From the NCBI GenBank assembly GCA_045046875.1, contig JASFYY010000120.1:1-38288 (forward strand): DNA of 38,288 bases. Reading direction: 5' to 3'. This document shows positions 1 to 38,288 of this stretch, piece after piece. How positions within the stretch are numbered: position 1 is the first letter of the stretch; every line of letters starts with the position of its first letter. The stretch comes from Verrucomicrobiota bacterium. GTDB lineage: Bacteria; Verrucomicrobiota; Verrucomicrobiia; Verrucomicrobiales; DEV007. The translations under genes and the position numbers were made by a program. The notes below the pieces were generated by a model. The model saw nothing but the letters and a program-made list of their open reading frames with translations. It was not told where the DNA came from and did not search any database.

Positions 1-2
1 CA

Positions 3-74
3 AGAGCGGCGCTTGATTTGACTGCGCAAGAACTGAACGATGGATATCAGAAACTACGTAAGCTGCTGGAGTAA
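3..74 (+). CDS. 3' end of a gene entering from outside the window
   Basis: Open frame RAALDLTAQELNDGYQKLRKLLE ending in TAA at 72-74, convergent with the AraC gene. Confidence 0.4.
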   Translation, partial: RAALDLTAQELNDGYQKLRKLLE

Positions 75-78
75 ACGA

Positions 79-1050
79 TTACCTCAACAGCGTCGCCGAG
101 GGCAACTCGCCGAACATCCTTCGATAATCCGCGGCAAATTGCCCCATGTGCCAGAAACCCCAAGCGTTAGCGATATCAGTAATGACCGTTGACTCTGGAT
201 CGTTTGAGCGCAATTCTTTACGCACATGATTGAGGCGGTGAGCTTGGATGTAAGACTTAGGGGATATACCAAATTCCTCTTGAAACGCATATTGTAAAGT
301 ACGCTCACTGGCTCCGGTGATCTCACACAAACGGCTAACGGTAATCATATCCCTGCCATGACAATTAATAGCTTCTCTGGCGGATTTTAAAGCTTGATGC
401 CGGACGCGGGCGAGAGGCGCAGGAACTTTTCTGACAGTGCATTGACCAAGCGCTTGAATCATCATGCGCGGAAGTTCTTCGCGCACTTGATAAGTGAAAT
501 CCAATGAGTGCAAATACTCGGATCTTGCGGCAAGATTTTCTAATATGCCCGCGCACGCATTTCTAAGCTGCGACATGGCTCCACTGGTAAGCTGAACAAC
601 TTCGCAGGAACGTAACATGGTAAGAGCTTGCCTCGATTCAAGGGAATCCGCCTGTTTCTCAAGCCATTCATCCGCCAGTGAAATTGTAAAAACTTCGAAA
701 CAGGAATTTGAAATGGAAGCAAGCTCTCCGTTCGCTGGAAAAATCATCAGATCATTTCCAGATACCTGATGCCGGCGCCAATTCAATTGCAGGTTGGGAT
801 TAGCAGGAATGACATAAGTCCGTAAACCTGCGGGAGTCAGGCCTGATTGGTTGAGCTTGCGGTTGAATTTAGCTTTGCCTAGCTGTCCATTTTCCAAGCC
901 ACATTGTTGCAGGTGGGCATTAAATCTACCACCTTCGAGCTGTTGGAAATCGAGATCCCAATCTCGAGCCGTTTCGGTGAAGGCATCAAAATCATCAAAA
1001 TGGAGATCGATGAAAAAAAGGGGAGCAGGTGTTTGCAGAATATCGTCCAT
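79..1050 (-). CDS. AraC-family transcriptional regulator (EutR-like)
   Basis: C-terminal double HTH: SERTLQYAFQEEFGISPKSY...ITDIANAWGFWHMGQFAADYRRMFGELPSATL. Confidence 0.93.
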   Translation of the reverse strand: MDDILQTPAPLFFIDLHFDDFDAFTETARDWDLDFQQLEGGRFNAHLQQCGLENGQLGKAKFNRKLNQSGLTPAGLRTYVIPANPNLQLNWRRHQVSGNDLMIFPANGELASISNSCFEVFTISLADEWLEKQADSLESRQALTMLRSCEVVQLTSGAMSQLRNACAGILENLAARSEYLHSLDFTYQVREELPRMMIQALGQCTVRKVPAPLARVRHQALKSAREAINCHGRDMITVSRLCEITGASERTLQYAFQEEFGISPKSYIQAHRLNHVRKELRSNDPESTVITDIANAWGFWHMGQFAADYRRMFGELPSATLLR

Positions 1051-1163
1051 TTTGCGGTTTTTTGATGTTCACCAATGTCAGATTACCATAATGTGACAAC
1101 CTTACGACAGACAATTAATGCCTGTATCACCCTGTTTTAGCTGAAACCCATACTGCCATATCA

Positions 1164-1469
1164 ATGAAAACCAAAGATGATAATAAAAATACACTTGCCA
1201 AATTATTCGCATTTCCCATGGCTATTGTGGCGGCGATTCTAATGACAAGCTGCGTGGCGGCCGTTCCTGTAGCGGCACCTGCCCACCATTATTCATCCGC
1301 AGCCATGCATAGCAGCCATGCATCGAATACGTATTATAGCACACACACCCGCCCCGTTGCTGTCGGCCCCGTTGTAAGACCTGTAGCTCCGATTGCCAGA
1401 GCAGCCAGCCCGGTTGGGATTCACGGCACCGCACGACGCACCTCCAGAAGAGTCACACGTCGGCATTAA
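1164..1469 (+). CDS. Small putative lipoprotein, His/Ser/Ala/Pro-rich with Arg-rich tail
   Basis: Hydrophobic stretch ending in lipobox-like LMTSC; C-terminus GTARRTSRRVTRRH; co-oriented with the sulfatase. Confidence 0.6.
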   Translation: MKTKDDNKNTLAKLFAFPMAIVAAILMTSCVAAVPVAAPAHHYSSAAMHSSHASNTYYSTHTRPVAVGPVVRPVAPIARAASPVGIHGTARRTSRRVTRRH

Positions 1470-1532
1470 GGCTTTGTAATAGGCAGAAAATCAATCACCC
1501 ATATCACTCTACCGCTGGAAAAGAACAAAAAC

Positions 1533-3254
1533 ATGAAACGACTACCACATATCATCATCGCTCTGGCCAGTGCCACCGTTCTGGGAACGGTTGCTCAGGC
1601 CGAGAATAAAAAAATCATCCATGACTCGGAATACTATATTCTGAAAGCTACCCACGGTGACTCGTGGGCCAAACAAGATAAGAAAATCCAAGCCAAACTC
1701 AGCGCCTTGGAGAAAAAACATGGCAGAAAACCGAATATTATCCACATCATGTGGGATGATACCGCTGTGGGTGAAATCGGCGTGCCACAAAATCAGGCGG
1801 CGCGAGGATTCAAAACTCCAAACATGAACAAGTTTGCGGCGGAGGGGCAATACTATGCGCGCATGTATACCGAGCCTTCCTGCACACCTTCCCGTGCGGC
1901 GTTTATGACTGGGCGTCATGCTGTAAGAAATGGCATGTACACCGTCAGTTTTCCGTATGAATACGGCGGCATGAGCGAAGAAGAAACCACCATCGCCGAA
2001 GTGTTGAGCTCTGCAGGTTACGCGACAGCATTCTATGGCAAAGGCCATCTTGGCGACATCGAACAAAGTTACATGACCAACATGGGCTTCGATGAGGCTC
2101 TGTGGTGTCCCTACAACCAAGTCCCCAGCATGTATGTGCCGCGTGGTGACCTTGGGCCGATGTTCCCAACCTCCGTGATGCCGGAACTCTATCCGAATGA
2201 TCCCTACGATATGGATAAAGGCTGGCGCCCACGTGGATACGTCTGGGCGCTGGAAGGGAGGAAAGGAGGAAAAGTGCGCGAATGGGGAACTCCACCTAAC
2301 GAAGACGATTACTACAAGCTCGAAGCTGAGTGCCAAAAGCGCACCCTCGCATTCATTCGCAAGAGCGCAAAAGCCAACAAACCTTTCTTTATCAGCTACC
2401 AGCCCATTGCTGCATCGTTTTTAGGCCCCAAGCCTGGCGAACCTAGAGTGACAGTATCCGCCGGCCTACTTCAGGATTTTCTTGTCGAATTTGACAACTG
2501 GATCCCCGTTCTATTGAAGGAACTTAGAGATCAGGGAGTGGAAGAAAATACTCTGGTTGTGTTGATGGCTGATAATGGTCCCATGACCCACCACGGTCCT
2601 GATGGTATGGTCGAAACTCTCTACAGGGGAGGCAAAGGCGATTACACCGAAGGTGCGGTTCGTGTTCCATTGTTGATTCGCTGGCCTAGCGTGATTAAAC
2701 CGGGGCAAATCGTAGGGGATATCATGCACATCACCGACCTCTACACCACCTTCGCCAATCTGGCAGGAGCAAAACAGTATATCCCAACTGACCGCATTAT
2801 CGATGGGATCGATCAAACTGCTTTGTTATTGAATGGCGATACTCATAGTCGTCGTGACTACATCTATATCTACACAGGTGACATACTGGCAGCCACCGTC
2901 AAGGGACGCTTCAAGCGTGACTTGGTTGCTGAACTTCCGGGCCTCAGTGGAGATTCATTTTATGACCTCTACAATGATCCCCGTGAAGTCATGGGCAAAA
3001 TGCTTCCTGGGTTCACGGTTAAAACGATGTTTGATGTGATGGTCACCCGCCACAATCTGTGGATTCAAAAGTACCCCAACAAAAAACATCCTCGTGGTAT
3101 GCCCCTCACAGGAATTGAAAATCCACGCCCAGCGGTGCAAAAAGCATCCCAACCGCGCATGAAGAAAAAAGATCTCCCCTTCGATCTCCAAGAGCTCCTT
3201 GATTTCGATTTCCCTTACAGTCAAGATAAGGAAAAACAGGGTTCTAAAAAATAA
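1533..3254 (+). CDS. Exported formylglycine-dependent (aryl)sulfatase
   Basis: Signal peptide, PNIIHIMWDD, catalytic CTPSR (CxPxR) followed by AAFMTGR, GKGHLG, ADNG. Confidence 0.95.
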   Translation: MKRLPHIIIALASATVLGTVAQAENKKIIHDSEYYILKATHGDSWAKQDKKIQAKLSALEKKHGRKPNIIHIMWDDTAVGEIGVPQNQAARGFKTPNMNKFAAEGQYYARMYTEPSCTPSRAAFMTGRHAVRNGMYTVSFPYEYGGMSEEETTIAEVLSSAGYATAFYGKGHLGDIEQSYMTNMGFDEALWCPYNQVPSMYVPRGDLGPMFPTSVMPELYPNDPYDMDKGWRPRGYVWALEGRKGGKVREWGTPPNEDDYYKLEAECQKRTLAFIRKSAKANKPFFISYQPIAASFLGPKPGEPRVTVSAGLLQDFLVEFDNWIPVLLKELRDQGVEENTLVVLMADNGPMTHHGPDGMVETLYRGGKGDYTEGAVRVPLLIRWPSVIKPGQIVGDIMHITDLYTTFANLAGAKQYIPTDRIIDGIDQTALLLNGDTHSRRDYIYIYTGDILAATVKGRFKRDLVAELPGLSGDSFYDLYNDPREVMGKMLPGFTVKTMFDVMVTRHNLWIQKYPNKKHPRGMPLTGIENPRPAVQKASQPRMKKKDLPFDLQELLDFDFPYSQDKEKQGSKK

Positions 3255-3279
3255 TCGGTTAACCTGCTCTTAACACAGC

Positions 3280-3316
3280 ACGCACCCCCATTCGCTCCGA
3301 GTAAATGGAGGTGCGT
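3280..3316 (+). terminator. Imperfect stem-loop after the sulfatase
   Basis: ACGCACC(3280-3286)...GGTGCGT(3310-3316) with inner CCATT/AATGG pairing; no strong U-tail. Confidence 0.4.
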
Positions 3317-3389
3317 CGAAAGTTACCAGCGTGTGTCATGTCGCCGTTTTTTGCAATGAAATGATTTTGTCTGCCGGTATGATAGAATA

Positions 3390-4574
3390 ATGCACGTAAA
3401 TATGCCCCCTATGGATCAGCCTATTAATAAAACGGATATATATCCGCACAGCTCCCGCAGAAAATTCATCAGGAATTCGGCGCTGATGTTAGGCGGAGCT
3501 GGTGTCCTGGGATCATGCAAGCCCGCCGTGCCCCTCGCAAAAAACAAACAAGTGGCTGCGCTTGGTGATAAGCTGCCGATCAATGCCGCAGGCTATCAAT
3601 TTCCTCGTCTTAAGGCATTGTTTGATGGTCGTGTTAATATTGAAGGTTGCGATGCCAAGTTCGAAAAGATGGGCATCGGTGACATGAATACCAACGTATT
3701 CAGCGGGCCGCAAACACTCGACTTAACAGAAATCGGCTTGCATCCCTTCATGCTGGCTTACGGCAAAAGTAAGTTCAGGGACTATACCCTACTGCCCATT
3801 TTCCCCCTGCGTTTGTTCCGTCACAAAAGTGTTTTTATTCGCACGGATCGAGGGATCAAAGAGCCCAAGGATTTGATAGGAAAATCGATTGCAACACCGG
3901 GTTACTCATCAACTTCGCTAACATGGATCCGGGGAATTTTTCAGGATGAATATGGTATCAATCCGAATGAGGTGCAATGGATCACTGCGGCGAAAGATTC
4001 AGCTGCTGATATCTCAGGCAAAGTTTCTGAGTTTGAAAATTTCATCCCCGAGGGGGTTTCGATACAACAGGGACCTGTGGGGAAAGACGAATCCGATTTG
4101 CTTGAGTCTGGCGAGGCGGATGCCTTGTTTCATGCAGCTGAACCCAGAGCATACGTAGAAGGGCATCCCAAAGTGGCCCGACTTTTCCCTGATTATCGCA
4201 AGTTGGAGCAGGACTATTTTTCCAGGACGGGCATCTTCCCTATCATGCATGCCGTTGCCATCAGGAAAAGCTTGTTGGACCAAGAGCCCTGGTTGGCAGA
4301 GGCAGTGTTTAAAGCTTATTCCCAAGCTAAGCAACTTGCCTATGAACAGATGACTAAAATGGGCTGGGTCAGCGACATGCTGCCCTGGTATGGGCAGGAG
4401 CTGAAAATGACCCGTCAGTTAATGGGTGATAATTTTTATTCCTACGGTATCGAAGGCAATCGCAAGACTCTTGAAGCTTTGTTCCGCTATTCGTACGAGC
4501 AAGGCTTCAGTGATCGCCAACTGAAGGTCGAGGATCTTTTTGATGCACGAGGACTGGAGTTGACAGAGGCATGA
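3390..4574 (+). CDS. 4,5-dihydroxyphthalate decarboxylase-like / periplasmic-binding-fold protein with Tat-lipoprotein leader (start uncertain)
   Basis: SRRKFI twin-arginine motif and LGSC lipobox; family motifs LPIFPLRLFRH, WIRGIFQDEYG, TGIFPIMH, YGIEGNRKTLE. Confidence 0.75.
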   Translation: MHVNMPPMDQPINKTDIYPHSSRRKFIRNSALMLGGAGVLGSCKPAVPLAKNKQVAALGDKLPINAAGYQFPRLKALFDGRVNIEGCDAKFEKMGIGDMNTNVFSGPQTLDLTEIGLHPFMLAYGKSKFRDYTLLPIFPLRLFRHKSVFIRTDRGIKEPKDLIGKSIATPGYSSTSLTWIRGIFQDEYGINPNEVQWITAAKDSAADISGKVSEFENFIPEGVSIQQGPVGKDESDLLESGEADALFHAAEPRAYVEGHPKVARLFPDYRKLEQDYFSRTGIFPIMHAVAIRKSLLDQEPWLAEAVFKAYSQAKQLAYEQMTKMGWVSDMLPWYGQELKMTRQLMGDNFYSYGIEGNRKTLEALFRYSYEQGFSDRQLKVEDLFDARGLELTEA

Positions 4575-4590
4575 ATCTTTACTAAATCTG

Positions 4591-4651
4591 CGGCAGCTGG
4601 CGCGGTTGCCCTACCATACGGATAGCTGTAGGGCGAGCGCTTCGCTTGCCG
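4591..4651. repeat. Back-to-back pair of GTAG-type REP-like palindromes between convergent genes
   Basis: + strand GTAG-GGCGAGCG-CTT-CGCTTGCC (4628-4650); - strand GTAG-GGCAACCG-CGC-CAGCTGCC (4614-4592). Confidence 0.6.
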
Positions 4652-4661
4652 ATCTATAAAC

Positions 4662-5513
4662 CTACTCCTGATCCCAAGCGTCACGGATATACTGATAGCC
4701 AAATTCGTAAACCTCTTCCGTATTCGGAAAAAAGTCGCGCCACACACGGGTCGCAGCTGCCAAGTCCGGCAGAGATCGGCCAAAAGCCTCGATCACCATC
4801 CACTGGTCGTAACCGCCTTTTTTGAATAATTGAATCGTCTCGATAATCGGAGTGTGGTCTTTACCTGGTGTTCCGCGGTCATTGGCCGAGATGTGCACAT
4901 GATTGATCACATCCAGATTAGGAGTGATAATGCCGAGCGGATCTTTTTCCTCAATATTAGCGTGGAAAGTATCATACATGGTTGAGAAATTCGGATGATT
5001 GACCTGCTTCACGTAAGCCGAAGCTTGTTCCATCGTATTGAGAAAGTGACATTCGAAACGGTTGAGGTATTCGATCGTCAGCTGGATGCCCGCGTCCTGA
5101 GCCACTTCGGCGATGATGCGGTGCCCTTCCGCCGCGTGCTCGCGCTCGGTGTCGGTAGGAGATTCTCCGGTGAAATTCCCCAGCTCCTGATAATAAGGGC
5201 CGCACAGGTTTTGCACTCCGGCATTGTGACCACATTCGATCACTCGTTTGAGGTGATCGACTGCTCCTTGACGATCCGTCGCATTGGGACTGATGAGGCT
5301 ATGCGCCTGATCCGGACAGACGGTCACCGCAGTGCACTCGAGGCCGTTATCCTTGATCGCCTGCCCGATTGTTTTGAAATGAGCAGGATCACTGACGTCA
5401 AACAAGGGGATTTCTACACCGTCGTAACCAGTGGATTTGAGGGCTTCCAAGAGAGGGAAATTTTCTTCGACCACATGGCCCGTCCAGAGAAGGAGATTAA
5501 AACCGATTTTCAT
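4662..5513 (-). CDS. Sugar phosphate isomerase/epimerase, D-psicose/D-tagatose 3-epimerase family
   Basis: Metal-ligand motifs IEYLNRFE, YDTFHANIEE, HVHISANDRGTPG, IEAF. Confidence 0.9.
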   Translation of the reverse strand: MKIGFNLLLWTGHVVEENFPLLEALKSTGYDGVEIPLFDVSDPAHFKTIGQAIKDNGLECTAVTVCPDQAHSLISPNATDRQGAVDHLKRVIECGHNAGVQNLCGPYYQELGNFTGESPTDTEREHAAEGHRIIAEVAQDAGIQLTIEYLNRFECHFLNTMEQASAYVKQVNHPNFSTMYDTFHANIEEKDPLGIITPNLDVINHVHISANDRGTPGKDHTPIIETIQLFKKGGYDQWMVIEAFGRSLPDLAAATRVWRDFFPNTEEVYEFGYQYIRDAWDQE

Positions 5514-5659
5514 GATGGTTTTTAATACCGAATGACGAGCCCTCTTGCAAGGGGAACTTGCAGGTGGCGAAATTTTTAATCGAGGATTTCTTGACTGAAT
5601 TCTTTCAGGTGTAAGCTTGGCCGGTGCCTGCCGTCTGCCACAACCACAAAATTCAAGTC

Positions 5660-6847
5660 ATGAGCATATCCCAATTAGACCGCGAAACTATTTTTGATCC
5701 CCAAAAGCGCCAATTCCCAGAATTCAGTCTGGCGCGACTGCTTGGCACTGTATTCGATCCCACAGATGGCTGTCGGATTTGCATCCTGACCGATTTGCAA
5801 GACACCAGCCTGATGAAAAATTTCTCTTTTTTGCAGGCCGAGGGGCATGAAGTGCAAAAAAAGGCTCACGAAAAATTCTATCTTGGTTTGAAAGACGGTG
5901 TGCTTGAGGAACTGGGAATGACTGGTGGCGAAATGTTTGCTTTCAAGGCAACAGGAGGATCCAACCTGGACCTTACAGACCCTTGCTGGGATGCCGAAGG
6001 CAACGAACTCAGTTTAGATCGCGATATTTATACCAAGTATGACATCGTCCTTTGCATCTCGGATTTTTCCGCGACCGCCCCTCTAACCGCCAAATGTAAG
6101 GATTTCGGATTTCGCGGGGCTACCTTGCACGGAGTGAACGACATCATTCTAGCAAGCGGACTCTCAGTAGACTACAATGTGGTCAGCGCCGATACGGAAA
6201 ATGTGCGACTGGCGATGACCGGCGCTGATGAAATCGAAATCGACTTTGTGCTCGCCGACGGCCAAACTTTGACTATAACTTTGTTACTCGGCAAGCAGCT
6301 GGCACAAAAATCGCACGGCTTGAGTCAAGGGAACGAACCCGATGTAGCCAATTTGCCGGCCGGTGAAGTGTATTATGTGCCGGTGGATGCCCACGGCCAG
6401 TTCCCCATGGTCTATGCCGACGGCACCTTGGGACTGATGGAGGTGAAAGATCGTGACATCATCCGTGCTACTTTGATCTCTGGCAATCAAGCCACCATCG
6501 ACGAACAAAATGCCCGGCTTGCGGATGACCCGATGACCGGCACGCTCGGCGAGTTGGGATTTGGAACCCAGGTGTTGCCTGTTTCTGGAGCCGACATCCA
6601 AGATGAAAAAATCCTCGGCACTTGCCATATTGCCACCGGGCGGGATGACCATCTCGGTGGCGACATCGAACCCGGCATGTTCAAAAAGCACGAAAACTCA
6701 ACTCACGACGATATTCTTTTTGCTCCGCATAAAAATCCCGGCATCGACCTGGCTCAAGTGAGAATGAAACGCGGAGACCAACAGGAAATCCTGATCGAGC
6801 ACTACCGCCCGAGTGAATATTTGCTCAAGGCGCTGGGCGTGGATTAA
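5660..6847 (+). CDS. Peptidase M29 / leucyl-aminopeptidase-like metalloprotein
   Basis: NLPAGEVY, GELGFGT, DEKILGTCHIATG and HDDI motifs; ATG at 5660 preferred over GTG at 5624. Confidence 0.7.
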   Translation: MSISQLDRETIFDPQKRQFPEFSLARLLGTVFDPTDGCRICILTDLQDTSLMKNFSFLQAEGHEVQKKAHEKFYLGLKDGVLEELGMTGGEMFAFKATGGSNLDLTDPCWDAEGNELSLDRDIYTKYDIVLCISDFSATAPLTAKCKDFGFRGATLHGVNDIILASGLSVDYNVVSADTENVRLAMTGADEIEIDFVLADGQTLTITLLLGKQLAQKSHGLSQGNEPDVANLPAGEVYYVPVDAHGQFPMVYADGTLGLMEVKDRDIIRATLISGNQATIDEQNARLADDPMTGTLGELGFGTQVLPVSGADIQDEKILGTCHIATGRDDHLGGDIEPGMFKKHENSTHDDILFAPHKNPGIDLAQVRMKRGDQQEILIEHYRPSEYLLKALGVD

Positions 6848-6852
6848 TACTT

Positions 6853-7614
6853 ATGAGTGAGGGATACGAAAGTCAGCGCCTGCTGCATCAATATCTGTTG
6901 TTTCACTACGGCAGCGACGAGCAGATCCTAGAAGGCTCAACGGTTTTTCGAGGACAGGGTGAAGTTGAAGGTTTGCACTTTGCCGAAGCCACCGTGTGGA
7001 GTGCCTTGATGCTCGACCGCTACGAGGAAAAAGATCAAAGTCAACTGCGGGCTCTGGATATCGGCTGCGCGGTGGGCAGATCGAGCTTTGAGTTGTCTCG
7101 CCTGTGCGCTGAAGTGGTGGCGATTGATTTTTCCCAGGCTTTCATCGATGCAGCTAAACAATTGCAAGCTGGGCAGGAGATTCCTGTACAGCGTTATGGT
7201 GAGGGCCAACTACCAACGGAAATCAGCCTGAGCTGCCCCGAAGCGGTAAATCCTGAGCGAGTGAAATTCGCTGTCGGTGATGCAATGAACCTGCCCGATG
7301 ACCTTGGTCCGTTTGATATCGTGCACGCCGCCAACTTGTTGTGCCGCTTGTCCCAGCCTCAGCGTTTTTTACAACAACTGCCCGACTTGGTCAAATCCGG
7401 CGGGCAATTGATCATGGCAACCCCTTGCACCTGGTCGGAAGAATTCACTGCGCAAAAAAACCAACCGCAGGGAAGCACGCTGGATTTCATCCGTTCTTCT
7501 CTGGCTGATACATTCAAATTACAACGGCAAGTCGAATTGCCTTTTGTGATCCGCGATCACGCGAGGAAATTTCAAATCAGCACTTCACAGACCAGCACGT
7601 GGGTGAGGAAATGA
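6853..7614 (+). CDS. Class I SAM-dependent methyltransferase resembling the OvoA C-terminal domain
   Basis: YESQRLLHQYLLFHYG, motif I ALDIGCAVGRSSFEL, IDFS, GDAMNLP, ANLLCRL, PFVIRDHARKFQ. Confidence 0.8.
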   Translation: MSEGYESQRLLHQYLLFHYGSDEQILEGSTVFRGQGEVEGLHFAEATVWSALMLDRYEEKDQSQLRALDIGCAVGRSSFELSRLCAEVVAIDFSQAFIDAAKQLQAGQEIPVQRYGEGQLPTEISLSCPEAVNPERVKFAVGDAMNLPDDLGPFDIVHAANLLCRLSQPQRFLQQLPDLVKSGGQLIMATPCTWSEEFTAQKNQPQGSTLDFIRSSLADTFKLQRQVELPFVIRDHARKFQISTSQTSTWVRK

Positions 7615-7638
7615 AAAAACTAGAGCCGCACCTCTAAG

Positions 7639-8337
7639 CTACTCACCCAAAAACTTAGACCAAAAACCAAAGGTGGCCACCAGCACAATACTGACAAAAA
7701 CCCCTGCGTAACCCAGAATGACCCCGATCAAAGCCAGTGTATGACCCGGCGCGGGTTGAATCCGGCTATGGCGAGCCTTGGCGAGTGCGATGTGACCCAT
7801 GATGATCGCCGCCGGCGAACAGACCAAAGAGGCTCCAAAAGGGAAAAACAGCAGTCCAAGGATTCCAAATACCATCGCCAAAACGCTCTGCAAGGTCGAA
7901 GGAGGCTCCTCTTCGGGCTCAGCTTCCTTCGCCGCATTCATCGCCGCGTTCAGAGCTCCAATGCGATTGGCATCCTGCGTGACGATGTTCTCCGGCAACA
8001 GAGGGATTGAAGTCGTTTGAACAGAAGGCGCATCCGTTGAATAATCGCCCAAGGTCGGCATCCCGGCATCGGCTTGCCCGGGGGCAGCTGCTGCACTGTC
8101 TGCATGGGGATTGGCCGGTGAACTTTGAGCGGCTTGCCCTTGCGCTGGGGAGGGTTGGGATGCTGGTTGAGTGGAAGCTTGTTGTGAAGCTGCTGGAGTC
8201 GTCGCCCCCGTCTGAATAGGCTCAGGGAATGCAATGATGGAACTGCACACCGGACACTCAACTGTTGTGCCGTAAAAGCTTTCATCGCCGGATACCCGTT
8301 GACCACACTTGGTGCACGCTATTTTAATGACTGCCAT
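7639..8337 (-). CDS. Zn-ribbon + low-complexity linker + DUF4190-like membrane protein
   Basis: CTKC...CPVC at the N-terminus; C-terminal TM pair with AIIMGHIAL...GHTLALIGVILGY. Confidence 0.75.
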   Translation of the reverse strand: MAVIKIACTKCGQRVSGDESFYGTTVECPVCSSIIAFPEPIQTGATTPAASQQASTQPASQPSPAQGQAAQSSPANPHADSAAAAPGQADAGMPTLGDYSTDAPSVQTTSIPLLPENIVTQDANRIGALNAAMNAAKEAEPEEEPPSTLQSVLAMVFGILGLLFFPFGASLVCSPAAIIMGHIALAKARHSRIQPAPGHTLALIGVILGYAGVFVSIVLVATFGFWSKFLGE

Positions 8338-8413
8338 AAATTTTTTCGCCTTCTATAAGAGTCGAAGCAATCTGCGGCGTGTCAAGTCTGTGACGCAAAT
8401 GGATTCATATCTA

Positions 8414-10846
8414 TCAAATCTGACGAGGAAACCAAACGATGCCCACCGATTTCGCCGAACAGTTTTTCTTCAACGGAGTGATGCGAACCTGCTCAAGCTT
8501 TTCATTCATCGGATCCAGCGATTCCTTCAAGTCAGCAATCTCCCTGCTCGCTTCAGCTTCCAGCTCTTTCAACTCCTCCTTCAGGCGATCGACCTTTTCT
8601 TCAGCACGCCCCACGTCCCCTGATTCTTTCCAAGCCCGCGAAGCACCACTCATAGCGGTGCGACCTTTGGTCATAGAGAATTTTTTACCAAACACAGCTC
8701 CCAGCAATGCACTGCCGATGCGGATGGCGCCGTCCAACTTGGCACTGGTTGCCTGCCCTTCTTGCTCAGCCAAGCGCTCCATAGCTCGCTGCACTCCGTC
8801 CTCCTGGCTTTGGATTTTCTTCTCAAAGCGCTTTTGCAAATCGGCCACTTTTTCATCACGCAGCTCACGGGCACTATGCATCAAGCGGGTTCGGAAATCA
8901 TTTTCACTCTCATCCATAGCAGAATACATGTCCGCCGCAGGACTGCGGAAAAGAGTCACCGAATCATTGGAATATAACCAATCGATCAATTCTTTTTTCA
9001 AGCTGGTGTATAGTTTGGATTGAATCAGATCCGTCGGCAAATCTGCAAATGAAGCACCGTAGAGAGCTTCGCGTGACAACTGGTTCGCTTGAATTTCATC
9101 GGGTAAATCAAGGCTCTTGTTCCAGTTGATACTCCCCCGCTCCGCATCGATTGCATTGATCATGGTAAGTTTACGCATCCCATTGACCGATTTTTTGCTA
9201 TCTGCGTAACGCACTTCCCCCAAGCGAATGAGCGCCGGAATGTAACGGATATTTGCTCCGTTGGCTCCGGGTTCAGCCGGCACAAAATATTCGTCAGCTC
9301 GTCTCGGCAAGCGCGGACGAACGGTGACTTTTTTTGCATCAGACTGCGGCGGCGTTGCTTCAACTGGCGCTGCCGCTTGCGCAGCCACACTGTTCTGCAA
9401 TCGCTGCGTCACTGCCTCGCGTTTGTCAGCCATCAACCGCTGGATTTGCTTTCTCGACATCGGCCCGCGCAGATAGCTCATCACCCAACGCACATGAAAA
9501 GTCTCAGGACCATCATCATGCACGTTGTTCATCAGAAAAACCCGCGCGCCCAGAGCCGATAGCCGATTTTCCATTGCCTTGCGGTCAAAGGCCTGGTTCT
9601 GGCTGGCCGAGGCACCGGAAATACCGTCGAGCACCCGCATTTTATCGCGCTCAGTTTGCAACCGCCCCAGAAACCAGGTGCCAATGTTAGAGAGCGCTTT
9701 GTAGTCGAGATCCACTGGGTTTTGCGTAGCAAACAAAAGCCCCACACCAAAAGCGCGGGCTTGTTTCAGCATCGTCATCATCGGCTTTTTCGAAGGAGGA
9801 TTGGCTGTTGGAGGCAAATAACCATAAATCTCGTCCATATATAACAAAGCGCGCAAACTGCTGGTGCCCGTCTGGGCACGCATCCAGCCCAACATCTGAT
9901 TCATCAGCAGCGAGACAAAAAACATGCGCTCACTGTCATTAAGATGGGCAATCGAGAAAATCGAAATGCGCGGCTTGCCTTCCGCAGTGTATAACATGCG
10001 CTGAATGTCGAGCGCCTCCCCGCTGAGCCAGGTAGAGAAACCGGGAGAAGCGAGCAGGTTGTTCATTTTCATCGCCAAACCCAGACGCTCTTTTTCCGGA
10101 CAAACCGTGTCCAAGCTCATCACTCCGATTTTATCAAAAGGCGGCGTTTGAATAAAACGAATCAGGGTTTCCAAAGTGATGCCGGTATCATCCTTCCAAC
10201 AATGACTAAAAATATTCGATAACAAAATGTGTTCCCAATCCTGAATCGGATCGGCATCCACCCCGATCAATGATAACAAGCTGGAAACCGTGCTTTCAAT
10301 GCGTTCCGAGAACAACTCATTGTCATCGAGAATCTGCTGAGTCGGCACTTCCAGTGAACTCAGAATCGAAACCGGCACTCCTGAATTGCTGCCTGGCGTG
10401 TAAACCGTCAGATCCACCTTGTCTCGAAAACTGCGAATACGATCCGCACTCTGCCCCCAATCCTCCAAACCCTTGCGCCAGGTTTCTGCCTGATCAGCAG
10501 CAAATTCATCCGGACTGATTCCCTTTTTACGCGCATCATCCTCATTGATCCATGGTCGAAAATCCTCTGCAGCCAAATCGGGGAAAGTCAGTAATAAGTT
10601 GGTAATATCACCTTTGGGGTCGATGACGATGGCCGGAATATTATCCATCGCCGCCTCTTCCAATAAAGCAAAACACAAGCCAGTCTTGCCCGAGCCCGTC
10701 ATGCCCAACACCACCCCGTGAGTCACTAAATCCTTTGAATCATAAAGCACCAGCTCCTCTTCGAGCTTCTTCTGCTCTAGGTCGTAATTGCGTCCCAGAT
10801 AAAATTTTCCCAGGCTTTCGTAATCTTCAGGTTGAATATTCATCAC
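8414..10846 (-). CDS. HerA/FtsK-superfamily ATPase (DUF853/DUF87-like) with C-terminal coiled coil
   Basis: Walker A GMTGSGKT, IDPKGD, Walker B LYMDE, KQARAFG, ATQNP. Confidence 0.85.
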   Translation of the reverse strand: MMNIQPEDYESLGKFYLGRNYDLEQKKLEEELVLYDSKDLVTHGVVLGMTGSGKTGLCFALLEEAAMDNIPAIVIDPKGDITNLLLTFPDLAAEDFRPWINEDDARKKGISPDEFAADQAETWRKGLEDWGQSADRIRSFRDKVDLTVYTPGSNSGVPVSILSSLEVPTQQILDDNELFSERIESTVSSLLSLIGVDADPIQDWEHILLSNIFSHCWKDDTGITLETLIRFIQTPPFDKIGVMSLDTVCPEKERLGLAMKMNNLLASPGFSTWLSGEALDIQRMLYTAEGKPRISIFSIAHLNDSERMFFVSLLMNQMLGWMRAQTGTSSLRALLYMDEIYGYLPPTANPPSKKPMMTMLKQARAFGVGLLFATQNPVDLDYKALSNIGTWFLGRLQTERDKMRVLDGISGASASQNQAFDRKAMENRLSALGARVFLMNNVHDDGPETFHVRWVMSYLRGPMSRKQIQRLMADKREAVTQRLQNSVAAQAAAPVEATPPQSDAKKVTVRPRLPRRADEYFVPAEPGANGANIRYIPALIRLGEVRYADSKKSVNGMRKLTMINAIDAERGSINWNKSLDLPDEIQANQLSREALYGASFADLPTDLIQSKLYTSLKKELIDWLYSNDSVTLFRSPAADMYSAMDESENDFRTRLMHSARELRDEKVADLQKRFEKKIQSQEDGVQRAMERLAEQEGQATSAKLDGAIRIGSALLGAVFGKKFSMTKGRTAMSGASRAWKESGDVGRAEEKVDRLKEELKELEAEASREIADLKESLDPMNEKLEQVRITPLKKNCSAKSVGIVWFPRQI

Positions 10847-10945
10847 AGTAATTTATTCGACTCTGAAAGAATGGGCTGGAGCGACACGTAATGCAATGCT
10901 GTAGTGCTTCTGTTATAAATAAATCCCCCAAACTGATTGCCCTGA

Positions 10946-12091
10946 ATGTCCAAGCCTGAAAATAGACCCAGCCGTTGCCTTGCCCGGATCGACCTGTCCG
11001 CAATCGAACACAACGCCCGCGCATTGAGGGAAATCTGGGGAGCTGAGCGCGCATTGATGGCCGTGGTCAAGGCAGATGCCTACGGACACGGTCTTGAGGC
11101 CGTCGTCCGCGTTTTGTCTGATCAAGTGGAAATGTTTGCTGTGGCGAGCCTAGCCGAAGCCCTTTGTCTGCAACAAAACTGCGCAGCAGCAGCAAAAGAT
11201 ATTTTTCTCCTAGGGCCTGCTTTACCGAGCGAATATCAAGAAGTGATCGATAACAACCTAATCGCACCGATTTCCAACTTGCAGGAAGCGGAGTCTTTTA
11301 ACCGCTTGGCAGCCAAACACAACACCCAGCAAAGAGTTCACCTCGCCATTGATACCGGCATGGGCCGAATCGGTACAGATTCAGACAATACCTCTGCATT
11401 TTTTGACCAAGTCAAAATTTTTGAAAACCTGTCCATTGAAGGTTTGTTCTCCCACTTCCCCTGCGCCGACGAGTCAGATGAATCCTTCACCCTTGCCCAA
11501 ATCGGACAATTTAAACAGGTGACCAAACTTTTCCGCCAACACTACCCAGCTGCCAAACACATCCATATCGCCAACAGCGCTGGACTGCTGCGTTTTGCCG
11601 AACAACTGGACTTCACCACTATGGCACGCCCCGGTCTGGCTTTGTATGGAGTAGCTCCAGGAGGCTACGGCCAATCACAACTCAAACCCGCGATGACCCT
11701 GAAAACCCGAATCGCCCTGATCCGGGAAGTTCCCAGCGGCCAAAGCATCAGTTACGGCAGAACTTTTATCACCAATCGCCGACCCACTACACAAGTGGCC
11801 ACTTTAAGCGTCGGTTATGGAGACGGCTACTTGAGGCAGCTGTCCGGCAAAGGCGTCGAAGTTTTAATCGCCGGTCAGCGCTGCCCATTGCTCGGCACGA
11901 TCACCATGGATCAAATCATGGTGGATGTCAGTGATCTGACAATCAGTGCCAAAGTCGGAGACGAGGCCATTTTACTCGGTTCACAAGGGGATGAACAAAT
12001 CACCGCCCTGGAGATGGCAGAAAAAGCCGACACCATCGCCTGGCAAGTGTTCACCTCTATCAGCAAACGAGTGAAGCGGGTTTATGACTGA
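10946..12091 (+). CDS. alr: Alanine racemase
   Basis: AVVKADAYGHG (PLP lysine), DTGMGRIG, HIANSAG, RPGLALYG, ISYG, GYGDGY. Confidence 0.97.
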   Translation: MSKPENRPSRCLARIDLSAIEHNARALREIWGAERALMAVVKADAYGHGLEAVVRVLSDQVEMFAVASLAEALCLQQNCAAAAKDIFLLGPALPSEYQEVIDNNLIAPISNLQEAESFNRLAAKHNTQQRVHLAIDTGMGRIGTDSDNTSAFFDQVKIFENLSIEGLFSHFPCADESDESFTLAQIGQFKQVTKLFRQHYPAAKHIHIANSAGLLRFAEQLDFTTMARPGLALYGVAPGGYGQSQLKPAMTLKTRIALIREVPSGQSISYGRTFITNRRPTTQVATLSVGYGDGYLRQLSGKGVEVLIAGQRCPLLGTITMDQIMVDVSDLTISAKVGDEAILLGSQGDEQITALEMAEKADTIAWQVFTSISKRVKRVYD

Positions 12092-12100
12092 CTTGTTAAC

Positions 12101-12301
12101 TCAAACCGCCCAAACCGTCATTGCCGCGGCAAACAACCAGAAAAACGATCCGATCCACTCCGCCACCGGTGTTTCTGCATCGTCGTCCAATCCCCAGGCA
12201 ATATCCACCTTACCCAGAGTGACCTGCCTCACAATCAAAGAACCCGTCCACCCACAGATAATGTAGAATATTACTCTAATCAGTAATTCGATAATGATCA
12301 T
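12101..12301 (-). CDS. Small hypothetical membrane protein
   Basis: Two hydrophobic segments separated by an acidic loop; ATG at 12301 preferred. Confidence 0.5.
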   Translation of the reverse strand: MIIIELLIRVIFYIICGWTGSLIVRQVTLGKVDIAWGLDDDAETPVAEWIGSFFWLFAAAMTVWAV

Positions 12302-12603
12302 ATCAGGCGAAGCCCCCCCCTCTCTCAACAAGCTGCATGCAGCCATCATTTAGATGCACTGCACAAAGCATCTGATCCCACTCTATAAAAGCTCCCGCCA
12401 ACCCGCCATTACAAAACCCCTACCATTTTGTAATACCAATAAAATCCGCACAAGAAACAAATGCTTGGGGTCTGGCCTATTTTATCGGGCCTATTTCATC
12501 GTTTGCGATACCCGCTTGGCCTGTACAAAAATCCACACAACCCGGTTTCCGTTCACACACACAAGTAACGTTTATGTATGGGGTTTGACCCCATTTCAAC
12601 CTG

Positions 12604-14079
12604 GGGATGGGTGTGGAAAAGTCAGTCTAAAAACCTCCGCTCTGAACACGATTGTGCTCACGCATTCAAGCCCTTAGAGCTCGAATATACCAGAGTTGAA
12701 TTCCGCCACGGCAGTCATTTAAATGGATGAAAGATGCTTTTATCGCCATTAAAACGTTGACTACGCATGCGAATCCGCAAAAATTTTCATGGATTCCTCA
12801 AACATTGAAAATGACAGCGTTAACAGCAAATTCTTCGCACCTCTTCACGAGTCATACCTGAACTCGGAACACCAATATCATTGAAAAAGCATTTCCGATA
12901 TGGATTTTGCCTGTCTGGGAGTTTTGCGTTGCATCACTTGCGCAAAAACTGGGCATGAATTCCTCCAAACTCACGGTTTGGAAACCGATAAGCATTATGA
13001 TCCCAGCCACCTTTTCAAAGCTTTGAAAAGTAAGCGTCGCCTTGCCAATCTTAAATCTTTGAATCAGCAATTAAACAGGATTGGCCATCGGCTTTTGCCT
13101 GATGCCTTCGAGCATTACCCTGAACTCGGTGGCTTTGATATTTACGCAGGCGATGGACATTATCTCCAAGCAGCTGGCTTTGACAAAAAAGTCCGTGACA
13201 CAAAACGTGCGGTTGAGCATTTTTTTCGGCTCAATCTACGCAACCCTCATCTTGATTACATCGCACTTGAGAAACCTGATCCAGGTAAAGTGAAGAAACA
13301 TGATGCCAAAATTCTCAAGGAGGCTTCTGTCGAACTCCTTCGCAATGGTGCGCCTAAAGGTCGCAAGGTGATCTATGCTTGGGACAAAGCTGGCATCGAC
13401 TATGGGCAATGGAGCAAATGCAAATACAACAGTGGAATCTACTTCATTGCCGTGGAAAAAAGAACAGTGCTGCTGAGCGAATAAGCGACAATATTTTTGA
13501 TGCGCAAGACCCGCGCAATGAAGGCATTATTCAAGACGTTTACATTGGAGCCGGAGGTCAGCAAATGCGGCGTATCGTTTATCAAGACCCTAGGGATGGG
13601 AAAATTTACACTTATATCACTAACGAATTAACTTTGCCTGCCTTTGCTTTGGTGCGCATCTACAAACACCGATGGGATATTGAGAAGGTATTCTATCAAC
13701 TCAAGAGCAAGTTTAATGAGCGCAAATGTTGGGCAAGCTCACTGGTGGGCAAAGAGGCTCAGGCTATCTTTGAATGCTTGGCTCACAACTTGTGCCTGCT
13801 CATAGAAAACCAGATTATCACCGAGGAGAATATGCAGGATGAAGTTGAGGAAGGTAAAAAAAGGGCCGGAGCAAAAATCGAAGCAATCGCAATGGAGAAG
13901 AAATGAAGGAGGCAAACAATTACATCAATCGAATCATCCAGAGAGCAACCCACCGCACGCAAAGATTTATCCGCTGGCTGCCGCCACCAAGTATACAAAC
14001 GTCTTCCCTGGAGTGAATCTCTGGGCTTACTGGCTATCTACTGAGGAGAAAGGTCGACCTGGTTTTCCACACCCATCCC
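12604..14079 (+). mobile_element. Degenerate IS4-like insertion sequence (1476 bp)
   Basis: Perfect 17-bp terminal inverted repeats GGGATGGGTGTGGAAAA (12604-12620) / TTTTCCACACCCATCCC (14063-14079) enclosing a DDE transposase; no target-site duplication recognised. Confidence 0.85.
12789..14044 (+). pseudogene. DDE transposase pseudogene (IS4-like)
   Basis: ATG 12789; in-frame TGA 12882-12884; frameshifts near A-runs at ~13460 and ~13860 and near 13980; DIYAGDGH, AWDKAGID and Y-x2-R-x3-E-x6-K (YKHRWDIEKVFYQLK). Confidence 0.88.
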
Positions 14080-14374
14080 TTGGGGTGCTAGTGCTAGGGG
14101 TCTGACCCTTTCCGGACCCTTCCGCATTTCGCACATTACGTGAAACTGTCGCAGATAAACAATCCATGCTACATCATGGATTCGATACTCAATGTAATAC
14201 GCAAAGCCTTTGCGCTCTTAGTGTAGCAGCTCAGAATGGTGTCAAAATATAACCCTTTCGAGTCAAATGTTCAGAAAATGAACACTCCTGCGTGGTTGAG
14301 CATTTGAAAACTAAACTGACAAGATAATCCGACTTGAGCATCTTATAATAAACTCAACAGCTTCAACGATTTTC

Positions 14375-15788
14375 TCAATCCACCGGTTCCGTTATAGGGC
14401 CAGGATTCACACCGTTGATCAAATCCTGCTTCATCAGGCGCCACGCCCTGGCGTTTGGATTCCGCCCCCCTCCACTCATCATATTCGGATCGGGATTGAC
14501 CGCAATGTTTCCAGTAAATTTCGCACCTATACTCGGATAGTCTCCGGCACCAGCCCCTTCATAATCAGGATCACCAGGGTTAACCCGATTGGTTGTCGTA
14601 AGTCTACCACTCGGGGTTGTTTTACCCAAATTGTGCTGACGCCACATCCAGTTGGCCAAAGCCTGCTGGCTTTCCGTTGTTCCGTCATCGCCCGGGTTGC
14701 CGCCGATATTTCTCATCCACAAAGGCACACGGCTGCTTTCCGGTGGATAGGACTCTCCCCAAGCAATATCAGGAATCCCATCTCTTGATCTTTCCACACG
14801 ACCGGTTTGATAAAGAATAGTCCCATCAGGATCTCTCGTGAAGGTTTCCGCTCCACCTGTGCCGTCGGGACTGAGAGAAGTGCGCGTTTCTCTCAAGGTG
14901 CCGTCGCTGTCCTTACTTCTCGTAACACGATCCGACCCTTGCTCATCTGTAGTTGTGCGAATCGTGGAAGAATTACCATCCCGTCTCCGGACCGAAGAGT
15001 AAACAGACTCCCAGTCGTTTCCGCTAGTTGACCAGGTTTTTGTCACGGTTCCATCAGGGGTAGTCGTACTCGTCGCAGTTTGTGGTAACGGAGCCCCCCC
15101 CACCACTGGCAATCCCACCCAAAAAGCCCCACCCGCTCGGCGGCGCATCTTCAGGCAAGCCATCCTTTCGCGAACTCCCATTGCCACCGAAACCTTCAAG
15201 ATCAGAAAAACCCCCACTGTCACTTTCTCCTCCCAAGCCAAAATCCAGTATTAACCCATCCGCATCGCCAATAAAATCAGCGAACCCAGCTGCACCCCCA
15301 ATTTGCTGAAGATCCCTGGCAGCCTGTCCAAAAGCAATGTCGTTAATCCGATCACCAATCTTATCTAGTGAAGTTTCCCCGACCGGTCTGAATGAGCCAC
15401 CAGCTCCATTCCCCTTGCGTTTCATCTGCGGTATTAATTTGAGCTTAGCGAGGCTTCTCATCTCTTTGGACGCATTACCCGGCCCCATGCGTTTCATGCC
15501 CGCTGGCAATTTCGGTTGCTCCACGCGTTTCTGAACCGGCGGAACCACCTGCTTCGCAACAGGCACCGCAGCGACTTTTACCTTCGTTTTTACCGCTTTA
15601 CGTGGAAGCACCTTTTTCACCACCGGCGCCGGCGGCGGATTTTGCTTGTTATTGTTATTTGGATTGTCGCTCACTACCGGAACAACCGCCAAACCCTTTT
15701 TCTGCGCATGCAGAGCTTGAGGACTAACAGCTAAAAAGCTGCCGATAATAACAGCGATACTCGCCAGCGAGATGGCCGGAGTTTTCAT
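14375..15788 (-). pseudogene. Exported protein, paralogue B of 15850-17232, frameshifted at a G8 tract (possibly phase-variable)
   Basis: ORF 15054-15806 matches the N-terminus and ORF 14375-15241 the C-terminus of paralogue A; removing one G at 15094-15101 gives one 470-aa frame. Confidence 0.85.
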
Positions 15789-15849
15789 ACTACTTTTTTG
15801 TTTCAATTTTGGTTTTCGGGTGAGTAAAAACCTACTGCTTGTGACCGCT

Positions 15850-17232
15850 CTAATCCCCCGGTTCCGTTATAGGACCAGGATTCACACCATTGATTAAATC
15901 CTGCTTCATCAACCGCCACGCCCTGGCACTTGGATTCCGACCACCTCCACTCATCAGATTCGGGTCGGGGTTGACCGCAATGTTTCCAGCAAATTTTGCA
16001 CCTATACTCGGATAAGCCCCCGCCTCAGCGCCCTCGTAATCCGGATCACCAGGGTTAACCTGATTCGGAGTTTTCATGCCGAGATCAGGACGGCGACCCG
16101 TTCCGTTGCTTGCCCACCAACGTGCCCATTTGCCATTGGGGTCGGCATTGTCAGGATCCGGATTTCCATCAGGATCACCTTCAGGAGGGCTTGTTGTTTG
16201 CGGTAATGTGACGCCCACCACCTGACCGTCTTTATCATAAGTTGTAGTTGTGGTGGATTCGCCACCCAGTAAAAAGGCGGTTAAATGCCGCCGCGTACTC
16301 TCCTCTGATCCTGCTGGATAAGAATCCACAACCATGTGAATATTCCCTCTGGAATCAAAAAATGTAGAAGTAACTTTAATCGACCCGTCTCCAGATCTCT
16401 GGGTATTTCTAACGAACATACTATTAGGAAGATCAGCCTCAGCCGAATAAAACGGCGGATGATCATAAGCCGCCCCCGCCAACGCATCCTCAGGATTTTC
16501 TGGCCTGAATGGCGCCCCTGAAGACCCTTTTGGCGTTTTGCCTCCGTTATTCTGCGGGGCTGTGGCATCTGGAAAAAACCCTAAGCCGCCAAAGCGATCA
16601 TCTTCCCCGGGTCCAAAAAACTTATTAAATTGATCTTGTCCCGCACCCTGACCTGAGCCCAAACCCAATTCAGGCTGCATCTCGTCTCCACTGCCTCCAA
16701 TCAAATCGGCAAACCCCGCAGCATCACCTATCTCCTTGAAATCATTTGCCGCCTGTCCAAATGCAATGTCATGGATACGATTCCCCAACCGGTCAAGCGA
16801 AGCCGCGCCAATCGACGGGAAGGAAGCATCCTTCACAACTACCGCCGCTTGTTTACGCTTCATCGGCGGCAACAGCTTAAGCTTGGCAAGATTCCTCACA
16901 TCGTTTGACGCTGCACCCGGCCCCATGCGCTTCATCCCCAATGGCAATTTCGGCTGCTCCACTCGTTTCTGAGCCGGTGGAATCAGCTGTTTTGAAATCG
17001 AAGGTGCCACTTGCACCTTGGTTTTCACCACTTTCCTCGGAAGCGCTTTTTTCACCACAGCTGCTGGTGGAGGCGGAGGGTTCTGGTTATTATTATTGTT
17101 GTTTGCATTGTCGCTTACTACCGGGACAATGGGCACCCCCTTTTTCTGCGCCTGCAGAGCTTGGGAACTGGCGGCATAAAGACCGCAGAGGACGAGCGCG
17201 ATACTCGTCAGGGAGATAGACGAAGTTTTCAT
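15850..17232 (-). CDS. Exported low-complexity protein, paralogue A (unknown function)
   Basis: Signal peptide (..QALQA|QKK), poly-Asn/Pro then Lys/Val/Pro-rich region, Gly-rich linker, Thr-rich middle, VNP-repeat tail. Confidence 0.85.
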   Translation of the reverse strand: MKTSSISLTSIALVLCGLYAASSQALQAQKKGVPIVPVVSDNANNNNNNQNPPPPPAAVVKKALPRKVVKTKVQVAPSISKQLIPPAQKRVEQPKLPLGMKRMGPGAASNDVRNLAKLKLLPPMKRKQAAVVVKDASFPSIGAASLDRLGNRIHDIAFGQAANDFKEIGDAAGFADLIGGSGDEMQPELGLGSGQGAGQDQFNKFFGPGEDDRFGGLGFFPDATAPQNNGGKTPKGSSGAPFRPENPEDALAGAAYDHPPFYSAEADLPNSMFVRNTQRSGDGSIKVTSTFFDSRGNIHMVVDSYPAGSEESTRRHLTAFLLGGESTTTTTYDKDGQVVGVTLPQTTSPPEGDPDGNPDPDNADPNGKWARWWASNGTGRRPDLGMKTPNQVNPGDPDYEGAEAGAYPSIGAKFAGNIAVNPDPNLMSGGGRNPSARAWRLMKQDLINGVNPGPITEPGD

Positions 17233-17311
17233 AATATTTTTCTATGTTCGATGTGAATTCATTCCAAGTTAAAGGTTATAAAGTCGTAGACGGTGATACC
17301 TCGTAGATTAT

Positions 17312-18682
17312 TCAATACGAATAACTCATCTGAAGCAGCAAAATATTTCTGTCATAATTAGCAAAACTCTGATTAGAGCGATTGCGCATGTAGGTGTAAT
17401 TCATCGAGGCAACCCATTCAGGTGACCACAAGGGGCGCGAAAGCGAAGCAAACAAAACCATCGCATCATCCTCCCGATTTGGATCAGGCACATAATTTCT
17501 GTAATCAGGATTGCCATAATTTGCTCCCAGCCCTAACTGCACTTTTGCTGGCAAATTCACGTAGGCCTGGGCAAAAGCCCGGTGCAGTTGATAGCTCAAC
17601 TGAATCCCCGATGCATCGTCTATTTCGTAAGTGTATCCAAAATTCATCCACACCCGATTATTAAATGTCCAACCGGACAAAGCCGCCGTCACCCGCCAGG
17701 CATCTCCATCACGTCCGAAAAACGATGGGAAGTCCGGGTTTTCAGCAAAGGCTGTATTTGTCCATTCCCCAATCACCTTGAAATGCATGCCCGCAGTGAT
17801 CGCGTAATCAAACGAAGCTGACAATCCCCACGCATCGTAATAACTCGAGTCGCCGAACCATGCTTTGCGATAGAGTCCCCCCATCTCAATCACCACCTCG
17901 TGACCAAAAACCTGTCTTTCGTGACGCAATGTCAAACGTGGATCAATGATCATGTAATCAAACTCATCAAGCCCGTTATCAAAATAATGACTGCGGTAAA
18001 AGCCCCCGCCCAGCGAAAGCGACACAGGCACATGGATTTCATTCTGGTCGACAATCCCATAGTCGAGAGATAACTGGCTTTGCACATACGAAGAGGCTTT
18101 GCCGCTGGCCAACCGGCCCCCTTCGGGCACCAACGCAACATTATCATCGTAACCCACGCCAAGCGAAAGTGACGCCCTGAGCCGTTTGTCCGCTTCCATC
18201 ACGATGACGGAAAGTTCTCCCGTTTCGACAAACTCCGGCAGTTCACTCTCGATCAAATGGGCCGCTGCGCTGTTTTCGTTATTCTCGATGACCGCGGCCA
18301 ACTGCTCTGCAGCTTCACTTATTTTTTCCAATCCCGCGAGAGCTTGCGCACGATAAAATGCTGCGTAGGAATCGGCAGCATCCAATTCCAATAAACGGTC
18401 CGCAACCACCAACGCTTCTGCGTATTGTCCGACTGCAACCAAACAAAAGGCTTTCCAGCGTAATAAAAAAGAGTCCGTTGCCGTTTTCTCATCAAGCGAC
18501 GCCAACAAATCCAAAGCCTCGTCATACCTCCCTGCTGTCATGGCGGCTTCAACGCCACGCTCATCAATAACAAGCCCGCCCTCCGATTCACTTACTTGCC
18601 CCCACCCTCGCTGAGGGCACAAAATCCCCACCGCTATGCATAACGAAAAGAACACCGTTGCCGAGAGAGGGAGAGCACTCAC
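17312..18682 (-). CDS. TPR + outer-membrane beta-barrel protein (Slam/DUF560-like architecture)
   Basis: Signal peptide, TPR helices (GRYDEALDLL, GQYAEALVVADRLLELD, AAFYRAQAL), barrel beginning LGVGYDDNV, alternating strands, terminal aromatic MSYSY. Confidence 0.75.
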   Translation of the reverse strand: MSALPLSATVFFSLCIAVGILCPQRGWGQVSESEGGLVIDERGVEAAMTAGRYDEALDLLASLDEKTATDSFLLRWKAFCLVAVGQYAEALVVADRLLELDAADSYAAFYRAQALAGLEKISEAAEQLAAVIENNENSAAAHLIESELPEFVETGELSVIVMEADKRLRASLSLGVGYDDNVALVPEGGRLASGKASSYVQSQLSLDYGIVDQNEIHVPVSLSLGGGFYRSHYFDNGLDEFDYMIIDPRLTLRHERQVFGHEVVIEMGGLYRKAWFGDSSYYDAWGLSASFDYAITAGMHFKVIGEWTNTAFAENPDFPSFFGRDGDAWRVTAALSGWTFNNRVWMNFGYTYEIDDASGIQLSYQLHRAFAQAYVNLPAKVQLGLGANYGNPDYRNYVPDPNREDDAMVLFASLSRPLWSPEWVASMNYTYMRNRSNQSFANYDRNILLLQMSYSY

Positions 18683-18958
18683 GCCCTAATCTATTTGCTG
18701 ATAGGTGATTTTGCACGCACAGAATTAATTTTTTTGCGCTTAATATCAAAACCTTGTTATCTTTTGGACCCTACCAGTAAACAGGAAAGCCAGTATACAG
18801 GCTACCCTTGAACCTACGTTTCATCTTCGCCATTGCCCTGCCCCCCCCTTTTAAATAGTCACTCGCAAGACGCAATTACGTTGCATGCCTACATCACCAA
18901 AATAGAACGGATTGCCGATCCGCTCCACAATGTGAGACACAATGGCATTGCGTGACGA

Positions 18959-20212
18959 TTATTTTTTTCCAACGCAATACAGAAACTCCTGCCGCTTACC
19001 GTCCACCTTCTCCGCCACCCGCAAATAGATTCGATCCCCCGCAAAAGACGGGGTTGCGAACACCTCACTACCCAGTTGATTTTTAGACACCACATCGAGC
19101 TTTTTTGGATCCGGTTTGATCACAAAAGTCACCCCCTCCTGACTGCTGATAAATATATGTTCTCCAGCCAACACGGGGGATGCATTAAAAACTCCGCCCA
19201 GTCTCTCTTTCCACATTTCTTTCCCCGTCGCCGCTTCAAAACAGTAAGCCTCCCCTTTATCTGTGATTGCATAAAGATAACCCTCATGGGTCAACATCGA
19301 CGGCACATAAACCTGCACCTCGTTGCGCCATACCACCTCACCCGACCCATCCGCCTTCACCGCTACGGTTTCTTTTTTAGGATAACCGCCACTGGCAAAC
19401 GCCAACCCGCCATCCACCACCACCGAGCCCACACATTCTTCCGTCGTCGCATCAATCGCACTCCACAGCGGCTCTCCTGTGGAGGGGTTGTAAGCCGCCA
19501 GCATTTTACAGCCGGTGATGATGAGCTGATCCTTGCCCGCCACCCGGCACACCACTGGAGATGGGTAATTCGGCGACTTCGGCCGATCCTGTTTCCAGAC
19601 ACGTTCACCTGTCTGTGCTTCAAAGGCAGATACGTAGCCGCCATTAGCATGATCCGCAGCTACCAAAACTAGACCCTTATAAAGAATAGGCGAAGCGCTG
19701 TAACCCCAATGCGATTTAAAATCGCCCACCTTTTTTTGCCAAAGCACCTCCCCCTCTAAACTAAGCGCCGTCAAGTGAACCGCCGCATTATTCATCAACA
19801 AAACCAACAAGCGCTCGCCATCACAGGCTACCGAACTGGTCGCCAGAGTATTACGTTTGTGCAAGCGTTTGTCCTTTTCAAAACCACTGAACAAAGTCTT
19901 TTCCCACAACTGTTTGCCCGACTTCCTATCATAAGCCAAAACCGACTGGCTCAACTTTTCATCATCCCCCGTCGCCAGATAAATACGGTCGCCATGAATC
20001 GTCGGCGATGAATGCCCACGCCCAGCCACCTCGGATTTCCACAACACCGCCGTCGCAGCATCCCACTTGAGCGGCGGATTTTCGTCCGGCACCTTGCCGT
20101 TATTGTTAGGGCCACGCCAACCCGGCCAATTTTCAGCAGCAGTTGAAAACGCAACGGTTCCCAACAAAATCAATCCAAGCAAACTTATTCTATTCCATCG
20201 TATTAAGCTCAT
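18959..20212 (-). CDS. PQQ-like (BamB-type) beta-propeller protein
   Basis: ENWPGWRGP, GHSSP, SASP, TGERVW/TGEPLW/TGKEMW repeats, ATP at the C-terminus. Confidence 0.9.
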   Translation of the reverse strand: MSLIRWNRISLLGLILLGTVAFSTAAENWPGWRGPNNNGKVPDENPPLKWDAATAVLWKSEVAGRGHSSPTIHGDRIYLATGDDEKLSQSVLAYDRKSGKQLWEKTLFSGFEKDKRLHKRNTLATSSVACDGERLLVLLMNNAAVHLTALSLEGEVLWQKKVGDFKSHWGYSASPILYKGLVLVAADHANGGYVSAFEAQTGERVWKQDRPKSPNYPSPVVCRVAGKDQLIITGCKMLAAYNPSTGEPLWSAIDATTEECVGSVVVDGGLAFASGGYPKKETVAVKADGSGEVVWRNEVQVYVPSMLTHEGYLYAITDKGEAYCFEAATGKEMWKERLGGVFNASPVLAGEHIFISSQEGVTFVIKPDPKKLDVVSKNQLGSEVFATPSFAGDRIYLRVAEKVDGKRQEFLYCVGKK

Positions 20213-20358
20213 AAACAACGAGTATAACCCAAGCAAAAGCCCGCCGCTAGCGAATTGAAAAATTAAAAAACTCCTTAAAAAATGAGGTGAGTAAGCTCGC
20301 AGTGCGAACAGACCCGTCTCACATTTCTAACCCCTTTTTTTCCGCCGCGTGAAGCGAG

Positions 20359-20999
20359 TCATTTCACTTGCTTGACTATGGTTGTGCTTAGCAAACTATC
20401 ACTCTTATACCATTCTTTTTTGACGCCTTCACCCTCCTCTCCGAATATAAATAGGATGGAATGTTCGTTGCTATACAAGAACCTCACCTTGCCCGGCTCC
20501 TCCACCTCCCATTGTCAGCTCTGGGCAGCTTGCCCTGGCAAAGTCGCCTTGAGTCGCCCTCTTTTCTCAAAAACGTAGATCACCCCGCCGACATCCTTCC
20601 AGATCGTGCCTATCAATTTTTTCTCAAGTTCCTTTCGCATAGCGGATTTGCTTTTTTCCGCTGACGCCGCCTCTTTCTCTCCCCCCTTGGCCGAACTAAT
20701 CGCTGCCAAATCAATCTCGCCCTTCAACCTTTCTATTCCCCCTTGATTGCCAGTGCCCCTTCCAAATCTCCTTTTTTGGTTACCTTTTCCATCTCCTGCT
20801 TAAGCGCGGTCACCACCTGCACCCGCTTCGCCCAGAGCTCTTTCTTCAAATCATTCAATTTCCCTTGCTCATAGTCCTCCAATTTCCTGATATACTCACC
20901 CGCCTTACCCTTCAGAGGCTCAGCCAACAGATTGGGTTCAAGTAAAAAACACCCCCAGCCCAACAGAACCACCATCCCCAATTTAACAATCGTATTCAT
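20359..20999 (-). pseudogene. Exported hypothetical protein broken by one frameshift and one nonsense codon
   Basis: ORF ending ..GDLEGALAIKGE* continues after a 1-nt shift as IERLKGEIDLAA; TGA at 20515-20517 is followed in frame by 51 more sense codons to TGA 20359-20361. Confidence 0.65.
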
Positions 21000-21143
21000 A
21001 GAACGCACAAGCTACCAATGCTACCCCTGCATAACAAGAATAAAGCCACCGCAAATTTCACCTACTTCAGCGCAAGCTGAAGTCATCAGTAGTGCGCGAT
21101 AATACACTTGCATCAGCTCCAGCTGACCAATAGCTTTCTCACC

Positions 21144-21635
21144 ATGAAAATCCATCCACGCTCCCTATCTTTCATATGCTCCCTCGCCATATTAACCAGT
21201 GCTTTATTAATCAGCACCCCGTTCCCCTGCTCTGCACAAGACCAAACAACTGCCAACAAAGCTCTACTGATCGAGCAGCTCAAAGAAACTTACGCCTTGC
21301 TGGAAAAAGGCGACTACCCAAGTGCCTCCAAGTATTTTGTATTGCCTCCCAAATTCACCCCCGACATGCTCGGTGCTTTCATCAAGCGCAGGGAGATTTC
21401 TTTAGCTGGCATCATCAGATTAGAAAAGGAAGCCAAATTCGACAAAGCCTCCGTGCTTTTTGGTGCTGAAAAAGCAGCCTCTCTGGCAAAACGCGCCGGA
21501 GTTGATGTCGAACAATGTTACGGCTTTTACCACCAGACCAAGGAGGCCACCGCTGAAGTCATCGCCCTTTGGCAAGACGGCACTTTCAAAATCGTCCGCC
21601 TTGACGATGTCGGAAAGCTCCTCCCAATAGAATAA
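21144..21635 (+). CDS. Exported hypothetical protein
   Basis: Signal peptide then NTF2-like-looking pattern (LEKGDYPSASKYF...WQDGTFKIVRLDD). Confidence 0.7.
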   Translation: MKIHPRSLSFICSLAILTSALLISTPFPCSAQDQTTANKALLIEQLKETYALLEKGDYPSASKYFVLPPKFTPDMLGAFIKRREISLAGIIRLEKEAKFDKASVLFGAEKAASLAKRAGVDVEQCYGFYHQTKEATAEVIALWQDGTFKIVRLDDVGKLLPIE

Positions 21636-21728
21636 CACTACGCCTCAACAAGTTGCTGCCCCGCCCTAAACGCCTATCCGCCTTCGTCCGTTAAAACTAT
21701 GGCGAGACGGGCAGCCCTTCCCTTACCA

Positions 21729-23651
21729 CTACCACTCATAACCAATCTTGGCCGAAGCGTAATGCTGTCCTGCATCGCTGCGGAAAAACACCCCTTCGTA
21801 GTCTGCCAAAAATGACCAGCCTTGGGTCAACTCACACTTGATCCCCGCTCCCGCACTCAACCAATCGGTGCCAACCGCCGCTCCATCACTGGTCGCGGTG
21901 TAACCTCCGATGCTGCGCGCCGTGCCACCTGTCACCAAGGCAAAAGGCGAAGTCTGTAATGAACCACTGACCGTGCCGTTCTCTGGCATATACTCATGCT
22001 CCCACGCCAAACGCACTTGGGAAATGACTCGACCCCAGCCGGTTTCCTTCACATGACTCGCCTGCCAACCCACACGGCTGATCATCGACTCAAAATCCGT
22101 GCCTGCATAATCCAAAGCCCCCACTGATCCTCCACGTTCGCTGTAGGGATCGACATTACCTGTTCCGTAACGCAAGCCTGCCACGGGTCCCGTGCTGATG
22201 CTACGTCCAAGATGGATGTTATGCCCTAGATTCAAACGCACGTTGTGACTATCACTATCGGTGTCCCCTCGTGCTCTCGATCCCAAGCCGGTATTGCGGC
22301 TGATGTCGTTATTAAACGATCCGTAACTGTAAAGCAGATCCGCCCAGCTCGAACCAAAATTGGCGGTGGTGAACACCGAGATCATGTTGCCTTCCAAATC
22401 CAAGTTGCCTAAGTTAGCCGAAGCATTGGTATCACTCTGCACATAGCTCCACGCCAGTCCCGCTTTGAGCCATGAATTGAGACGATAATCAAATCCAATT
22501 GACCCCGCGTAGGTGGTGGTTTCAAACCCATTGATCAATTTATTCAGCTGATCCTGATCGTAAGAACTGAAGTCTCCCGAAACAAACATCCGCCAATTTT
22601 TCACCGGTGCCGTTTCGATCACCGCTTTGGCATCATCGATCACCGCCTTGCCGCCACCCGCTTCGACGATCTGCACCGTCGCCGCGCCACCAACCATAGG
22701 AATACCCATCATCGCGTAAGGCAAACCTCCGCCAGCCATCGTGCTTACCACTTCTACCGTGCGCTCTTCTGGCTCAGCCAAACCGAGAGCCACTTTGTAG
22801 GAAGTATGTTCCTCCTGCATGAAAGCAAAATAACGCAGCAGGCTCGAAGAACCATCAGCCGTAACGTCCAAAGTTGAGGCCACTCCAACATCATCACCCC
22901 TACCACTCGTTCCATTGGCAAACAGTTCCCCACGCAAATCGCGCAACACCGTATTGGTTGCCCCTTGCGCCGATGACTGCAACATATGCCCCATCATCAT
23001 GCCGCTACCCTCAGCCGAAGCGATCGCACTGTAGTTGGTGGTGCGGTAAGAGCGAACCACTCGACGCACACGGCGACCACCAACGGTAGTCGTCACCACC
23101 GTTTGCTGCACGGGTGCTATGCCTATGATGAAATGCAACACGCCGGGATAAATCTGCACCACCGCACCCGTGGCATAATTGGAAAATAACGAATTAAGGG
23201 CATTAGGAATTACAGCAAACCCAGAAGCTGTCACATTGGTGTTGCTGGGGACAACATTGATAAACTGAAGCATTAATCTTTCATTTTGCGAAGGCCCTCC
23301 TGAAAAGGTAAAGGCGAATGGTGTCCCGACAATTCCGTTTGAATTGATGTTCAGTGTGGCACCAGGGTTGACCCCTGATTGAAAAATCGCCACATCAGAC
23401 TGAGGCACAACCAATCCGAGCGGATCCCCTTGATTTATGCCCCGAAGCAATGCGCCGGGCAACAAGTTTGACGAATAACCAATTATTTGATTATTTGAGT
23501 TATTTGCAGTTGATGTCGCCGACCCACTCCCCGTCACCACCGTCTCCGCCCCCTGCTGATCAAAAGTGAAAACCAACTGCGCTTGACCTGAAATCGTAGA
23601 GAATAAAAACGCAGTAATACCGAGCCAAAGGGAGATATGTAGTTTTTTCAT
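21729..23651 (-). CDS. Autotransporter beta-barrel domain protein with short passenger
   Basis: Signal peptide; C-terminal ~290-aa barrel (GSIGFDY, YSERGG, LAWEHEY, terminal IGYEW). Confidence 0.88.
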   Translation of the reverse strand: MKKLHISLWLGITAFLFSTISGQAQLVFTFDQQGAETVVTGSGSATSTANNSNNQIIGYSSNLLPGALLRGINQGDPLGLVVPQSDVAIFQSGVNPGATLNINSNGIVGTPFAFTFSGGPSQNERLMLQFINVVPSNTNVTASGFAVIPNALNSLFSNYATGAVVQIYPGVLHFIIGIAPVQQTVVTTTVGGRRVRRVVRSYRTTNYSAIASAEGSGMMMGHMLQSSAQGATNTVLRDLRGELFANGTSGRGDDVGVASTLDVTADGSSSLLRYFAFMQEEHTSYKVALGLAEPEERTVEVVSTMAGGGLPYAMMGIPMVGGAATVQIVEAGGGKAVIDDAKAVIETAPVKNWRMFVSGDFSSYDQDQLNKLINGFETTTYAGSIGFDYRLNSWLKAGLAWSYVQSDTNASANLGNLDLEGNMISVFTTANFGSSWADLLYSYGSFNNDISRNTGLGSRARGDTDSDSHNVRLNLGHNIHLGRSISTGPVAGLRYGTGNVDPYSERGGSVGALDYAGTDFESMISRVGWQASHVKETGWGRVISQVRLAWEHEYMPENGTVSGSLQTSPFALVTGGTARSIGGYTATSDGAAVGTDWLSAGAGIKCELTQGWSFLADYEGVFFRSDAGQHYASAKIGYEW

Positions 23652-23875
23652 TAAGATTAGGACTTTTGGGTAATTAGTAACATGCCTTAGAATACTTATA
23701 TATGTTTGGCACGATATATTATGTTTTCAAGCTTAGTTAATCGAAAACTCAAATAGCACGCAGAATCACCTGACATTTTGCCAATTTATGCACAATAAAA
23801 CCTCCTCTAAGCGTCTTCCTCGCCAGCCATCCGCTCTAAACAACACACAAACTATAACCGCTATCCACCTTCCCC

Positions 23876-24913
23876 CTACAACTCCACCACCCGCCCTTCG
23901 CGAATAGAATCTTCCGCCGCCACTGTCATCCGCGTCCCATCCAGGCAGTCCTCCACTGAGGTCAAAATCGGCGCGCCATCCAGCACCGCATTCACAAACG
24001 CTTCGTGGATTTCCGAGAAACCCAAATGCCCGCCCCAACCAACCGCTTCTTTTGCCTCGATCTTGTGTGCAATCGGCTGCTTCTGATCCTCACCAAGCTT
24101 CCATTGCAAAACCTCAATGCTTGAAATTTGTGTCTGCAACGAACCTTTGTCCCCAATAATCCCCATCTCCAATTCCTCCTCCGGAAAATCACGTGCGAAC
24201 ATACACAACTGCAAAGTGCCATGCACCCCGTTGTCATATTCAAAACTCACCGTTGCATTGTCATGCACCTGATGCCCACCCTCGATCACCCGGTTGACCG
24301 CATTACTGCCAAAAGCCGCCACCTTTTTGGCTTTGCCTCCGCACCACCAATTCATCACATCAAAGTGATGGGCGTTTTTATCCACCAGACAACCGCCGGA
24401 CTTGCGATCATCTTGAATCCACTCGCCTGACTTCGGTTGGAAAGGTCCACGGAATTCTTTCGTCCACACCATCTGAGGCGTGCCGATCTCTCCGTCATCT
24501 ACCAGTTGTTTGATCTTCTGAAAGAAGGGCGAATAACGCAACTCGTGACCGATCATGATGATCTTATCCGTCGATTGAGCCAACGCCTTGAGCTCATCAC
24601 ACTCCGCTAAAGTAATCCCGCAGGGTTTTTCCAAAAACAAATGTTTGCCCGCTGCAATCGTCGCTTTTGCCAAGCGCAAATGAGTGAAGTTCGGCGTCGA
24701 AATAAACACCGCATCCACATCCGACTGGATCAATTCATCTTCATCATGATACACTCTGGCATCCGGTGCGATCTCCAAACACTTGGCTAGGTTGTCCTTA
24801 TTATTACCACAAACAGCAACCACCTCCGCCCGCTCACCATTTTCCCGATGGATCAAATCCACATGACTGCGCCCCATCGCCCCGATACCAATAAATCCAC
24901 ATTTTAATTTCAT
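23876..24913 (-). CDS. Gfo/Idh/MocA family oxidoreductase
   Basis: GIGAMG Rossmann motif, EKP, GHELRY, SGGCLVDKNAHHFD. Confidence 0.93.
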   Translation of the reverse strand: MKLKCGFIGIGAMGRSHVDLIHRENGERAEVVAVCGNNKDNLAKCLEIAPDARVYHDEDELIQSDVDAVFISTPNFTHLRLAKATIAAGKHLFLEKPCGITLAECDELKALAQSTDKIIMIGHELRYSPFFQKIKQLVDDGEIGTPQMVWTKEFRGPFQPKSGEWIQDDRKSGGCLVDKNAHHFDVMNWWCGGKAKKVAAFGSNAVNRVIEGGHQVHDNATVSFEYDNGVHGTLQLCMFARDFPEEELEMGIIGDKGSLQTQISSIEVLQWKLGEDQKQPIAHKIEAKEAVGWGGHLGFSEIHEAFVNAVLDGAPILTSVEDCLDGTRMTVAAEDSIREGRVVEL

Positions 24914-25045
24914 GATGACGCATTTTGACCGCAAGCACTCGCTTTGTCATTCGTTTTATTCTAAAAACACAATAAATACATTTTACCTCTAATTTCCAAT
25001 TACCTACTTGAGAGCCAGCTTTTTCCCTCCTAAACTCCCAACATC

Positions 25046-25834
25046 ATGAACAGTCTCCATTTCTCCCTTTCCTACACGCTTTTGACCTTGTCTTTTTTCT
25101 TCGCTTCTTCTTTTCACCTTTCTGCTCGAGAATTCACCGACAGCAAAGGACGAAAAATCGAAGCCCGCATTGTATCGGCTACACCCGATGGCAAAATTGA
25201 AATTCTTCGCAAAGGAAAAAAAATAACTGTGGCAGTCAATATCTTCTCCTTAGATGACCAAGAATACATCCGCACGTGGATCAAAGAACACCCTGACTCC
25301 ATAAGCTATCGTTTTAATTACTATGTGGATCTCAAAGAATTGCGTGAGAAAAAATCCTCGAGGAATGGCTCCATGACAACAGACAAGTTGATCAGCAAAC
25401 CCCAGCAATTGCTTATCAATGTGAACAATAAAAATTCAGGGTCAGTCAAAAATCTGAAAATCGTGGTGGATGCCATTGTTGAGGATGCCGTAAACATCGA
25501 AGACGGTTCCTATTCACGCCTAGCCGTTGGAGGCAAAAGAAATGACCTGCTGCGAGCTCAACGCTTCCGCGCCAAAGCAGATATCGAGGAGATCAAGTTC
25601 AAAGGCAGAGCTGAGATCACTTTCGAATTTGATATCGAACGCTACGTAGATCGTGACAACGGCTATGTCGATGGCACAGCTACCGACAAAGTTCTTGGTG
25701 CTTGGATTCGCATTTACAAAAAAGACAAATTAGTAGGAGAGTTTAAGCGCTCTTTCGAAAGCAAATTTGACAAAGTCGAATGGCAAGATAAAAACCTCTC
25801 AGAACCTAGAAATGTAAAAATCTCCACTAAATAA
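25046..25834 (+). CDS. Exported SHD1-like domain protein
   Basis: Signal peptide then REFTDSKGRKIEA...FSLDDQEYIRTW. Confidence 0.8.
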   Translation: MNSLHFSLSYTLLTLSFFFASSFHLSAREFTDSKGRKIEARIVSATPDGKIEILRKGKKITVAVNIFSLDDQEYIRTWIKEHPDSISYRFNYYVDLKELREKKSSRNGSMTTDKLISKPQQLLINVNNKNSGSVKNLKIVVDAIVEDAVNIEDGSYSRLAVGGKRNDLLRAQRFRAKADIEEIKFKGRAEITFEFDIERYVDRDNGYVDGTATDKVLGAWIRIYKKDKLVGEFKRSFESKFDKVEWQDKNLSEPRNVKISTK

Positions 25835-25847
25835 CCTCTCCTCCCCC

Positions 25848-27113
25848 ATGCCTTGCCCCCTCCACGACTACATCCAACAGCTGCCCATCATCGATGTGCA
25901 CGAACACCATCTGCCGGAAACTTTCCTCAGCTCGGAAGTCGGCCTGCTCGATCTCTTCAAACAAAGTTACGCCGGATGGACTCAGGCACGCCCTTACCCT
26001 TTGCCTGGCGAAACGGTAGATGAAAGTCTGATGGGCCCCGCCGAGGGTGAAACCAGCTGGCCGGACATCGCCGCTTATGTCGAAGACTGCGGCTCAAATC
26101 AATTTGTGCGCAGCTTGGTGCACGGTCTCGATGAACTTTACGATCTGAAAGGTGAGGGTATCACCGAAAACAACTGGCAGGCACTTGACCAGAGCATTCG
26201 AAAAAACCACCGTGACCCGGACTGGGCTCATCAAGTGATGCGGCGTGCCGGAGTACAACGCATCATCACCGACCCCTACTCCGCCCCCTTGCAAAATGCC
26301 AGTCAGACTCTCGGTGAACACTACCAATCAGTACTACGCATCAACGCACTGGCGATGGGCTGGCATCCCGACAATGCCGACCATAATGGCAATCGCACCT
26401 CTGACTTCGCCAAAGAGTTAGGGATCACTCTCGATTCTTTTGACGATTTTTGCCACCTGCTTGAAGTATTAGTCGACAGCCTCGCTGACCGTAACCAAGT
26501 CGCGATCAAAAATGCTCTCGCCTACGATCGCGACATTCAATTTGATCCACCCGACGAAGCTCTCGCCCGCAGCGCTTGGAAAAATCAACACGCCAGTGCC
26601 GAACAACAAAAAGCTTTCGGAGATTTTGCCGTCGACCGTCTCTGCGCCCTCGCCGGCGAGCGCGACATCCCGGTGCAGATGCACCTTGGCACCGCAGTGA
26701 TTCACTACTCCCACCCGATGAAAGCCGTTGGCCTCATCGAACGCCACCCCAATACCCGTTTCCTGCTGATGCACCTGGCTTACCCCTGGAGCGTTGACTT
26801 GCTCGGCATGGCTTTTGTCTACCGCAATATCTGGATCGACCTGACATGGTCCTTCCTACTCAGCGGCAGCCATTTCAAACGCGCCCTGCACGAAGCCATC
26901 GAAATCCTGCCCGACGAAACACGCCTGATGTTCGGCGGTGACAACTGGCACGCCGAAGAGAGCTTCAGCAGCTTCAAACAATTCCGCAAACTGATCAGCG
27001 AAGTGCTGCAAGAGAAAATTGACGAAGGTTATTTTCTGCCAGCAGACGCCCAACGTCTGGCAGAGAAAATTTTCTCCAAAAATGCAATCGCCTTTTTTGG
27101 CTTGGATAAGTGA
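25848..27113 (+). CDS. Amidohydrolase-superfamily protein (uronate isomerase-like fold)
   Basis: IIDVHEH (HxH), QMHLG, LLMHLAYP, FGGD. Confidence 0.88.
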   Translation: MPCPLHDYIQQLPIIDVHEHHLPETFLSSEVGLLDLFKQSYAGWTQARPYPLPGETVDESLMGPAEGETSWPDIAAYVEDCGSNQFVRSLVHGLDELYDLKGEGITENNWQALDQSIRKNHRDPDWAHQVMRRAGVQRIITDPYSAPLQNASQTLGEHYQSVLRINALAMGWHPDNADHNGNRTSDFAKELGITLDSFDDFCHLLEVLVDSLADRNQVAIKNALAYDRDIQFDPPDEALARSAWKNQHASAEQQKAFGDFAVDRLCALAGERDIPVQMHLGTAVIHYSHPMKAVGLIERHPNTRFLLMHLAYPWSVDLLGMAFVYRNIWIDLTWSFLLSGSHFKRALHEAIEILPDETRLMFGGDNWHAEESFSSFKQFRKLISEVLQEKIDEGYFLPADAQRLAEKIFSKNAIAFFGLDK

Positions 27114-27120
27114 GTAGCCC

Positions 27121-27491
27121 AAAGGAGCGCGGACATTCCTGTCCGCTCTTCAAGGGTGTAAGACAAAATAGTTACGCTGCTGAGCGCTATGCGTTTCGCC
27201 CTTGCAGGACTGGAAGAGCTGGAAGAGCTGGATTTTTTACCCAGCGCTTCGCACTGGGCTATATCATTGAGCAGCGTTGTGCAAAAAAGGGATGAAAGCA
27301 AACTGTCCTGTAAGGACAAAATGTGATAGCCCGGTGCGAAGCGCTGGGGTTAAATCGGTTTTATTACCAGCCCTAAAAGGGCGAAATGATGTTGATGTGT
27401 GATAAGGTAGCTTTCAATTAGCAAAGGCTAACTTTTTTGTCCGGCACCCGCTGTTCAATACCTATTGCGACAGGAATGTCCGCACTCCTTT
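27121..27491. repeat. Nested REP/REPIN-like inverted-repeat structure
   Basis: Outer pair 27121-27146 / 27467-27491; middle pair 27194-27213 / 27367-27386 (17/20); inner pair 27240-27262 / 27326-27348 (22/23). Confidence 0.85.
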
Positions 27492-27540
27492 GATCTCCCT
27501 CCAAAATTGCAAACCCCCTCATTCCATGACAAAGTCCCTT

Positions 27541-28950
27541 ATGAAACCTCGCTCTATATCTTCACTACTCATCGGCACCCTCTTATTAATCGCCGTCCTT
27601 CCTGCTCCCGCACAAAACAAAAAAACAGACCCCTATCTCTGGGCGATCCGCGCAGGAGGCACCCCCAGTGGAGAAAAAGTTCGCAGTCTGGCGGTTGGCG
27701 AAGACGGCTTCACTTACATCACCGGTCAATTTGACGGCGAAGCCGACTTCGGCAAACACCAGCTCACCAGCCGGGGCAAGCCCGATTGTTTCATCGCCAA
27801 AATCAATTCCGACGGTGAATTCATCTGGGCGCGTCAAATTGGCGGTGAACTGACAGAACGCGGTTACGGCATCGATGCAGACAAAAACGGCAATGTTTTT
27901 GTCACCGGACATTTCGAAAGCAAATCCCTCACCTTCGCTGGAAAAAAAGTGAACAACAGCGGCGACTACGATGCCTTCACCGCCAGCTATGACAAAGATG
28001 GCAACGAACGCTGGATCCACACCGGCGGCGGAGCGGGTTACGATTACGGGCACGGACTCGACCTCATGCCCGGCGGCGGTTGCGTGATAGCAGGCAGGAT
28101 GTCAGGCCATTGCAAACTCGGAGACATCACGCTGGAAACAAAAGAAAAATCTACCCGCCTCTTTGTCGCCCGCTACAGTGATGACGGCAAACTGCTCTGG
28201 GCCAAAGCCGGGGGCACCCCGATTTCCGCTTCGGCCGATGATGTAGCGGTAGATTCTAAAGGCAATATCTGGGTTTGCGGCAAGGCATACAAAAACGCCA
28301 GCTACGACGGCAAACCCCTCGGCGATGAGAAAGATGGCTCGCTACTGGCAGCCAAAATATCAGCAGCAGATGGCCGCCTGCTACAGGCTACCCGCTTTGG
28401 AGGCAAAATAGAAGGTCATGTCGCCGGCATCATTCCCGACGAAGTGAACGGAGGTTTCTATATTTGCGGCGCCTACAAGGGCACTATTCAAGTGGGTGAT
28501 AATACCATCACCTCCGTCGGTGACAAAGATGTGCTGGTCGCGCATTTTGATGACCAAGGGGAAATCGAATGGGTACGCAGCTGCGGCGGCCCCGGTTGGG
28601 ATCTCGCTTTGGGTATCGGCATCGACCGTAAAGGCAATGTTCTGGTCACCGGTTTTATTACTGAAAAAGGAGAATTTGGTCAGGGTTTTCCCGCTATCAG
28701 TGGAGCGGCTCGCGAGGGCTTTGCCTCATCTTATGACCACCAGGGCAAACTACTATGGGTCGTCGAAAATGGCGGAGCTGATAACGAAATCAACGAAGAT
28801 ATCGCCGCCGATCAGGACGGCAACATCATCAATGGAGGCGGCTTTCAAACAGACGGCACTTTTGGCCGCTTCAAACTGCTAGTCAAATCCGAGAGCAAAC
28901 GCGGGCAGGATATTTTTGTGGTTAAATTCCGACCACCCACTGGTAAATAA
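27541..28950 (+). CDS. Exported SBBP-like beta-propeller repeat protein
   Basis: Repeats of D..GN..VTG.F / D.F.AK....G...W....GG; signal peptide. Confidence 0.85.
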   Translation: MKPRSISSLLIGTLLLIAVLPAPAQNKKTDPYLWAIRAGGTPSGEKVRSLAVGEDGFTYITGQFDGEADFGKHQLTSRGKPDCFIAKINSDGEFIWARQIGGELTERGYGIDADKNGNVFVTGHFESKSLTFAGKKVNNSGDYDAFTASYDKDGNERWIHTGGGAGYDYGHGLDLMPGGGCVIAGRMSGHCKLGDITLETKEKSTRLFVARYSDDGKLLWAKAGGTPISASADDVAVDSKGNIWVCGKAYKNASYDGKPLGDEKDGSLLAAKISAADGRLLQATRFGGKIEGHVAGIIPDEVNGGFYICGAYKGTIQVGDNTITSVGDKDVLVAHFDDQGEIEWVRSCGGPGWDLALGIGIDRKGNVLVTGFITEKGEFGQGFPAISGAAREGFASSYDHQGKLLWVVENGGADNEINEDIAADQDGNIINGGGFQTDGTFGRFKLLVKSESKRGQDIFVVKFRPPTGK

Positions 28951-29078
28951 CAAATAGGCAAAACAAACTCTACCAGCTCTCTCCCCCAGATAGAAAGGTT
29001 AAGCTGCTCACACAGCCCCTTATAAAAAAGAAGTTTTTTTGCAATAGCTCCGACCAGTCTTTAAGACTACTGTTAGGC

Positions 29079-29819
29079 ATGAAAACAAATTCTCCCTTCT
29101 CTGGGTCGACAGCTTCGCTCAGCCTGTTGTGCCTTTTCATGTTCACTCAACCAGTGTTTTCGCGTGAATTCACTTCCACAGACGGCAAAAAAATGGAAGC
29201 CAGCGTGGTCGCGGCACAGGGAAAAAACGTCGTTTTGAAGCGTGGCGCTAGACAGTACACCGTCCCCGTCAGCCGCTTCAGCCTCGATGATCAGAACTAC
29301 ATCAAAAAATGGTCGGAAGAAAAGCTGAAAAACATGATACCCAAGCTCAAGGTTGAGATCAATCCTGGCAAATCCAATCGCTCTGATAGAAAAGACTATT
29401 ACGATGACCGCAAAGGCTCATTCCAAGTTTCTGTTAATATCAGTAACGAAGAAATTCACTACATCCTTAATGGAGGAAAAGCATCCCTCTCTGTAATCGG
29501 AGAAGACTGTGATGATCCGAAAAAGTACGGGATCATGCAAAAATCTTCCTTCAAAGTTGATATCCAGCCCGGCAAGAATTCTGCCTGGAAGGGCGCTCGC
29601 CTGCATTTCAAATTTGATGACAGCCCTCCCTCCTACTGGGGCGTCAAATACTACGGTTTTGTCTTTCAAATCAAAAACGCCGACGGCAAAGTGATCCATG
29701 AATCCTCCAGCCAGAAAAAATTTACTGCCTATATTGATAAAATCCTCAAACTTGATGTGGAAGCTGGTTTTGACAAAGGTCTGAATAGCCGCAACAACAT
29801 CTATATTTATAAAAACTAA
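29079..29819 (+). CDS. Exported SHD1-like domain protein
   Basis: Signal peptide then REFTSTDGKKMEA...FSLDDQNYIKKW. Confidence 0.8.
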   Translation: MKTNSPFSGSTASLSLLCLFMFTQPVFSREFTSTDGKKMEASVVAAQGKNVVLKRGARQYTVPVSRFSLDDQNYIKKWSEEKLKNMIPKLKVEINPGKSNRSDRKDYYDDRKGSFQVSVNISNEEIHYILNGGKASLSVIGEDCDDPKKYGIMQKSSFKVDIQPGKNSAWKGARLHFKFDDSPPSYWGVKYYGFVFQIKNADGKVIHESSSQKKFTAYIDKILKLDVEAGFDKGLNSRNNIYIYKN

Positions 29820-29931
29820 AACCTTCTCATTCCTTCCACCCTTCACGGGAACAATATTTGCTCGTTTTATATGATGAAACGCATAGCCGGAAGCTTGTTT
29901 TTTGACCATGACAGGATTAACTTGTCCTATC

Positions 29932-31305
29932 ATGAAAACCCCAGTCACAATCATGCTCGTGGCGCTAATTATCGGAGGCTCATCCCTCAACGCCGCAGAA
30001 CTTCTGGTCCCAAAGGATCATCCCAAAATACAGGCAGCGATTGATGCCTCCCAATCCGGCGATACCATTCTTGTCGCTCCCGGACGCTACCTCGAAAGGA
30101 TTCAGCTGAAACCGGGCATCACCGTGCGCAGTCAGGGTTCAGACAAAAAAGGCAAACTTGGATTGGCTCGTGCCGAAGCTACGATCATTGATGGTGGCGG
30201 CGCGAGTGGGGATAAAGCCGGTGCCGAAATGGCAGAAGGAGCCGTGTTGGACGGGTTCACGGTGACCAATGTCGGTCTCTATGATGAAAAAAAATGGCAA
30301 CAGAGTTGGCAAGCAAAAGGATCCAATCAGTCACATGAGCACATTGGAGGTTTTGGAATCCCGGGCATCGCGGTCAGCGCAGTGAACTGCACCATCCTCA
30401 ACAACATCGTTCACCACATCGGCGACACCGGCATCGCCATCCGTGGGAAAAAAGGCCAGACTTGTTCGCCCAGGGTTTCTTATAACATTTGTTACCGAAA
30501 CATGGGCGGCGGCATCGGATCGATGAAAGGTTCAACCGCAAAAATAAGTCACAACACTTGTTTCGAAAATTTCTACGCCGGCATCGGCCATGACAATGCC
30601 AGTCCCACGGTGACTGATAATGAGTGTTATGAAAACATTCGCTCCGGCATCGGCGTTAGTGAAGGAGCTTGCCCAAAAGTGAGCAACAACCGCTGTTACC
30701 GCAACCGCCGCTCGGGCATCGGCATCCGCACCGGCTCGACTACCCAGCCGGTCATTGAAAACAACGAGTGTTACCAAAATGAAATGTCCGGCATCGGCAT
30801 CGACGAAGAAGCCGAACCCTCCATCCTCAACAATCACTGCCACCACAACCAGCTCACAGGCATTGGATGCCGCAACCACGCCAAGCCCCTCATCAAGGGC
30901 AACCTCTGTGAGAATAATCAAATGGTAGGTATCGCCATCAGCGGTGGATCCGATGCACGGGTGATCGACAATATTTGCAAAGAAAATAAACTACTCGCCT
31001 TGTCGCTACCGGGGAAAAGCAGCGCGATAATCAGCGGCAATACCTTCTCGCGCTCCAGCGGTATGCCGCCCATCATTGTCATCCCCCACGGTTCTACCGC
31101 AACCCTGACGGAAAACACCATCGAAGGCGGTGGCATCGCCGGCATTATGATTCAAGGCAAAGCCACGCTGACTAAAAACACCCTCAAGGGATCCAATGGC
31201 GGGTCGGGCATATGGATTCATAAAAGCGGCGAAGCCACGCTTTCCGGCAACCAAATCAGCGGTTACAAAACCGCTGTGAAAAATCAAGGCAAGGTCAGTA
31301 AATAA
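29932..31305 (+). CDS. Right-handed parallel beta-helix repeat protein (NosD/pectin-lyase-like)
   Basis: VPKDHPKIQAAID..GDTILVAPGRYLE cap; many P.I.NN.C..N..SGIG repeats. Confidence 0.9.
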   Translation: MKTPVTIMLVALIIGGSSLNAAELLVPKDHPKIQAAIDASQSGDTILVAPGRYLERIQLKPGITVRSQGSDKKGKLGLARAEATIIDGGGASGDKAGAEMAEGAVLDGFTVTNVGLYDEKKWQQSWQAKGSNQSHEHIGGFGIPGIAVSAVNCTILNNIVHHIGDTGIAIRGKKGQTCSPRVSYNICYRNMGGGIGSMKGSTAKISHNTCFENFYAGIGHDNASPTVTDNECYENIRSGIGVSEGACPKVSNNRCYRNRRSGIGIRTGSTTQPVIENNECYQNEMSGIGIDEEAEPSILNNHCHHNQLTGIGCRNHAKPLIKGNLCENNQMVGIAISGGSDARVIDNICKENKLLALSLPGKSSAIISGNTFSRSSGMPPIIVIPHGSTATLTENTIEGGGIAGIMIQGKATLTKNTLKGSNGGSGIWIHKSGEATLSGNQISGYKTAVKNQGKVSK

Positions 31306-31357
31306 TATTGGCAATACAAGAGGCCAAACAGCTATTAGGGTTGGTTTGCCTGCAGCC

Positions 31358-32359
31358 ATGCCTCTGATTCGCAACTCATCCTTCGCCCCTACGACCTTTT
31401 TCCGCCATGCCCACATGGACACGGTGCTGCCGTCAGCCTTGCGCAGGCTCAGTGCGCTGCCTGTGCAACGGATTCGCATTGACACCCCTGATCATGATTT
31501 CCTCGATCTCGATTATTACAACGATGGCCAATCCCACAAAGTCGCCATTCTTTCCCACGGGCTGGAAGGCAGCTCCAGCCAAGCCTACATTCTAGGCATG
31601 GCGAAAGCCCTCGCGGCCCAAGGCTGGGACAGCGTTGCGTGGAACTTCCGCGGCTGCAGTGGCGAGCCCAACCGCCTGCTGCGTTTTTATCACAGCGGTG
31701 CCACCGAAGATCTGCAAAGCATCGTCAACCACGTTTCAACAACACAACGTTATCAAAAAATAGCTCTCATCGGTTTCAGTCTTGGCGGCAATCTCACCCT
31801 GAAATACCTGGGAGATCTCGGTGACCAAATCAATCCCCGGATCTACAAAGCCGTCGCCTTTTCCGCCCCCTGCGACTTAAAATCCTGCGCCCATCTGCTG
31901 GCTCTTCCGGCCAACCGCTTTTACATGTGGCGTTTTATGCGCAGCCTGAAAACTAAAATGCGCGACAAAGCCAAGCGGTTCCCAGACAAACTCGATACCC
32001 ATGATCTGAATCAAATGCGCACCTTTGCAGAATTTGACGATCAATACACCGCTCCGCTTCATGGTTTCAATGGAGCTGTGGACTATTGGACGCGCTGCAG
32101 CAGCAAACCCGTGCTGAAGCATATCCACATCCCCACCCTACTGGTCAACGCCCGCAACGATCCTTTTCTTGCCTCCGAATGTTATCCGGAAAAAGAAGCC
32201 GCTGAACATCCCTATTTTCACTTTGAAGCACCTGATTATGGCGGCCACGTGGGATTCATGACTTCGCGCCCGAATGGAGAATACTGGTCAGAAACCCGAA
32301 CCCTCGAGTTTCTGAATAAAGCACAAACCCCCACTCCAAAAGAAAATGGAGCCAGCTAA
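31358..32359 (+). CDS. yheT: YheT-family alpha/beta hydrolase
   Basis: HGLEGSS, NFRGCSGEPN, GFSLGG nucleophile elbow, NARNDPF, GGHVGF. Confidence 0.88.
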   Translation: MPLIRNSSFAPTTFFRHAHMDTVLPSALRRLSALPVQRIRIDTPDHDFLDLDYYNDGQSHKVAILSHGLEGSSSQAYILGMAKALAAQGWDSVAWNFRGCSGEPNRLLRFYHSGATEDLQSIVNHVSTTQRYQKIALIGFSLGGNLTLKYLGDLGDQINPRIYKAVAFSAPCDLKSCAHLLALPANRFYMWRFMRSLKTKMRDKAKRFPDKLDTHDLNQMRTFAEFDDQYTAPLHGFNGAVDYWTRCSSKPVLKHIHIPTLLVNARNDPFLASECYPEKEAAEHPYFHFEAPDYGGHVGFMTSRPNGEYWSETRTLEFLNKAQTPTPKENGAS

Positions 32360-32391
32360 CGGGCTCGAACCGTTGACCTGCTGATTACAAA
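32343..32391 (-). repeat. Distal att site: displaced 3' part of tRNA-Thr
   Basis: 49-bp exact direct repeat of 38189-38237. Confidence 0.95.
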
Positions 32392-32534
32392 AAAGGAATT
32401 ATTGCCGCTGTGTGCAACTACCTGCATTCCCGTGCCAATCAAAATGCAAGGAACGGCACTGAGTTGCACCTGTGTGCAATTTTGGAGGCGGCAAAAGGCA
32501 CCGAGATGCATGGAGCAAGCTTTGACAAATAAGC

Positions 32535-34061
32535 TCAATCTGCAGAATTCACGACTTCTTTCGAAATATTATTCAAAATAGAAATTACTTCACTAGCACT
32601 CTTTTCGAACTCACTCTTTGCTCTCTTATCATCATCCCCAATCCAAGCCATTACCTTTTCTAGCAGTAGTTTCTTAGATTTTCGTTTTTTTTGCTTGTCT
32701 GATATCTCTAACACTTCGACCACTTCATTTTCGAAAGCGCTTGGGTAATACCTCTCAAAATCATGTTCTCCCAATTGGAGAAAGTTTTCTTCGCACCAAC
32801 TGCTGTTCTTGTAGGTTTCTTTTAGTCTCTCAATGACCTTTCCCTCATCATCTCCGCCATCAATCAATACCCATGCCTTATTGCGATAAGTAGGTTCCAG
32901 ATGAAGGAACACAAATAGGCTATTAAAACTATTAAACCGCTTCTCTACTTGGCTCAACCCGTCAGCGGAATAGGTTCTAATAAGTCCTGAAAGCTCTGGG
33001 CAAAACCAACGGAGCAGGTGATCTCGTATAATACGCTCTGCCGAAGATTCTTCTAAAAAAAGCCATGCTTTCCAGAGACCATAGTCTTCTACTGAATGCC
33101 CCAATCGCTCTAAGCAATCCTGTCTATCTTCAGGCGTTTGAAGCTTTATGACACTAGAAGTAGGAACACCCCGCTCGCTGTCTTTTATCTCATTGGAAAC
33201 TTCGTAAATCTCAGCTTTCTCAACTCCACCAAGCTTTTTCAGAACGATGTTAGAATGCGTGGTCAAGAAAAATTGATTATCAGCACTCTTCTCGATAATT
33301 AGATCAAGAAGCTTCTTTAACGCAGTAGGGTGCAAGTCATTTTCTATTTCCTCTATCACGAAAACTTTTTCTTTCGCAATACATAAATCTATCAAAAGCC
33401 CAATAATATGAGGTACTCCATCCCCCATTGAATCAATAGGAATTAAATTGGTTCCATCAATTCGATATGCAATCTGCTTGCCCTGCTTTCCAGGGATTCC
33501 TATTGTAGAGACCTTAAATCCTAGAATGTTTTTTACATGACCATTGAATTCTTCGAACCCATCGAACCCGCTATTCAAGAAGTCAAATTTACCAGGTAGA
33601 TTCTGGAAATTACCTGTAATTTTTATGTGAGAATCTCCGCCAGTCGTAGGCTCCATTTTCAAAATGTTCCTCCTCGAGAAAATGGGGAAAATTGCGTTTT
33701 CTGGATACTTCTGCCGATATGCAGAGGCATCTCTTCGATCTACACCAGAATCGCCAAAATTGAATATACTTCTTCCCCCTGCATCATAAATTTGTGAAAT
33801 ATAACTATAGTCGTCATCACTATTGGTAAAATCTGATCTTTTACTTTCGCTAATAAAATGATCTATAGTTATTTGCGCATTCCCGCTCCTTATATCGCGC
33901 TTATCTAAAACCTCAGGCATTTGGGGCGCATATATTGCCCTAATGATTGTAGATTTACCGCTGTTGTTATCACCAGTAAAAACGTTTATCGGTCCGAAAC
34001 CCTGAAGCTCTAAATTTTCATAGCACTTAAAACCTCTTATTCCTATACCTTCGATTTTCAT
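32535..34061 (-). CDS. OLD-like ABC ATPase fused to TOPRIM-like domain (putative anti-phage nuclease)
   Basis: Walker A GDNNSGKS, signature-like MGDG, Walker B/D-loop IEEIENDLHP, H-loop LTTHS; C-terminal LFLEESSAE, VLIDGGDD, DFERYY. Confidence 0.78.
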   Translation of the reverse strand: MKIEGIGIRGFKCYENLELQGFGPINVFTGDNNSGKSTIIRAIYAPQMPEVLDKRDIRSGNAQITIDHFISESKRSDFTNSDDDYSYISQIYDAGGRSIFNFGDSGVDRRDASAYRQKYPENAIFPIFSRRNILKMEPTTGGDSHIKITGNFQNLPGKFDFLNSGFDGFEEFNGHVKNILGFKVSTIGIPGKQGKQIAYRIDGTNLIPIDSMGDGVPHIIGLLIDLCIAKEKVFVIEEIENDLHPTALKKLLDLIIEKSADNQFFLTTHSNIVLKKLGGVEKAEIYEVSNEIKDSERGVPTSSVIKLQTPEDRQDCLERLGHSVEDYGLWKAWLFLEESSAERIIRDHLLRWFCPELSGLIRTYSADGLSQVEKRFNSFNSLFVFLHLEPTYRNKAWVLIDGGDDEGKVIERLKETYKNSSWCEENFLQLGEHDFERYYPSAFENEVVEVLEISDKQKKRKSKKLLLEKVMAWIGDDDKRAKSEFEKSASEVISILNNISKEVVNSAD

Positions 34062-34099
34062 GGAAAATGTTTACTAAGTGATAATTTTGAAGTCGATAA

Positions 34100-34192
34100 T
34101 CATACAACAATTCCTTCAATCTGTTTTTGAAGACGACTAATCGTTGCCGGATGAACATTGAACACCTTAGCCGCTTTTTTGCCGGCTTCTCC
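34100..34192 (-). pseudogene. 3' remnant (HTH end) of a second serine resolvase
   Basis: Translates GEAGKKAAKVFNVHPATISRLQKQIEGIVV*, collinear with GEVGSVVAKIFNVHPATICRLKRRIEGIAV* of the resolvase at 35528. Confidence 0.85.
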
Positions 34193-34193
34193 G

Positions 34194-34253
34194 AAAAAAG
34201 GTTTAGCTACCACTAAACGCGATTACTTGCATTCTAGGAGCAGTCAAAATGCA
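34194..34253. repeat. Internal diverged copy of the islet end
   Basis: Ungapped 40/60 match to 32389-32448, including TGCATTC-N9-TCAAAATGCA. Confidence 0.7.
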
Positions 34254-34371
34254 GTAACCTCCAAATTTGAAATTCTCATATTGACTGCGGAATTAGACAA
34301 TACTATCAACGGGAGTAAGTCTGCTTTCAACCCAAGGAGTCTCCCATGCGATCTAATGCTGCAAGCAATTT

Positions 34372-35505
34372 TCAACTATTTAAACGATCGAATAGGCGAC
34401 TTATAGGACTAGGATTAATCCGTCGGTGGGCCTCCGTTGCTACGCGAACAGCCAGAATAAACAGGTGAGAGTCCGCGAAATAGTTCGGATACGCCTCTCT
34501 TACACCTCCCATCGCATCAGTAGAAACCAGTGCCACAATAACGCCCTCAGAATTAACAGTCCTCAACTCTGCCTTCAAGTATTCTTCCTTAGCCTTGGAA
34601 AAGTCGCCAATCTCAAAGTACTTTTCTGCAACAGTTTTCTCATTTAGGTCTATTGTTAGAAGAACAAAACCTTCAATGTTCTGGTTTTCAATTCGATCTC
34701 CAGCAATACTTAACGAATTAGTGTAACCCTCAAATTTCACTACTACATCAAGCTTTTTGCTTAGCAAATACATCTCCCTGATCTTCTCCTTAAGCGCCTT
34801 TCCTTGACTTGAGGATTTCTTCACGATTCTATCAGTAAGACCAGAAACAATTCGACTCGAATTCGCACCAGAAAGCACTGCAATTTGTTCGATTTCCTCA
34901 AATATATCCCCTGCGACTTTGAAAAACTTTTTCCACTGTTCGTCGCCACGATCCATCTTAAGTGCTTCACTATTGAAGAGGTCGTAAATCTCAACAGCAG
35001 TAGCCCAAGAATGCTGTAGAGCTGTTCGCACCTGAAGCTCAATATCATACTGCCTATCTTCAATTCCCGAAAATTTGCCAATAAGATGCGTGCTTCTGTA
35101 GCCATCAAATTTAGCGGTATCCATGTAATCGTTTCTTATTCTAATGTCATCATGTCGAGTCAGGCCACGGATTAGCTTTCTCGCTCGTTTTTTACTGGAA
35201 AGAATGGCTCGGCACCCGCCAATGTCTTGCATTCGCTTCAACTGCATACCCTTCTCACGCTTCAACTTATCAATGATCGATGTTGCCCTCTTCAACCGCT
35301 TGGCACAGAATGCTTTTCTGTCATGGGTTGCGGCAATTTTAATCAAAAGACTATATGCTTTTTCCAAAGGCTCCTCATGACAACCTCTCCAATAGGAAAG
35401 TGCCTCCATTGATTTTTAATAGCCCGTTGGGTCGGTCTTAGCGATGTCCGGAAGGAGCAGCTTTTTGCCTGACCTCGTTACTTCTGCTTTTGAATACTCT
35501 GACAT
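34372..35505 (-). pseudogene. capRel: Fused CapRel-like RelA/SpoT small alarmone synthetase toxin-antitoxin with premature TAA at codon 30
   Basis: MSEYSKAEVTRSGKKL...GY*KSMEALSYWR in one frame; RLKR, MQDIGGCR, GYRSTH, ELQVRTALQHSWA; C-terminal AYPNYFAD. Confidence 0.78.
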
Positions 35506-35527
35506 CCTTCTTGTCGCAATATAGCGT

Positions 35528-36091
35528 CTATACAGCAATACCTTCAATCCGTCTTTTTAGTCTGCAAATGGTTGCAGGATGAACGTTGAATATTTTGGCA
35601 ACTACTGAACCTACTTCTCCAGCCTTGAGCATTTCCGAGGCTTTGTTCTTCTGGTCTTCGTTCATTTTACTCCTACGTCCCAACTGCACTCCATTGGCTT
35701 TAGCTCTTTTTATCCCTGCTTTGGTTCTGGATACAATCATTTTCCGCTCAAATTCAGCAAAAGCACCTACCATTTGCATCATCATTCTTCCTGCTGGGGT
35801 GGTTGTGTCGATTGATTCAGTAAGTGAAACGAATCCAACTCCGATATTGTCCAATCTTTCAATAATTGTGAGCAAGTCTCGAAAACTACGTGAAAGGCGG
35901 TCTAATTTCCATACGATCAATACATCTCCTTTCCTGAAGTGTTCCAGCATCTTTTGGAGTTCTGGTCAGTCGAACCTGCCCCCTGATGCTTTTTCTTCAT
36001 ATATTTCCTCAATTCCTGCTTTTTGAAGGGCTTCAATTTGCAAAGCAGAGTCTTGATCTTGAGTGCTGACTCTTGCGTATCCGATTTTCAT
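35528..36091 (-). pseudogene. Serine resolvase/invertase (Hin/Pin-like) with in-frame TGA
   Basis: MKIGYARVSTQDQ, EKASGGRFD*PEL (TGA 35966-35968 where Arg is expected), VWKLDRLSRS, FAEFER, C-terminal HTH. Confidence 0.9.
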
Positions 36092-36100
36092 GCCATCAAT

Positions 36101-36194
36101 ATTGCATACACCCATTGCAACTATATTACGCAATCGTAGGGATGCGAGTTGGAGAGGTTCCGAGGGGGATTGCAAAGCTTGAGGTTTTTGCAAT
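36101..36194. promoter_or_regulatory. Candidate res site / resolvase operator
   Basis: Inverted repeat ATTGCAAA-N10-TTTGCAAT (36169-36194) and TTGCA...TGCAA (36102-36120) directly upstream of the resolvase. Confidence 0.45.
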
Positions 36195-36244
36195 TCACGA
36201 TTCGATTGAAATGTCTTGTCTCGAAAAGGTATTCAATTACTCAC

Positions 36245-38116
36245 TCAAGGTTGCTCCTCTATAAACGGCACAGTGATATTCGCCTTACCTAATAGGTAGA
36301 GTGTCGTCTTTCGTATTTGGTCGCGAGGAGTGATAATCCCAACAGCAGGTATTCGTATAAGAGTAATTCCGTTCTCGATGCAACGCTTGCGCTTCAAACG
36401 GTCATTTATCAAAAGCCTTTGAAATGCTTTGCGGGATTTTTCCTCAGACATTCCTCCAAAACCAATTGGTTTATAGTGTTGCATCCCTTGATGCTCGAAA
36501 GCTAGACCCAGTTTTTCGCAAAATCCGTCGAGCTCCAACCTCGCGCCCTTGTCTGATACAATCCAATCAGGACGCACAGACGGAAACGGAAGCCCGAATA
36601 TGTCCTCTAAAATCATTCGACAAGCATTCTCGCTTATATTTCCCTTCCCGCACACAGGGCACCATTGTCCTCGCGACACTGTATCAGGGACAGCCTTCCA
36701 ACGGTGCCCCTCAGAGCATTCCCATTCTAATTTAGTGCGCGCATTAACATAAACGTCAGATAGGCATTTCCCTCCGACTTGTTCTGCAAGACTCTGCATA
36801 GTCTCAATGGACAATTTTAGGGAATTGTCCTTACAAATCTTACACCACTGCCCACTCTTAACACCTCCCGGTCGAGCTCTCCACCTGTGACCTTCAGCAC
36901 ACTCCCACTCCAGCTTTGCCTGCAAGTCAGCATACGTATCAGACAGACACTTCCCGCCTCTACTGATTGCGATCGACTGCATCTCCTCTATAGTCAATCT
37001 CCGGTCATCCCCTCGCCTTTTGGATGAGCATTGAGGGCACCAGCGACCGTATTTAATATTATGGTAAGTAGAATTCCATCTATGCCCTTTTTCACACTCC
37101 CACTTTATCAATTCTCGAGCATTGGAAATTTTCTGGGCCAGACACACTCCTCCTCTTTTAGCCGCCAAATCCCGTAGTTCCTCGATTTCGGTCACTTTCC
37201 TCGCGCACTTCGGACACCACGTCCCCCTCTTTACGTTTGATGGTGCAGCCTCCCACTCGTGTCCTATTGAGCATTTCCATTTTAATTTTACGTCAATACC
37301 AGCATATTCATCAGAGAGACACTTCCCGTTTCTTTCCTCCGCAATGGATCGTAGCTGAGTAATTGAAACCCTCGGCTTCCTTTGCCCTTTGTGACAAACT
37401 GGACACCAATTTTCCTTGTTACGCCTTACTGCCCTCAAACTGTCCTCCCACTGGTGCCCCTTTTTACATTCCCATTTCAGTTTCGAAGAACTTCCTGAGA
37501 AAACAGTTGATAGACACCTACCTCCCTTTCCCATCGCTAAGGCTTGCATTTCTTCTATTAAAATTCTTCTTTTACTCTTGCTACAAGAAGGACACCATGA
37601 ACCTCGACGTATAGAGTTAGGAGTTGCCTTCCATTTGTGTCCTTTGGCGCACTCCCACTCCAGCTTTGTGTGGGCACCCATGTATCTCCCTGATAGGCAT
37701 TTCCCTCCCTTCTTAGCCGCCAAAGATTTTACTTCATCGACCGTTTTCCTCTTAAGTCCTGAACATTCGGGGCACCAACTCCCTTGAGTAATAGAACTGG
37801 GGGACGCACACCATTTGTGCCCCTTCCTACACTCCCATTTCAGATTGGAGTTCGCCCCTCTATAGATTGTGGATATGCACCTGCCCCCACGGGTCTCAGC
37901 CATAGCCGAAACATCCTTTATAGTCTGCTTACGACGCTTTGCACACACAGGGCACCAACCGCTTTTCTTTACATTGCTTGGCATCGCTTTCCACCGATGC
38001 CCCTTGGCGCACTCCCATTCCAGATGAGTCGAAGCGTTGACGTAGACGGCCGACAAGCACTTGCCATTCCTCTCAGCGGCTATTTCGCGCATCTCCTCTA
38101 TGGTCAACTTTTTCAC
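36245..38116 (-). CDS. Eight tandem zinc-ribbon repeats fused to a Vsr/PD-(D/E)XK-like endonuclease domain
   Basis: 8 x ~60-aa units GxC(L/I)(S/A)...W.C..GH.W...WC..C; C-terminal SE...LELDGF...AFEHQGMQHY...DRLKRKRC..NGITLIRIP. Confidence 0.85.
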   Translation of the reverse strand: MKKLTIEEMREIAAERNGKCLSAVYVNASTHLEWECAKGHRWKAMPSNVKKSGWCPVCAKRRKQTIKDVSAMAETRGGRCISTIYRGANSNLKWECRKGHKWCASPSSITQGSWCPECSGLKRKTVDEVKSLAAKKGGKCLSGRYMGAHTKLEWECAKGHKWKATPNSIRRGSWCPSCSKSKRRILIEEMQALAMGKGGRCLSTVFSGSSSKLKWECKKGHQWEDSLRAVRRNKENWCPVCHKGQRKPRVSITQLRSIAEERNGKCLSDEYAGIDVKLKWKCSIGHEWEAAPSNVKRGTWCPKCARKVTEIEELRDLAAKRGGVCLAQKISNARELIKWECEKGHRWNSTYHNIKYGRWCPQCSSKRRGDDRRLTIEEMQSIAISRGGKCLSDTYADLQAKLEWECAEGHRWRARPGGVKSGQWCKICKDNSLKLSIETMQSLAEQVGGKCLSDVYVNARTKLEWECSEGHRWKAVPDTVSRGQWCPVCGKGNISENACRMILEDIFGLPFPSVRPDWIVSDKGARLELDGFCEKLGLAFEHQGMQHYKPIGFGGMSEEKSRKAFQRLLINDRLKRKRCIENGITLIRIPAVGIITPRDQIRKTTLYLLGKANITVPFIEEQP

Positions 38117-38192
38117 CTAATCTTTCGGGGTCAGTCAACAAATCTTGATTAATGCCTCCTCGAACCACGGGCATAACAGCTCCAAAATAAAA

Positions 38193-38268
38193 TGGAGCCA
38201 GCTAACGGGCTCGAACCGTTGACCTGCTGATTACAAATCAGCTGCTCTACCAACTGAGCTAAGCTGGC
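38193..38268 (-). tRNA. tRNA-Thr(TGT)
   Basis: 76-nt cloverleaf GCCAGCT...AGCTGGC-T-CCA; anticodon arm GCTGA-TTTGTAA-TCAGC; T-loop GGTTCGAGCC. Confidence 0.98.
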
Positions 38269-38288
38269 CGCTTGATCGATCCTCGATT

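What the first reader, a model, noticed from the sequence alone, without database searches (positions are those of the whole stretch)
32389..36194. Tandem 'resolvase - defence gene - element end' modules: a stacked defence-cassette system
Seen: capRel starts 22 bp after the resolvase stop, and the OLD-like gene starts 38 bp after the stop of an unannotated second resolvase 3' end (34100-34192). Each defence gene is followed by a related 60-bp end sequence (32389-32448 vs 34194-34253; 40/60 ungapped, AAAAAAGG-N26-TGCATT-N14-AATGCA). One copy abuts the att core and the other abuts the point where the second resolvase is cut. Inference: two related elements, each with a variable defence slot behind the resolvase, accreted in tandem at this tRNA, followed by recombination at the element end that removed most of the older unit. 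I know of no named system with this layout.
Basis: partly seen in the sequence, partly recalled or inferred. Interest (0 to 1): 0.82.

Follow-up and report, generated by a model that had tools for sequence, protein, structure and literature searches.

The report
Stacked resolvase-defence islands at tRNA-Thr
Two related small mobile DNA units, each a recombinase gene followed directly by a predicted anti-phage gene and a shared end sequence, sit one behind the other at a threonine tRNA gene; the older unit was likely cut short at its attachment site, and the gene layout is already published while the enzyme that inserted them remains untested.

Summary
A 5,846-bp island lies between 58-bp repeats at tRNA-Thr(TGT), and a 95%-identical relative has the empty site. 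It reads tRNA - zinc-ribbon gene - res site - resolvase - capRel - end B - resolvase tail - OLD-like gene - end A - tRNA fragment. The 40/60 end match is unique in the genome (next best 34). Both ends join at the anticodon loop, and end A extends into an 8-word TGCA array at 10-12-bp pitch. Best reading: two related tRNA islands stacked, then att-directed recombination removed most of the older one. No tyrosine integrase remains. Resolvase and capRel carry in-frame stops; only OLD is intact. The 'variable defence slot' rests on two genes here plus one metagenome contig whose cargo is unseen; none of 9 genes next to more distant Verrucomicrobial resolvases hit PADLOC. The resolvase-then-defence-gene layout is published (PMC13552941), as are tandem tRNA islands, so the layout is not new. 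Open question: is the small resolvase itself the integrase (about 30%)? Earlier scan notes describe similar stacked or resolvase-driven islands on other DNA.

The parts
38193..38268 (-). tRNA-Thr(TGT), the intact target gene; its 3' half is likely element-derived
   Evidence: ARAGORN
38180..38237 (-). att repeat, tRNA-side copy (anticodon loop to 13 bp past the 3' end)
   Evidence: 58-bp direct repeat, 1 mismatch
36245..38116 (-). 623-aa treble-clef zinc-finger repeat protein (DUF4379 x8) with a nuclease-like C-terminus; starts 63 bp from the att repeat; role unknown
   Evidence: Pfam; no PADLOC hit; relatives in plasmids and phages; gap; the C-terminal nuclease reading is my inference
36098..36194 (-). 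res-type site: 26-bp palindrome (36169-36194) plus accessory TTGCA half-sites before the resolvase start
   Evidence: similar palindrome upstream of 6 of 10 related resolvases by eye; a close relative's homology ends exactly at 36194 and it has 18 more bases at 36114
35528..36091 (-). small serine recombinase A (resolvase family, 187 codons), in-frame TGA at codon 42
34372..35505 (-). CapRel-like fused toxin-antitoxin gene (377 codons), in-frame TAA at codon 30; a 345-aa restart at 35409 is possible
   Evidence: 7ZTB E 5e-25 over residues 30-349; PADLOC PDC-S33 E 2e-84; 13 of 13 aligned homologues span the stop
34194..34253 (-). end B: TGCATT-N14-AATGCA palindrome plus CCTTT, joined through the first 3 bases of the anticodon-loop core to the resolvase tail
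34100..34192 (-). last 30 codons (helix-turn-helix) of a second resolvase B
32535..34061 (-). 508-aa stand-alone OLD-like ABC-ATPase/Toprim protein, intact
   Evidence: model pLDDT 92; top Foldseek hit 6P74, E 1.8e-16, TM 0.35; E337, E338, D401, E436 invariant in 118 sequences
32392..32478 (-). end A: same palindrome inside an array of 8 TGCA/TGCC/GGCA words at 10-12-bp pitch (32403-32478)
   Evidence: only chain longer than 4 in the genome; word set chosen after seeing it
32334..32391 (-). displaced tRNA 3' fragment (distal att repeat), likely host-derived
   Evidence: empty site in G005

Best explanation
This is a 5.8-kb island at tRNA-Thr made of two related resolvase-plus-defence-gene units in tandem, each likely inserted at the anticodon loop by a tyrosine integrase that is now lost, after which recombination between the middle attachment core and a look-alike site inside the older resolvase gene likely deleted most of the older unit. 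Shown: the repeats, the empty site, the gene order, the two related ends, the identical register of both junctions, and the two in-frame stops. Inferred steps: (1) unit 2 (...resolvase B - OLD - end A) integrated first; (2) unit 1 (zinc-ribbon - res - resolvase A - capRel - end B) integrated at the regenerated tRNA and pushed unit 2 outwards; (3) the core behind end B recombined with codon 157/158 of resolvase B, leaving end B fused to a 30-codon tail; (4) the integrase and tRNA-side arm of unit 1 were lost. The 60-bp ends would be the attP arms. The resolvase would act on its own res site (autoregulation, resolving multimers, swapping the left flank) and would supply the promoter read through into the defence gene. 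CapRel would pyrophosphorylate tRNA when triggered by a phage protein and OLD would cut DNA, both by family knowledge. Unit 1 is decaying; the OLD gene is what is likely still useful.
For: Repeats and empty site. In 5 of 5 distal tRNA-Thr fragments read in relatives, identity begins at or just before the anticodon loop as here. Three such loci have a tyrosine integrase beside a copy of the site (L070, L071: PF00589; L087: only sub-cut-off integrase domain hits). Islander counts 2083 of 3919 islands at this subsite and 125 tandems (PMC4383910, passages). Short phased arrays of similar words occur in the arm of the integrase island L071. Junction B keeps the first 3 core bases, and the tail matches the tRNA at 5 of 8 positions right of the loop; 20 of 556 positions of resolvase A do as well. 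Resolvase A is one coherent gene: its 5' part (118/157) and tail (25/30) are both closest to P0001. Two more distant resolvases lie 5-8 kb from tyrosine integrases (L082, L083).
Against: No tyrosine integrase or remnant is in the island (0 tblastn hits with 6 integrases at E 0.1), and there is no room for one. Which of the 8 PF00589 matches elsewhere in the genome, if any, uses this site is unknown. In L070 and L071 the integrase sits next to the distal fragment, where both units here have a defence gene. The ends share the TGCA word with the res site, and lack the near-core palindrome seen in 6 of 16 other island arms. The 5-of-8 match also holds at the same codons of resolvase A and may only reflect coding. 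No third copy of the end was found anywhere, so the ends cannot be tied to an enzyme by co-occurrence.
Confidence: 0.5

Rival explanations
1. The small resolvase is itself the integrase, as in phage phiRSM. The TGCA array is its one-sided accessory region in attP, crossover is at the TT of U33-U34, and the same enzyme later made the end B/tail deletion. The units would be complete 4-kb self-mobile defence islands.
For: Both units have the resolvase and neither has another recombinase. TGCA is the word of both the res site and the ends. Centred on U33-U34, the tRNA has 3 of 4 TGCA bases at both half-site positions of the 26-bp res palindrome; 2 of 40 distinct tRNA genes of this genome do. Junction B ends exactly after that TT. 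A resolvase-type tRNA integrase is known (PMC4471427, passages).
Against: The element-side half-sites do not match the res palindrome; the nearest word lies 6 bp further out. The end palindrome has 22-bp spacing and T-rich inner flanks, against 18 bp and A-rich in the res site. Three-part res sites normally restrict resolvases to excision (recalled). The register test is post hoc, about p 0.05. phiRSM uses a 13-bp core at a tRNA end, not the anticodon loop. Relatives use this site with tyrosine integrases.
Confidence: 0.3
2. Ordinary recombination or a random deletion stacked and trimmed the units; the junction position is coincidence.
For: Both stops and the shorter res site show decay. An earlier scan note reads gene-tail leftovers elsewhere this way (e1-1228462, unchecked).
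Against: The tails are only 71% identical, poor for homologous recombination. The deletion edge falls inside the 7-base core, in register with end A. There is no longer microhomology at the junction.
Confidence: 0.1
3. Integron-like cassettes of [resolvase tail - defence gene - end] insert into the resolvase gene at codon 157/158, each swapping the DNA-binding helix.
For: A 7-base stretch is identical at the start of both tails, and the 1428-bp tail-to-tail unit looks like a cassette.
Against: Resolvase A lacks the TTT found at both end junctions. Its tail and 5' part have the same nearest relative. A close relative runs unbroken through this codon. No other free tail was found in 133 family genomes. 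The last end joins the tRNA core, not a tail.
Confidence: 0.07

Closest known systems
Small-serine-recombinase-linked defence genes (RADS; Andersen et al. 2026, PMC13552941; read: abstract, introduction, first result sections, first part of discussion, term search)
   Same: Small serine recombinase with a same-strand defence gene starting within 100 bp; toxin-antitoxin cargo is the commonest; mobilisation by the recombinase is postulated there.
   Different: Term search of the main text found no att sites, repeats, tRNA targets, CapRel or Verrucomicrobia; supplements not opened. Here the units have mapped ends and a tRNA site.
tRNA-integrated islands and tandem arrays (Islander, PMC4383910, passages; tycheposons, bioRxiv 2020.12.28.424599, passages)
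   Same: Intact tRNA plus displaced 3' fragment, anticodon-loop site, later elements pushing earlier ones outward, decayed remnants; tycheposon figures label small serine recombinases as element genes.
   Different: No integrase on board, and no tRNA fragment between the two units (only 3 core bases), so Islander's filters would reject it.
phiRSM1/phiRSM3 resolvase-type integrase (review PMC4471427, passages; primary paper not read)
   Same: Small serine recombinase on an element inserted at a tRNA gene.
   Different: 13-bp core at a tRNA-Ser end, filamentous phage, activity shown; here a 58-bp repeat from the anticodon loop and no activity data.
CapRel SJ46 (PMC9712102, passages; PDB 7ZTB)
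   Same: Synthetase plus C-terminal sensor over 320 residues; R79, R116, Y155 and YXXY equivalents present (R70, R99, Y136, Y339/Y342).
   Different: Distant (E 5e-25); in-frame stop at codon 30; trigger unknown.
Class 1 OLD nuclease (T. scotoductus, PDB 6P74; review PMC10568477, passages)
   Same: Single gene, ABC ATPase plus Toprim-like domain with invariant acidic residues.
   Different: 15% identity, whole-chain TM 0.35; second aspartate of the DxD-like motif not invariant; the review notes that defence is established for few class 1 proteins.

Membership tests
tRNA-integrated island (Islander definition) | Intact tRNA and same-orientation displaced end fragment bound the element | tested here: met
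   empty site in G005
tRNA-integrated island (Islander definition) | Crossover at a known subsite (anticodon loop) | tested here: met
   identity starts at the loop
tRNA-integrated island (Islander definition) | Tyrosine integrase on board | tested here: not met
Tandem island array (Islander definition) | Each member has its own tRNA fragment and integrase | tested here: not met
   only 3 core bases at the middle junction; no integrases
SSR-linked defence locus (RADS) | Same-strand ORF within 100 bp after a small serine recombinase | tested here: met
   22 and 38 bp
SSR-linked defence locus (RADS) | Homology to the bait EF_B0058 | not tested
   bait not fetched; PF00239 and PF02796 match
SSR-linked defence locus (RADS) | Co-transcription | not testable with these tools
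   no RNA holder listed
Resolvase/invertase with res site | Catalytic N-terminal motif, HTH, upstream 26-bp palindrome with accessory sites | tested here: met
   the I-II-III naming is recalled
Resolvase/invertase with res site | Intact reading frame | tested here: not met
   TGA at codon 42; not checkable against source reads
phiRSM-type resolvase integrase | Short core at the tRNA end | tested here: not met
   58-bp repeat from the anticodon loop
phiRSM-type resolvase integrase | The small recombinase catalyses attP x attB | not testable with these tools
   sequence hints only
Fused CapRel | toxSYNTH plus pseudo-ZFD region with ATP arginines, G-loop tyrosine and YXXY | tested here: met
Fused CapRel | Intact full-length gene | tested here: not met
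   TAA at codon 30; 13 of 13 homologues span it
Fused CapRel | Phage-triggered tRNA pyrophosphorylation | not testable with these tools
   family knowledge only
Class 1 OLD nuclease | ABC ATPase fused to Toprim, single gene without UvrD or RT neighbour | tested here: met
   Pfam finds only the ATPase half
Class 1 OLD nuclease | Nuclease and anti-phage activity | not testable with these tools
   no assay

The most novel reading that the evidence does not exclude
A subfamily of small resolvases are their own integrases: they bind a helically phased TGCA array at the element end, cut the tRNA-Thr anticodon loop at U33-U34, carry one swappable defence gene in their operon, and stack and trim themselves at the tRNA. 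This would supply the missing mechanism for the published link between small serine recombinases and defence genes, with a defined enzyme, attP and attB to test.
Probability: 0.3. Interest if true: 0.72.

Novelty: new variant of a known kind. Interest (0 to 1): 0.43.

Why it matters
Small serine recombinases are now used as markers for defence genes, but the paper that showed this only postulates that they move them. This locus gives base-exact ends, a target and two natural junctions, so whether the resolvase or an outside tyrosine integrase does the moving can be tested directly. If the tyrosine reading holds, it is a tidy but ordinary decayed tandem island.

Tried and rejected
More members were sought and mostly not found. 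A resolvase-tail pattern gave 0 hits in viral contigs and 2 chance hits in JGI metagenomes. An N-terminal pattern gave 16 GTDB loci, none of this subfamily (best 38-52% identity, mostly Ktedonobacteria), and 0 viral. End motifs: 0 viral; 9 viral palindrome hits, none with a tRNA or resolvase in the locus; 7 three-mismatch hits in 133 family genomes against 2 in the control, not followed up; 6 hits in 340 order genomes, none a tRNA fragment. Resolvase searches: 15 of 400 order genomes and 2 of 400 phylum genomes had matches, none above 61% identity. The zinc-ribbon C-terminus and the OLD family were not found in 133 family genomes. CapRel relatives in 2 of 133 were not behind a resolvase. DNA context of the six closest resolvases P0001-P0006 could not be fetched. 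Downstream genes: 0 of 9 Verrucomicrobial and 3 of 23 viral co-oriented ORFs hit PADLOC. Of 80 viral loci, 8 had no downstream ORF, 48 were opposite-strand or over 300 bp away, and 1 duplicate was dropped; L085 and L086 were not sent; ORF calls were mechanical. No RNA holder was listed. Run X1 does not cover the two cargo genes, so the stops could not be checked as assembly errors. The promoter scan was at chance level. A single alternative genetic code was rejected because the two stops differ (TGA, TAA). Literature searches for this end or mechanism; none described it, but most subscription papers are not searched.
Full report
Setting. The window is contig C120 of a 5.6-Mb, 95%-complete genome; homologue names and earlier scan notes point to Verrucomicrobiales. 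A tRNA-Thr(TGT) lies at 38268-38193. Its 3' half plus 13 bases is repeated 5,846 bp away, at 32334-32391, with one mismatch. In G005, 95% identical over the left flank, the flank runs straight into the tRNA, so the whole stretch is one insertion site. GC is 39-48% in the island genes against 50% in the rest of the window.

Observation. The 40/60 match is the only one above 34 in the genome, and 0 of 2000 shuffles reached it; the bounds are post hoc. Three additions follow. First, both genes of the tRNA-near unit are broken: TGA at codon 42 of the resolvase and TAA at codon 30 of capRel; all 6 and all 13 aligned homologues span these places. I could not check the stops against source reads. Second, end A is longer than 60 bp: eight TGCA/TGCC/GGCA words lie at 10-12-bp pitch from 32403 to 32478, and no other chain in the genome exceeds four (word set chosen after seeing it). 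End B keeps 2 of the 8 exactly. Third, both ends run into six T's in the same register. The last three T's are the first three bases of the anticodon loop. End A continues as tRNA and end B continues as codon 158 of resolvase B.

Genes. The resolvase belongs to a small subfamily: six clusters at 67-77% identity, then a drop to 64% or less among 7,999 candidates scored. A 26-bp palindrome and further TTGCA half-sites precede it, like those before related resolvases. The capRel product matches CapRel SJ46 over residues 30-349 with the catalytic and autoinhibitory residues in place. A restart at 35409 would lack 32 N-terminal residues, so it may or may not work. The 508-aa protein folds with high confidence, its best solved match is the class 1 OLD nuclease 6P74, and it keeps invariant acidic residues; defence is inferred from the family only. 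The 623-aa zinc-finger repeat protein has no defence-library hit.

A third member. Run X1 holds an 1841-nt contig about 82-84% identical to the resolvase and res site. It has a sense codon at position 42. Its homology ends exactly at 36194, the outer edge of the palindrome, and at the resolvase stop. The 910 nt behind the stop do not lie on capRel or OLD at 80%. The 30 visible letters show a stop, then a purine-rich word and a GTG 20 nt on, which suggests another tightly coupled gene, but its identity is unseen. So res-resolvase moves as a block with changing flanks, and the slot has two defence genes and one unknown.

Is the slot general? Not among what I could reach. For more distant Verrucomicrobial resolvases (49-61%), the next ORF is mostly on the other strand (7 of 11 loci), and 0 of 9 tested hit PADLOC. 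Among viral relatives (41-55%), 3 of 23 co-oriented ORFs hit, one an ATPase-Toprim gene 24 bp after the stop (L134). These are other subfamilies, so this limits the claim without refuting it. The general association is published: RADS uses exactly this layout, same strand and within 100 bp, and postulates mobilisation without showing ends or a mechanism in the parts I read (PMC13552941).

Mechanism. Tandem accretion with an att-directed deletion explains every junction. I put about 0.8 on that outline and split it by enzyme. For a tyrosine integrase: the anticodon loop is the canonical site (PMC4383910); relatives' islands at this tRNA start at the same place, three with such an integrase beside the site; junction B keeps three core bases, as expected for a secondary site (recalled from lambda work). 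Against it: no integrase or remnant is present, and the ends lack a palindrome seen in 6 of 16 other arms. For the resolvase: it is the only recombinase in both units; TGCA is shared by res and ends; the tRNA fits the res palindrome's register around U33-U34, as 2 of 40 tRNAs do; phiRSM is a precedent (PMC4471427). An unchecked scan note (e1-4006826) reports a serine crossover at the same two bases elsewhere. Against it: the element-side half-site does not fit. The tail-swapping cassette idea is disfavoured, because resolvase A lacks the junction T's and its two parts share one nearest relative.

Novelty. Each layer is known: tRNA islands and tandems, resolvase-coupled defence genes, CapRel, class 1 OLD. 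I found no description of this end array or of an att-directed cut into a neighbouring resolvase in nine literature searches (supplements not opened, most subscription papers not covered). With one locus, two broken genes and no further copy of the end, this is a new variant of a known kind. Its value is as a base-exact test case for how small serine recombinases come to carry defence genes.

Noticed in passing
window 38190-38288 and G000:C13:38746-38844: Contigs C13 and C120 overlap by 99 identical bases covering the tRNA and break just after its 3' end, which suggests a second path (another allele or island) at this site in the sample.
   Followed up: partly
window 31346-32359: The alpha/beta hydrolase gene stops inside the antisense tRNA fragment; in the empty site it overlaps the tRNA 3' end, so integration leaves it intact.
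   Followed up: partly
L201 (G273:C420:1-3512): A 43%-identical intact CapRel sits behind an HTH_17 gene and a rolling-circle Rep gene, i.e. as cargo of a different small element.
   Followed up: partly
L085 (G187:C8, about 9450-10036): A more distant resolvase points at a displaced tRNA-Leu 3' fragment about 130 bp after its stop, with no cargo between.
   Followed up: no
L134:3117-5471: Viral contig with a resolvase followed 24 bp later by an AAA/Toprim-like gene (PADLOC AriAB E 5e-35), the same layout as unit 2 but no tRNA or end array in the locus.
   Followed up: partly
window 38124-38154: A 31-base non-coding stretch between the att repeat and the zinc-ribbon gene recurs with one mismatch in an unrelated X1 contig; possibly a small repeated element.
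   Followed up: no
G000:C54:67421-80788: A second tRNA island (tRNA-Ser) with a tyrosine integrase and a different, intact small serine recombinase.
   Followed up: partly
window 14375-17232: Two tandem paralogous reading-frame regions about 1.45 kb apart (71-88% identical blocks); the first is split into two ORFs.
   Followed up: no
window 27120-27492: Two nested inverted repeats (24 and 29 bp) in an intergenic region, REP-like.
   Followed up: no
L080 (G346:C56): A 61%-identical resolvase lies among helicase-, ATPase-, HNH- and restriction-like ORFs, apparently a defence island (by eye).
   Followed up: no
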